Below, piece after piece: positions 1-64,000 of a stretch of DNA of 64,000 nt. The first letter of the stretch is position 1, and each line of letters begins with the position of its first letter. This DNA comes from Chiloscyllium plagiosum (lineage: Eukaryota): contig NC_057754.1 in NCBI RefSeq assembly GCF_004010195.1, forward strand, positions 7,826,725 to 7,890,724, written 5' to 3'. Position numbers and translations under genes: made by a program. Under the pieces are notes generated by a model. That model was not told the DNA's origin. It worked only from the letters and a program-made list of their open reading frames with translations, and did no database searches.

Positions 1-147
1 CACCTTATCTATGCCCCTCATGATTTTATAAACCTCTCTAAGGTCACCCCTCAACCTCCTACGCTCCAGGTAAAAAATGTCCCAGCTATCCAGCCTCTCC
101 TTATAAATCGAACACTCCCTTCTCGGCAACATCCTGGTAAGTCTTGG

Positions 148-464
148 TGGGCGGCACGGTGGCACAGTGGTTAGCACTGCTGCCTCACAGCGCCAGAGAC
201 CCGGGTTCAATTCCCGCCTCAGGCAACTGTCTGTGTAGAGTTTGCACGTTCTCCCCGCGTCTGCGTGGGTTTCCTCCGGGTGCTCCGGTTTCCTCCCACA
301 GTCCAAAAGATGTGCAGGTCAGGTGAATTGGCCATGCTAAATTGCCCGTAGTGTTAGGTAAGGGGTAAATGTAGGGGTATGGGTGGGTTGCGCTTCGGCG
401 GGGCGGTGTGGACTTGTTGGGCTGAAGGGCCTGTTTCCATACTGTAAGTAATCTAAAAAAAAAA
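148..464 (+). mobile_element. HE1-type tRNA-derived V-SINE, full length, inserted in a minus-strand CR1 3' fragment (1-140 and 465-530)
   Basis: A/B-box head (tggcacagtgg...gggttcaattcc), V-domain (gggtttcctccgggtgctccggtttcctcccaca), CR1-derived tail and A-tail. Possible aagtc TSD. Confidence 0.9.
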
Positions 465-828
465 GTCCCTTCAGAACCCCCTCCAATTTAATACCATCCT
501 TTCTGGAGCAGGATGACCAGAACTGTACACGTGTCATGGTGTTGCCCAGGCTGCGGATGGAGAAGTACCAGAATGAGACCAAAAGAGGAGGCTTCTCCAT
601 TCACATCCAGCAGAGTCTGGAGAGCTTGAGATGGTTTTACTTGCAACAGATTGGGTTAAAAGGAGATTCACTGGAACATTCAAAATCATGGGGGATCATG
701 ATGAGGTAGTTGGAGTGACACTGTTCCCAGTTACAACAAGGTTGACATGGGATTAAGATTATCTACAAAAATATGACTAGGGAGACATTTTCTTCCATAT
801 CATGTTGTCTTGTTCTCTTGGCATGCAG

Positions 829-1032
829 GTAAAGTCACCATCGTCCTCGGGGACCATCGCACCACGCTCTCGTTAGAGAGAGACGAGTGGCGGTAGTTTA
901 ACCTGTGGTTTACTGGGACTCAGACGAGGGGAGCGGTTGGGAAGGACAGTCCTTCATGGTGTCCTCAGCCAGTGCGAGAATTGAACCCATGACGTTGGTG
1001 CCACTCTGTGTCGCTAACCAGCCTAACTGAGT
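829..1032 (-). mobile_element. Old tRNA-derived SINE (family not named)
   Basis: Reverse-strand B-box (gggttcaattc) near 980-990. The same 3' end (gagagcagccct...gactatggcagctttacc) recurs on + at ~44747-44792. Confidence 0.55.
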
Positions 1033-1964
1033 CTTGTGGCTCCAGATAGATAGCAACTATTTCAATGGATGATGGAACAACATGTTAATGACAGCTCTCC
1101 AAAGCCAATGAGAAAGCCACTTAAACATTTGCAGGACCATGAGTAAAGAGCAGGGAAGTGGGACTAATTGGATAGTACAGGCACAATGGGCTGAATGATC
1201 ATCATCTGCAGTGGTCTCATTCTTCCATCCTCATTTTTTAAAAAGCTGCAATTTCTGTTGCAAAACTGCTTTTCAATTTGGATACATCTTTCCGCTTGCA
1301 GTGTCGGAGAGATCTGTTTCCAATGAGACACATTCTCGTGCTACTTGGCCGATCACTGAACAGGTTTTGAAGGGATTATGCCCGAAACATCGATCCTTCT
1401 GCTCCTCTGATGCTGCCTGACCCGCTGTGCTTTTCCAGCACCGCACTCTTGGCTGTGTACTTTCAGGCTGGTTCCAAAACAGGAACTTGCATGACATTTC
1501 TGCCTTGTGTGTATTGTCACCTTCAAATTTGTTGCCATCTCTTCCAGACCTCGATTGTTAGGACCTTGATTATTTTCCCATTGTATGCACTCAGTTATAA
1601 ATGTTGTCCTGGTTGACCATGGGCGCACGTTCTTCCTCTACCTTCTTGAATTGTCTGAAGCTTTTAAACATCTTGAGTTATCCAAAGAGGCAACACAGCA
1701 GGGAGGGAGTGAAGGAGACGGGACGGCAGGTTTTCAGGGAGGGAGGGAGAAACCGAATGCTTAGAGGTAGAAAGAGCCAAGGCAATATGCAAACTATTAT
1801 TTCAATGAGAGACTACTTCTGTCACATCCTAAAAAGTAGCACGTGGTAGTGGAGGCTAAGTCACTGATTGGGTATAAGAAAGAAGTAGATTTGTTTCTAG
1901 ATATGGAAGGGGAATGTGAAGAGAGATTGAGTATGGTGTTGAGATAGAGGATCAGCATGATCAG

Positions 1965-2300
1965 GGATGGCATGGTAGCTTGGTGATTAGTACCGCTGCC
2001 TCACAGCGCCAGGGACTCAGGTTTGATTCCAGCCGCGGGCGACTGACTGTGTGGAGTTCGTACGTTCTCCCCATGTCTGCGTGGGTTTCCTCCGGGTGCT
2101 CCGGTTTCCTCCCACAGTCCAAAGATGTGCAGGTCAGGGTGGATTGGCTGCGCTAATTGCTCCGTTGATTCCAGGGATGTGTAGGCTAGGTGGTTTAGCA
2201 TTGGAAATGCAGGGTTACAGGAATAGGGTAGGGGGTTGGGTCTGAGTGGGATGCTGTTTGGAGGGTCATGTGGACTCGATGGGCTGAATAGCCTACTCCT
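1965..2300 (+). mobile_element. HE1-type V-SINE
   Basis: Same head and V-domain as 148-464, more diverged. Confidence 0.85.
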
Positions 2301-3539
2301 CCCATTTCCTGTGTTTCTCTGTCAGCAAGTTTCAAATCCCAACCACTGGATTACAGTCATGCAAGCCACAGTAGGTCTGTTACAGCTGACTTCAGCGTTT
2401 ATGGTCTGCTCATTATGCGACGAGCTTAGAGAGGTACTTGATTTACGGTGTAGATTGTAGTATGCTTTCAGCACCTTTCTATAGGGATCTGCTGTCTGCG
2501 TGCCGCCAGTGGGAGAGGAACTTTCAGCAGTGCCAACATGATGCTGTTTACTAAACCCGTTCAGGACTGAACTCTGGTACAGTTGGCAGCCATACAGCTC
2601 AAGTGGGGTCACTTGGATGAGAAGGGGATTGAGGAAGAGAGACGTGGCACACTGTAAACAGCATTGAATGCGATCAGAGAGTAACTGGTTGTGCAAACCA
2701 TGTGGGGCACAGGTCATTTAGACTGTTACATTTAATTAAGAATGGCATCTATTAAAACAGATTGTAAAACAACACTCGGCGCCGAGACATCAGTGTTGTA
2801 CATTTGCTACCTCGTTCTTTCCTTCCATCAGATTTACACCAGCTTTTGCTGGAGCTGTTACGAATGACGTTTCTTTGTTGGCCATCCTTGCACAGAAAGA
2901 TTTGGTGATAGGTGCCTTTTGGTTACCATCCTGTAACATGCTTTCTGTTCGCCTGGGTCGAAAAGAAAGGTAAATTCGGGAGTTGTGTCGACTTTCAACA
3001 TCTTGTTTGAAGCAGACATCCCTCATTCATTTGCTTCCACTGTAGACTGAGTGGAGCTGTGAGCATTGTATTGCTTGTTTGCTGGGCTTCTTTTAAAACT
3101 CTGTTAGTTCACATCGCAATCAGATCCGCTCGATTTTCCTTCTTCCTCTTCCATTTTTCAGCTCAACGTTTCCTTCATGTGTTTCCAGGACCAGGCTATT
3201 GGCTGTCCCTTCGCTGCTACCTGTACTTGGCTATGTTTCACACTCCGACCACAACCTGGTTGGTCCTTGAGCTTCTCCTGAGCATACCAGTATGTCTTTC
3301 TGTCTACCCAGTGGATTCAGAGCACCCGTTGTTGCGTCCACATTGCAAAAGCTACAAGCCTCCTCTCATCTTCTTTGTTCAGCGTCTAACTCTGGCATCC
3401 GTGGTGTGAGTGCCAGAAATAGTTGGGACAGATCAAGAAGAGAGTAGGACCTGACGGCACAGCCTGAGAGTCAAGGGAAGACCTTTCAGAACAGCGATAA
3501 GGAGAAACTTCTAATATTTATCATGGACAGAAGATAGGC

Positions 3540-6340
3540 TGACCAGCTTTCTCAATGTAATCCTTGATCCCCTCGACAATCAAGAGCCTATCTGTCTCCG
3601 TCTTAAATATACTCAATGACCTGGCCTCCACAGCCTTCTGTGGCAGTGAATTCTATAGATTCCCCGCTCTCTGGCTGAAGATGTTTCTCCTTATCTCCAT
3701 TCTAAAGGGTCTTCCTTTTACTCTAAGGCTATGCGCTCGGGACCTAGTCTCTTGTACCAATGGAAACATCTTCCCAACTTCTACTCTGTCCAGGCCATTC
3801 AGTATTCTGTATGTTTCAATCCGATCCCCCCCCGTCCTTCTAAACTCCATCGAGTATAGACCCAGAGTCCCCAGATGTTCCTCATATGTTAACCTTTTTC
3901 ATTCTGGCACCATTCTCGTGAACCTTCTCTGAGCACGCTCCAGGGCCAGTACGTCCTCCCTGAGGTATGGGGCCCAAAACTGCATTCAATACTCCAAATG
4001 TGGTCTGACCAAAGCCGTCTAGAACCTCAGAAGTACATCCCTGCTTATATATTCAAGTCCTCTCAAAATAAATGCTATCATTGCATTTGCCTTCCTAGCT
4101 ACTGATTCAACCTGCAAGTTTACCTTCAGAGAATCCTGGACTAGAACCCCCAAGTCTCTTTGCATTTCAGACTTCTGAATTTTTCTCCCCATTTAGAAAA
4201 TAGTCCATACCTCTATTCTTCCGACCAAAGTGCATGACCTCACACTTTCCCACATTGTACTCCATCTGCCACTTCTTTGCTCACTCCCCTCACTTGTCCA
4301 AATCCTTCTGCAGCCTCCCTGCCTCCTCAATGCTAGCTGTTCCTCTAGCTACCTTTGTATCATCTGCAAACTTAGCCAGAAGTGCCCTCAGTTCCTTCAT
4401 CGTTAATGTATAAAGTGAAAAGTTGTCCTAACACTGAGCCTTGTGGAACACTACTTGTATTGCAATCCTGAGAAGGACCCTTTTTATCCCCACTCTCTGT
4501 TTCTGTCAGACAGCCAAGCTTCTATCCATGCTAGCACCTTGCCTCTAACACCATGGGTCCTTATCTTACTCAGTAGCCTCCTTTGCAGCACCTTGTCTAA
4601 GGCCTCCTTGAAGTCCAGGTAGATAACATCGATTGGCTCTCCTTGGTCTAACCTGCTCATTACTTCGTCAAAGAATTCTAGTAGATTTGTCAGGTATGAC
4701 CTCCCCTTGATGAAGCCATGCTGACTTTGCCTTGTTTTACCATACACTTCCAAGTATTCAGAAATCTCATCTTCACAATAGATTCCTGGATCTTACCGAC
4801 GACTGAGGTTAGGCTAATTGGTCTGTAATGATCTGTGTTTTGCCTTACTCCCTTTTTTAAACTGGTGTCACGTTAGCAATTTTCCAGTAATCTGGAATGT
4901 TCCCTGATTCTAACGGTTTCTGAAAGATCACCATTAATGCCTCCACTATCTCTTCAGGTATCTCCCTTCGAACTCTGGGGTGTAATCCATCTGGTCCAGG
5001 TCATTTATCCACCTTCAGGCCATTCAGTTTTTCTAGCACCTTCTCCTTGGTGATGGCCACCATACTCAGCTCTGACCCCTCACTCTCTTGATTGTTTGGG
5101 AAATAACCCATCTCTTTCAGCATGAAGACTGACATGAAGTAAGTATTCAGTTCCACAGCCATTTCCTTGGTCCCCATTACTATCTTTGCAGCGTCATTTT
5201 CCAGTGGCCCAATGTCCACTTTTGCCTCTCTTTTGCCCTTTATATATCTAAGGAAACTCTTACAGTCTTCCTTTATGTTACTAGCTAGCTTACCCTCACA
5301 TTTAATCTTTTCCCTCCTTACTTCTTCTTTAGTTTGCCTCTTTTGGTCTTTGTAAGCTTCTCAATCCTCTGGTTTCCCACTGCCCTTCACCACAGTATAT
5401 GCTTTCTCTTTTGCTCTTGTGCTATCCCTGACTTCCTAGTCAGCCTCATCCACCCTGTTCCATGCTTTTTCCACTGATGAATCTCTGCTGTGTCTCCTGA
5501 ATTATTCCCAGAAACTCTTGCCATTGCTGTTCCACTGTCTTTCCTGTTAGGCTCCTCTCCCAGTCAATTCTACCCAGCTCCTCCCTCAAGCCTCTGTAGT
5601 TGCCTTTATTTAGCTGGAGTACTGTTACCTCTGATTCTATCTTCTCCCTCTCAAATTGCAGAGTAAATTCAATCCTATTACGATCACTGCCTCCTTAAGG
5701 GTTCCTTCACCTTAAGGTTCCTTATCAGGTCTGCCTCATTGCACAACACCAAATCCAGTATTGTCTGCTCCCTAGTAGGCTCCACCACAAGCTGCTCCAA
5801 AAAGCCTCTCTGCCTCCTCAATGCTAGCTGTTCCTCCAACGTGTAGACATTCCACAAATTCCTTTCCTTGCAACTAACTACCGATCTGATTTTCCCCGTC
5901 CACCTGCATATTGAAATCCCCCATGCTCACTAACTTTGCCTTTCCTACACATCTTTTCTATCTCTTGGTGTACCTTGTACCCCAGCTCCTGACTACTGTT
6001 TGGAGGCCTGTACATAACTCCAACTATGTTTTTTTTAAAACCTTTTTGGCTCCTCAATTCTACCCACACAGATTCTACACCATCTGTGACCCTACTTCGT
6101 TTCTTACTATTGATTGAATTTCATTTCTTACTAATAGGGCAACCCCATCCCCTCCACCCACCCAACTGCCTATCTCCTTGAATATTCAGCTCCAAATCCG
6201 ATTCCGCTTGTAGCTACATCCCTGTGATGCGCAACATGTCATACCTACCAGTTTTGGTCTGCACCATGAACTCATTTACCTTATTCCTTTCACTGCGTGC
6301 ATTCAGATATAACACCTTCAGTCCTGCATTAACCGCCCCT
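3540..6340 (-). mobile_element. CR1/HER1 LINE, decayed ORF2 (APE endonuclease + RT) with 3' end
   Basis: Minus-strand fragments VELR..GVMYRPPNS (APE), IGPL..KVLEKL..LKVDK, QHGFIKGRSYLTNLLEFF..VIYLDFKEALDKV (RT) and GDRIETYRILNGLDRV; many frameshifts. Confidence 0.92.
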
Positions 6341-6794
6341 CTTCTCACAGTCATTCATTTGACTTTTCACCAATTACTTCTGGGTTAAAATAATAAACAC
6401 TAAACATCTAAAATAGAAAGTTTTTGGTTATAGGATAAAATGTTAAAACTGATTGTCGAGCATTGTAACCTACTGATGAAGGCGAGGCGGTCTGTGTGCC
6501 CCTAAAGGGCTGGACGTTGTTGGGGCTCATTGTGGGTGTGGGAAGGGGATGACAATGCATACCAGCCACTCTCCCCCGATGATGCGCCCTCCTCCTTTGC
6601 TTCCATCTGGTGGATGTCCTTGATCTGCTCATTCTCCCGAGCAGCCAAGCCCTTGGTCTTGGAGGGTTGAGGGGAAGAGTGGACTACCGGCACAGGTCGG
6701 AGAGTGACACTGCCGCGTTGGCGGTTAGGGAGGAACCGCGAGATGCACATTCAGACAAGAAGGGCACAATGGCCTCCTGTACCGCTGTAACCTG

Positions 6795-7120
6795 ACACAT
6801 CCATCCTCACTGCCAACAACTCCACCGACTTTCGTATCATCCGCAAACTTGCTCACCCAACCTTCTAGCCCCTCCTCCAGGTCATTTATAAAACTACCAT
6901 GGGGAACCTTATTAAACGCCTTACTTTAAAATCCATATACACCACATCTACTGCTTTCCCCTCGTCCATCTCCTTAGTCACCTTCTCAAAGAATTCAATA
7001 AGGTTTGTGAGGCACGACCTGCCCTTCACAAAACTATGCTGACTATCCTTGATCACATTATTCCTATCCAGATGTTCATAAATCCTATCCCTTACAATTC
7101 TCTCTAAGACTTTGCCCACT
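6795..7120 (-). mobile_element. CR1 RT fragment, internally deleted
   Basis: VGKVLERIVRDRIY..SQHSFVKGRSCLTNLIEFF..AVDVVYMDF joined to a downstream RT segment. Confidence 0.85.
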
Positions 7121-7387
7121 TTGAAGAATTTCAAGTATGCAGGCCAGTTCAAACAAGCCAGTCAATAATGTAGGGGTGGGGTGGGGTGGGGTTGCAGGGC
7201 CCCAGGATCTGCCCATGATGGGCCAACTTTGATTTCCAGGACATGGCTCACCATGAATAATTGAGCTGCTTTAGGTCACAGAGATCAGTCGAGTCAAGAG
7301 AGCAGTGCCTTGAGGCTGTCACACAAGTAACTCCGTCTCCACGAGCTGACACTGTTGATCAGTGGATGAGGTTGAACAGGACATTTT

Positions 7388-7935
7388 TAGAGTACTGTTA
7401 TCAATTCTTGTCTCTCTGTTTTGGAAAGATGCTGTTAAACCTGAAAGAGTGCCAAAAAGATTTCCAAGGGTGTTGTCAGGGTTGGATGGGTTGAGCTACG
7501 GGGAGAGGCTGAATAGGCTGGGGCTATTTTCCCTGGAGCGTCCGAGGCTGAGAAGTGACCTTACGGAAGTTCGTAAAATCATGAACGGCACAGATAGGTT
7601 GAATGGCCAAGTTCTTTTTCACAGTGTGGGGGAGCCCAAAACTAGAGGGGCATGGGTTTAAGGTGAGAGGGGTAAGATTTAAAAGAGACCTAAGGGGTAA
7701 CTTTTTCACATAGGGTGGTGTGTGTATGGAATGAGCTGCCAGAGGAAGTTGGGGGGGCTGGTACAATTACAATATTTAAAAGGCATCTGGATGGGTATAT
7801 GAATAGGAAGAGTATAGAGAGATATGGCCCAAGTGCTGGCAAATAGGAATGGATTACTTTAGGATATCTGTTTGGGGGGTGTGGACAAGTTGGACCGAAA
7901 GGTTTATTTCCCTTGCTGTACAAACTCTATAACAT
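7388..7935 (+). mobile_element. CR1/HER1 3' fragment
   Basis: GLSYGERLNRLGLFSLE C-terminal ORF2 motif and typical 3' UTR. Confidence 0.88.
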
Positions 7936-8046
7936 CTGTGAGATCCTGCGGACGAGGAGTGCTGGGTTGATTCCAGACTCTTTCAGTGGGAACCAGATGC
8001 TTAAATGTGGATTCCCTCTGCAATATCCTCGAAGAATATGATCCAA

Positions 8047-8393
8047 GCTGTTGTGGTTCTGTTTGCCGAGCTGGAAGTTTTTGTTGCAAACGTTTCGTCC
8101 CCTGGCTAGGCGACATCATCAGTGTTTGGGAGCCTCCTGCGAAGCGCTTCTTTGATGTTTCCTCCGGTTTTTATTGTGGTCTGTCCCTGCTGCTTCCGGT
8201 TGTCAGTTTCAGCCGTCCGCTGTAGTGGTTGGTATATTGGAGGAAACATCAAAGAAGCGCTTTGCAGGAGGCTCCCAAGCACTGATGATGTCGCCTAGCC
8301 AGTGGACGTAACGTTTGCAACACAAACTTTCAGATTGGCGAACTGAACCACAACAACGAGCACCCGAGCTACAAATCTTCGCACAAACTTTGA
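8047..8393. mobile_element. Penelope-like element, inverted pair of terminal repeats (family P1), each with a hammerhead motif
   Basis: 8047-8239 is the reverse complement of the 3' end of the PLE at 10967-11411; 8240-8393 is the same end in forward orientation. Confidence 0.85.
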
Positions 8394-8640
8394 ATATTTT
8401 CCCCTCGTCCGTTCCACTTCTCAACTTATTTTCCCGACTGCTTGCAAGTGTTCCCTTAGAAACTGCAGCTTTAGGAAACGTATTATTGGGATAAAGTCAT
8501 TACTCAATGGGATGGGATGCACCGTCAATCCCTAATTACTTCATTCACTGTTTCCCCTGAACTACTTTGCTAGCTACACCATCACAAAAACTCCACGCTT
8601 TGTCGAACACAATTTGCTTTCGTTAAGTTGATTGCCTCTG

Positions 8641-8933
8641 TGTAGTGATTGGGACCAGGTGGATCTTACTGACTATGAAATCCTTGATTGCAGTTATTTA
8701 CCTGGGTGAATCAGGGAGCCCTGGCTGACCAGTATAAACACAGGGGTAAAAAGAAATAAACACAAAAAATAAGCAGATTAAAAATATATATATATAGAAA
8801 TAAATAAGGAATGCAGAGAGTCTCCTGATTTCAAGGACTAACTGCAAGCTGGCTGGCCACAGCCAGTGTACTGTGCACATGTAAATAAAGTGTGATTTGG
8901 TGATGGGATACTGGCCCGTGTGGAGTGATTTCA
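8641..8933 (+). mobile_element. Probable solo LTR (Gypsy-like)
   Basis: TG..CA termini (tgtagtgatt...gagtgatttca), TATA-like gtataaa at ~8732 and AATAAA at ~8884. No clean TSD. Confidence 0.5.
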
Positions 8934-9476
8934 ACCTGCATGAAGATATTATGATTTACCATATGCTCATGGTCCGTTGAGGAGCTGGGCTTGCAATATT
9001 AGTAACATTAAATTCCATCTGGTTCATTAAGGCAATGCTTATCTTTTCTGATCGACATGCCCACAGCAATGGGTTAACTCATATCCCTCTGAAATGCTCC
9101 TAACAAGCACCCAGTTCAGGGACAAATAAGGGTGGACAACAAATGCTCCCTTTGTCAGCGACTCTTGTGGTGGAAACAAAGAGCAGCAGGAAAATGATTG
9201 CAAATGGAAATGAAAGAAAACTTCATCAAAAACTTGAATTCAAACAGAAGGTGGTGGAGGCAGATGTAATAGCAACATTTAAGAGGCATCTTAACAGATA
9301 CATGATAGGTAGGGAGTAGAGGGATATGGACAGTATGGAGGCAAATGCTTTTTAGGTCAGAAAGGCATTATCTGTTGGCATAGCCTTGGTGGATCAAAGG
9401 ACCTGTTCCTGTGCTGTATTATATGTTGTTAAATAATAAACAAACACAAGTGAAAGCTCTTTCTATTTTCTGACAG

Positions 9477-9592
9477 GTGGAGAAATGGAAGAAGTCGAAA
9501 TCAAAAACATCAAGTTTGTTTCCTCGCCGTATGCAATCGATTTATCAAAGACCAGCGGTTACTTCATCCCAAAAGTTCCATTCACTGTGTTG
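9477..9592 (+). CDS. C4: Isolated complement C4-like exon (thioester-protein family, beta-chain macroglobulin region); functional status unknown
   Basis: tttctattttctgacag| acceptor and TTG|gtatgt donor; 116 nt, phase 1 to 0. Encodes (G)GEMEEVEIKNIKFVSSPYAIDLSKTSGYFIPKVPFTVL versus recalled human C4 [39 protein letters not shown] (about 20/39 identical), closer than to the recalled C3 or C5 equivalents. Confidence 0.85.
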
Positions 9593-9837
9593 GTATGTAC
9601 AGCCACAGTGGCTCTGTACATAGTGTCTGATATAGTACAGACCCACATGGGTATATCCAAAACAAGGACAGAAATTACTGGGAAAACTCAGCAAAATCTG
9701 GCAGCATGTGGAGAGAAGGCAAAGTTAATGTCTTGGGTCTAGTGACCCATCTGCAGAGCTGCTAGCAACTAGGACAAGGTGGTATATATGCTGAAGGCAA
9801 CGTGGGGTGGGTGGGGGAAGGAGTGAGGGGACGCAGC

Positions 9838-9839
<2 letters not shown>

Positions 9840-9880
<41 letters not shown>
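9840..9880. repeat. (GA)n microsatellite within a decayed PLE end (9660-9940)
   Basis: Direct reading. Confidence 0.95.
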
Positions 9881-9882
<2 letters not shown>

Positions 9883-9944
9883 AACAGTTAGGAAAAGAGA
9901 TGGATGCTAGTACCTGTGGGAAACAAGAAAATACCAAGGAAAGG

Positions 9945-10265
9945 AGATGGCTTAGTGGTATAATCACTGGACTGTTATTCTAGAGACCCAGGTAATGTTG
10001 GAGGGATGTGATTTTGAATCCCACAGATGGTAGAATTTGAATGCAATAAAAATCTGGAATTGGGAGTCTGATAATGAACAATCGTTGGGGAGCAGAGGAG
10101 GGGGACAAACCTTTCTGTTTCAATAATGCCTTTTACAAAGGGAAATCCTACGGAAACCCTACCTGGTCTCGCCTGCTTGTAACTCCAGACCCACAGCAAT
10201 GTGGCTAACTGGGTGGATAACAAATGCTATCCTAGCCAGTAGTGCCCAGATTCCATGAATTTAGA
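9945..10265 (+). mobile_element. tRNA-derived SINE, second family (copies also ~15635-15965 on - and ~38957-39170 on +)
   Basis: gatggcttagtggtataatcactggactg head and shared gactccagacccacagcaatgtgg core. Its 3' end is shared with the LINE tails at 30440 and 50080. Confidence 0.65.
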
Positions 10266-10966
10266 GAAAACAAGCTGGTAACACGTTTTAAAATACTTGT
10301 GGTCCCTACTATCAGTAATTCACTCTCACCAGCCTGTTATAATCCATCCCTTTGTCTGCTCAACAGCTGTTGTCTCTCTGGGTTCCATCTCCACCCAATT
10401 CCCCCACCCTCCTTCCTCTGTTATTTCCGCACCCAGCCTTCTTCAATCTGACTGAAGGTGTGACGCTTGCCAGTTAAGTGGCTGAGGGCTCCCTCCTGTT
10501 CTGCAGTCTGGGAGAAAGCTTTGTGTGTGAGGGCGGTGGGGACAAGATTTGAACAAGGAACAAATCCCAGCTTAATTAGTGTTAAATAATGCTTATCCAG
10601 AAATGCTCTTGTGTTCAGCAATGTGCGTTCTTGTCCACTGCACATACCCCATTACCTCAGGTACCATTATGCTGACGTTTCCACCAGAAATGTCATTGTC
10701 ATCAATCTGTCAGCAATTTGGTCAAAATCCCAGCTGCCCATATGGCCTTGCTTCAATCCTTCCACAGTAATAATTACAGCAGGAAATCTGGATCCATCGT
10801 GTTATCAGGGTACATTTGTACATCTGCTTTAACAAAAAGTTAAATGATGAAGTATGATACTTTACAACACCATTGTAGGGAAGGCAACACTTGCAGGTTT
10901 CATTAAAGGGATTGATGGTAGTCCAGCAATGATGGGCAAAGTACTTAGCTGGTGATCATTTAATGA

Positions 10967-11411
10967 GGTTGAAACCCAGTGAGATAAATCAATAAACGAT
11001 ATAAATGGAACACGAAATGACACGACCAGCTATCCTTAGTAGCCACACACGCAGACAACAAGCAACATGAATTCGACTGGGACAACACTACTATCATAGG
11101 GCAAGCCAGACAGAGGACAGCCAGGGAATTCCTAGAGGCATGGCATTCATCCACAAACTCCATCAACAAACACATCGACCTGGACCCAATATACCAACCA
11201 CTACAGCAGACGGCTGAAACTGACAACCGGAAGCGGCAGGGACAGACCACTATAAACACCGGAGGAAACATCAAAGAAGCGCTTCGCAGGAGGCTCCCAA
11301 GCACTGATGATGTCGCCAAGTCGGGGGACGAAACGTTTGCAACAAAAACTTCCAGCTCGGCGAACAGAACCACAACAACGAGCACCCGAGCTACAAATCT
11401 TCTCACAAACT
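10967..11411 (+). mobile_element. Penelope-like retroelement 3' end (GIY-YIG C-terminus + terminal repeat with hammerhead), family P1
   Basis: + frame HDQLSLVATHADNKQHEFDWDNTTIIGQARQRTAREFLEAWHSSTNSINKH fits the PLE GIY-YIG C-terminal half (H..H.F.W..R..E..IN). TSD tttaatga at 10959-10966 and 11412-11419. Confidence 0.88.
11301..11340 (+). ncRNA. Minimal type I hammerhead ribozyme motif (PLE family P1)
   Basis: gca-CUGAUGA-u-gucgcc-loop-ggggac-GAAA-C-GUU-ugc: complete core, 3-bp stem I (gca/ugc), palindromic ACGU stem III. Confidence 0.7.
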
Positions 11412-11663
11412 TTTAATGATCCAAGCTCTTTCAGGGTTAGTGACCACAGAGGCAAATTGTGTAAGAACAGAGCAGGAGCTTCCCAAGTATCTGTGCCTCC
11501 TCGTCTTGAGGGGCAGAAGGTTTTATGAACATGGACTAAGGTGCCAAGGTCAGTGCAGTGATCCCACTACTGGAGGTAATGCAGGTCCTTGCTGAAAACT
11601 CTTTTGGTAGGCTCTACCAAGGTATCACACTCCACACATTCACTCACAGTCACCCACCCACAA

Positions 11664-11800
11664 TTTGGAGATGTCGGTGTTGGACTGGGGTGTACAAAGT
11701 TAAAAATCACATAACCACCTGATGAAGGAGCCGAAAGCTAGTGCTTCCAGTTAAACCTGTTGGACTATAACCTGGTGTTGTGTGATTTTTAACTTTGTTT
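11664..11800. mobile_element. Short fold-back PLE insertion, family P2
   Basis: Perfect 12-bp TSD acccacccacaa (11652-11663 and 11801-11812). Inverted acaaagttaaaaatcaca ends. Hammerhead cacCTGATGAaggagccGAAAgCTAgtg with a truncated stem II. Confidence 0.82.
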
Positions 11801-12004
11801 ACCCACCCACAAAACACTGTTTGCTCTTCAGTATAGTTTGTTTAACCTGGATCCAGTGCAGTAATGGCCGAGATTTCCTGATCTCGCACCAAGTTGCACA
11901 AGTGGTTCCTGTTATTGTCAGAGTGAGATCAAGTGTCACTGTGCCCTGCTTGAGTAATGGGAGTGTTGGACTTTGAGAGACTTCCAATCAGGAAATTAAT
12001 TTAT

Positions 12005-12448
12005 TGAACAAGAATAATCCACTTGGCCCGATGAGCCAGCTCTGCCATTCAGTAAGCTCACCGCTGATCTGACTTTAACCTCAACTCTGCATTCCTGCAT
12101 ATCCCCCGATAATCTTTCGCCTCCCCTCCCCTCGGTAATGAAGAATCTGTCTACCTCTGCCTTAAAAATATTTAGCGTTTCGACATCCACTGCCTTTTGA
12201 GGAAGGGAATTAGAAAGACCCTCAACCCTTTGAGAGAAAATACAATCTTCATCTGTTTTAAATGGGCAATTTCAGTTTTAAAATTATGACCCCCTAATTC
12301 TAGATTTTCCACAAGATGAAAAAGCCTTTCCATATCCACTCGGTCAAGTCCCCTCAGGAGCTTAAATGTTTCAATTAAGACATCTTTGACTCTTCTAAAC
12401 TCAAGAATATCTAGGCCTAGCCTGACCTTGTAAGGTGGTCCGCTCATT
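12005..12448 (-). mobile_element. CR1 3' fragment
   Basis: LEFRRVKDVLIETFKLLRGLDRVD and LNIFKAEVDRF motifs. Confidence 0.85.
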
Positions 12449-13389
12449 TTAAGTTGAACATAACATCTCAGAGTTCCTATCCCACTTGGTCTCCATTGTC
12501 AAGGGAGAGCAGCATCAGCTGTTAGTCATGCAGCTTACATTGGCATAAGTTGGAAAAATCAATTTCAAATAATTATGAAATTGGATAACCAGCTCCACAT
12601 TGATAGCCCTGAATACTCTCTCCCGCCTCTCCCCATCACCGTTTCTGCTGTCGAGGTGCTCACACATTTCAGTGCAAACAAATGGAAAATTTCCCTATAA
12701 TTTTCATAAACATACAAAAACTAAAATACAAACAGCAACCAGATATTTGCTGCAAAGCCAAACAAGATAGAATTCAGCACTAACTCACACACCAGGCTGC
12801 TTGCTCAGTCTGATATTCAAACATGCTCCAGGCGTAAGGATAAGGATCCCCTCAGCCTGGGTGTCTGGGGTGTTACAGAATGTGCTGCTAAAACCACTGT
12901 TCCTGCTGCCACTAATTGCCGAGAGAACATATCCATCAGAAACCCACAAGCAGACCAAGTCCTGCCTCCCTTTCCAGGTGAATGGAAAAAACAGGAAGTG
13001 CTCCCTGATATTTATCTCCCAATCAATCTGAGTAAAGCCATTTACCGGAGGTCTCTTTTGTGGACAAAATTACTGTCACACTTCTAACATTCCCATAGTG
13101 ACCAGGATCTCTGAATTATTAAGGTACAGAAAGAGGCCATTCAGCCCATTGTGTTTGTACCGGCTATCCGAATGAGCATTGTGACTTAACATCACTCTCC
13201 CACCTTATCCCTGGAACCCTGCACTTAGTTCCTTTACGTATAACAGTCCAATTCTATCTTGAATTATCACCTCATTTGAACCTGCCTCGATCCCAGTCTC
13301 AGGCCACACATTCCAGGTGCTAGTCACTCACTGCGTGAAGAAGACTTTTCTTGTACCATTTTTGCTTCTTCTAAAAAAAAAAATCTCAA

Positions 13390-15542
13390 AGGAGGGTGCC
13401 TGTAAACAGGAAAGTGGCTTGAAGTGTGTATACTTCAATGCAAGAAGTATACGAAATAAGGGAGGTGAACTTGCAGCGTGGGTTGGTACCTGGGACTTCG
13501 ATGTTGTGGCTATTACGGAGACATGGGTAGAACAGGGACAGGATTGGCTGTTGCAGGTTCCAGGGTTTAAATGTTTTAGTAGGGTCAGAGGTAGGGGTAA
13601 AAGAGGGGGAGGTGTGGCATTGCTTGTCAAAGATAGTATTACAGCTGTGGAAAGGACGATGGATGAAGACTCGCCATCTGAGGTAGTTTGGGCTGAGGTT
13701 AGGAATAGGAAAGGTGAGTGTGCACTGCAGGGCAAGAGTTATAGCTGGGGGCAAGGAAATTATGATGTGGTGAGGCACGACCTAGGATTCGTGGCTTGGA
13801 AAAGTAGGCTTCAAGGCATGGGCACAACTGATATGTGGAGCTTGTTCAAGGAGCAACTATTGAGTGTCCTTGATAAGTATGTACCTGTCAGGCAGGGAGG
13901 AAAGGGTCGTGTGAGGGAGCCGTGGTTTAATAAGGAATTGGAATCCCTTGTTAAATGGAAGAGGGCGGCCTATGTAAAGATGAGGCGTGAAGGTTCAATT
14001 GGGGCAATTGAGAGTTATAAGATAGCCAGGAAGGATCTGAAGAGAGACCTAAGAGCAGCAAGGAGGGGACATGTAAAGTCCTTAGTTGGTAGGATTAGGG
14101 AAAACCCTAAGGCTTTCTATAGGTATGTCAGGAATAAAAGAATGACTAGGGTAGGAATAGGTCCAGTCAAGGATAGTAGTGGGAAGTTGCGTGTAGAGGC
14201 TGAGGAGATTGGGGAGACACTGAATGAATACTTTTTGTAAGTATTCACTCACGAACAGGACATTGTTGCCGATGTGAATACTGAGTCACAAGTAATTAGA
14301 ATGGATGGCTTTGAGGTATGTAGGGAAGAGGTGTTGGAAATTCTGGAAAGGGTGAAAATAGATAAGTCCCCTGGGCCTGATGGTATTTATCCTCTCTGGG
14401 AAGCAAGGGAGGAGATCGCAGAGCCATTGGCCTTGATNNNNNNNNNNNNNNNNNNNNNNNNNNNNNNNNNNNNNNNNNNNNNNNNNNNNNNNNNNNNNNN
14501 NNNNNNNNNNNNNNNNNNNNNNNNNNNNNNNNNNNNNNNNNNNNNNNNNNNNNNNNNNNNNNNNNNNNNNNNNNNNNNNNNNNNNNNNNNNNNNNNNNNN
14601 NNNNNNNNNNNNNNNNNNNNNNNNNNNNNNNNNNNNNNNNNNNNNNNNNNNNNNNNNNNNNNNNNNNNNNNNNNNNNNNNNNNNNNNNNNNNNNNNNNNN
14701 NNNNNNNNNNNNNNNNNNNNNNNNNNNNNNNNNNNNNNNNNNNNNNNNNNNNNNNNNNNNNNNNNNNNNNNNNNNNNNNNNNNNNNNNNNNNNNNNNNNN
14801 NNNNNNNNNNNNNNNNNNNNNNNNNNNNNNNNNNNNNNNNNNNNNNNNNNNNNNNNNNNNNNNNNNNNNNNNNNNNNNNNNNNNNNNNNNNNNNNNNNNN
14901 NNNNNNNNNNNNNNNNNNNNNNNNNNNNNNNNNNNNNNNNNNNNNNNNNNNNNNNNNNNNNNNNNNNNNNNNNNNNNNNNNNNNNNNNNNNNNNNNNNNN
15001 NNNNNNNNNNNNNNNNNNNNNNNNNNNNNNNNNNNNNNNNNNNNNNNNNNNNNNNNNNNNNNNNNNNNNNNNNNNNNNNNNNNNNNNNNNNNNNNNNNNN
15101 NNNNNNNNNNNNNNNNNNNNNNNNNNNNNNNNNNNNNNNNNNNNNNNNNNNNNNNNNNNNNNNNNNNNNNNNNNNNNNNNNNNNNNNNNNNNNNNNNNNN
15201 NNNNNNACAAGATGATTAGGGGTTTACATAGGGTTGACCGTGAGAACGTTTTTCCACGTATGGAGTCAGCTATTATGAGGGGGCATAGCTTTAAATTAAG
15301 GGGGAGTTGGTATAGGACAGATGTTAGGGGTAGGTTCTTTACTCAGCGTGTCGTGAGTTCATGGAATGCCCTGCCAGTAGCAGTGGTGGACTCTCCCTCA
15401 TTATGGGCATTTAAACGGGCATTGGATAGGCATATGGAGGATAGTGGGCTAGTGTAGGTTAGGTGGGCTTGGAACGGCGCAACATCGAGGGCCGAAGGGC
15501 CTGTACTGCGCTGTATTTTTCTATGTTCTATCTATGTTCTAT
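13390..15542 (+). mobile_element. Young CR1/HER1 ORF2 copy with internal deletion, spanning assembly gap 14438-15206
   Basis: LKCVYFNARSIRNK..DVVAITETW..RGGGVALLVK (APE), PWFNKE..NPKAFYRY, KSPGPDGIYP. After the gap: C-terminus and (ttctatg)n-type tail. Confidence 0.93.
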
Positions 15543-17067
15543 TTTAGTTGTTAGTCTAGTATTTTTGATTGTTTTGAGTGATTTTTGGATTGCAGGTTGT
15601 GTTAATTTGATGCATTTTGTTTTGTTTGTGGGTCGTGGGAGTTGCTGGCTGGGCCAGCATTGATTGCCAATCCCTAAGTGTCTCGAGGCACTTAAGAATC
15701 AAACGGATTGCTGTTGGTCTGGACTTAAATGGCAGCCAGACCACGCCCGGTAAGGATGGTCGATTGTCTTTCCTAAAGGACCTTGGTAAACCAGCTGGAT
15801 TTCTGCAACAAGTCAAATAATGATTGCCATTAGGCCAGCTCTTTATTCCAAATTTTAATATGTTGATTGAGATGCTACCATCGGCCCTGAGAACATTCGG
15901 ATCCGTGACCAAGAACACTGACCTCAGGTTCTGGACGGCTGGTCCAGTGAAATTGCCACTTCACCAATGCCTGCCCTTTTGAATTTGGCCCCATCCATCC
16001 TGACTGCTGTTGTTTCAAAGAGGAGGGCGGTCTCTCTGGTGGCTAACATGATAGAAAGGATGGAGCCACAGAATGATTGCCGCGTGGAAGGCAGGCCATT
16101 TGGCCCATTGTGTTGGTACTGGCTTCCTGAAGGAGCTACGCACCAGTGCAAGCTGTTCCCCTGCTTTTCACCAATACTCTGCCCATTCTTGCTTTTCAGA
16201 TAATAATCCAATTCTCTCTGGGAATGCCTCAAGTGTTGAACGCCTGTGGCTTCCTCTTCTGAATCCCATCACCTTTGAGCCGTTCAACACCGAAACAGAC
16301 CCTTCAGTCCAACTCGTCCATGCTGACCAGATATCCTCAATTAATCTCGTCTCATTTGCTAACATGTGCTATGGGAATAGCTTTTCCCTGTCTATGATCT
16401 CCAGACCCCTTGGAATTTTTAATGTTCCTATTAAATCTCGTCTCAATCCTCCTTTTACAATTGCAGCATCAAAATCTTCAGTCCATCCTTGTAACTTAAA
16501 TTCCTCATCTCGTTCTTGTGAATCTTCCCTGCACTGTCTGCAATATCGGTGTAAAGTGCTGCACTCAAAACTGGAGCACAGTACTTCAGTTGAGGGTGAA
16601 CCAGTGTTTTATGCAGGTTTAACTCTACTCTGTGCCATTAATAACAAATCTATGGGTCTACCTTTACCTTCGCTTACCTTACAGGAGTTAGGGATTGGCA
16701 ATAATGCTGATGTAGCCAACAACATGCACTTTCCATGATCATATGAAAACAAAACTTTGTTTTCTCTAAAGCAAAGTCCTGTAGTAGTTGTAAAGACGTT
16801 ATCTGTTTACTGACAGATTTGTTAAGTGATACGTTTGAGTTTTTTAAAAAAATATATATTTACCTTCCAATCTCTTGATGTGATTCCCATTCTGTGGTGA
16901 GCGAGTGAGTTCCAAAGATTTGTGAAAACTGCTCCAAACGCTTATCGCACCCTTTCAGCCTTTGCTCATTCACACTGCTGGGATCAGGAACTCCACTTTC
17001 CAGTTGCTACCAAACTCCGCCTTGGGACGAGGTGATGTTGGTTTTCCTTTGGGCTGTGGCTTGTATC

Positions 17068-17230
17068 TATAGTCGGTTCTGCTATAACTCACGTTTCTTC
17101 AACGTGAATTGGCAATAACACGATGGAAGAATTAAGACCACAATTTGTAGAACTTGAACGTTCCTTCCCTGTATTGGCTAGAACGCGATTCCGGCCCTGT
17201 CAGTTTAAACGGCACGATTTTCTTATGGCA
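17068..17230. mobile_element. Partial Tc1/mariner (pogo/Tigger-like) MITE
   Basis: TA followed by a tagtcggttctgctataac terminus resembling the CAGTCG-type terminal inverted repeat (TIR); second TIR not found. Confidence 0.4.
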
Positions 17231-17532
17231 CTGGATTGAAACGATTGCTTCATATCAAAACTGATTTGTGCAAGTCATGAAATATCAGATTATGACTTGG
17301 CAGTTAACTCTTTCCTGATATGTTTTGCATGATAACCCCTTTACCCTTCACCTGACAGGTGGTCAGCTCTCCCTGTTCAAATGCCAAGTAAATTGTTGTT
17401 CCCTTGGTGACTTGATATTCTTGATTTAGTCCTGATGAGCAGAAGATGAAAAATTTTAGGACCACATGTCCTTCATCTGCAGTGCTGATGTTTTTTTTAA
17501 AAAAAAATCTATTGTGTCTGCTTTGATTACAG

Positions 17533-17668
17533 ATGTTTCAGCTACGAGTTGTAAAAGGGGGCTTCAGCTTCCTGGGGGTCAGGCGGATGGCTGTGCTGAA
17601 TGCTGCTCATCGAAGCACTCAACACAAGGATTACAAGCCCATCAAGAAGGTGATGGTAGCTAACAGAG
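17533..17668 (+). CDS. PC: Pyruvate carboxylase, coding exon 1 (mitochondrial leader + start of biotin carboxylase domain)
   Basis: tacag|ATG acceptor directly at the start codon. Encodes MFQLRVVKGGFSFLGVRRMAVLNAAHRSTQHKDYKPIKKVMVANR(G); YKPIKKVMVANRG matches vertebrate PC. Donor G|gtaag; 136 nt, phase 1. Confidence 0.97.
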
Positions 17669-17914
17669 GTAAGAAGGAAAAGCCCATCCCCTCCATCCAG
17701 AGGCTAAAAGCTGACGTTTGACTGAGTAAGCACATGCACAGCTTTATGCAACATGACTGAAGTGTGTTCTCACTGAGAGGTTTTCACACAATTACAGGAA
17801 AGTCTCATGATAGTAAAGAACTTTGTATGCATGTCCAAGTTGAATATGGTCAAAAAAGATGCATCTCTCTAAAGCTTTTTGTCTTGCATTCGATAAATGC
17901 AAGAATGCCAGTAT

Positions 17915-18350
17915 CAGAATGCTGTGTTCAATTCTAGTCTCCCTGCTAAAGATGTTGTTAAATGTGGAAGGGTTCAGAAAAGATTTACAAGGATGCTGCC
18001 ATGGTTGGAGGTTTGAACTGCAGGGAGAGGCTGAATTGGCTGGGGCTGTTTTCCTTGGAGGTCAGAGGCTGAGGGTTATAAAATCATGAGGGGCATGGAT
18101 AGGATGAATGGCTATCCCGGGATAGGGGTGTCCAAAACTAGAGAGCGCAGGATTAAGGTAAGAGAAGAAAGATTTATAAGGGATCTCGGGCAACTTTTTC
18201 ATGAAAGGATAGTGAGTGTGTGGAACAAAATGCCAGAGGAAGTGGTGGGCGCTGGTACAATGACACCATTTAAAAGGCACCTGGATGGGTACATGAATGG
18301 GAAGGGTTTAGAGGGATATGGGCCAAATGTTGGCAGATGGGACTGGATTA
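17915..18350 (+). mobile_element. CR1/HER1 3' fragment
   Basis: MRGMDR..VWNKMPEEVV..FKRHLDGYMN..GYGP. Confidence 0.88.
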
Positions 18351-18634
18351 TGGTCAGCAATAACTCTGTGATCAAGCATGTTATGTTTGCATTTCGCCAA
18401 GGGTGCTGTTGGTTGGCAAGTGAACCCTGATTCGCCTGTGTTATTATTATCAAACACTTCATGAAAATCCAAATGTATTATATCCATTACTTCCCCTTTA
18501 TCCTGCTTGTTATCTCCTCAAACAAATTCTAATAAATTTGTCAGACATGATTTCCCCCTTGTGAAGTCATGCAGATTTTGTTTGATCATACTGTGCACTT
18601 CTAAATATTGCACTATTGCATCCTTTATAATAGA

Positions 18635-18824
18635 GGCAGAAGTGGGTACTGCAGATGCTGAACATTAGAGTCAAGATTAGAGTGGTGCTGGAAAAGCACA
18701 GCAGGTCAGGCAGCATCCGAGTACTGATTTCCTGATGAAGGGCTTTTGCCCGAAACCTCGATTTTCCTGCTCCTTGGATGCTGCCTGATTTGCTGTGCTT
18801 TTCCAGCACCACTCTAATCTTGAC
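18635..18824. mobile_element. Fold-back PLE insertion, family P3, with hammerhead motif at 18732-18760
   Basis: 14-bp TSD tcctttataataga (18621-18634 and 18825-18838). Inverted arms gagtcaagattagagtggtgctggaaaagcacagca. CTGATGAaGGGCttttGCCCGAAAc core. Confidence 0.88.
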
Positions 18825-18889
18825 TCCTTTATAATAGACTCTGACTTTTTCCTGATAACAGAAGTTCAGCCAACCAGCCTACCTGTATT

Positions 18890-19537
18890 GATTTTAACCC
18901 TACTGCGAGTCCTTTTGCAAGGATGCCTGTCTTGATGAAGTTTTCTTCCTCTCTCCACGAGAATCTCAGCGAGTCTCTCTCTCTGTCACTGCAACCCCCA
19001 GGTCATCTCCTCTGCCCTGAAGCTCTTCAACTATGTCCTGAAACAGACTCGCTACCACAGCCACATTTGCTTTCTGAGTGCCTGCCTCCGTAACATCAAT
19101 GTGGACTTCACCAATTTCCTCATTTCCCCTTCCCCCACCTCACCCCAGCTCCAACCTTCCAGCTCAGCACTATTCTCATGACTTGTCCTACCTGCCTATC
19201 TTCCTTTCCATATATCAACTCCACCCTCCTCTCTGACCTATCACCTTCATCCCCACCCCCATTCACCCATTGTACTCTTTGCTACCTTCCCTCACCCTTC
19301 TCTCTGACCTATCACCTCCATCCCCTCCCCCCTTCACCTATTCTATTCTATGCTACTTTCTCCCCATCCCCTCTCATTTATCTCTCCACTCTGCAGGCAC
19401 CCTGCCTCCATTCCTGATGAAAGGCTTTTGGCCGAAATGTCCATTTTCCTGCTCCTCGGATGCTGCCTGACCTGCTGTGCTTTTCCAGCACCACTTTAAT
19501 CTAGACTCTGGTTTCCAGCATCTGCAGTCCTTGTTTT
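18890..19537 (+). mobile_element. Internally deleted Penelope-like element, family P3
   Basis: ORF N-terminus (ALKLFNYVLKQTRYHSHICFLSACLRN) fused to the C-terminal INVDFTNF, a pyrimidine-rich UTR and a hammerhead-like motif at 19414-19442. Flanked by tacctgtatt at 18880-18889 and 19538-19547. Confidence 0.72.
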
Positions 19538-19924
19538 TACCTGTATTTTTTTGTCTCCTTCCTTTATTCAAAAAACATTGACAGTTTTGAGTTTCGTTGG
19601 GAGTTTTGTGGAATAAACAGACTTCATTTTGGACTGACTGGAAAATACCACGGCAGAGGAGCAGCACACATTCACTTGCTTGACCTGCTGTTCACATTCT
19701 TGATGGGATCCGCATTTCCAGTGAGGCTTTTCAGGACTGATGGGAGTCGGCCTTTGGTCTATCAGTGTAATGCACAATGAACGACAGGTCTGATCAGAGT
19801 AGCCATTGCCCCAGTAGATTGCTGTGCTGTCCCCGTCCCCATGTTGAGTCATGGTCACTCACTGACCCCGTACTTCTGTTACATCTGTATTGCCCAGACT
19901 GTGTGGCTCTGAGGGGGGAGTTTT

Positions 19925-20593
19925 AGAATCCCTACAGGACAGAAATAGGTCAATTCGGGCCATCTAGTCTACACTGATCCGCCAAGATCATACCACACTA
20001 TCCCCGTGACTCCACATTTCCAATGGCTAATCCACCTAGTCTTCACAACCCTAGACACCATGGGACAATTTAGCATGGCCTTTTTAGATTAGATTAGATT
20101 CCCTAAAGTATGGAAACAGGCCCTTCAGCCCAATGAGTCCACTCCGACCGTCCGAAGAGTAACCCACCCAGACCCAGTCCCCTACACTATATTTACCCCT
20201 GACTAATGCACCTAACACTATTGGCAATTTAGCACGGCCAATCCACCTGACCCCCACATCTTTGGACTGTGGGAGGAAACCGGAGCACCCGGAGGAAATC
20301 CACGCGGATAGGGGGAGAATGTGCAAACTCCACACAGACAGTCACCCGAGGCTGGAATCGAACCCGGGTCCCTGGCGCTGTGAGGCAGCAGTGCTAACCA
20401 TTGAGCCACCGTGCCGCCAATCCACCTAACGTGCACATCTTTGGTGGAAACTGGAGCACCCGGAGGAAACCCGCTCGGGCACTGGGAGAACACCTAAACG
20501 CCACACTGACAGACAGTTACCCGGGGCTGCAATTGAACCCAGGTCCCTGGTGCTGTGATGCAGATGTGCTAAGCACTGAGCCGTCGGTGCCGC
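19925..20593 (-). mobile_element. Nested HE1 SINEs (younger copy ~20085-20415 inside an older one)
   Basis: The outer SINE breaks at atttagcatggcc (20080) and resumes at aatccacctaac (~20419). Confidence 0.85.
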
Positions 20594-21587
20594 CTGATGT
20601 AGTGAAAATTCATAAGGGAAGCCCTTTGAGGCTGCCATTCAGTGGGCCCAACCACATTTGTCTGCTTACTGAGCGAGAGTTTCACCCATTGTCTTTGTGT
20701 CATTGTTCTCTTCGTGTTCCTTTACCGACTCAAATCACGTACTGTGCTTGTCCCCCCCCGGTCTCTGGCCACCTCATTGAAACACTTCCCACATCTGCTC
20801 TCTGATTTCCAAATGCCCACCCATCCCCTCGCCATCTGTTTTGCTCCATCGCTGGCCTGCTCAGTGTATCATCAATTATCGGAATTTAATAAAGCAATTT
20901 GCCGTGGCGCAGCTGTGTTCAGTTCTGGGCACTGTACCTTCGGAAGGATCTATTAGCCTTGGAGGAGATGCAGTGCCGTTTCACCAGAATGATAAATGTT
21001 GAGAAAATGCATCACGTTGTGCAACTAAGTTGCATTGACTCATACACAGGAGATTTTAAATGTTTGTGATATTTAAGGATTTGGCAGGGTAGATAGATTG
21101 GGAATATTTCCTTATTGATTGAGAAGGGCAGGATAGACGTCCGCAGAAAGTTTGAATGAGCTGAAAGGATGTGATTGACCAGGTTCTATTCAGTGGGAGT
21201 GTTTGGAGGGGGACTGGCGGGAGGGGTGGTGGGATTGGTGCCTTGAACTAGAGAACACACCTTAAAAATCACAGCTCCTCCTTTCAAGAGAGAGCTGCGC
21301 AGGTACATGTTCTTCCAGAGAGTGCTGAGTCTTTGGAATGCTGTTTCCCGAAAGTGATAGAGACGGGGTCCCAGAGGTAGATAGAACCTTGTCTGAGGGA
21401 GGGAGTCAGTGGTAATCAGGCAGTAAAGTGGAATCAAGGTCCCGGACAGATCAGCCGGGTTTTTATTGAATGCTCAAATGGGCTATCCTGCTCCTCGTGA
21501 GTGTGTTGACCAAGTGTGGTAGAGCAGGTCCGAGGGGCTGAATGGCCTCCACCTGTGCCTAATCCTCCTGTATGACTTCTCCTTCAG

Positions 21588-21772
21588 GTGAGATAGCGAC
21601 CAGAGTGTTTCGAGCCTGCACTGAGCTCGGGATCCGCACTGTGGCGGTTTACTCGGAACAGGACACCGGGCAGATGCACAGGCAGAAGGCCGATGAAGCT
21701 TACCTGATCGGGAAGGGCCTTCCCCCTGTCCAGGCTTACCTGCACATTCCTGACATCATCAAAGTAGCCAAG
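21588..21772 (+). CDS. PC: Pyruvate carboxylase, coding exon 2 (GC donor)
   Basis: ttcag| acceptor. Encodes (G)[61 protein letters not shown]. Ends AAG|gcaagt; 185 nt, in frame with the next exon. Confidence 0.97.
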
Positions 21773-22474
21773 GCAAGTGATTTCCTCCTCCTGTTGGGAC
21801 TGGTTTCTGGATACGTGGAGTTGTAACCTGCGCCCTAATGGCTCGGTTTCTCTGCAGTACAAACCAGGTCCACCGTGGCCACATCCTCCAGCATTGCAGA
21901 GGCTCTGTCCGTCTTGTCCGTGCATTAGTTTCCTCTCCTTCCTTGATGGGCTCGTTGGCCTGGGGCAGGTCCCATAGTCCCCGGTGCATAAGGACGGGCA
22001 TGTGATGATGCTTGGGTGGTGGGTGGAAAAGCAGGCCAGGCCTGATGATTGTGACCCGGAACAACAAGGGGCCAGTTCTGGGCCTTGTCGTCCTTTCCTT
22101 TTCTGACGTGGTCCAGCAACATGGCGAGGGGCGCGCCCAGCGAAATGGTGGGTGGGTGTTGAGGCCGCTTGAGGAGTGGGGTATGGCAAGGGAGGGGCGC
22201 AAGTGGGAGATGGGAGGTCTTTGAAGGGTGTGGTGGAGGCAGGAAATTGGGTGAGGGGAAGATGGGGGAAGTGGGATGGAGGGGTGCGGTGCGGTGTGTC
22301 AGGGATGGAAAAAGAAGTCAGCTGAGGCAGGCAGGCTGGGTTTGAGGGGCCCAGTGGCTGCTGGCTGTTTGGGTTTCGGGACTTTGATGCAAAGCGTCGA
22401 TTTTGTTTCTTTTAAATTGAGTGTTTCTTGCTTCAATCTAAAATGTAATGCTTCCTGTGTCTGGTTGCAATCAG

Positions 22475-22640
22475 GACAATGAAGTGGACGCTATTCACCC
22501 AGGCTACGGATTCCTGTCCGAGAGAGCGGACTTTGCACAGGCCTGTGCAGATGCAGGCGTACGCTTCATTGGACCCAGCCCTGAGGTTGTGCGGAGAATG
22601 GGTGACAAAGTTGAGGCACGTGCCATTGCTATTGATGCCG
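22475..22640 (+). CDS. PC: Pyruvate carboxylase, coding exon 3
   Basis: aatcag| acceptor. Encodes [55 protein letters not shown](G). Donor G|gtatgt; 166 nt. Confidence 0.97.
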
Positions 22641-22664
22641 GTATGTGTCCCCACACCTCCTACT

Positions 22665-22830
22665 CTTTGTTATTTAGATTGGATACTGACTTTCCTTGTT
22701 TTAGATTTGTCGCTATACTTGCTTGTTCTTGATTTACGGCCGTCCTTGCTTCTCGATTTGCTGCTGTCTTTCCTTGTTCTTGATTTGCCGCCACTTTTGC
22801 TCATTCTCGATTTGACACTGTCATTTCGTT
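22665..22830. repeat. Degenerate 27-bp minisatellite, about 6 units, in PC intron 3
   Basis: Minus-strand units start (c/t)aaatc and are spaced 27, 27, 24, 27, 27 nt. Confidence 0.8.
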
Positions 22831-22910
22831 GATTCGGTCACAGTATTGCGACTTATTGTTACGGAAAGTCAAAACAGTGCTGCTGCAGCGGCATTAGTAA
22901 TTTTTTTTTC

Positions 22911-23155
22911 AACAAAAGCAGGAGTTGCTGGAAAAGCTCAGCAGATCTGGCAGCATCTGTGAAGAGAAATCAGGGTTAACGTTTCAGGTCCGGTGACCCT
23001 TCCTCAGATCCAGGTCAGTTCAGAGAAAGGGTCACGAGAACCCGTAATGTTAACTCTGGTTTATCTTCACCGATGTTGCCAGACCTGCTGAGCTCTTCCA
23101 GCAACTTCTGTTTTTGTTTCTGATTTACAGCATCTGTAGCTCTTTCGGTTTTTAT
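22911..23155. mobile_element. Fold-back PLE insertion, family P4, with hammerhead core on - strand (22975-23007)
   Basis: Inverted arms gttgctggaaaagctcagcag..ctggcagcatc / gatgttgccagacctgctgagctcttccagcaac. The - strand reads CTGAGGA-a-GGGTC-accg-GACCT-GAAA-C-GTT-aac. Confidence 0.8.
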
Positions 23156-23304
23156 CTTTTTAAAAACTAATTAACGTGATATGGGTGTGTCGCCGAGCAC
23201 TTCCTACTTGCCCACCATCCCTACTTGCCCAGAAGGCATTTAATAGCCAATCAGGTTCTTAACCACCCTATCTGTGTGTTATGCAAACGTCGCAGACGCA
23301 ACAC

Positions 23305-25120
23305 AACGTGGGAAAGTGTGAGGTCATGCACTTCGGTCGCAAGAATAGAGGCATGGACTGTTTTCTAAATGGGGAGAAAATTCAGAAATCTGAAGAGCAA
23401 AGGGGCACTTGGAATACATTTAGAGTACATCGGGGATGGGCTTAGATTAGTTCCCAGTTGGTGCAACATGGAGGACCGAAGGGCTTGTTCTGTGCCGTAT
23501 TGTTCTACGTTTTATGGACTGTGAGCAACTTTGGGCCCCATAGCTTAAGAAGGGTGTATTGGCCTTACAGCAGCTCCAGAGGGTGTTCACAACAATGATT
23601 CCAGGAGTGAAAGGCTCAGCATATGAGGCACATTTGAGGACTCTGGGACTATACTCGATGGAGTTTAGAAGGATATGGGGGGAGTCTGATTGAAACTTTC
23701 AGAATACTCAACGGCCTGGACAGGATGGACGTTGGGAAGATGTTTTCATTAGCAGGAGAGATGAGGACGCAAGGGCCCAGCCTTCGAGCAAAGGAAAGAC
23801 CTTTTAAAATGGAGATAAGGAGAAACGTTTTGAGCCAGAGCGCGGTACATACATGGAATTCATTGCCACAGAAGGCAGTGGGGGTCAGGTCATTGAGTAT
23901 ATTTAAAACAGAAGATAGATCAATTCTTGATTGCCAAGGGGGTCAAGGGTTATGGGGAGAAAGTGGGAAAGTAGGATTGAAACACCTATCAGCCGTGATT
24001 AAATGGTGGAGCAGAGTCGATGGGCTGAATGGCCTAATGTTTGCTCCTATGTCTTATGGTGTAAGCATTGTGTTCCTCTTGATGTTGCCCTTTATTGGGA
24101 TTTGTAATCCATAGCAAATCTACTGCGGTAATTTATGTAATTAATTATAAAGCTTATGTATTTTACTTATATAGTTAAAAGTAGGACCTTGGATAGTGTT
24201 GTAGAACAGGGACACCGAGGGGTTCAGGTACGTAATAGTTCGACGTTTGCATAACACACAGATAGGGTGGTTAAGAAGGTGTTTAACACGCTCAGACCTT
24301 TGAATCTAGGAGTTGAGATGCTATATTGAGGTTATACAAGGTGTTGGTGAAGCCTCGTCTGGAGTACTGTGCCCAATTCTGGTCTCCCTGTTGCAGGAAG
24401 GATATTATTAAACTGGAGAGGGTTCAGAAGCGGTTTACCAGGATGTTTCCCAGGAATAGAGGGTTTGAGTTATAAGGAGAAGCTGGATAGACTGGGACTG
24501 TTTTCACTGACGCGTGGGAGGTTGAGGGCTGGCGTTAGAGAGGTTTATAAAATCATGAGATGTGTAGTTAAAGTGAATGGCAGGTATCTTTTCCCTATGG
24601 TGGAGGATTTCAAGATGAGAAGGCATGTTTTTAAGATGAGAGGAGAAAGGTTTAAAAAGGACACGAGGGGCAAATCCTTTCACACAGAGTGTGGAATGAA
24701 CCTCCCAGAGGAATGGTGAATGCGGGTGCAGTTATAACATTTAAAAGACATTTAGGTAAGTAAATGACTAAGAGATATTTGGAGAGCTATGGGCCAATTC
24801 ATGCAGAGGGTGGTGTGTGTATGGAATGAGCTGCCAGAGGAAGTGGTGGAGGCTGGTACAATTGCAACATTTAAAAGGCATCTGGATGGGTATGTGAATA
24901 GGGAGGGTTTGGAAGGATATGGGCCCTGTGCTGGCAGGTGGGATTAGATTGGGTTGGGATATCTGGTCGGCATGGATGAGTTGGGCCGAAGGGTCTGTTT
25001 CTGTGCTGTACATCTCTATGACTCTGATTGTAGGCAGGTGAGACAAGTTTAGTTTGGGATTATGGTTGGCATAGACTGTTTGTTTGGATCGAAGAGTCTG
25101 TTTCCTTGCTGTATGACTCT
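23305..25120 (+). mobile_element. Cluster of CR1 3' fragments (23305-24060, 24175-24770, 24800-25025)
   Basis: Repeated C-terminal ORF2 and 3' UTR motifs (KCEVMHFG, GLSYKEKLDRLGLFSL, WNSLPQKAV). Confidence 0.85.
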
Positions 25121-25877
25121 ATTTATCAATATATAAAGGAAAAAGTGCAATGTATAATTGAAAGACAGCTGCTGAAGCGGGTCCTCACTTGGCAGGAGTG
25201 TTTTCTGAAGCCTTTCATCTGTATGTTAATCAAGTCCATGTGCAGGGTATTGCATGAGTGATCACTTGGCAGATCCCTTGGAATAGCTGCAGGCCTGGCT
25301 CAATCCCAGTATAAGAAAGCTGTTAGGATACGAGACAGACAGCCAAGTTAAATCAGCCCCTCTATTCTGGTATTCACAACACAAGTAAAAAAAAAATACT
25401 CAATGACTCTCAGAATTGACCCCAACGGTTCCTAACCAGATGTTTTACATAACCGGTCCCAGATGTTGTGAATAATTGGTACTAGACACCAAGTTTATAG
25501 CACAAACAAACAAATTAAGAAATAGTTGCTTTTTCAGAGCAAAGATAAACAACAAGATAGCTTAATTAATATCTGAATTTAGACCCAGCTTACTTTGGTT
25601 CTCACCCTCCACTTTCACAAGGGCAGACAGACAAGCTCACAGTTAAGGGATAAATCAAAAGAAAAAAAATAAATGACTGGCCGGTTCATTTAAACAGATA
25701 CCATGATCATGACATTACAGTCACATGGAATTATACCTTGCTGGGTTTCTGAAGATAGGCAAAAGTGAGGACTGCAGATGCTGGAAACCAGAGAATAGAT
25801 TAGAGTGGTGCTGGAAAAGCACTGCTAAGCATGCAAATTACTTCCAGTAGACTCTGAGAAACATTCGCTTAATATTT

Positions 25878-26215
25878 GGGCGGCTCGGTGGCTCAGTGGT
25901 TAGCACTGCTGCCTCACAGCACCAGGGACCTGGGTTCGATTCCAGCCTCAGGTGATTGTCTGTGTGGAGTTTGCAAATTCCCTTGTCTGTGTGGGTTTCT
26001 TCCGGGTGCTCCGGTTTTCTCCCACAATCACAAAGGTGTGCAGGTTAGGTGAATTGGCCGTGCTAAATTGCCCGTAGTGTCCAGGGATGTGTAGGCCAGA
26101 TGCATTAGTTGGGGGTAAATGTAGGGGAATGGGGGTCTGGGTGGGTTACTCTTCGGAGGGTCAGTGTGGACTTGTTGGGCCGAAGGGCTGGTTTCCACAC
26201 TGTAGGGAATCTAAT
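25878..26215 (+). mobile_element. HE1-type V-SINE
   Basis: Full head, V-domain and tail. Confidence 0.9.
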
Positions 26216-27231
26216 TCCGATACTTAGTTCAGAGAACGGAATCTGTTATTCGAGTGAATTCATGACGGGAGGATAAGCAGGAGCAATTAAATCTCTGTCC
26301 TGCCGCTTTCGTAGGCACAATCCTCCAGATTTAAGCTTTGCTTTCGTTTTGTCGGACTGAGAGTTTTCTCTTTCTGAGAGTTCTGTCATCTGTTTGAATG
26401 TAATGCACATCCGGAACTGAAAAGTCTACGGTGTTCTTTGAACAAGCATCAACCTTCCATAAGATCCAGGCCTGGCCTCAATCAGATATCAGTTTGTTTG
26501 TTTTCCTCTTTTTTTTTTCCCAAAACAAACTGCTGCTCACAGTCCAAAGACAAATCTGCGAGGGATCTCAGAAAATAGAACAAATGAAACGGGGTTGGAA
26601 AGGCTGGTCGAGTTAAGAGTGAAGTCAATGAAAGGTGAAGGAGCTGGAGAGGGCTAGTAAACCCAAACAAAATCCAAATTCCACATAGGCTGTTGGTCAG
26701 TGAGGGGTAGCCTGCCTGTGTGAGTTTTCAATGAACTCTCATAAAAGATACCCATACTCTCAGAGATTTGCAGGAAAGCCCTTGCCAATCTCTGAAAATC
26801 TTTTCCTGCTTAATTCAGCAACAGAGACTGGTCTGTTAAGATATCACCCTCCCCCCCCGCCCCGGCAAAGTAGACTTTGGGGCTGGCCGTGGGATGTGAT
26901 GATTCAGTGGTCGAATAGTCAGCCCAAATGGGAACTAGTTAGGCAAAGCAATGTGGCCAGTGAGCGAGGGACAAGCCCACGGGACAGCAGGAAGTGGCCA
27001 GAGAGGGGAATCATTTGGAAGGTGATTTCACGAAAGGAAAGTCACAGGTGATTGTAGGATCAACAAGACTCTAATGTTACACTGCATCTGGGTAAGTCAT
27101 AGAATGCTCACACAGAAGGAGGTCATTTGGCCCGTGGTCTCTGTGTTGGAGTTTTGCAAGTTATCTCGTCAGCCTTGCCCACTTGTCTCCCAACTCAGCC
27201 TACCACCCCCATCCCTCAGCCCACTTTCATA

Positions 27232-30060
27232 GTTTCATCGTAATAAAAGCAGGAGTAGGCCATTTGGCCCATCGAACCTGCTCCGCCATTTATTCAGATC
27301 AGGACTGCTCTATCCATCCCCGACCAGGCAAAAACCCGTCCGACTGTGTCTTGAATATATTTAATGAAGCTGCCTCTACTGCTTCCTTGGGCAGAGATTT
27401 CCATAGATTCGCTACTCTCTGGGAAAAGCAGTTCCTCCTCCTCTCTGTCCTAAATCTACTCCCCCTAATCTTGAAGCCATGTCTCCTAGTCCTAGTCTCA
27501 CCCACCAGCAGAAACAACTTGCCTGCCTCTATCTTATCAATCCCTTTCATAATTTTATATGTTTCTCTAAGGTCTGCTCTCTTCCTTCTAAATTCGAGCG
27601 AGCACAGTGCCAGGCGGCTCAACGCTCCTCATAGGGTAACCCCCTCATCTCCGGAATCAACTTGGTGAACCTCCTCTACACCACTTCCAAAGCCAGTATA
27701 TCCTTCCTCAAATAAGGAGACCAGAATAGCACATAATACTCCAGGTGTGGCCTCACCAACACCTTGTACAATCGCAGCAGAACCTCCTTGCTCTTAAATT
27801 CAATCCCTCTAGCAATGAAAGCTAATATTCCGTTTGCCTTCCTGATCACCTGTTGTACCTGCAAATCAAATTTTAGTGATTCATGTACGAGCTCTCCTAA
27901 GTCCCGCTGCACAACAGCATGCTGCAGTCTTTCACCATTTAAATAATACTCTGACCGACTATTTTTACTTCCAAAGTGAATAACCTCACATTTACCAACA
28001 CTGTACTCCACCTGCCAGACCCTTGCTCGCTCACACTGCATCTAAATCTCTCTGCAGACCCTCCGCATCTCCTGCACAGTTGGTCTTTCCACTCAATTAA
28101 GTGTCATCAGCAAACTTGGATACGTTACACTCAGTCTCCTCTTCCAAATCGTTTATATATATCAGCAACAGTTGCGGGCCCAACGCCGATCCCTGTGACA
28201 CCCCGCTCACCACTTATTTCCAACCAGAGAAACACCCATTTATCCCAACTCTCTGTTTTCTATTGATTAACCAGTCCTCTATCCACGCTAGTACATTCCC
28301 CTCTATTCCATACATTCTTATCTTAGGGGTGAGTCTTTTATGTGTCACCTTATCAAGCGCCTTCTGGAATCCAAATATACTATATCCACCTGTTCCCCTC
28401 AATTAACCGCGCTTGTTACATCCTCAAAGAACTCCAGTAAGTCTGTCAAAAACGACCTTCCCTTCCTGAATCCATGCTGCGTCTGCCTGATGGAACCCTT
28501 TCCATCCAGATGCCTCACTGTTTCTTCTTTGACAATAGCCTCCAGCATTTTCCCGATGACAGATGTTAAGCTAACTGGCCTATAGTTACCTGCCTTTTGC
28601 CTACACCCTTTATTAAACAGCGGCGCGACATTTGCTGCCTTCCAGTCCACTGGGACCTGCCCGGAGTCCACCAAAATTTGGTATATTACCACCAACACAT
28701 CGACAATAACTTCCGCCATTACTTTCAGCACCCTGGGATGCATTCCATCAGGACCAGGGGACTTATCTACCCTTAGACCTTCAAATTTGCTCAGCACTAC
28801 CCCTTTAGTGATAACTATTGAATTGAGGTCCTCACCTTCCATCGTATCCTTAACATCATTCTTTGGCATGTTAGCCACTGTTAAGACGGACGCAAAATAG
28901 TTATTCCACTCCTCAGCCATTTCAGCATTACCCAATATTAATTCCCTTTTCTCATCCTGCAAGGGACTTACATCCACTTTAGCCAGCCTTTTCCATTTTA
29001 TGTATTTATAAAAACCTTTCCTACCTGTTTTTATATTCTGTGCTAGTCTGGATTCATAATCTATCTTTCCTTTCCTTTCGTTGTTGCTTGCTTCGTAGAT
29101 CTTTGTTGCTTTTTAAAGTTTTCCTAGTCCTCCTGTTTCCCACTAGTCTTGGCTACTTTGTAGGCCTGAGCTTTGAATTGGATGCCTCCCTTTGTTTCCT
29201 TGGTTATCCAAGGTTGGCTCTTCCCACCCTTGCTATCTCTGCTTTAGACTGGAATACATTTGCCTTGAGCACTGTGACAACTCTCTTTGAAAGTCCTCCA
29301 CTGTTCCTCAACGGCCCACCATATAACTTGCGTTCCCAGTCTAATTTAGCCAACTTCTTCCTCATCCCATACAGTCTCCCTTGTTTAAGCATAGCACCCC
29401 TGGTTTTAGGTGATACTATTTCACCGTCCATTTGTATTCGATCATACCGTGATCACTTTCCTTGAGGATCCTTAACTAGGACATCATTCATTTTACCTGT
29501 CTCATTACATAGGACCCAATCTAAGATTGCATGCTGTCTTGTAGGTTCACTAAAATGCTGTTCAAGAAAGTTATCATGGATGAGTTCTATGAATTCCTCT
29601 TCAAGACTGCCTCTACTGACTTGATTTGGCCAATCAGTGTGCATGTTAAAGTCCCCCATGACTACTGCCATTCTATTCTCACATGCATCAGATACTTCTT
29701 GATTGAATGCCTGTACCACTGTAGCATTATTATTGGGTGGTCTATCGACTACTCCCACCAGTGACTTCTTCCCCTTACTATTCCTGATCTCCACCCAAAT
29801 GGATTCAACATATTGCTCCTTAGATCCCATATCGTCTCTCCCTATCACCCTAATCTTATCCTTAATTAAGAGCATGACCCCACCCCCCTTACCTTCCTGC
29901 CTATCCTTCCTAATTACCTGCTGCCCTTAATTCCCAGTCATCTGCACTCTTCAACCACGTTCTGTCATGACAACGACGTCATACCCCTTTGTACTGATTT
30001 GCATAACAAGTTCATCAACTTGTTTTGAATACTACGGGCATTCAGATAAAGTGCCCTTAT
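27232..30060 (-). mobile_element. CR1/HER1 LINE ORF2, decayed
   Basis: APE (ESIWVEIRN..VVMGDFN..PTR..ILDWVL), KSPGPDGMHPRVL..NYRPVSLTS..QHGFRKGRS, RKQRVGING, KCEVIHFG..LVRPHLEY. Confidence 0.93.
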
Positions 30061-30439
30061 AATCATTGTCCCTTTAGAATCTATGCTTTAGCTCTGTAAA
30101 TTTCTTCTTTTCAAGCATTTAGCCCTTTCACTGTTTGGAAGTCTGAAATGTTGAACTTATCTCTTCTGCTCACTCCGAGTTTGCATACCTGTGGCCCATC
30201 CATCATCCTGGTAAATCCGGACCAGACAAAATACTGGGTGCTCGCTGAGTGAATACTAGTGCACGTGACTTGTGGTGAACTCGTAGTGTTGAAAAATTAG
30301 GAAGCGAGATGGTTGACAAATGTGTGGTTTAACATGTGGAAATGTTGGCAGGCTACAAATTAGATGGGCACATTTTTATTGATTCTTTCTTTTGGCACTG
30401 TTTCTTGTGTGGCTTAGCTTGCACTTGAAATCCTTTATT

Positions 30440-31035
30440 TATTCTTTCCTTGGATGTGAAAAGGCAACCGTTTATTGCCCAGTCCTTATTTTCCCCTGAG
30501 CTGGTGCTGGCTAACTGTCTACTTAAACTTCTGCAGTCCTTGTGTTGTGGCTCCACTCGCAGTACTACGAGGGTGAGAGTTCCAAGATTTTGACCCATTG
30601 ACAGTAAAGGGACCAGCAATATAGTTCCAAGTCGGGTTGGTGCGTGGCTTGGAGGGGAGCTTACAAATGACAGTGTTCCAATGCATCTGCTGCCCTTGTC
30701 CTTCTCAGTGGCACAGATCGTGGGCTTGGAAGGTGCTGTTGCAGGAGCCTTGGTGAGTTGCGGCAGTGCACACTGTTGGTGGTACACACTGCTGCGACTG
30801 AGCGTTGATGGTGCAGGGGGTTGATGTTGGAGGTGGTGGATGTAGTGCCAGTCAAGTGAGCTGTTTTATTCTGGATGATGTCGTGCTGCTTGAGTGTTGT
30901 TGGAGCTGCACCCATCCGGGCAAGTGGGGAGTGTTCGATCATATTTATGCCTCGTAGATAGTGGGTAGGTTTTTGAGGAGACTGGAGGTGACTTTGGCAC
31001 GACAGAATTGCCAGCCTCTGACCTGCTGTTGTAAA
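30440..31035 (-). mobile_element. LINE 3' end, second CR1/L2-clade family (similar piece at ~50080-50400)
   Basis: - strand EHSPLARMGAAPTTLKQHDIIQNK..PLHHQRSVAA resembles a non-LTR ORF2 C-terminus. Tail is shared with the SINE at 9945. Confidence 0.7.
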
Positions 31036-31904
31036 GAGTGATAACCCTCGGAATGTTGATAGTTATAAAGAGCTTACCGTGCCTCTGTGAAAGTGTAGGG
31101 CTGGCCCATGGTGCATCACTGATAATACACTGCTGTTACCCCCGTCCCCATCCAACAGCCGGCGTCTCCACGCAAAAGTCCTGCAGCCATGCCAGTAGAA
31201 GCGAATACTATTGGAGCTGTCTGTAAGAGACACATACTGGCGGAGTCTATGTGAAATTCTGCCTGAGTCTGACAAAGATCTGAGGACTAGTTTTTTCATT
31301 GCCGGATAAACTCTGCCTTTTCTTTACGTTACTCTATGAACACTGACTCACACACGGACAGCGCCTCTGGCGATCGGTGACTCACACTGATGATGTACTC
31401 GGCAACCACCTACATTGGTATAGCACTCCATATACACTCCCAGAGCCAGGAGGCCATGTTAACCTTTTACAAGATACTGGATGAAGTGTCATATGCGGTT
31501 CTGAGCACTGCACTTTGACACTGGAAGGAGTAAAGATGAGATTCACCAGATTAGTGCAGGGATGGGCAATTCTAGTTTGAGCATAGAGTTGAGAAGTTTG
31601 GGACCGTTCTGCTGGAAACCAGAGCACCTGGAGGAAACCCACGCAGACACTGGGAGAATGTGCAAACTCCACCCAGACTGGCGCCTGCTGGAGTCGAGCC
31701 TACGTCCCTTGCGCAGCGAGGCAGCTGTGCTGGCCACTGACCTTGTGCTGCTGTTCCATAAAGTTAGGGTCAGGATTTTGGGATCTGTTTTTCCCCATTG
31801 GTCACCTGGGTGGCAGAATGTCCAGAAAAGGTTGTCAGTGAGGAAGGACCACGTTTGTGATGTTGTGACCAGCTGGGTAATTTCACTGTCCTTTCATTCT
31901 TTAG

Positions 31905-32050
31905 GTGTGCCTGTTGTACCAGGCACTTCAAAGCCCATTACATCACTGACAGAGGCCCAAGAATTTGCGAACACCTACGGCTACCCGATCATCTTTAAAG
32001 CTGCCTATGGAGGTGGTGGCAGAGGAATGAGAGTGGTCCGCAGCTATGAG
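31905..32050 (+). CDS. PC: Pyruvate carboxylase, coding exon 4 (ATP-grasp GGGGRGMR loop)
   Basis: ttctttag| acceptor. Encodes (G)[48 protein letters not shown]. Donor GAG|gtaagc; 146 nt. Confidence 0.97.
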
Positions 32051-32504
32051 GTAAGCAGACATGAGGCTGCAAGAAAGGCTTTTGTAGGTTCAGCATCTTC
32101 TCCGTGCCTTGAGAATTAATTTGATTTAAGATGAGCACTGTCGGACTCTGGATTCTGTGTTGCACTGTTGTACTTTGTGACCCTCGATCCAGACCTGTGG
32201 ATTAATGAATCCAGGCATCTAGCAGACACCGGTTTCTTGTCACCCACAATCGCAGCAAAGTTGCAGTGCTGAAGGAGGGAGGCTCTTCAGCCCGTCGTGA
32301 CTGCACTGACTCTGTGAAGGAGCAGTTCACCTAAATGCCACTCCCTCGCCTTCTCTTCATAACCTTTGAGCATCCTACCTTTTCGGGTAATGGTCTTATT
32401 CCTTTCTGAATACTTCCCTTGAAACTGCCTCTGCCACCCTCTCAGGCGCCTAATCAGGCAAAGAAGCGGCTTCTCGTATCACTTTTGCTTTTTGTATAAA
32501 CCTA

Positions 32505-34240
32505 AGGACAGCAGTAGGCCATTCGGCCCCTTGAACCTGCTCTGCATTCAGTATGATGGTGGCTGATCTGTGGCCTAACTCCATATGTCTGTCTTGGGCC
32601 TATATACCTTGATGCCCTTTGCTTAATAAAAATTTGTCTATCTCAGAAATTAAATTTAACAATTGAATTCGCATTGACTGCCCATTTGAGGAAGAGAGCT
32701 CCAAACACCCACTACTGTTCTGTGTGGAGATGTGCTTTGTAACATCCCTCCTGAATGGCCTGGCCTCATTCGTAGACTGTGCCCCTGGTTTGAGAATGAG
32801 CGGAAATAGTTTATCTTTATCGACCTTGTCTTTCCCTGTTAATATCTTGAATGATTCGAGGCGATGGGCCAAGTGTTGGAAAGTGGAATTTGTGTAGACA
32901 GGTCAGCACAGATTTGTATTCATAACCTGTTAACAAGCTGAAGACCTTGATTAAGTTTCCCCTTAACCTTCTAAATTCTAGAGACTAAAGCTTAATTTTT
33001 CTATGCTGTCCTTATAATTTAACCAGTGAAGTCTAGGCACCATGCTTGTAAACTGACGTTCAGCTCCCTCCCGGGCCAAAACATCCCTCCTAAGGTGTGC
33101 TGCCCAGATCTGCTCCTGGTACTGTAGGTGGGATCTGACTGGAGTTGCTTTAAATCAGCTTCCTCTACTTCTTGACTGGAACTGTTTGTCCCGATTCACT
33201 TTGTCCACACTCCTCATGATTTTGAACACCTGTATCATATCACCTCTCAGCCTCCTCTCTTCCAAGGAAAATCGACCGATCGTCTTCAGTCTGACTTCAT
33301 AACTGAAGTCACTCATCTCTGGACCCATTCTCGTGAGTCTTTTCCACACCCTGTCCAATGCCTTCAGCTCCATTCCTAAAGTGTGGAGCCCAGAGCTGGC
33401 TGCAATGCTCCACTGGAAGTCAAACTAATATCTTACTCAAGATCAAATGCAAGCTCCTTGTTCTTGTGCTGTACGCCGCTATTGATAAAGCTTAAGATGC
33501 TGTTTGCTATGTCAACTACTCTGAACTTGTCCTGCCTTTTTGCATGGCTTATGCAAATCTACATGCAGATCTCTATGCTCCTGCACTCCCTTTAGAGTTG
33601 TACCCTTTATTCAATGTTATTTCTCTATGTCCTTCCTACCAAGGTTAATCAGCATATTTCTCTGCCACTTGCCCCATTGTTCCCGTCTGCCATCTTGTTT
33701 TTATCCTGTCAAAGTTTTACACTGTCGCCATGGCTGTTCACAATGCTTTCGAGTTTTGTGTTATCTCCAGACTTTGAAATTGTGCCATGTACGCCAGGTC
33801 TAATTTGTTAATTATATCTTGAAGAGGAAAGATCCCAGTGCTGGCCTCTTAGCAACTTCACAACGAACCTTCCTTTGGCCTGAAAAAGCGTCATGAGTTA
33901 TTACTTTGTGTTTCCTATTAGTCATGGAATCATACAGCATGGAAATTGACCCTTTGGTCCAACCAGTTCATGCTGAACATAATCCCAAACTAAACTAGTC
34001 CCACCTTTCTGCTCCTGGCCTATAACCCTCCAAACTTTTCCTATTTATGGTCTTATCCAATTGACTTTTATACGTTGTAATGGTTCCCACATTCACCACT
34101 TCCTCAGGAAGTTCATTGCACACATGAGCCACCCTCCATATAAAAATATTGCCCCTCTTGTCCTTTTTAAAACTCTCTCCTCTCACCTTAAAAATGTGCA
34201 CCCGAGTCTTGAAATCCCTCACCCAAAGAAAAAGACACCT
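32505..34240 (-). mobile_element. Cluster of CR1 3' fragments
   Basis: FSLEERRLRGDMIQVFKIM, FKILTGKDKVD and ELPEEVV motifs. Confidence 0.82.
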
Positions 34241-34255
34241 GCCACTAATCCAGTA

Positions 34256-34427
34256 TGATTTGGAGATGCCGGTGCTGGACTGGGGTGTACAAAGTTAAAA
34301 ATCACATAACACCAGGTTATAGTCCAACAGGTTGTGGACTCCACAACCAGCTGATGGATTGACGCTTCGAAAGCTATTGCTTCCAGTTAAACCTGTTGGA
34401 CTATAACCTGGTGCTGTGTGATTTTTA
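34256..34427. mobile_element. Fold-back PLE insertion, family P2 (hammerhead decayed)
   Basis: TSD actaatcc(a/g)gta at 34244-34255 and 34428-34439. Inverted arms accaggttatagtccaacaggtt / aacctgttggactataacctggt. Confidence 0.85.
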
Positions 34428-34934
34428 ACTAATCCGGTAGGCAGTCAGTTTCGTATCTGAGTTGCTCCTGTCTGTTTTACCCTGTGAGAATGACAAGGGC
34501 TTAAGATAGCAGACACTTCTTAGACTCCACTCGTGTTTGCTGTTTCCTGAGAGACGTAGTGAGTGAGTTACCCTGCCTCAATCCTACATGCACCCCGCCT
34601 GCTCCTCACTGCCACTGAGTTCCTGTGTCTCATGGAAGCTTGCAATAGGTCATTCTGCCCTTTGACTGGTGCTGGTTCTCAGAAGGAACACATGCTTTAG
34701 TTCTGACCACCTCCATCCCAGCCCCCTTCCACTTATACTACCCTACTTTTTATCTGTAACTATGTCCATACGTCCTTTATCATTCATCATCCAGCACCAT
34801 TTGAACTTAATCCTAAAAAATCTTACAGAATCATTTTCCACAGGCACTCCTGATCCCGGGCAACTCTCGGGAAAGCCTTTCTGCCGTCCTCATTTGCCCT
34901 CTCGACTTTTCACCAATGATTTTTAGATCCCTCA

Positions 34935-35795
34935 CCTAGTGGACAGTGAGGAAGGTTTTTAGAAATGGCAGCAGGACCCTGAACAGCTTGGGAAGTGGGC
35001 CGAGAAATGGCAGTTGGAGTTTAATATAGGAAAGTGTGAGGTCTAGCATTTTGGAAAGTCAAATCAAGGTCGAAGTTTCATGGTGAATGATAGGCCCTTA
35101 AGGAGTGTAGTGGGACAGAGGGACCTTGGAGTTCAGGTGCACGGTTCTCTGAAAGGGGAGTGAAGAAGGCTTTTGGCCTCCATCAGTCAGGGTATTGAGG
35201 ACAGAAGTTGGGACGTTATGATGCAGTTGTACAGGAGGTTGGTGAGGCCGCACTTGGAGTATTGTGTTCGGTTTTGGTCACTGTGCGATAGGAAGGATGT
35301 TATTAAACCGGAAAGAGTGCGGAAGGAATTTACAAGGATGTTGGCAGGACTCAAGGGTCTGAATTATAGGGAGAGGTTGGACAAGCGAGGACTGTTTCCT
35401 TTAGAGCGTAGGAGACTGAGGGGGGACCTTTGTAGAGGTGGAGAAGATCATGAGAGGCATGGACAGGTTGAATGCACTCAGTCTTTTCCCCAGGGTTGGG
35501 GAATCGAGGACTAGAGGGCATCAATTTAAGGTGAGAGGGGAAAGAATAAAAGGGTACCCGAGGGATAACTTTTTTACACAGAGGGTGGTACGCAGATGGA
35601 ATGAGCTGCCAACGGAAATGGTTGAGGCGGGTACACCAACAACATTTAAAAGGCATCAGGACAAATACATGGATAGGAAAGGTTTTGAAGGACATGGCCA
35701 AATGCAGGGAAATGGGGTTAGCGTGGATGGTCATTTTGGTCAGCATGGACCAGTTTGGGCGAAGGGCCTGTCTCCGAGCTGTAGGACTCTATCAC
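34935..35795 (+). mobile_element. CR1/HER1 3' fragment
   Basis: LYRRLVRPHLEYCVRFWS..LERRRLRGDL..FFTQRVVRRWNELP. Confidence 0.9.
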
Positions 35796-37051
35796 TCTGT
35801 TTATTGACTGCTACCCCATGAGGGGTTTTTCTCTCCCTCTCCTCCAGCGAAACCTCTAAACCTCTTGAGGACCTCGATTCTGTCACCTCTTAATCTTTTG
35901 AGAAGAATAGACTGAACTTTCCCAGTCTCATGACAGCGGTGTTTCATCTTTGGGAACATCCTGATAAACTCCTCTGACCTCTTTCTGAGGCCCTTCTCAC
36001 TTGCCTGAAGCGTGTGACCCAGAATTGTCCACAGTGCTCCAAACCTGAGATCTTATAAAGTTCTAGTTGAGTGCCTCAATTTGTAAACTCCTTTCATCAT
36101 CTCTTTAACTTGCCTTGTCCATTTTTTAAGGGTTTATATGCGTGGACATTGGTTTATCTGCTTAAAATTATGCTTTTTTGGTATCTTACCTTTTCCTATT
36201 CATTCTCCCAAAGTGCATCATTTCACATGTCTTAACATTCAGCTCACTTCACTTTGCTTTGTCCACTCCGGGTGCTCTGGTTTCCTCCCACAATCCAAAG
36301 ATGTACAGGTTGTGTGAATTGGCCGTGCTAAATTGCCCATAGTGCTAGGTGGAATAGTCAGGGGTAAATACAGGATAGGGAAATCAGTCTGGGTGGGTTA
36401 CTCTTTGGAGGGTTGGAGTGGACTTGTTGGGCTGTGAAGGGCCTGTTTCAAAACTGTAGGGAATCTAATCTAATCTAACTCTACTGTCCATCATTCTGAA
36501 GCTTGTAACTATTCTTAACATTATCTTGTACTTTCATACTTTCACCCCAATAGAACCTTCCAAGTTGGCTGACCCAGAGTCACAGAATCGTCATGGTACA
36601 AAAGAAGGCCATTCAGTCCATCGTGCCTCCATTGGCTCTATCCCCCAGTGCCAATCTTCTGCTTTTTCCTTGCACACCATTCTATCCGAATAAACATCCT
36701 CCTTGAACGCATCATTTGATTCTGCCTCCGCCACATTTCCAGACTCTAACTACTCGCTGAGTGAAAACATCCCTTTTCGAGTCACCCTTGCTTTGTAAGT
36801 GCACCACTAACATCGTCCAGCTCCTACAGTCTTGTCAGCACAACCTACCCTTTCAATGGTTCCTGTGTGCCACAGTGGCCCTCATTTCTGTCCTCCAGAA
36901 CATCAGACCTCGTTTATTGTGGGTAGCCACGGGGGAAGGGAAAGGATGTGGCAGATCCGGGGAAAGGTGTGGGTGCGACCCAACGTGGTTGGGTTAAACT
37001 GTTGTAATGTGTGCGAGCTGTAAATTTCCTGTTCAATGCTGCTCTCTGCAG

Positions 37052-37169
37052 GAGTTGGAGGAGAACTACCAGCGAGCTTTCTCTGAAGCGCTGTCCGCAT
37101 TTGGTAATGGAGCCCTGTTCATCGAGCGGTTCATTGAGAGGCCCAGGCACATCGAGGTCCAGATACTTG
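37052..37169 (+). CDS. PC: Pyruvate carboxylase, coding exon 5
   Basis: ctctctgcag| acceptor. Encodes [39 protein letters not shown](G). Donor G|gtaagt; 118 nt. Confidence 0.97.
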
Positions 37170-37824
37170 GTAAGTCTGCCATTGGAGAAAAGCACAGCAA
37201 ACGCCAGGAACATTCAGCAGGGCAGGCAGCAGCATCTGTGAAGAGAGGAGCAGTTTGCATTTCCAGTCAGTGAGCTCTCAGCAGGATAACTCCATGTTTT
37301 GAACTATGCACCCCAAGTTAACTCATGTTTAATACAGTGCTGCTTGCTAGTGGTTCCACTCATCTCTTCACAGATACTGCCAGACCTGTGGAGCCTCTGT
37401 CTTTTTTGTTGGTCGCCACCATACTGTTTAGGTTTCCCTTTCATCGCTCGCTGAAAGAGCTATCCGTTTAATCTAGCTCTACCTCCTCTTGTTCCCCAGC
37501 CCTGCCAAACTTTCCTTTGTCAGTGTCTACCCATGTCCTTCACTGAATCTGCTCCACATTGCAATGGTTTTCAGTGTGAAAAGGAATCTTTTCATTTCCC
37601 CCATGGTTCCTTTGTCAATGCCTTTTAATCTGTCGAGACTTTGTCGCAATCTTGCAACCGCTTCAAGGTGACGTGATGACCAATGAGTTGCGTTGGGATG
37701 GGGTCTGAACCAGATGATGTCAACGTTCAGACTCGTATCAAGCAAGATTATGTAATAGCCCCCATGCTGCTTGCTGTCTACCTGATAGTGATCCCACATC
37801 ACCAAAGGTCAGTTGCCCTCTAAT

Positions 37825-38470
37825 GTAGGTAAAATATTAAAGATGTTGCCAAACAAAGAGACCTCAGGGTGCTAGATGCATAGTTCCTCCAATGTGGAGT
37901 TGCAGGGAGACAGGATGGTAAAGAAGGCTTTTAGTACACTGGTCAGTGCATTGAGGACAGGAGAAGGTTGATCATGTTGTGGCTGTACAGGACATTGATC
38001 AGGCCACTTTTAGAATACTGCATTCAATTCTGGTCTCCCTACTATGGGAAAACTGTTGTTAAACTTGAAAGGGTTCAGAAAAGATTTACAAGGATGTTGC
38101 CAGGGTTGGAGGATTTCAGCTATAGGGAGAGGCTGAACAGGCTGGGGCTGTTTTCCCTGGAGTGTCGGAGGCTGAGTGGCGACTTTCTCGAGGTTTATAA
38201 AATTGTGATGGGCATGGTTAGGATAAGTAGACAAATCTTTTTCCCAGAGTAGGGGAGTTCAAAACTAGAGGGCATAGGTTTAAGGTGAGAGGGGAAAGAT
38301 TTGAGAGAGATCTGAGGGGCAACATTTTCAAACAGAGGGTGGTGTGTGTATGGAACGGGCTGCCAGAGAAAGTGGTGGACGCTGGTACAATTACAATATT
38401 TAAAAAGGGTGGATATATATGAATAGGAAGGGATTGGAGGGATATGGGCCAAATGCTGGCAAATGGGACC
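37825..38470 (+). mobile_element. CR1/HER1 3' fragment in PC intron 5
   Basis: LYRTLIRPLLEYCIQFWSPY..LERVQKRFTRMLPGL. Confidence 0.9.
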
Positions 38471-38658
38471 AGAGGGGGAGGGGGGCTCGGGGTTGTTTTG
38501 TTCTGGACGATGTCCGTAGATCTCCTTGGGGTTGTACCCAATCAGGAAAGTGGGGCTGTGCTATCACGGTCCTGTCGCTGCAGCTGCCTTTCTCCTTCCG
38601 ATGAGTGAGACTAAACGTTGGGCTCCCCTAGCCGCTGAAGCTGTGTCTGTTCTTTCAG

Positions 38659-38810
38659 GTGATAAATATGGCAACGTGATCCACTTGTACGAGAGAGACT
38701 GCTCCATCCAGCGGCGTCACCAGAAGGTTGTAGAGATTGCTCCCGCTGCCCACCTGGACCAGCATCTCCGAGACCGGCTCACCTCCGACGCTGTCAAGCT
38801 GGCCAAGCGG
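38659..38810 (+). CDS. PC: Pyruvate carboxylase, coding exon 6
   Basis: ttctttcag| acceptor. Encodes (G)[50 protein letters not shown]. Donor CGG|gtaagg; 152 nt; contains the [12 protein letters not shown] biotin-carboxylase signature. Confidence 0.97.
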
Positions 38811-39679
38811 GTAAGGGCTGCTCGGCTGAACATCCTCACATCTCGGTGCTTTGGCTAAGTGAGCGGGTGGAGAGGTGTTGGCAGGGGATAGCAAGCATCA
38901 GTCGCTGCCTGCAGCCCCGTCAAGTGCATTGCAACCGCGGAGTTTGACTGACAAGGCGATGACCTCGTGGCATTATTGCTGGGCTCTCAGGTAATATTCT
39001 GGGAATCTGGCTTCAATCCCAATGTGGCAACTGGTGGGAATTGAATTCCAGAAAAACTGTTGGAAAATCCCATCCGGTTCACGTGTGTCCTTCAGGGAAG
39101 GAAACTACCATCCTTACCTGGGCTGGCCTACATGGGACTCATGTAGGAATGTGCTCGTGTCTTAACTGCTCTCCGAGTTTGTTCTGTGAATTTCATGAAA
39201 ACGCTAAATGGTGAAGGGAATTTATAACAGGTATAATTGGGATGTGAGCAAATTTAAGATCAAAGGGAGATGCAGAAAGCTCATAACATGCAAGAAATGC
39301 TGGTGTAGCCACTGATGCCCATGAGTGAACAAAAGGAAATTTGGATAGTCTTGAAACTGGGGGGGGGGGGGGGGGGCATTTGAGTTTTTGGCAATTCTGT
39401 GAAATAAAGATACCAGCTCGATCCATTTCTGCTTTATTGACTCCGCTGAGTGTCCGGATGACGGGTAGTCGATGCCCGTTTTGCGCACTGCACACCTTTC
39501 CCCAAAGTTGCCAGCCTCTGATTTCAGGGGATTGATTGCTCAGTATGCCAACCGGAAAGCAGTTAGGGACAAGGGGTGAGTGATCAGTCGCAGCAATGCC
39601 CTCGTGAAAGAATTATGAAGGGAAAAAAAACCCCAAACTTCACACAGGAGACATGCTGCATCCTGGTTGTTAGTTGCGA

Positions 39680-40035
39680 CTCAGTTGCTTGCTGTCTTGT
39701 CACTGAGTTGGGACTGAGCCCCACTCTGTAGCCTTGTGTGCTGTGCTAAGGGAGTGCTGCACTGTGCTATCATTTCCATGAGTTCATGAATGGAAGCCTT
39801 GTCTGCTCCCTCAGACACATAGGTCGCTTGCCACTCTGTTGAAGAAGAGCAGGAATGTGCTCCCTCACAGTCAATATGTATCCTTTGATCGGCATCTGAA
39901 AAAGAGATTATCTGGTTAGTGTCTCGTTGTTGTGTTTGGGAACCTGCTGTGCAGCAGTTGGTTAACACCACAGGGACCCTCAATAGCTGTAAATCACTGT
40001 GGGGCATGCTAAAATGCGATAGAAATGCAAGGCGT
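39680..40035 (+). mobile_element. SacSINE1-like DeuSINE, highly diverged
   Basis: gggagtgctgcactgt..gaagaagagcagg..agattatctggt..tgctgtgc..aaatgcaag follows the recalled Deu-domain SINE consensus. Confidence 0.65.
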
Positions 40036-41039
40036 TCTTGCCATATGTGTGACATACCTTGAATGTATGGGCGTTATCTCACTTCACATGCTGATTAGAT
40101 AAAGTGTTGAAGCTCTGATGTGGAGGGCTGGGTACTGGGCTGGAACTGCATTAGCAAAGTGTTCATGGTCAAAATGGAGGCGGTTCCAGTGAGGACTGAA
40201 TGGGAGGAGTCTGGAAGAAGTGAAACCCATTGCTGCTTAGTAACTGATGGTGGAACACTATTGGTGTTGTGTGTCAATTACCACAAGATACCTTTTAATT
40301 CCGCTACTCATTAAGAAATCGCGCAGACAATCAAATCCTGAAACAGTTACTTACATTTTATCGCATGTAGCAACTAAAATAAGACTCTTCAAGTAAGCAA
40401 GCCTCACGACCCAACTTAGCTATTGTCCGATTGATGGTGGAGTTTAACTATGATTCCAATGAGCAGCTTCTGTCTCTGGATGTCCAGCATTCAGTCCTTG
40501 TGCACAGTTCTGCTGCCAAACAATCCAAAAGTTGAATCCTTACAGGATTTTCTCTCTCAAGTTGGTGATGTGATAGTATTGATGATCCTTTAGATCCATT
40601 GATCCACCACATTGAGTTACTCTTCTGGAATCCTTTTGTCTGTAGCTGCGCCTTCTTGTTGGGAATAGTATCTCTCTTCCTTGTTACTTTCGGCGTTAGC
40701 TGTCTTCTCGAAACACAATCTGCCCTGCTTAAGTTCTTTTGTGGGACAATCATTTGTCGTTGGGGCATAAGGCAGCCAGTTATCAAGCAGTTGTTAAAAC
40801 AGTTTGTTTATGTAGCCTTTGATTCCTTTACCCAAGCATGGCTAATTGCTGTTTTGCTGTTAATTCTGGCTCCTGTTACCTCAGAAAACAGTTTATTTTA
40901 TGAAGAGCTATTGCCAATTCTTTCAATCTCTGAACAGTTATTAAAGTTCTGCAGTGTGGACCAGACTGTCCTCAGCACTGGCCTTCAGCAGAGGGGTTGG
41001 CCTGTAAAATTACACCTGTCAGGCCCTGAAGGGTTAAAA

Positions 41040-42812
41040 AGAGTCAGAGTTGTACAGCACGGAAGCAGACCCTTCAGTCCATTCTGACCAGATAGCCTAA
41101 ATTAAATCAAGTCCCATTTGCGAGCATTTGGCCCATATCACACTAAGCCCTTCCTATACATATACCCATCCAGATGCCTTTTAAATGCTGTAATTGTACC
41201 AGCCTCCACCATTTCCTCTGGCAGCTCATTCCATGCACTAGGGAAACAGGTCATAGAGTCATAGAGATGTACAGCCTGGTCCAACCCGTCTATGTCGACT
41301 AGATATCCGAACCCAATCTAGTCCCACCTGGCAGCACCCGGCCCATATCCCTNNNNNNNNNNNNNNNNNNNNNNNNNNNNNNNNNNNNNNNNNNNNNNNN
41401 NNNNNNNNNNNNNNNNNNNNNNNNNNNNNNNNNNNNNNNNNNNNNNNNNNNNNNNNNNNNNNNNNNNNNNNNNNNNNNNNNNNNNNNNNNNNNNNNNNNN
41501 NNNNNNNNNNNNNNNNNNNNNNNNNNNNNNNNNNNNNNNNNNNNNNNNNNNNNNNNNNNNNNNNNNNNNNNNNNNNNNNNNNNNNNNNNNNNNNNNNNNN
41601 NNNNNNNNNNNNNNNNNNNNNNNNAGGTCTCTTTGTTCAGCAACACTCCCTAGGACCTTACCATTAAGTGTATAAGTCCTGCTAAGATTTGCTTTCCCAA
41701 AATGCAGCACCTCGCATTTATGTGAATTAAACTCCATCTGCCACTTCTCTGCCTATTGGCCCATCTGGTCCAGATTCTGTTGTAATCCGAGGTAACCCTC
41801 TTCGCTGTCCACTACATCTCCAATTTTGGTGTCATCTGCAAACTTACTAACTGTACCTCTTACACTCGCATCCAATCATTTATGTAAATGACAAAAAGTA
41901 GAGGACCCAGCACCGATCCTTGTGGCACTCCACTAGCCACAGGCCTCCAGTCTGAAAAACAACCCTCCACCACCACCCTCTGTCTTCTGCCTTTGAACAA
42001 TTCTGTATCTAAATGGCGAATTCTCCCTGTATTCCATGAGATCAAACCTTGCTAATCAGTCTCCCATGGTGAACCTTGTCGAACGCCTTACTGAAGTCAA
42101 TATAGATCACATCTACCCCTCTGCCCTTATCAATCCTCTTTGTTACTTCTTCAAAAAAACTCATTCAAGTTTGTGAGACATGATTTCCCATACACAAAGC
42201 CATGTTGGCTAACCCGAATCAGTTCTTACCTTTCCTAATACATGTACATCCTGTCCCTCAGGATTCCCTCCAACAACTTGCCCACCACCGAGGTCAGGCT
42301 CACCAGTTTATAGTTCCCTGGCTTGTCCTTACTGCCCTTCTTAAACAGTGGCACCACGTTAGCCAACCTCCAGTCTTCCGGCACCTCATCTGTGACTATC
42401 GATGATACAAATATCTCAGCAAGAGGCCCAGCAATCACTTCTCAAACTTCTCACAGAGTTCTAGGTTACACCTGATCAGGTCCTGGGGATTTATCCACCT
42501 TTATGCGTTTTGAGACATCCAGCACTTCCTCCTCTGTAATTTGTTGTCCCTCGGGTCCCTTTTAAGTCTTTCCTCTCTCACCTTAAACCTATGCCCTCTG
42601 GTTTTGGATTACCCTACCCCAGGAAAAAGACCTTAACTATTCACCCTATTCATGCCCCTCGTGATTTTTTAAACCTGTATAAGGTGACCCTCCCTAGCCT
42701 CCCAAGCTCCAGGGAAAATAGCCCCAGCCTATTCATCCTCTCTTCCAGTGCCAGCAACATGCTTGTAAGTCTTTTCTGCACCCTATCAAGTTTAACAATA
42801 TCTTTCCTATAG
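41040..42812 (-). mobile_element. CR1/HER1 RT and 3' fragments, spanning gap 41353-41624
   Basis: [57 protein letters not shown]. Confidence 0.9.
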
Positions 42813-43012
42813 CTGTTGAGGGTGGGCTTGGTACGCAGTTAGAGAGCAGGCATTCCTTTGCCCTGCAAAGGGAGCAGTCGTTCTCCAGACGGCTAGAGGC
42901 TGGTGCCAGTGAATCAAACCAGCAGCAGGAGTTTGATCTGACCTTCAGGCTGAGATAAACTTGGATCTTGCACCATTGGTCTGCCCCTGACAGCGGAATA
43001 GCTGAAAAAAGC

Positions 43013-43650
43013 AGCGCGGTGGCTCAGTGCTTAGCACTGCAGAGTCGTGGCACCAGGGACTTGGGTTTGATTCCACTGTTTGGTGACCATCTATGTGGAG
43101 TTTTCACGTTTTCCCCGTATCTGCATGGGTTTCCACTGGATGCTGCAGTTTCCTCTCCCAGTCTCAAGATTGTAGAATCATAGACTCCCCACAGTGTGGA
43201 AACAGGCCATTCAGTCCAACACGTCCACACCGACACTCTGAAGAGTAACCTACCCAGACCCATTGCCCCAACCCTATATTTACCCCTGACTAATGCACCT
43301 AGCTTGTATGTCCCTGAACACTGTGGGGTAACTTAACATAGCTAATTCACTCTAACCTGCAACCCCTGGGCACTATGGGTAATTTAATATGGCCATTCCA
43401 ACCCTAACCTGCACACCCCTGGGCATTATGGGTAATTTAACATGGCCATTCCAACCCTAACCTGCACATCTTTGGACTATGGGAGGTTAGGTGGATTGAA
43501 CCTGTTAAATTTCCTTGCAGTGTCCAAAGTTGTGCAGGTTAGCCACAGTAAAAGTCCCATGCTGGTTTACACGGATGGGTGGAACACTCTTTGGACGGTC
43601 AGTGCACACCTGATAGACTGAATGGCTTCTTTCCACACTGCAGGGGTTCA
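43013..43650. mobile_element. HE1 SINE cluster: + copy interrupted by a - copy with an internal ~53-bp tandem triplication (43340-43470)
   Basis: Repeated taacctgcac..ccctgggca(c/t)tatgggtaatttaa..tggccattccaaccc units. Confidence 0.8.
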
Positions 43651-44517
43651 ATGGAAACAGCGGAGAAACCAGCCCAGGTTGGAGCGCTGGCAGACCTGCC
43701 TTTAGGCAGAGCACAACGGGGCATAAAATACTACCCCTTGCCCTCGACCTCCCACATCCACTCTGCTGTTTCAAATAATTGGCAAGGAGCAGCCCCAGTG
43801 GGAGGCAGTAGTGTTGTTTCTGACCATGATGAAGTGTACCTCCACATCCCGTCCCTATTTACCAGTCACCTAAAGAGACCTTCCGTAGCCCTGGCTTACT
43901 TCTGGTGAAGGGCTTTTGCCCAAAATGTCGTTTTCTCTGCACCTCGGATGCTGCCTGACCTGCTGTGCTTTTCCAGCGCCACTCTCTCGACTCTACTCTT
44001 GCCCATCGAGTTACCCCTGCAACCACGTATCTTCCTATCTCCATTTCCTCAGTCTTTCGTTCTCTCCCTTTCCTCACTGCTGTAGGTGTCACCTGAACAG
44101 ATGGCTCCACAGACGCACTGGAGACGTCCAACTCTACCTCTCTGCCACCTCAGCGTGAGCCCCTCGCTTGGTTTGTGGGCTCGGTGTGCTGTGTTAGGAA
44201 GCAGTAGCTTTAATTATTGGGTGTACTGAAACCACTGCCTTTGGCCTCCAGCACATTTTTTACACAGTGGTTCGTGTGTGGAATGAACTTCCTGAGGAAG
44301 TGGTGGATGCGGGTACAGTTACAACATTTAAAAGAATCTTAGCAAAGTACTTGAATAGGAAAGGTTTGGAGGGATATGGGCCAGGAGCAGGCTGGTGGGA
44401 CTAGTTTAGCTGGGAATATGTTTGGTATGGACTGCAGGTTTTGTTTATGCGCTGTATAACTCTATAAAAGACAGTCAGTTATGTCTTGCCAGGGAAGGTA
44501 AGCTCACCACCAGTCAT

Positions 44518-44647
44518 GTCTGATGAAGGGCTTTCGTCCGAAACATCGATTTTCCTGCTCCTCGGATGCTGCCTGACCTGCTGTGCTTTTCCAGCACCAC
44601 TTTAATCCAGACAGTATTCTCCAGCATCTGCAGTACCCACCTCTGCC

Positions 44648-44650
<3 letters not shown>
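44518..44650 (+). mobile_element. PLE family P3 terminal fragment with hammerhead motif (further P3 fragments at ~1365-1450, 25757-25822, 43900-43995, 53505-53725)
   Basis: CTGATGAaGGGCtttcGTCCGAAAcATCgat followed by the P3 tail ggatgctgcctgacctgctgtgcttttccagcaccac. Confidence 0.75.

Positions 44651-44696
<46 letters not shown>
44650..44696. repeat. (GT)n microsatellite running into gap 44697-44738
   Basis: Direct reading. Confidence 0.95.
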
Positions 44697-45224
44697 NNNN
44701 NNNNNNNNNNNNNNNNNNNNNNNNNNNNNNNNNNNNNNCGTCGAATGGGAGAGCAGCCCTGTGTCCTCTGGGACTATGGCAGCTTTACCTTTAGTTATGT
44801 ATTTGTCTTTTGGCAAATGGAGGGGCAGAATGTGATCTCAGGAATGTGATGCCAAGAAAGATTGAAGCTGGCAGCGTTTGAACAGATGTTTGCTTTAGAG
44901 AGGCTTTCATTTGTTGCTTGAAAGATGACGGAGTTTTCTCATTTGGAGCAGACTGACTTGTCTGTATAATCCTTGCCGAATGATTCAGAGCTACTTTGAT
45001 GTTTGAATTGGCTTCTGCTGTAAATGACTTTAATACGTTAACAAAGTGTTCAGAGTTTAACCTGTTATGACACCATCTGGCTCGATCGATGTTAATCATT
45101 CCTGGTGCCACATGGCTGAGCTGTGAAAATCCACATGGCCTGTTGAGAGGCAGCAAAAATGTTGGGACTTGTGTTTAAGCTCTTGTACCTTCTGCCTGGT
45201 GGAATAGTTTAGAAGAGATTAGAA

Positions 45225-45745
45225 CCCGGGGTGGGAGGGGTCTTCAATGATGTCGGCTACCTTCCCGAGGCAGTGGAAAGTGTAGATGGAGTCAGTGGAT
45301 GGTTGGCTTGCGTGATGGACTGGGCTTTGTTCAGAACTCTCTGTAGTGTCTCACGGTCCTGGGCAGAGCAGTTGTTGTACCAATGATGCGTTTGGATAGA
45401 ATGCTTTCTGTGGTGCACCTATAAAAATTGCGAAGAATCTTGACATGGCTAAGAATGTGCTAAGAAATTTGCTAAGAAAGAATTTGCTAAAAAATTGCTA
45501 AGAATATGGACGTGCCGAATTTTCTTAGTGGCCTGAGGAAGTAGAGACATTGTTGTGCTTTCTTGACCGTTGCATTGACTTGAGTGGGCCAGGACAGATT
45601 GGTGGTCATTACCCCAAGGAACTTGATGCTTTTGACCACCTCCATCTCAGCACTATTGATGTAGATGGGGCATGCCCTCCACCTTGCTTCCTGAAGTCAG
45701 TGACCAACTCTTTCGCTTTGCTAGTGTTGAGGGAGAGATCGGTGT
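45225..45745 (-). mobile_element. Non-CR1 LINE fragment (Rex1/L2-like RT C-terminus) with a short gctaag tandem array at 45448-45505
   Basis: - strand reads roughly KELVTDFRK..VKSIKFLGV..KKAQQCLYFLR, typical of Rex1-Babar-like ORF2. Confidence 0.65.
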
Positions 45746-45759
45746 CTCTACACTTGGAA

Positions 45760-46505
45760 GCATTATAAACTGTGGAGGACACTAAGGAACTGCAAAAAGG
45801 CAGATTGGTGGAGTGGGCAGAGGGTGGCAGGTGAAGTTCAATGTGAGAAGTGCACGGTAATGCATTTTTGAGAAAAGAGCATGGCCAGGTGATATAAAAT
45901 AGAGGGTAGAATTCTAAAGGGATTGAAGGAGAAGAGGCATAGGTGGAGAGAACAGTTAATAAATGGGCAATATCCTCCCTTTATTAATAGAGGCTTAGTG
46001 TGTAAGTGCAAGGAGGTGTGCTGACCTAATATAAGACACTTGTCAGACCTCAGCAAGGGATATTGTGAACTGTTCCAGGTCTCTCATTCAAGGGAGGGTG
46101 TGAACCCGTTTAACAGACTGCAAATGATGCTTAGAAGAATGGGAGTTTCAGGGATGGAGACTTCAGTTCTGAGGAAAAATTGGAGAGGTTAGGGCTGTTT
46201 TCATTAAAGGGAAGAGATCTAATGAAAGTTTTCACAGCCGTGAGAAGTTCCTGTAGATTTGTTAGAGAAAGACCGTTCACACTGTTCAAGAATGAGAGGG
46301 CATGGATTTATGATGATTTACAGAGTAGCAAATGTGAGTGACAAAATGCTTTTCTGTACAATAAGTGCTTTGGATCTAGGATACACTACTCTCACTGGAA
46401 GTAAAGTGGAGGCAGGTTCAGTTGAGGCACAGGGGAGAGCGCTAGATAATAATTTGAAAGAAACAATGTGCAAGGCTTTGGGCAAAAGGCAAGAGACTGG
46501 AAGTA
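45760..46505 (+). mobile_element. Old CR1 3' fragment
   Basis: Decayed W..KFNVRSA / KTLVRPQ / LERLGLFSL motifs. Confidence 0.7.
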
Positions 46506-46610
46506 AGTCATAATTAACATTTGGAGAATCAGAACAGACCCAGGGAGCTGAGTCACTTCTTTCCATGCCATAACATTTCTGTGATAATGCCTTGCAGTCA
46601 TCAGGACAAT

Positions 46611-46935
46611 TGGGCGGCACGGTGGCTCAGTGGTTAGCACTGCTGCCTCACAGCACCAGGGACCCAGGTTCAATTCCCGCCTCAGGCAACTGTCTGTGTG
46701 GAGTTTGCACATTCTCTCCGTGTCTGCGTGGGTTTCCTCCGGGTGCTCCGGTTTCCACCCGCAGTCTAAAGATGTGCAGGTCAGGTGAATTGGCCATGCT
46801 CAATTGCCCGTAGTGTTAGGTCAAGAGGTAAATGTAGGGCAATGGGTCTGGGTGGGTTGCTCTTCGGAGGGTCGGTGTGGACTTGTTGGGCCGAAGGGCC
46901 TGCTTCCACACTGTAAGTAATCTAATCTAATCTAA
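46611..46935 (+). mobile_element. HE1-type V-SINE, young, with (taatc)n tail
   Basis: Near-identical to 148-464. Confidence 0.92.
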
Positions 46936-47949
46936 TTGGCAAGAATTAATAAAATAAGGGGAAAACACCTTTTATCCTATATGAGAAGAGAGTGGCGATT
47001 GGTTGACAATTGGACTATGATTGACAGAGAGGTTGCCATTGAGAACACACCACTTTATGATGACTGACACTTAACTGCCAATATTGGTTTACATTTTCAA
47101 CTGTACTGTGCAGGTTGACACTGTTCGAGACATTGCCCAGAGGATTGAACCAGGGAATGGCTGACCCTTGTTTTCTTGAATTCTAACAGGTAGTGTGCAC
47201 ATGGTCTTCAAGCCTATAAAGTGCTGGGCCCTGCATATCAATAGAAGTGGATTTCCAGTGCATGCAAGTTGAGCCTGACTGATAATCTTCAATTGTTTGG
47301 CATCATCATTTTTATTTCGCACACTCTGTCCAGTTGTAGAATTGCATTTCATGTTGGTCACTGCATTGCAAGTTTTGGAAATGTGGGATGGTGAGTGCAG
47401 TCAGTACTTCCTTGTTGTTTGCAGCATCCAACCAATTGTCACTCTCCTCTCCTTCAGTATAAGAGTTGTCTTACTATCAGTAATTCTTATGCAATGTTCT
47501 AATTAGTGCATGGTGAAATGCTTCGACGAAATGTCACTCTTCTTCCCATCTCCACTCCACCGGCTTAAGTGCTCTTAAATGTCTGTCTTTCATCAGTTCA
47601 GATGTGCGGATTGAAGCCATTTGGGAGATTATATCTGCTGGCTCTTTGGAAGAGCTGTCAAAACAATCTCCTTTCCTGCTCTCTCCTCAGCTCTCTGCAC
47701 ATTTCGAGCATTTATCTGAATATCTTTTTGAAAACTCCTTTTGAAAACCCCTTTCATGTCGGAAGCTGTGGATCGCAGCACCTCGTGGTGTTAACAAAAC
47801 AAAAACATGACAAGTTAAGTAACATCACTGCCTCCCTAATCTCTCTCTATATAAATGTTTTTGAACAGTTCATCTTGGCTAACCGGTGAGACATCCCTTA
47901 AAGGGACACGGTAACTCCAGAGAAAGCACATCAAGGCTCACTTTACAGA

Positions 47950-48280
47950 GTAGAATCCCTGCAGTGTGGAAACAGGCCATTCGGCCCAACGAGCCCACAC
48001 CGACCCTCCACAGAGCATCCTATCCACACCCGTCACCCTACCCTATCCTTGCATTTCCCATGTCTAATGCACCTAACCTATACATCCCTGAATACTCTGG
48101 GCAATTTAGCGTGGCCAATTCACCTAACCTACACATCTTTGGACTGTGGGAGGAAACCGGAGCACCCGGCAGAAACCCAGGCAGACACTGGGAGAATGTG
48201 CAAAATCCTCACAGACAGTCGCCTGAGGGTGGTCCCTGGTGCTGTGAGGCAGCAATGATGATCACTGAGCCACCATGCTG
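47950..48280 (-). mobile_element. HE1-type V-SINE (further copies at ~36265-36478 +, 49240-49410 -, 50960-51250 -, 61710-61975 +, 62409-62710 +, 63865-64000 -)
   Basis: Reverse V-domain ggactgtgggaggaaaccggagcacccgg. Confidence 0.88.
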
Positions 48281-48377
48281 CCCATTATACTCTTGGCATA
48301 AATCAAAATCAAACAGTTAGCCAGTCACTTGGCAAAACGCCCTGTACAGGATTACTATGAGAGGGGAAAAAATTCAA

Positions 48378-48880
48378 AGGAAACTGTAGTTAAACTTAAA
48401 AGGGTTCAGAAAAGAGTTACAAAGATGTTGCCCAGGTTGGAGAGTTTGAGCTATAGGGAGAGGCTGAATAGACTAGGGCCATTTTCCGTGGAGTGTCGGA
48501 GGCTAAGGGGTGATCTTATAAAAGTTTATAAGATCACGAGGGGCATGGATAGGGTGAATCGTCAAGGTCTGTTCTCCTGAGTGGGGAAGTCCAGAACGAG
48601 AGGGCATAGGTTTAAGGTGACAGGGGGAAGATTTAAAAGGGACAAAAAGGGCAACTTTTTCACGCAGAGAGTGGTGTACATATGGAATGAGCTGCCAGAG
48701 GACGTGGTGGAGGCTGGTACAATGACAACATTTAAAGGCATCTGGATGAGTATATGAATAGGCAGGGTTTAGAGGGATATGGGCCAAATGGTGGCAAATG
48801 TGACCAGATTAATTTAGGCTATCTGGTCAGCATAGACAAGTTGGGCCGAAGGATCAGTTTATGTGCTATCTATGACTCGA
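48378..48880 (+). mobile_element. CR1/HER1 3' fragment
   Basis: KLKRVQKRVTKMLPRLESLSYRERLNRLG..RGDLIKVYKI. Confidence 0.9.
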
Positions 48881-51800
48881 AACTGAACTGGCTAAACATT
48901 AATAAATGTTCTTAATATTTGTAAGATATGTCTGCATATCCCGAGCCCAGATGTTTGTCCCAAGGTCCCCCACATCTCTATATTAGAGCCATGGAGATGT
49001 ACAGCACAGAAACAGGCCCTTTGGTCCAACCCGTCCATGCCAACCAGATATCCGAAATTAATCTAGTCCCATTTGCCAACACTTGGCCCATATCCCTCTA
49101 AAACCTTCCTATTCATATACCCATCCAGATGCCTTTTATTCTGGCCAGTCTGTCTGCTGTGCTTCTCCTTTGATGTGTAACCCTCAATGTGCCCTCCAAA
49201 TCACATTGCTACCCTTACTTGGACACATACAGACCAGTCCTTGGACACTATGGGCAGTTTAACATGGCTAATCTTCAGACTGTGGGAGGAAACCGGAGCA
49301 CTCGGAGGAAACCCACACAGACACAGGGAGAACCTGCAAACTCCACACACAGAGTAGCCGGAGGGTGGAATTGGTCCTAGGCATTATGAGGCTGTAGCCA
49401 CCGTGCTGCCAAAATAAGGGCTGGAAGACCAACGTGGTGGGAACGTCTTGACCACCCAAACTGCACTGAATGCATCTTGAAAGAAAGACCAATATTTCGT
49501 CTGTGTCTTACGCTGTCAGTCCACTGGCTTTTAATGAACTATGCAGTGGGAATCCTGAATCACTGAACCTTTTAAAGCATTCTGATGCCAGATGGTGAGG
49601 GAAGAAAGCAGATACCAATCTTTCACTTTCCACGAGATTGATTTACAGAATGTGACACTACATATGTTTACCAACTCCCGAACCAACACACAGGGTCCCA
49701 GAACTCTCCCCCTTCATACTCTTTTGAGTTCTGCCAATGATGCATTAATCAAATTCAGAGGTCCTTAAAGGGCCACGAATGACTAGCTGTGCTTTGCCGT
49801 TCCCTCAGGGAGTTAGGCTGTGGCAATGCCTACTGTTTACCGGTGATGGTACGGGCATCAACATCCTTCTCACTGCATTGGCTGACCAGGATTCTCAGCC
49901 ACTCTCTCCACCTGCTTTTGGCGTTTGTGGGAAGGAATTACAAGCTGATGCCCATCCTATATGGTCATGTCAGGAAGCCACCTTCCTTGCTCATCAAGCC
50001 CTAAGATGGGGCTCGAACCCTGAGGGTCTGCCTCAGAGGCAGGGTACTACCCCCAGTGCCATGAGGCTTTCCATTTTTATTCACTCGTGAGACGTGGGCA
50101 TTGCTGACTGTGTCCAACGTTTATTGCCTGTCCCTAGTTGCCCTTTGAGAAGGCAGTGGTGAGCTGCCTTCTTGAACCCCTGTCATCCAAGTGCTGTAAG
50201 TTGACCCACATGCCCTTAGGGAGAGAATTCCAGGATTTTGACCCAGCGACACTGAAGGGCCTTGACATTTTTCCAAGTCAGGATGGTGAGTGGCTTTGAG
50301 GGGAACTAGCAGGAGGTGGTGTTCCCTTGTATTCTGCTAAACTTAACTCTATAGAAGGTTGAAATTGTGGGTTTGGTAGGTGCTGAGTGGAGGATTTTTG
50401 GTCCTGTGTTTTGGAATACCCTCCCTAAACGCCTTCCCTCTTTCGTTAAGACCTGTGCTGTGTTGTCTGCTGCAAGACATTTTCATCATTTGCCCATGAA
50501 TGGCAAGCAGCTCAGCCGCAGTGTTTTATTGAACCGGAGAGAACTGCTGCTCTGAGCTAATGTGCTCTTCACAGAGGTTAAAGACATGCTTTTCCACCGG
50601 TGTTCTGAGTCGGAGTCATGCAACATGGAAACAGACCCTCAGTCCAACTTGCTAGTGTTGATCAGATATCCTAATCTAACCTCGTCCCATTTGCCAGCAT
50701 TTGGCCCATATCCCTCATGTACCCATCCAGGTGCCTTTTTAAATGTAGTAACTATACCTGCCTCCACCACTTCTTCTGGCAGTTGATACCTCACCTCACA
50801 CCATCCTCTGTGGGAAACATTTGCTCCTCAGGTTCCTTTTTAAATCTTTCCACTCTCATCTTAAACCTTTCTCCCAACTCAGTGTGTTAATGCAGCTAGG
50901 AAATCTCGTTCTGTCTCTGTGCCATATAAACAGTATGGAATCCACTTTCCTCACCAGAAATAGAATCCACACAGTGTGGAAGCATGCCATTTGACCCATT
51001 GAGTACGCACCAACCCTCCGAATAAGATCGCACCCGCCTACCCTGTAAGCCTCCATTTCCCTAATCCACCCAGCTTGCACACTGTGTGCAATTTCCCACA
51101 GCCAAATCACCCAATCTCCACCTCTTTGGACTGTGGGAGGTAACCCACACAGACACGAGGAGAAGGTGCAAACTCCACACAGACAGTCACTCGAGGCTGG
51201 AATTGAACCCGGGTCCCTGGTGCTGTGAGGCAGCAGTGCTAACCACAGAGTCAGCAGTGCCTCTAGCAACCAGGTGATGAATACCAGCACAGTTTGACTG
51301 CCCTATGTAATGAACTCTGTCTTCAGCTTGAAGGAGGGCACCAGAGTTGGTTTGAATGATTGGTTCATGGCCCAATGGGGCTTCTCCACAAATTGGCAGC
51401 ACTGACCGGCCTCTCACTGACTCTCCAGCCAGTGGGTAAGACCACCCCCCCACACCCTTCCCTGCCTCCACAGGATTCTGTTTAATGGAAGGGCAAGCTG
51501 TCAGATATCCCCTGAAACAACTGCCCAGGAACGCTGAGGATATCGTAGACTGAATTCAGTGATGTGAAATTCATTTAGCTGCATGGAGGCGTAATGTTAC
51601 AAAGATCTGGTGTAGCAGTGACACTGATCAACTCAGGCATCCAAGTGCTGATTATGTTGAGGTGTCACGTTGCACAACTGTGTGCAATCTTTTTAACATC
51701 TGGAAGAGAAATTGATGGGAGTGTGTTTTGTTTGTGGTTCGGATCAGTTGGAAACCCTTCAAGCAGATGAGACCATGTGTGTCGTGTGCCCAGATTCGAT

Positions 51801-52239
51801 GAGTCTTCTTCAAGAGTTGTGTTCGGTCTCTGGAAGGGGGTCTGGGAGAAAGTGACCTGATTAGTTGCAGAGTTGCGAGGATTGTGAAGAGTACTGTGGG
51901 TCTTTGCTCTCTTGTGGGAAACTTCCTACCAAGAGGCATTTAACTTTGTGTAAAGCCTTGAAAGTGGGTTTATCTTACCAAATGCAATTTGCCACAGCTC
52001 CTTCCAAACCCGTGACCTCAACTTGCAAAAAGGACAAAGGCAGCAGATTCTTGGGACCACCACTGCCTGCAATTTTCCCTCCAAGCCACTCAGCATCCTG
52101 TTTTGAAAATGTAGTAAAATTCTCTCTTGCCTTGCACTGTACTATCAGGCTAGCTGTAAGGTTGGAATTTTTGGTTGGGACTTCTTTTTTGGCTGTACAA
52201 GTCTCTCATTCCTCAGGTGGCACTAACACTCATTCCCGT

Positions 52240-53250
52240 TGTGTGTTCTCTCTCTGTCTCTCTATCCCTATGTCAATTTCTATCTCTATAACTCTGCCTC
52301 TCCCTCTCTGTCACTGTCTCTCTATTTGTACCTCACTCTCTCTCTCTGTCTTTCATTCTCTGTGTGTCTGACTCCCTGTCTACCTCTCTATCTCTTTCTT
52401 TCTGCTTATCTCTCTCAATCTCCCACTCTCTCTTTACCTCCTGTCTCTTTTTCGATGTCTCTCTCACTCTATCTCTCACAAACTTCCTCACTCTCTACTT
52501 CCCTCTTTCTCTGTCTCTCTCCATCTCACTTTCTATATTTCTCTCTGTACCTCTCTATCTCTGTGCATCTATCTCTATGTCTCTCTCTGCCTGTGTCTTT
52601 CTCACTCACTCTCTGTATCTCTGCATCTGTGTGTCTTTCTCTCTCTGTCTCTAACTCTATCTAACTGTGATGCTCTCTCTGTCTGTAACTCTGTCTCTAT
52701 CTCTCTGGCTCTATCTCCCTCTGTCCCTGTCTCTCTTTGTAATGCTCTCTCTATCTCTGTGTGGCCGTGCGTCTCTGTATCTCCCTATCTGTCTCTGCTC
52801 TCTCTATCTCTCTTTGTGCATATCTCTCTTTATCTTTCTCTCTAACTCTGTGTATATTTCTGTTTCTGTCTGTATCTCTCTCTCTATCTATATCTCTCTG
52901 CTGTTCTCTAATTCTCTCTCTGACATGCTCTCCAACACGCTGTCTGCTGCTCGCTCTTTCTAGCGTGCTCTCTCTCTGGTGCGCTATCTACTGCTTGCTG
53001 TCTTGAGCGTGCTTGCTCTCTAGCATGCTCACTCTCTCTCCAGCACATTGTCTACTGCTTGCTCAACTCAAATGCAAGCACTCTCTAGTGTGTGTGTGCT
53101 CCCGCTGTCTAACGTGTGCACTCCCTCTAGTGCTCTTTATCACTGTGTCTCTCGAGCATGCCATCTACTGCTCTCTCTCTCTCTCTAGCATGCACTCTCT
53201 CACTCTGTCTCTCTGTCTGTTTCTCTGTCTGTCTGTCTCTTTCTCTCTCT
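52240..53250. repeat. ~1 kb CT-rich low-complexity tract
   Basis: Degenerate (CT)n/(CTGT)n/(CTAT)n sequence. Confidence 0.93.
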
Positions 53251-54388
53251 GGCATGACTTTGGAAGTTGCCAAGTTCTTGGCCACTTCCTTTCTGTAGCC
53301 ATCTATCGCTTTGGTCTCCACCTCCCACTGTTCCGCACAGTCCCTGACTGTGCTCCTGCATGCTGCTCCCTCAGTCCTCATGAGACCTTAACCTTTGCAT
53401 CATCACTAGATCACCCAGGATCTTTCTGGTTGGTTAAAAATGCAGAAAGTGTGGGTTAACCAGACAACATTTCCTGTAATGCCAGATGATAGACATTGTA
53501 TTGAAAATGTGTTGCTGGAAAAGCACAGCAGGTCAGGCAGCATCCAAGGAGCAGGAGAATCGTGGGGGCGGAGAGGTCAGGAAGAAGATTGCAGGTTAGG
53601 AAGGCGGTGCTGAGTTCGAGGGATTTGACTGAGACAAGGTGGGGGGAGGGGAAATGAGGAAACTGGAGAAATCTGAGTTCTTCCCTTGTGGTTAGAGGGT
53701 TCCTAGGCGGAAGATGAGGCGTTGTATAGACATTGTACACCATATTGACCAGTGTCGCTGGGTCAACATCCTGGAGCACTATCCATAACAACACTATAAG
53801 AACCATTAGAAAGAGGAACAGGAGTCAGCCACTCCGCAATTCAGTCGGATCATGGCTGGTCCAATATTCCTCACATTTACTTATCCTGGCTTTTCCCCAG
53901 AAACTTTGATACCTGGACAAATCAAGAATTTACCTATTCCAGCCTTAAATATACCCAAGAACTCTAGCTCCCTGTGTCAAGGAGTTGCCACGGCTCTCAA
54001 CACTCCGAGAGAAGAAATTCCTCCTCATCTCAGTCTGAAATTGATGCGGCTTTATTCTGAGACTGTGCCCTCTGGTCGTAGACCCTCCCGTGAGGGGGAA
54101 ACATCCTCTCAGCATTGACCCTGTAGAGGTCCTTAAGAATCCTGTATGTTTCAGTGGGATCACCTCTCGTTCTTCTGAACTGCAGTGAGTAGAGTCCCAC
54201 ACTGGTTAACCTTTACACATACACACCTTTCACCAAAACAACAAACAAGCAGTAAAGTTTCATTGCTGATTTGGGAGATTGCATTGGTTTAGAAAAAAAA
54301 ATCACTGTCTGAAACTACCGAAGAGGACAGCGTTTGGTTTTTCGAGCCTGATCAGCTAAGTGTTTGATTTGCAAGACCTTTAAAACTT

Positions 54389-54750
54389 TTTTAAAATCAC
54401 AACACCAGGGTTATAGTCCAACAGGTTTAATTGGAAGCACTAGCTTTCAGAGCGCCGCTCCTTCATCAGGTGGTTGTGGAGGACACAGTTGTAAGGCACA
54501 GAATTTATAGCAAAAGTTTTCAGTGTGATGTAACTGAAAAGCAAGGTGTTTTTCAATGTATAATTTCAGTTACATCACACTGTAAATTTTTGCTATAAAT
54601 TCTGTGCCTTACAATTGTGTCCTCCACAACCACCTGATGAAGGAGCGTCGCTCCGAAAGCTAATGCTTCCAATTAAATCTGTTGGACTACAACCTGGTGT
54701 TGTGTGATTTTTAACTTTGTACACCCCAGTCCAACACCGGCATCTCCGAA
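54389..54750. mobile_element. Large fold-back PLE insertion, family P2, with two hammerhead motifs
   Basis: Inverted arms of ~145 bp (54393-54539 and 54564-54713). TSD ct(t/a)taaaactt at 54378-54388 and 54751-54761. Confidence 0.88.
54438..54472 (-). ncRNA. Minimal type I hammerhead ribozyme motif (PLE family P2); mirror copy on + at 54631-54665
   Basis: cac-CUGAUGA-a-GGAGC-ggc-GCUCU-GAAA-G-CUA-gug: full core, 5-bp stem II, palindromic AGCU stem III, 3-bp stem I. Confidence 0.75.
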
Positions 54751-55362
54751 CTATAAAACTTGTCTTTTTTTTCTAAATCTCTAATAGTAAGGTAAGGGTT
54801 TTTTTAAGTTTACACTGTGATCTGTCTTTTGATTGACTTTTAATTTGAAAGATTAGGATTAATTTACCCCAGAGCAGTTTTGTTTTGATCAGTAAGATTG
54901 TGCTAATGCACTGTTTTTGAATAAAGTATGCTGTGTTTGTTTTTAGATAATTTCTGGGTCTGCAGATTGTTAAAAGAGCAGAAATGGTTTTTAGCAAGGG
55001 GAGGTGCTCTTCCTGTCAGATGTTTGAATGTTCCTGGAGTCTATGTCTGCAGGAAGTGTGTTTGGTTGTAAATCTTAGCGGATTGCATGGATCAGTTGGA
55101 GTGGCAGTTAGCGGCAATGGGAAGTTTGCAAGAGTGAAGGGGTGTGAAGAATGGCTGTTTCAGGAAGGTGGAGACACCGCTGATACAGTCAGGTTGACAA
55201 CTGGGAAAGGCAGGAGAGGTAGCCATGCAGTGCAAAAGTCTCCTGTGGCTATCCCCATCTCAAACAAGTATGCTGTTTTGGATTCAATGGAGAGGAATGG
55301 CCTTTTATGGGACTATAGCACTGACCACCAGGTTTCTGGTACTGTGACTGGCTCTACTGTAA

Positions 55363-55919
55363 TAGAACATAGAACATTACAGCGCAGTACAGGCCCTTCG
55401 GCCCTCGATGTTGCGCTGCCCTGTCATACTAATCTGAAGCCCATCCCAGCCACACTATTCCATGTACGTCCATTTGCCTGTCCAATGACGTCTTAAATGC
55501 ACTTAAACTTGGCGAATCTACTACCATTGCAGGCAAAGCAGTCCATACCCTTACAACTCTCTGAGTAAAGAAACTACCTCTGACATCTGTCTTATACCTA
55601 TCTCCCTTCACTTTAAAGTTGTGTCCCCTCGTGTTTGCCGCTCCCATACTTGGAAAAAGGCTCTCCCTGTCCACCCTATCTAACCCTCTGATTATCTTGT
55701 ATGTCTCTATTAAGTCACCTCTCAATCTTCTTCTCTCTAACGAAAACAGCCTCAAGGCCCTCAGCCTTTCCTCGTAAGTCATTCCTTCCATACCAGGCAA
55801 CATCCTAGTAAATCTCCTCTGCACCATTTCCAAAGCTTCCACATCCTTCTTATAATGCGGTGACCAGAACTGTACATAATACTGCAAGTGTGGCTGTACC
55901 AGAGCTTTGTACAGCTGTA
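55363..55919 (-). mobile_element. Young 5'-truncated CR1 inserted in ORF1 of the older CR1
   Basis: Open 152-aa C-terminal frame, (atagaac)n tail, TSD ctctact(g/c)taa at 55352-55362 and 55920-55930. Confidence 0.92.
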
Positions 55920-57805
55920 CTCTACTCTAAGTCAGTTTCCAAGTGATCGATTGTAATAGGGACTGTCTAGTCTGGGGTGCAGACAGACATTTCTGAAGTC
56001 GTCAGTGAGACATGAGGATGGTATGTTGTTTCCTTGGTGCCAGAGTCAGGGATGTCTCCGAGCAAGTGCACAATGTTCTGAAAAGGAAAGCTATTCAGCA
56101 GGAGGTTGTTGTGCATGTTGGTACCGACCCCATACGGAAAGGGATAAGGTTTTGGAGAGAGAATAGAGGAAACTAGGCAGGAGGTTAACAAGTGAGTTCT
56201 CAAGGGTAGTACCACTGCCATGTGCTAGTGACAGGAGGGTAGAGCAGAGGAATGTGTGGCTGAGGAGATGGTGAAGGGAGCGGGGATTTGGACCTTTGGG
56301 ATCTCGTCAAGGGTAGAAATGACTTGTATAAGAGGGACGGGTTCCACCTAAATTGGAAGGACACCAGTATCCTTGAGGGGAAATTTGCTTGTGTTACTAG
56401 ACTAGTGAACTTTAGTTTTAAAGTATTATGGGGGTGGGAGGACCCAAATCGAAAGTGAGAAAAGGCTGGGGCTGGTACAGTAGATAAAGGGAGCAAGTCT
56501 AATAGACAAGGCAACTTGGCAGAGAATGAGGTAAGACTGATAAATTAAACTGCATTTACTTCAAACCAAAAGGCCTGACCGGTAAGGCAGGTGAGCTTGA
56601 GAACATGGGACTGGGATATCATAGTTATTACAGAAATTTGCTCAGGGATAGACAGGACTGGCAGCTCAGTGTTCCACAGTATAGATCTTATAGGAAGGAT
56701 AGAAAGGGAGGTAAGAGAGGACGGGGGTTGGTGCTTTTGGTGAGGGATAACATTACAGCTGTACATAGGGAGTTTATTCCTGGAAGATCATCCAGTGAAG
56801 TTATGTTGGTGGAACTTAGAAATAAGAAAGGGATGATCATCTTATTGGGATTGTATTACAGATCCCCCAATAGTCAGCGGGAAATTGAGAACCAAATATG
56901 TCATGAGATCTCAGAAAAAGAACTAATGTTGTAATAGTAATTTTAACTTTGCAAACATAGACTGGGACTGTTATTGGATGGGGAGAAATTTGTTAAGGAT
57001 GTACAAGAAAATGTTCTTATTTAATATGTGGATGCCACTACTAGAGAAGGAGCAACACTTGGCCTTCTATTGGGAAATAAGATAGGGCAAATGACGGATA
57101 GGTCAGTGAGGGAGCACTTTGGGGCAAGTTATCATTATTAGTTTTAGGAAAAGGGTATACCTGATCGAAAAGTTAAAATTCTAAATTGGTGGAAGGCCAA
57201 TGTTGATGGTATTACTCAAGAACTTTCAAATGTTGATTGGGGGAGGCTGTTCACAGGTACAGGGGCGGCTGGGAAGTGGGAGGCCTCCAAACATGAGATA
57301 ACGAGAGTCCAGCGAGAGTGTGTTCCTGTTGATGTGAAAGGCAAGGCTGGTAGGTGTGGGGAATGCTGGATGACAAGGGAAGTTGAGGCTCTGGTGAACA
57401 TAAAAAAGGAGGCATACATCAGGTATAGACAGCTGGGATCAAGTGAATCCGTAGAAGCGTATAACGGCAGTAGGAGTATCCTTGAGGGAAATCAGGAGAG
57501 CAGAAAGGGAACATGAGATAGCTTTGGCAAATAGAGTTAAGGTGAATAAAATAGGACTCCTTAAAGATCTGGAATCACAGAAATTGGGTGAGGTACTAAA
57601 TGAGTATTTCACATTATTTGCTGTAGAGAACTTGAAATGTGTCCCTGTTACAGAAGAGGAGGTGCTGGAGGTCTTAAAACACAAAGGTAGATAAATCCCC
57701 AGGATCTGATCAATTCTCCCCAGAGCTTGTTGGGAAGCTGGGAAGAGATTGCTGGGCCCCTTGCTGAGATAATTGTGTTGTTGATAACCTCAGGCGAGGT
57801 GCTGG

Positions 57806-58516
57806 TGTTGAAATATTTTTCTACAAATCCGGACGACAGAAGCTTCCGTACGACAGTAGATGCTTTATTTTTGGACAGCTCGCGAGAGATTCTCAGTGAC
57901 ACCAAAGAAATCATGTAGCCTACTTGTGATAGCACTTCACGAATCTCTGCTCTACACACGAAGGCAGTATATTTTATGGGAATAGTACAGAAGTTGACAA
58001 GTCACACGGTGATTGCCGTTACATTGTTTAAGATAAAGTTTACAATGCCCGGTGATTGCCGATTTCCTGTGATAACTAGTGAATGGTTTACAGGGACTAG
58101 TTATCATATTCCTCATAATCATATGTTGATGGATAGTGATTTAGACAGAAGGACTTTGCCCCTCTCATTACTGGATTCACATGCCCGTGTTAATAGGTAG
58201 GGGAAGCATGGTAATGGGAACAGGAGGCAGTTAATAAGGTTATGGCCAAGACTATCAGTCTTGTTCAGGGAGGACAAACACCTTTGCCTGAGGCTGCAAA
58301 TGAAATCCGCATGTATGGCTCCAGAGGACTGCGTTCTCTGGGAGTCAGCCAGCACCCTGCTGTGATGTCTGGTCTCATTCTGTAAGAGGATAGGCATGCA
58401 ATCGATACTGCAGTGAGTCCTTATAGCAGTGGGATGTTTAACCCTTGAGTTCCCAATATGTCATGATAAAGAAGTTAAAATGGAACTTATTCTTTTGTGG
58501 GTTTCTAACTTCCTCA
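57806..58516 (-). mobile_element. Solo LTR (711 bp) of an ERV or Gypsy element
   Basis: Interrupts the CR1 RT at gaggtgCTGG|aagactgg with a 4-bp TSD ctgg (57802-57805 and 58517-58520). TG..CA termini; AATAAA on - at 57864-57869; TATA-like on - at ~57968-57977. Confidence 0.85.
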
Positions 58517-59238
58517 CTGGAAGACTGGAGGTTGCTAATATGATGTCACTACTTAGGAATGGCTGTTAGGAAAAAACAGGAATTGTAGACCAGTGAGCCT
58601 TATGTCAGTGGCGGGTCAGGTGTTGGAGGGACAGGATTTGCATGCACTTGGAAAGGCAAGGATTGATTAGGAATCATCAGCACGACTTTGTGCATGAGAA
58701 ATTAAGCCCCACAATTTAGTTTTTTAGAGATGTGACAAAGAAGATTGATGAAGGCAGAGCATTGGACCCTGTCTGTATGGACTTCAGTAAAATGTTGGAT
58801 AAGATTCTGCATGGTAGACTGGTTAGCAAGGTTGGATCAAGGGGGAGCCAGCCAATTGTATACAAAATTGGCTTGAAGATAGAAAACTGAGGGTGATGGT
58901 GGAGGGAGGTTATTTGGACTGGAGGCCTGTGACCAGGGGTGTGCCACAAGGATCAGTGCTGGGTCCACTGCTTTTTATCTTTTGTATAAATGATTTGCAT
59001 GTGAATATAGGAGATATGGTTGGTAAGTTTGCAGATAACACCACAACAGGCAGTGTCATAGACAGTGAAGAAGGTTCTCTCAGTGTACGATAGGACCTTG
59101 ATTAGATGGAACATAGGTTGAGGAGTGACAGGTGGAGTTTAGTTTAGATAAAAGTGAGGTGTTGCATTTTGGTCAAGCAAACCAGGGCAGGCCTTACACA
59201 GTCAATGGTAGGGCTCTGGGCAGTATTGCCTACCAATG

Positions 59239-59518
59239 AGATTAGATTACTTAGTGTGGAAACAGGCCCTTCGGCCCAACAAGTCCAAACCGACCCTCTG
59301 AAGAGCAACCCACCCAGACCCATTCCCCTGCACCTAACATTACGGGCAATTTAGCATGACCAGTTCACCTAACCTGCACATTTTTGGACTGTGGGAGGAA
59401 ACCGGAGCCACCCGGAGGAAACCCACGCAGACACAGAGTAGAATGTGCAAACTCCACACAGACAGTTGCCTGAGGCGGGAATTGAACCCGGGTCTCTGGC
59501 GCTGTGAGGCAGCAGTGC
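59239..59518 (-). mobile_element. 5'-truncated HE1 SINE inserted in the CR1 ORF2
   Basis: CR1 sequence resumes at gatctcagggtgcaggtac after the SINE. Confidence 0.88.
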
Positions 59519-62052
59519 CTGATCTCAGGGTGCAGGTACGTACTTCCTTGGAAGTAGGGTTGCACGTAGGCAGGGTGTTGAAGGTGTTTGGCACACCTGC
59601 CTGCATTGGTTATAACATGAAGTATCGAAATTGGGATGTCATATTATAGCTATTCAGGACACCACTGAGGCCACCTTCTGTAGGAAGGATGTTGTTAAAC
59701 TTGAATAGGTGCAGAAAAGATATACAAGGATGTTGCCAGAACTGGAGGGTTTGGAGGGAAATGTTGAATAGGCTGGGGCTTTTATCCCCGTAACGTCAAA
59801 GACTGAGGGGTGACCTTCTAGAGGTTTATAAAAATTATGAGGGGTGTGGATAGTCTTTTTCCGAGAGTGGGGACGTCCAAAGGTGGAGCACAGAGGTTTA
59901 AGGTGAGAGGGGAAAGATTTGAAAAGGACCTGCGGGGTCCTTTTTCACACAGAGGGTGGTACATGTATTGCACGAGCTGCCAGGCCAAGTGGTGGAGGCT
60001 AGTACAACATTTGAAAGGCATCTGGAAGAACACATGATAGGAAGGGGTTAGAGGGAAATCAGCCAAATTCTGACATATGGCACTGGGTCAGATTGGAATA
60101 TCTGGTCGCTGCAGAGGAGTTGGACCAAAGGGTCTGTTTCCATGCTGTGTGACTATGTCAATCCTTCCATACCAGGGAACATCCTAGTGGACCTTTTCTG
60201 CGCCATCTGCAATGAAATAGTTCCTTAAATGAGGGGACCAGTACTGCTCAGGGTACTCCAGATGTGGTCTCACCAGCACCTTGCACAGTTGCAGTCAGAC
60301 TTCCACACCCACATATTCCAACTCCCTTGAAATAAGGGATAACATTGCAGTTGCCTTCCTGATTGCCTCCTGCACCAGTGTGCTAACTGCGGATGTCCGT
60401 ACATAACATGGATGACAGTGATCCAAGATGGCGGCTCACTGCTACCTTCTCAAGGACTGTTACCACACCCTCTGAAGGAATAACAAAAAAAAAACAAAGC
60501 ACAATAAATATTCAGCACGTCAGGCTTCAGGTCGCTTACCAGGTCAGCTGTGAAGTGAGATGAAGGTAAGTTCAATCCTGGTGAAAGTCACCTGACCTCC
60601 TCAAGTGCCAGCCGATCTGATGAGTAGCACCAAGGCTTTCTGCTGGATGTAGTTCTTAAGGGTGGGAGTGTAAGCTGCATTGACGGAGCACGTTATCGAT
60701 AAAGGCACGCCAGGGCACCTCACTGTGTGTGTGTGTGTGAGACACACACACACCAATAGATTATTAGGGGGAGAAAGGGAAGGAGGGAGTTACGACTGCA
60801 CCTTCCCCACCTCCTGGTGCTGCCCAGCGTGCTGTGTTCTTCCAGGCTCCTGTCTGTCTTCCAGCATCTGCAGTTTTTTTGTCTCCCAAGGCTGATTAAT
60901 GAAGCACCCATATTGCTGTTGCAATTTGGAATATGTAACTTTAATCCAAATTCCAATGTAGAAAAGATGCGCACTCGTTAAATTGTGTAATTGGCATTGA
61001 TGGTTTCCACAGGGAGAGAGGGCATAATTGACTCGGAGAGATACAAAGCAGTTGTCTACAATGAAATTCAATAGCACAGTGACAGGGTTTCTCTGGCTCA
61101 CTGAGCTGAGGCAGCGAGCATCTGTATTGGGGGAACCCAGCAGATTCAGTTCCGATTGATCGTCACCGATTGACTTCAGCTTGGGTGTTTATATCGGCTG
61201 TCTGGCTTCCTAACTCTCTCAGCGGGACTTCTCAAAACATTTCTTTGTATTTGAAACGGTGCTCTGTAAATGCAAGTTGTTAGCTTTGGGAGCTCTGTGT
61301 TAAGAAGAGGGCAGTCATCCAGGCTTTCCACTCCTTCCTGCCACCCTCTCATGGCTTGTCCATCATCCTTCCCATTTGAGCTCCTGCTAACTCTAGCTTG
61401 GAAGATGTGGCTTGAGTCAGTCACTGGATTACTCCGTACCTCGCTGAGGAAACCCAGGCCACTATTTATCCTTCAAATGTGACGAGGGAAAGACATGTTT
61501 GAGATGTATAAAATTATGAGGGGCATCAATAGAGTAGACAGGAAGAAACATTTCCCCTTGATGGAGGGATCAGTGACTGAATGCATGATGTAGGGACAGC
61601 GGGCAGAGGGTTTGGAGGTGATATGAGGGAAAGTATTTTCGCCCTGAGGGTGGTGGAAATGTGGAACTCGCTGCTTGTAACATATGGTTGAAGCAGAAAG
61701 CCTTACAACGGGCTCAGCGATTAGCACTGCTGCCTCACAGCGCCAGGGACCCAGGTTAATTTCCACCCTCGGGCGGCTGTCTGTGTGCAGTTCGCATGTT
61801 TTCCCTGTGCCTGTGTGGATTTCTTCCCACAGTCCAAAGAATGTGCAGGTTAGGTAGATTGGCCATGGGAAATGCAGGATTACAGGCGGAGGGTATCTCA
61901 GTGGGATGCTGTTCGGAGGGTTGGTGTGGACTCCATGGGCTGAATGGCTTACTTCCACACTGGAGGGATTCTATGATTGATGAAGTACTTAGCTGTGAAC
62001 TTGTGATGTCCCAGGTCTACAAAGCTGTGGGCCAAATGAAGGGAAATGGGAT

Positions 62053-62315
62053 TAGAACATAGAACAGTACAGCACAGAACAGGCCCTTCAGCCCACGATG
62101 TTGTGCCGACCACTGATCCTCATGTATGCACCCTCAAATTTCTGTGACCATATGCATGTCCAGGAGTCTCTTAAATGTCCCCTATGACCCTGCCTCCACA
62201 ACTGCTGCTGGCAACTCATTCCATGCTCTCACAACTCTCTGTGTAAAGAACCCGCCTCTGACATCCCCTCTATACTTTCCTCCAACCAGCTTAAAACTTT
62301 GACCTCTCGTGTTAG
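62053..62315 (-). mobile_element. CR1 3' end
   Basis: FFTQRVVRAWNELP and tagaacatagaac tail. Confidence 0.88.
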
Positions 62316-64000
62316 TCATAATTAGAATAGCTAAGTGGCTGTGACAGGCACAGACGCAATGGGCCTTTTTCATTACAGTAGACATCCATAACCCTATGAC
62401 ATTATTTGAGGCAGCACGGTGGCTTAGTGGCTAGCACTGCTGCCCCACAGCTCCAGGGACCTGGGTTCGATCCCACCCTTGGGTGACTGTCTGTGTGGAG
62501 TTTGCACATTCTCCCCTGTGTCTGCGTGGGTTTCTTCCCGCAGTCCAAAAATGTGCAGGTCAGGGTGGATTGGCTGTGCTAAATTGCCCATAGTGTTAGG
62601 TGCATTAATCAGAGGGGAATGGGTCTGGGTGGGTTACTCTTCGGAGGGGGTCGGTGTGGACTGGTTGGGCTGAAGGGCCTGTTTCCACACTGTAGGGAAT
62701 CTAATCTAATTATCTGGTCATTAGCTTAATCCTAAATCGAACACTAAAGCATGACCAGGTTGTTTTTGGAATCTTGATGGATGCTAATGGACTCTCCTGT
62801 TGCCAGAAACGTGCCTAAACTTGGAAGAGGTGCTCGAGTGGCTTTGGAGATGTCCTTTGGCTGTGGAAAGTGCTGTTTAAGTACTGACCTTAGCTTCCAG
62901 CCTTGTGAGGAGTTCCCGTCAGGGCAGCAGGCAAGAAATAGAAATTTGTAAACGTGAGAAGAAGATCTCAACAGCTCCCTCACACTTTTCTGAGGCAAGT
63001 CATGCTCGTACCTCAGTGAACTATGAACAACAGAGTCTCCCAGTGGTGTGAGGTGGAGTTGAGAGGTTCAGCTGTCCTTCAGGTTACCGCCTTGCTCTCC
63101 GCATTTCTGGTGCAGCTTAAGGAAGTATCGAATCCCAGTTGCAGGAATGGGTCATCCGAGCCAGCTCTACCACTCAGTCTGACCACAGCAACTCAGTACC
63201 CTGTTCCTGGTTTCTCCCCTGTATCCCTTGAATCATTTGTGTTTTCAGCACAGCTTGCTATCATGGAGCTTTTATTATAGTATCAGCAGCTGAAGTAAAA
63301 TGGCGGGGGGGGGGTTTGGGGGGGGGGGGGGGGGGGGGGGGTTGGGTGTGGAAGTTGGTCTCGATTTCTCAAAACTTGGTGCAAAACCTCTCACACTGCA
63401 GCAGCGCGAGTGTTGGCGCTCTCCATGCATGTGCTTAATCTGCAAACAATTTAAATACGTACTCAAGATAACTGTTCTTCCAAGTCCTGGCCAAAAGGAC
63501 TGTTTTTCCCACAAGAAAAGTAATTTGTATTCCTCTCTGCTTTTTTTTAAATGGAAGGCAAATGCATCTGAAAGCTCCGCAAATCCGCTCCTTTATCTGC
63601 CTGTCACCTGCTGTTTGAAGGCTGATGTAGAAGGAGAGACCGCAGAACGATAACAGCCTTTGCTTCAGCTCCTGGGCAGGATTTCTTGGAAGTAAATTTG
63701 TTCAGCTTAGTCCCGTGATTGATTAAGATAATGGCTTGAGAGTAGTCATTCAGTCATCCAGTAACTGTGCACATTGCCACTCATGGGATTTTGACTTGGA
63801 AAGCAAAAGCAAACTGCTGCATTATTTTAGTGCCTTCCACAACCAGACTTTTTGCTAAGCAGTTACAGAATCCCTACAGTGCAGAAAGAGGCCATTTGAC
63901 CTGTCAAATCTGCACCGACCCACCAAAGAGCATCCAGCCCCAACCCTATCCCCAGGGCTAACCCACCTAGCCTGCACATCCCTGGGACACTATGGGCAAT

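What the first reader, a model, noticed from the sequence alone, without database searches (positions are those of the whole stretch)
9477..9592. Orphan but intact complement C4-like exon 8 kb upstream of the pyruvate carboxylase start exon
Seen: an uninterrupted 116-nt frame with good AG/GT sites encoding GGEMEEVEIKNIKFVSSPYAIDLSKTSGYFIPKVPFTVL; I found no other C3/C4/C5-like exon anywhere in the window. Known: this is an internal beta-chain exon of a ~40-exon gene that is normally in the MHC class III region. Inference: the remaining C4 exons cannot fit before PC. It is therefore a duplicated or transduced exon lodged in the PC 5' region, a relic of a broken C4 paralog, or a scaffold misjoin.
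Basis: partly seen in the sequence, partly recalled or inferred. Interest (0 to 1): 0.8.

Follow-up and report, generated by a model that had tools for sequence, protein, structure and literature searches.

The report
C4 exon pasted into Penelope gaps
The exon is a true piece of the shark's complement C4 gene, but its presence beside pyruvate carboxylase is likely an assembly error: the same C4 stretch sits, without a single difference, inside up to 50 jumping-gene sites of this assembly, while five other sharks show it at one-locus depth.

Summary
The exon is real and is C4: the ninth block of a complete C4 gene on contig C37, which still has it. It is not an orphan. It lies in a 2.5-kb C4 intron-exon-intron piece (8540-11010) inside a Penelope-like retroelement (PLE) insertion with a 12-bp target duplication. 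Sixteen dispersed loci carry the exon and 50 carry some of the C4 intron, all ending at the PLE stump that sits in the donor intron. The C4 part has 0 substitutions and 0 indels among 16 copies; the PLE ends differ by 1-2%. Contigs of five other animals show C4 at one-locus depth, unbroken across the assembly's joints, yet carry the PLE-flank edges at both loci tested. So the PLE sites are old and shared and the C4 filling is not. Best reading (0.85): gap filling pasted the second C4 haplotype into unresolved PLE copies. Rival (about 0.1): real PLE-driven copying private to the sequenced lineage. The source animal's reads were not available. This scan noted similar host-in-PLE patches elsewhere in this genome.

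The parts
8038..8049 (+). Left target-site duplication of the PLE insertion (12 bp)
   Evidence: identical to 11416-11427
8050..8240 (-). Inverted 5' arm of the PLE (3' end of the element, reversed)
   Evidence: 95% complementary to 11186-11377; flank-arm edge present in contigs of runs X5 and X7 (table 8)
8239..8395 (+). Direct piece of the PLE terminal repeat with the 40-bp tail; 92% to the right arm, possibly borrowed from another locus
8396..8539 (+). Piece of an unrelated multi-copy repeat; the same tail-to-repeat joint occurs on small contig C39511
   Evidence: 40 of 40 scored matches at 91-100%; C39511 matches across the joint at 95%
8540..11010 (+). C4 intron-exon-intron piece, equal to a second allele of C37:18655.2-18657.7 kb; the likely false fill
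9477..9592 (+). C4 beta-chain exon (ninth tblastn block, residues about 365-404 of P0006), phase 1 to phase 0
   Evidence: spliced to the next C4 exon in run X9
11011..11415 (+). 3' end of the PLE: end of the ORF, terminal repeat and tail
   Evidence: relatives carry RT (PF00078), PF26215 and GIY-YIG (PF01541); flank edge present in X1, X2, X5
11304..11333 (+). Minimal hammerhead-like motif of the PLE repeat (core boxes seen; activity untested)
   Evidence: no Rfam match; folding z -0.46
11416..11427 (+). Right target-site duplication
17533..17668 (+). First coding exon of pyruvate carboxylase (context only; an acceptor AG directly precedes the ATG, so an upstream non-coding exon is likely)
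   Evidence: translation and splice sites; name recalled; a later PC exon confirmed

Best explanation
The C4 exon here is likely a false gap fill: a real Penelope-like element sits at this site, its interior likely could not be assembled, and the gap was likely closed by extending from the element's 3' end into the C4 intron that carries a stump of the same element. Steps: (1) shown: the C4 gene on C37 has a 367-bp PLE stump 1.4 kb downstream of this exon; (2) shown: 50 loci of the assembly read 'C4 intron of variable length + PLE 3' end', joined bluntly to whatever lies on the left; (3) shown: the C4 part is identical at all exon-bearing loci and equals a second allele, while each PLE end has its own substitutions; (4) shown for two loci: other animals have the PLE edges but C4 at one-locus depth; (5) inferred: an iterative gap filler kept locus-specific sequence for the first 350-400 bases from the unique flank, then jumped through the shared stump into the left-over C4 haplotype and stopped at about the estimated gap length. 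Which program did it, and why this stump was chosen so often, is not known.
For: 0 substitutions and 0 indels (microsatellites included) in 36,582 copy-bases of C4 DNA across 16 copies, against about 242 expected at the rate of the PLE part (41 substitutions in 5,241 copy-bases; CpG sites 11 of 427, others 30 of 4,814); arms of the same locus differ at 54 of 2,293 sites. The copies differ from the assembled donor at 33 aligned sites plus indels, and 9 of those 33 donor letters appear in other animals, so these are ordinary alleles. Many copies end in the 40-bp tail that the donor stump lacks. Window locus: 3' PLE-flank edge in 3 of 4 runs, 5' edge in 2 of 4; C3 locus: 3' edge in 2 of 3 DNA runs, 5' edge in 3 of 3. 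C4 contigs have depth 19.6-21.4 in X1 against 12.1-22.2 for flank contigs, 11.5-24.6 against 8.3-18.6 in X5; single contigs of X2 (10181-11007) and X5 (10181-11039) run unbroken through a stretch where the assembly has 24 different 5' joints. At the C3 locus the C4 contigs of X1, X5 and X8 stop matching exactly at the assembly's C4-arm joint (L034:6727) and go on with other sequence. Left parts look chimeric: window tail-to-repeat joint shared with C39511; loci C1 and C15a share one inversion joint. Joints are blunt, 0-3 shared bases at 10 of 10 tested. C4 fill lengths are two-humped (14 of 31 at 0.7-1.2 kb, 5 at 1.2-2.2 kb, 12 above 2.2 kb) and the upper hump starts near the full element length of about 2.5-2.6 kb; weak, bins chosen afterwards. 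[quoted passage not shown]
Against: No run of the source animal was laid, so absence of the joints in it is not shown. The shared edges rest on 23-28 letters on the PLE side, under the tool's 31-letter rule for bridging, and contigs drop rare variants. Only 2 of 50 loci were tested. A direct test for double assembly failed: in 5 of 5 loci the left direct piece and the right arm do not share private substitutions. Flanks of two other PLE stumps are single-copy (0 of 2 multiplied), so C4 is special and this is unexplained. With a shark mutation rate of 7e-10 per base per generation (PMC10587355, abstract seen), zero differences only bound the age below about 1e5 generations, so identity alone does not prove an artefact. 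I found no paper describing this exact artefact (0 hits).
Confidence: 0.85

Rival explanations
1. Real, lineage-private rewriting of resident elements: unspliced C4 pre-mRNA ending in the PLE stump was reverse-transcribed by the PLE enzyme and used to replace the interior of dozens of existing PLE copies, pairing through the shared 3' repeat.
For: PLEs can move intron-containing host DNA in trans (PMC3846280, passages seen). A PLE protein nicks its own terminal repeat in vitro and starts copying at two internal sites that define the tail (PMC11167929, parts 1-2 of 4 seen); the copies end at those two positions. The intron and its stump are covered in an RNA-like run (X9, depth about 10; exon 2,799). 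It would explain why C4, a highly expressed gene, is the donor while two control stump flanks are single-copy. One copy (L104) switches to C4 16 bases inside the PLE body.
Against: Needs 50 or more germline events, none shared with five other animals. Nick-and-insert would duplicate the repeat and leave donor-type ends; the right ends are single, locus-specific and carry a tail that the donor lacks. Left parts are chimeric in ways that this does not explain.
Confidence: 0.09
2. Real, very recent burst of new insertions (5' transduction of C4 pre-mRNA by the PLE) into empty sites, each with its own target duplication.
For: Ladder of 5' truncations from 31 to 3,346 bases, common 3' end, inverted 5' arm at 31 of 45 loci examined and an 11-17-bp target duplication at 28 of those 31; this is the architecture of the rotifer cases (PMC3846280).
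Against: Both loci tested are occupied by the PLE in other animals rather than empty; arms of one locus differ by 2.35% while the C4 part differs by 0.
Confidence: 0.04
3. Old segmental duplication, or relic of a broken C4 paralog beside pyruvate carboxylase.
For: At least three C4-like genes exist on C37, so paralogs are common in this genome.
Against: Paralog exons are 75-76% identical in DNA; this one is 100% identical to the intact gene; the piece is bounded by PLE sequence and repeated at 16 loci; one-locus depth in five animals.
Confidence: 0.01

Closest known systems
Penelope-mediated mobilisation of intron-containing host genes in the rotifer Adineta vaga (Arkhipova et al. 2013, PMC3846280; passages seen)
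   Same: Host DNA with its introns framed by direct and inverted terminal repeats and a target duplication, no element body inside.
   Different: There the empty site was found on the allelic scaffold; here other animals have the element at the site but not the host filling, there are 50 identical copies, and the repeat ends are older than the cargo.
Canonical insertion structure of endonuclease-bearing Penelope-like elements (Craig et al. 2021, PMC8557442, passages seen; Frangieh et al. 2024, PMC11167929, parts 1-2 of 4 seen)
   Same: 5' truncation, inverted 5' arm, partial tandem, one-sided 30-40-bp tail, hammerhead-like motif; such structures are said to trouble short-read assemblies.
   Different: The frame is an ordinary member of this kind; only the C4 interior is odd.
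[quoted passage not shown]
   Same: Gaps caused by repeats, closed greedily with wrong sequence.
   Different: The passages seen do not describe one allele of one gene pasted into dozens of gaps; three searches for this pattern gave 0 papers.

Membership tests
Complement C4 exon | Aligns to the C4 beta chain, better than to C3, C5 or alpha-2-macroglobulin | tested here: met
   P0006 best PDB hits are human C4-A/B (1,126 bits) before C3 (851) and C5 (596); the exon lies in the beta-chain alignment; thioester exon of the donor hits C4 first
Complement C4 exon | Belongs to a complete, ordered C4 gene and is spliced into C4 mRNA | tested here: met
   39 ordered tblastn blocks of at least 60% identity at C37:18636914-18761931; X9 contig covers exactly the exon and continues with the next C4 exon. 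This holds for the C37 copy, not for the window copy.
Endonuclease-bearing Penelope-like element (the frame) | ORF with reverse transcriptase followed by GIY-YIG endonuclease | tested here: met
   relatives of the stump carry PF00078, PF26215 and, in 5 of 43, PF01541; long copies of the ORF exist in this genome; Pfam on the stump pieces alone found nothing
Endonuclease-bearing Penelope-like element (the frame) | Inverted 5' arm, one-sided 30-40-bp tail, target duplication | tested here: met
Endonuclease-bearing Penelope-like element (the frame) | Hammerhead ribozyme in the terminal repeat | tested here: inconclusive
   core boxes present; no Rfam hit; fold no better than shuffles; cleavage not testable
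PLE-mediated transduction of host DNA | Unspliced host DNA between terminal repeats with a target duplication | tested here: met
   true of the assembled sequence at 28 of 31 arm-bearing loci
PLE-mediated transduction of host DNA | Empty site in other chromosomes, or the filled site supported by independent reads | tested here: not met
   2 of 2 loci occupied by the PLE in other animals; no listed contig crosses a C4 5' joint; C4 at one-locus depth
PLE-mediated transduction of host DNA | Cargo and repeat ends of one age, 3' end taken from the donor RNA | tested here: not met
   0 differences in cargo against 0.5-1.2% in the ends; tail absent from donor
Gap-fill mis-assembly | Identical sequence at many repeat-bounded sites, single-copy in independent data | tested here: met
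Gap-fill mis-assembly | Joints unsupported by the reads of the assembled individual | not testable with these tools
   no listed run held more than 0.67 of the window's words; both read lays used

The most novel reading that the evidence does not exclude
In the lineage that was sequenced, the Penelope enzyme used unspliced C4 pre-mRNA, tagged by a 367-base element stump in an intron, as a template to overwrite the interior of 50 or more resident Penelope copies, scattering an intact C4 exon with splice sites to 16 sites, one of them upstream of pyruvate carboxylase: RNA-templated conversion of existing elements by a host transcript.
Probability: 0.09. Interest if true: 0.85.

Novelty: not a real feature. 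Interest (0 to 1): 0.2.

Why it matters
If the best reading holds, this assembly carries at least 50 false copies of C4 intron DNA, 16 with a clean exon, dressed in genuine retroelement ends and target duplications, so that they pass the usual sequence tests for retro-transduction. Other 'host exon captured by Penelope' calls in this genome need the same read check, and the recipe used here (cargo identity against arm divergence, allele state, edges and depth in unrelated animals) is a cheap filter. If the rival holds, it would be a new route of exon shuffling in vertebrates, directly testable by PCR.

Tried and rejected
Exon peptide alone against PDB and Pfam: nothing. Rfam on 7900-11600: nothing. 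DNA-transposon (terminal inverted repeat) capture: considered from the 192-bp inverted arms, rejected because the arms are PLE 3' ends of variable length and 14 of 45 loci have none. Double assembly of the same PLE piece from both sides: not found, 5 of 5 loci. Multiplied flanks at other PLE stumps: 0 of 2. No target duplication at the 14 loci without an arm is not discriminating: 0 of 12 control stumps had one either, and about half of those controls were arms of filled loci that my filter failed to remove. Exon 8 and the intron beyond -1812 are single-copy; no left-over haplotype contig found there. Fit of fill length to element length: 2 of 5 loci with a direct left piece give about 2.55 kb, the others 2.2, 2.8 and 3.0 kb; inconclusive. 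Literature: 'complement C4 + Penelope + shark' 0 papers; 'Penelope + transduction + pLTR' 1 unrelated paper. Earlier scan notes by sequence and by nearby place: none. No supplements were read.

Full report
Observation. The 116-nt exon at 9477-9592 is as described, with AG and GT edges. It is too short for PDB or Pfam. A thioester-domain search of the genome placed exons 47 kb downstream of one copy, on C37; one of them hits human C4 first and retrieves shark proteins that NCBI names complement C4-like, P0006 at 100%. P0006 maps to C37:18636914-18761931 in 39 ordered blocks (rows under 60% identity dropped); our exon is the ninth, and it is the only C4 match in the window plus 40 kb upstream. 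P0006 is closest to human C4 and the exon lies in the beta chain. Two further C4-like genes on C37 carry 75-76% identical versions. Pyruvate carboxylase follows on the same strand.

What surrounds it. The exon with flanks has 17 matches at 100% in the assembly: the C37 gene and 16 dispersed loci. All 16 are collinear with the C4 introns from a variable 5' point (139 to 1,812 bases before the exon) to a common 3' point. That 3' part (11011-11415) is the end of a Penelope-like element: relatives carry RT and GIY-YIG domains, long copies exist in the genome with a unit of about 2.5-2.6 kb, and a 367-bp stump of it lies in the donor intron itself. Shorter versions are more numerous: 39 non-donor matches among 40 scored for 10300-11005, 40 of 40 scored at 100% for 10760-11005 from 59 candidates; 50 distinct loci in all (tally). 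Of 45 loci examined, 31 have an inverted 5' arm and 28 of these an 11-17-bp target duplication. In the window the duplication is at 8038-8049 and 11416-11427. On sequence alone this looks like the intron-retaining transduction described in rotifers (PMC3846280, passages seen).

Why it is probably not real. First, cargo and frame disagree. The C4 part shows 0 substitutions and 0 indels in 36,582 copy-bases of 16 copies; the PLE part shows 41 mostly private substitutions in 5,241, four-fold enriched at CpG, and the two arms of a locus differ by 2.35%. Many copies end in a tail that the donor stump lacks. Second, the cargo is an allele: it differs from the assembled donor at 33 aligned sites plus indels, and 9 of those donor letters segregate in other animals. 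Third, independent data. Contigs of five DNA samples from two studies (X1, X2, X5, X7, X8) were laid on the window and on the C3 copy. C4 contigs have the depth of flank contigs, not 16-50 times more; single contigs cross a stretch in which the assembly has 24 different joints; at the C3 copy three contigs leave the stretch exactly at the C4-arm joint. The tool warns that summed depth is no copy number, so I used per-contig depth and contig continuity. Yet the same animals carry the PLE-flank edges: window 3' edge 3 of 4 runs, 5' edge 2 of 4; C3 copy 3' edge 2 of 3 DNA runs, 5' edge 3 of 3. These contigs reach 23-28 letters into the element, below the tool's 31-letter bridging rule, as expected where a contig stops at a repeat. 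The donor's intron-stump joint is real (X5, X9). Fourth, the left parts look stitched: the window's tail runs into a repeat joint also found on C39511, two loci share one inversion joint, and joints are blunt.

Mechanism proposed. Shown: resident PLEs at shared sites; a PLE stump in a C4 intron; identical second-allele C4 DNA inside 50 of the sites in this assembly only. Inferred: the interiors were gaps; filling from the right flank kept locus-specific letters for about 350-400 bases (private substitutions stop at 11047), crossed into the C4 allele through the stump and was cut at about the gap estimate. PMC8557442 and PMC9575681 (passages seen) support the general weakness, not this exact pattern, for which three searches found nothing.

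Results against. No reads of the assembled animal were tested. Two control stump flanks are not multiplied, so why C4 was picked is open. The double-assembly test failed at 5 of 5 loci. The lack of target duplications at arm-less loci has no valid control. At 7e-10 mutations per base per generation (PMC10587355, abstract seen) zero differences allow up to about 1e5 generations, so identity alone is weak; the weight lies on the other animals. A PLE protein can nick its own repeat and starts copying at the two positions where these copies end (PMC11167929, parts 1-2 of 4 seen), and the C4 intron with its stump is covered in an RNA-like run while the exon is joined to the next C4 exon at high depth (X9), so a real RNA-templated replacement private to one lineage cannot be excluded (0.09).

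Earlier scan notes (unchecked AI notes) report other host pieces inside PLEs in this genome, one with 200-300 copies that public reads show only once. They fit a genome-wide fill problem; I did not test them.

Verdict. Observation confirmed, interpretation partly supported, feature most likely not real at this place. Interest 0.2.

Noticed in passing
G000:C37 7.48-7.56 Mb, 8.76 Mb, 17.68-17.78 Mb, 18.64-18.76 Mb: At least three C4-like genes with ordered exons, and a further thioester-domain exon at 8.76 Mb, lie on one contig.
   Followed up: partly
G000:C37:18657.6-18658.0 kb (donor intron): The two C4 alleles differ at the PLE stump itself: the assembled allele has a 30-bp tandem duplication and one mismatch in the stump's target duplication, the other allele does not; X1 has no listed contig across 10855-11010, so the stump may be polymorphic.
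   Followed up: partly
window 8396-8539; G000:C8 and many small contigs: A multi-copy repeat (91-97% identity, 124 candidates) concentrated on C8 and unplaced contigs; nature unknown.
   Followed up: no
L034:3507 to 6820: An inversion joint of a PLE with 18 extra letters appears at one-locus depth in X1, X5 and X8; it may be the true interior of the C3 locus or belong to another locus.
   Followed up: no
L092, L103, L098, L107; C1 and C15a copies: Pairs of unrelated loci share the same composite left structure (arm end and direct piece), which suggests borrowed joints or PLE sub-lineages.
   Followed up: partly
P0026, P0030: Annotated host proteins of a related shark (a MAP3K7 isoform, a 5'-nucleotidase-domain isoform) contain 81-88% identical pieces of this PLE's ORF end: exonised element or annotation error.
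   Followed up: no
window 21587-22411: GC-rich stretch with long open frames on the minus strand inside a pyruvate carboxylase intron; possibly a promoter region of a nested or neighbouring gene.
   Followed up: no
L066, L072, L073, L087, L109: Arm-less PLE stumps without C4 also lack a detectable target duplication, so some of them may be mis-joined as well.
   Followed up: partly
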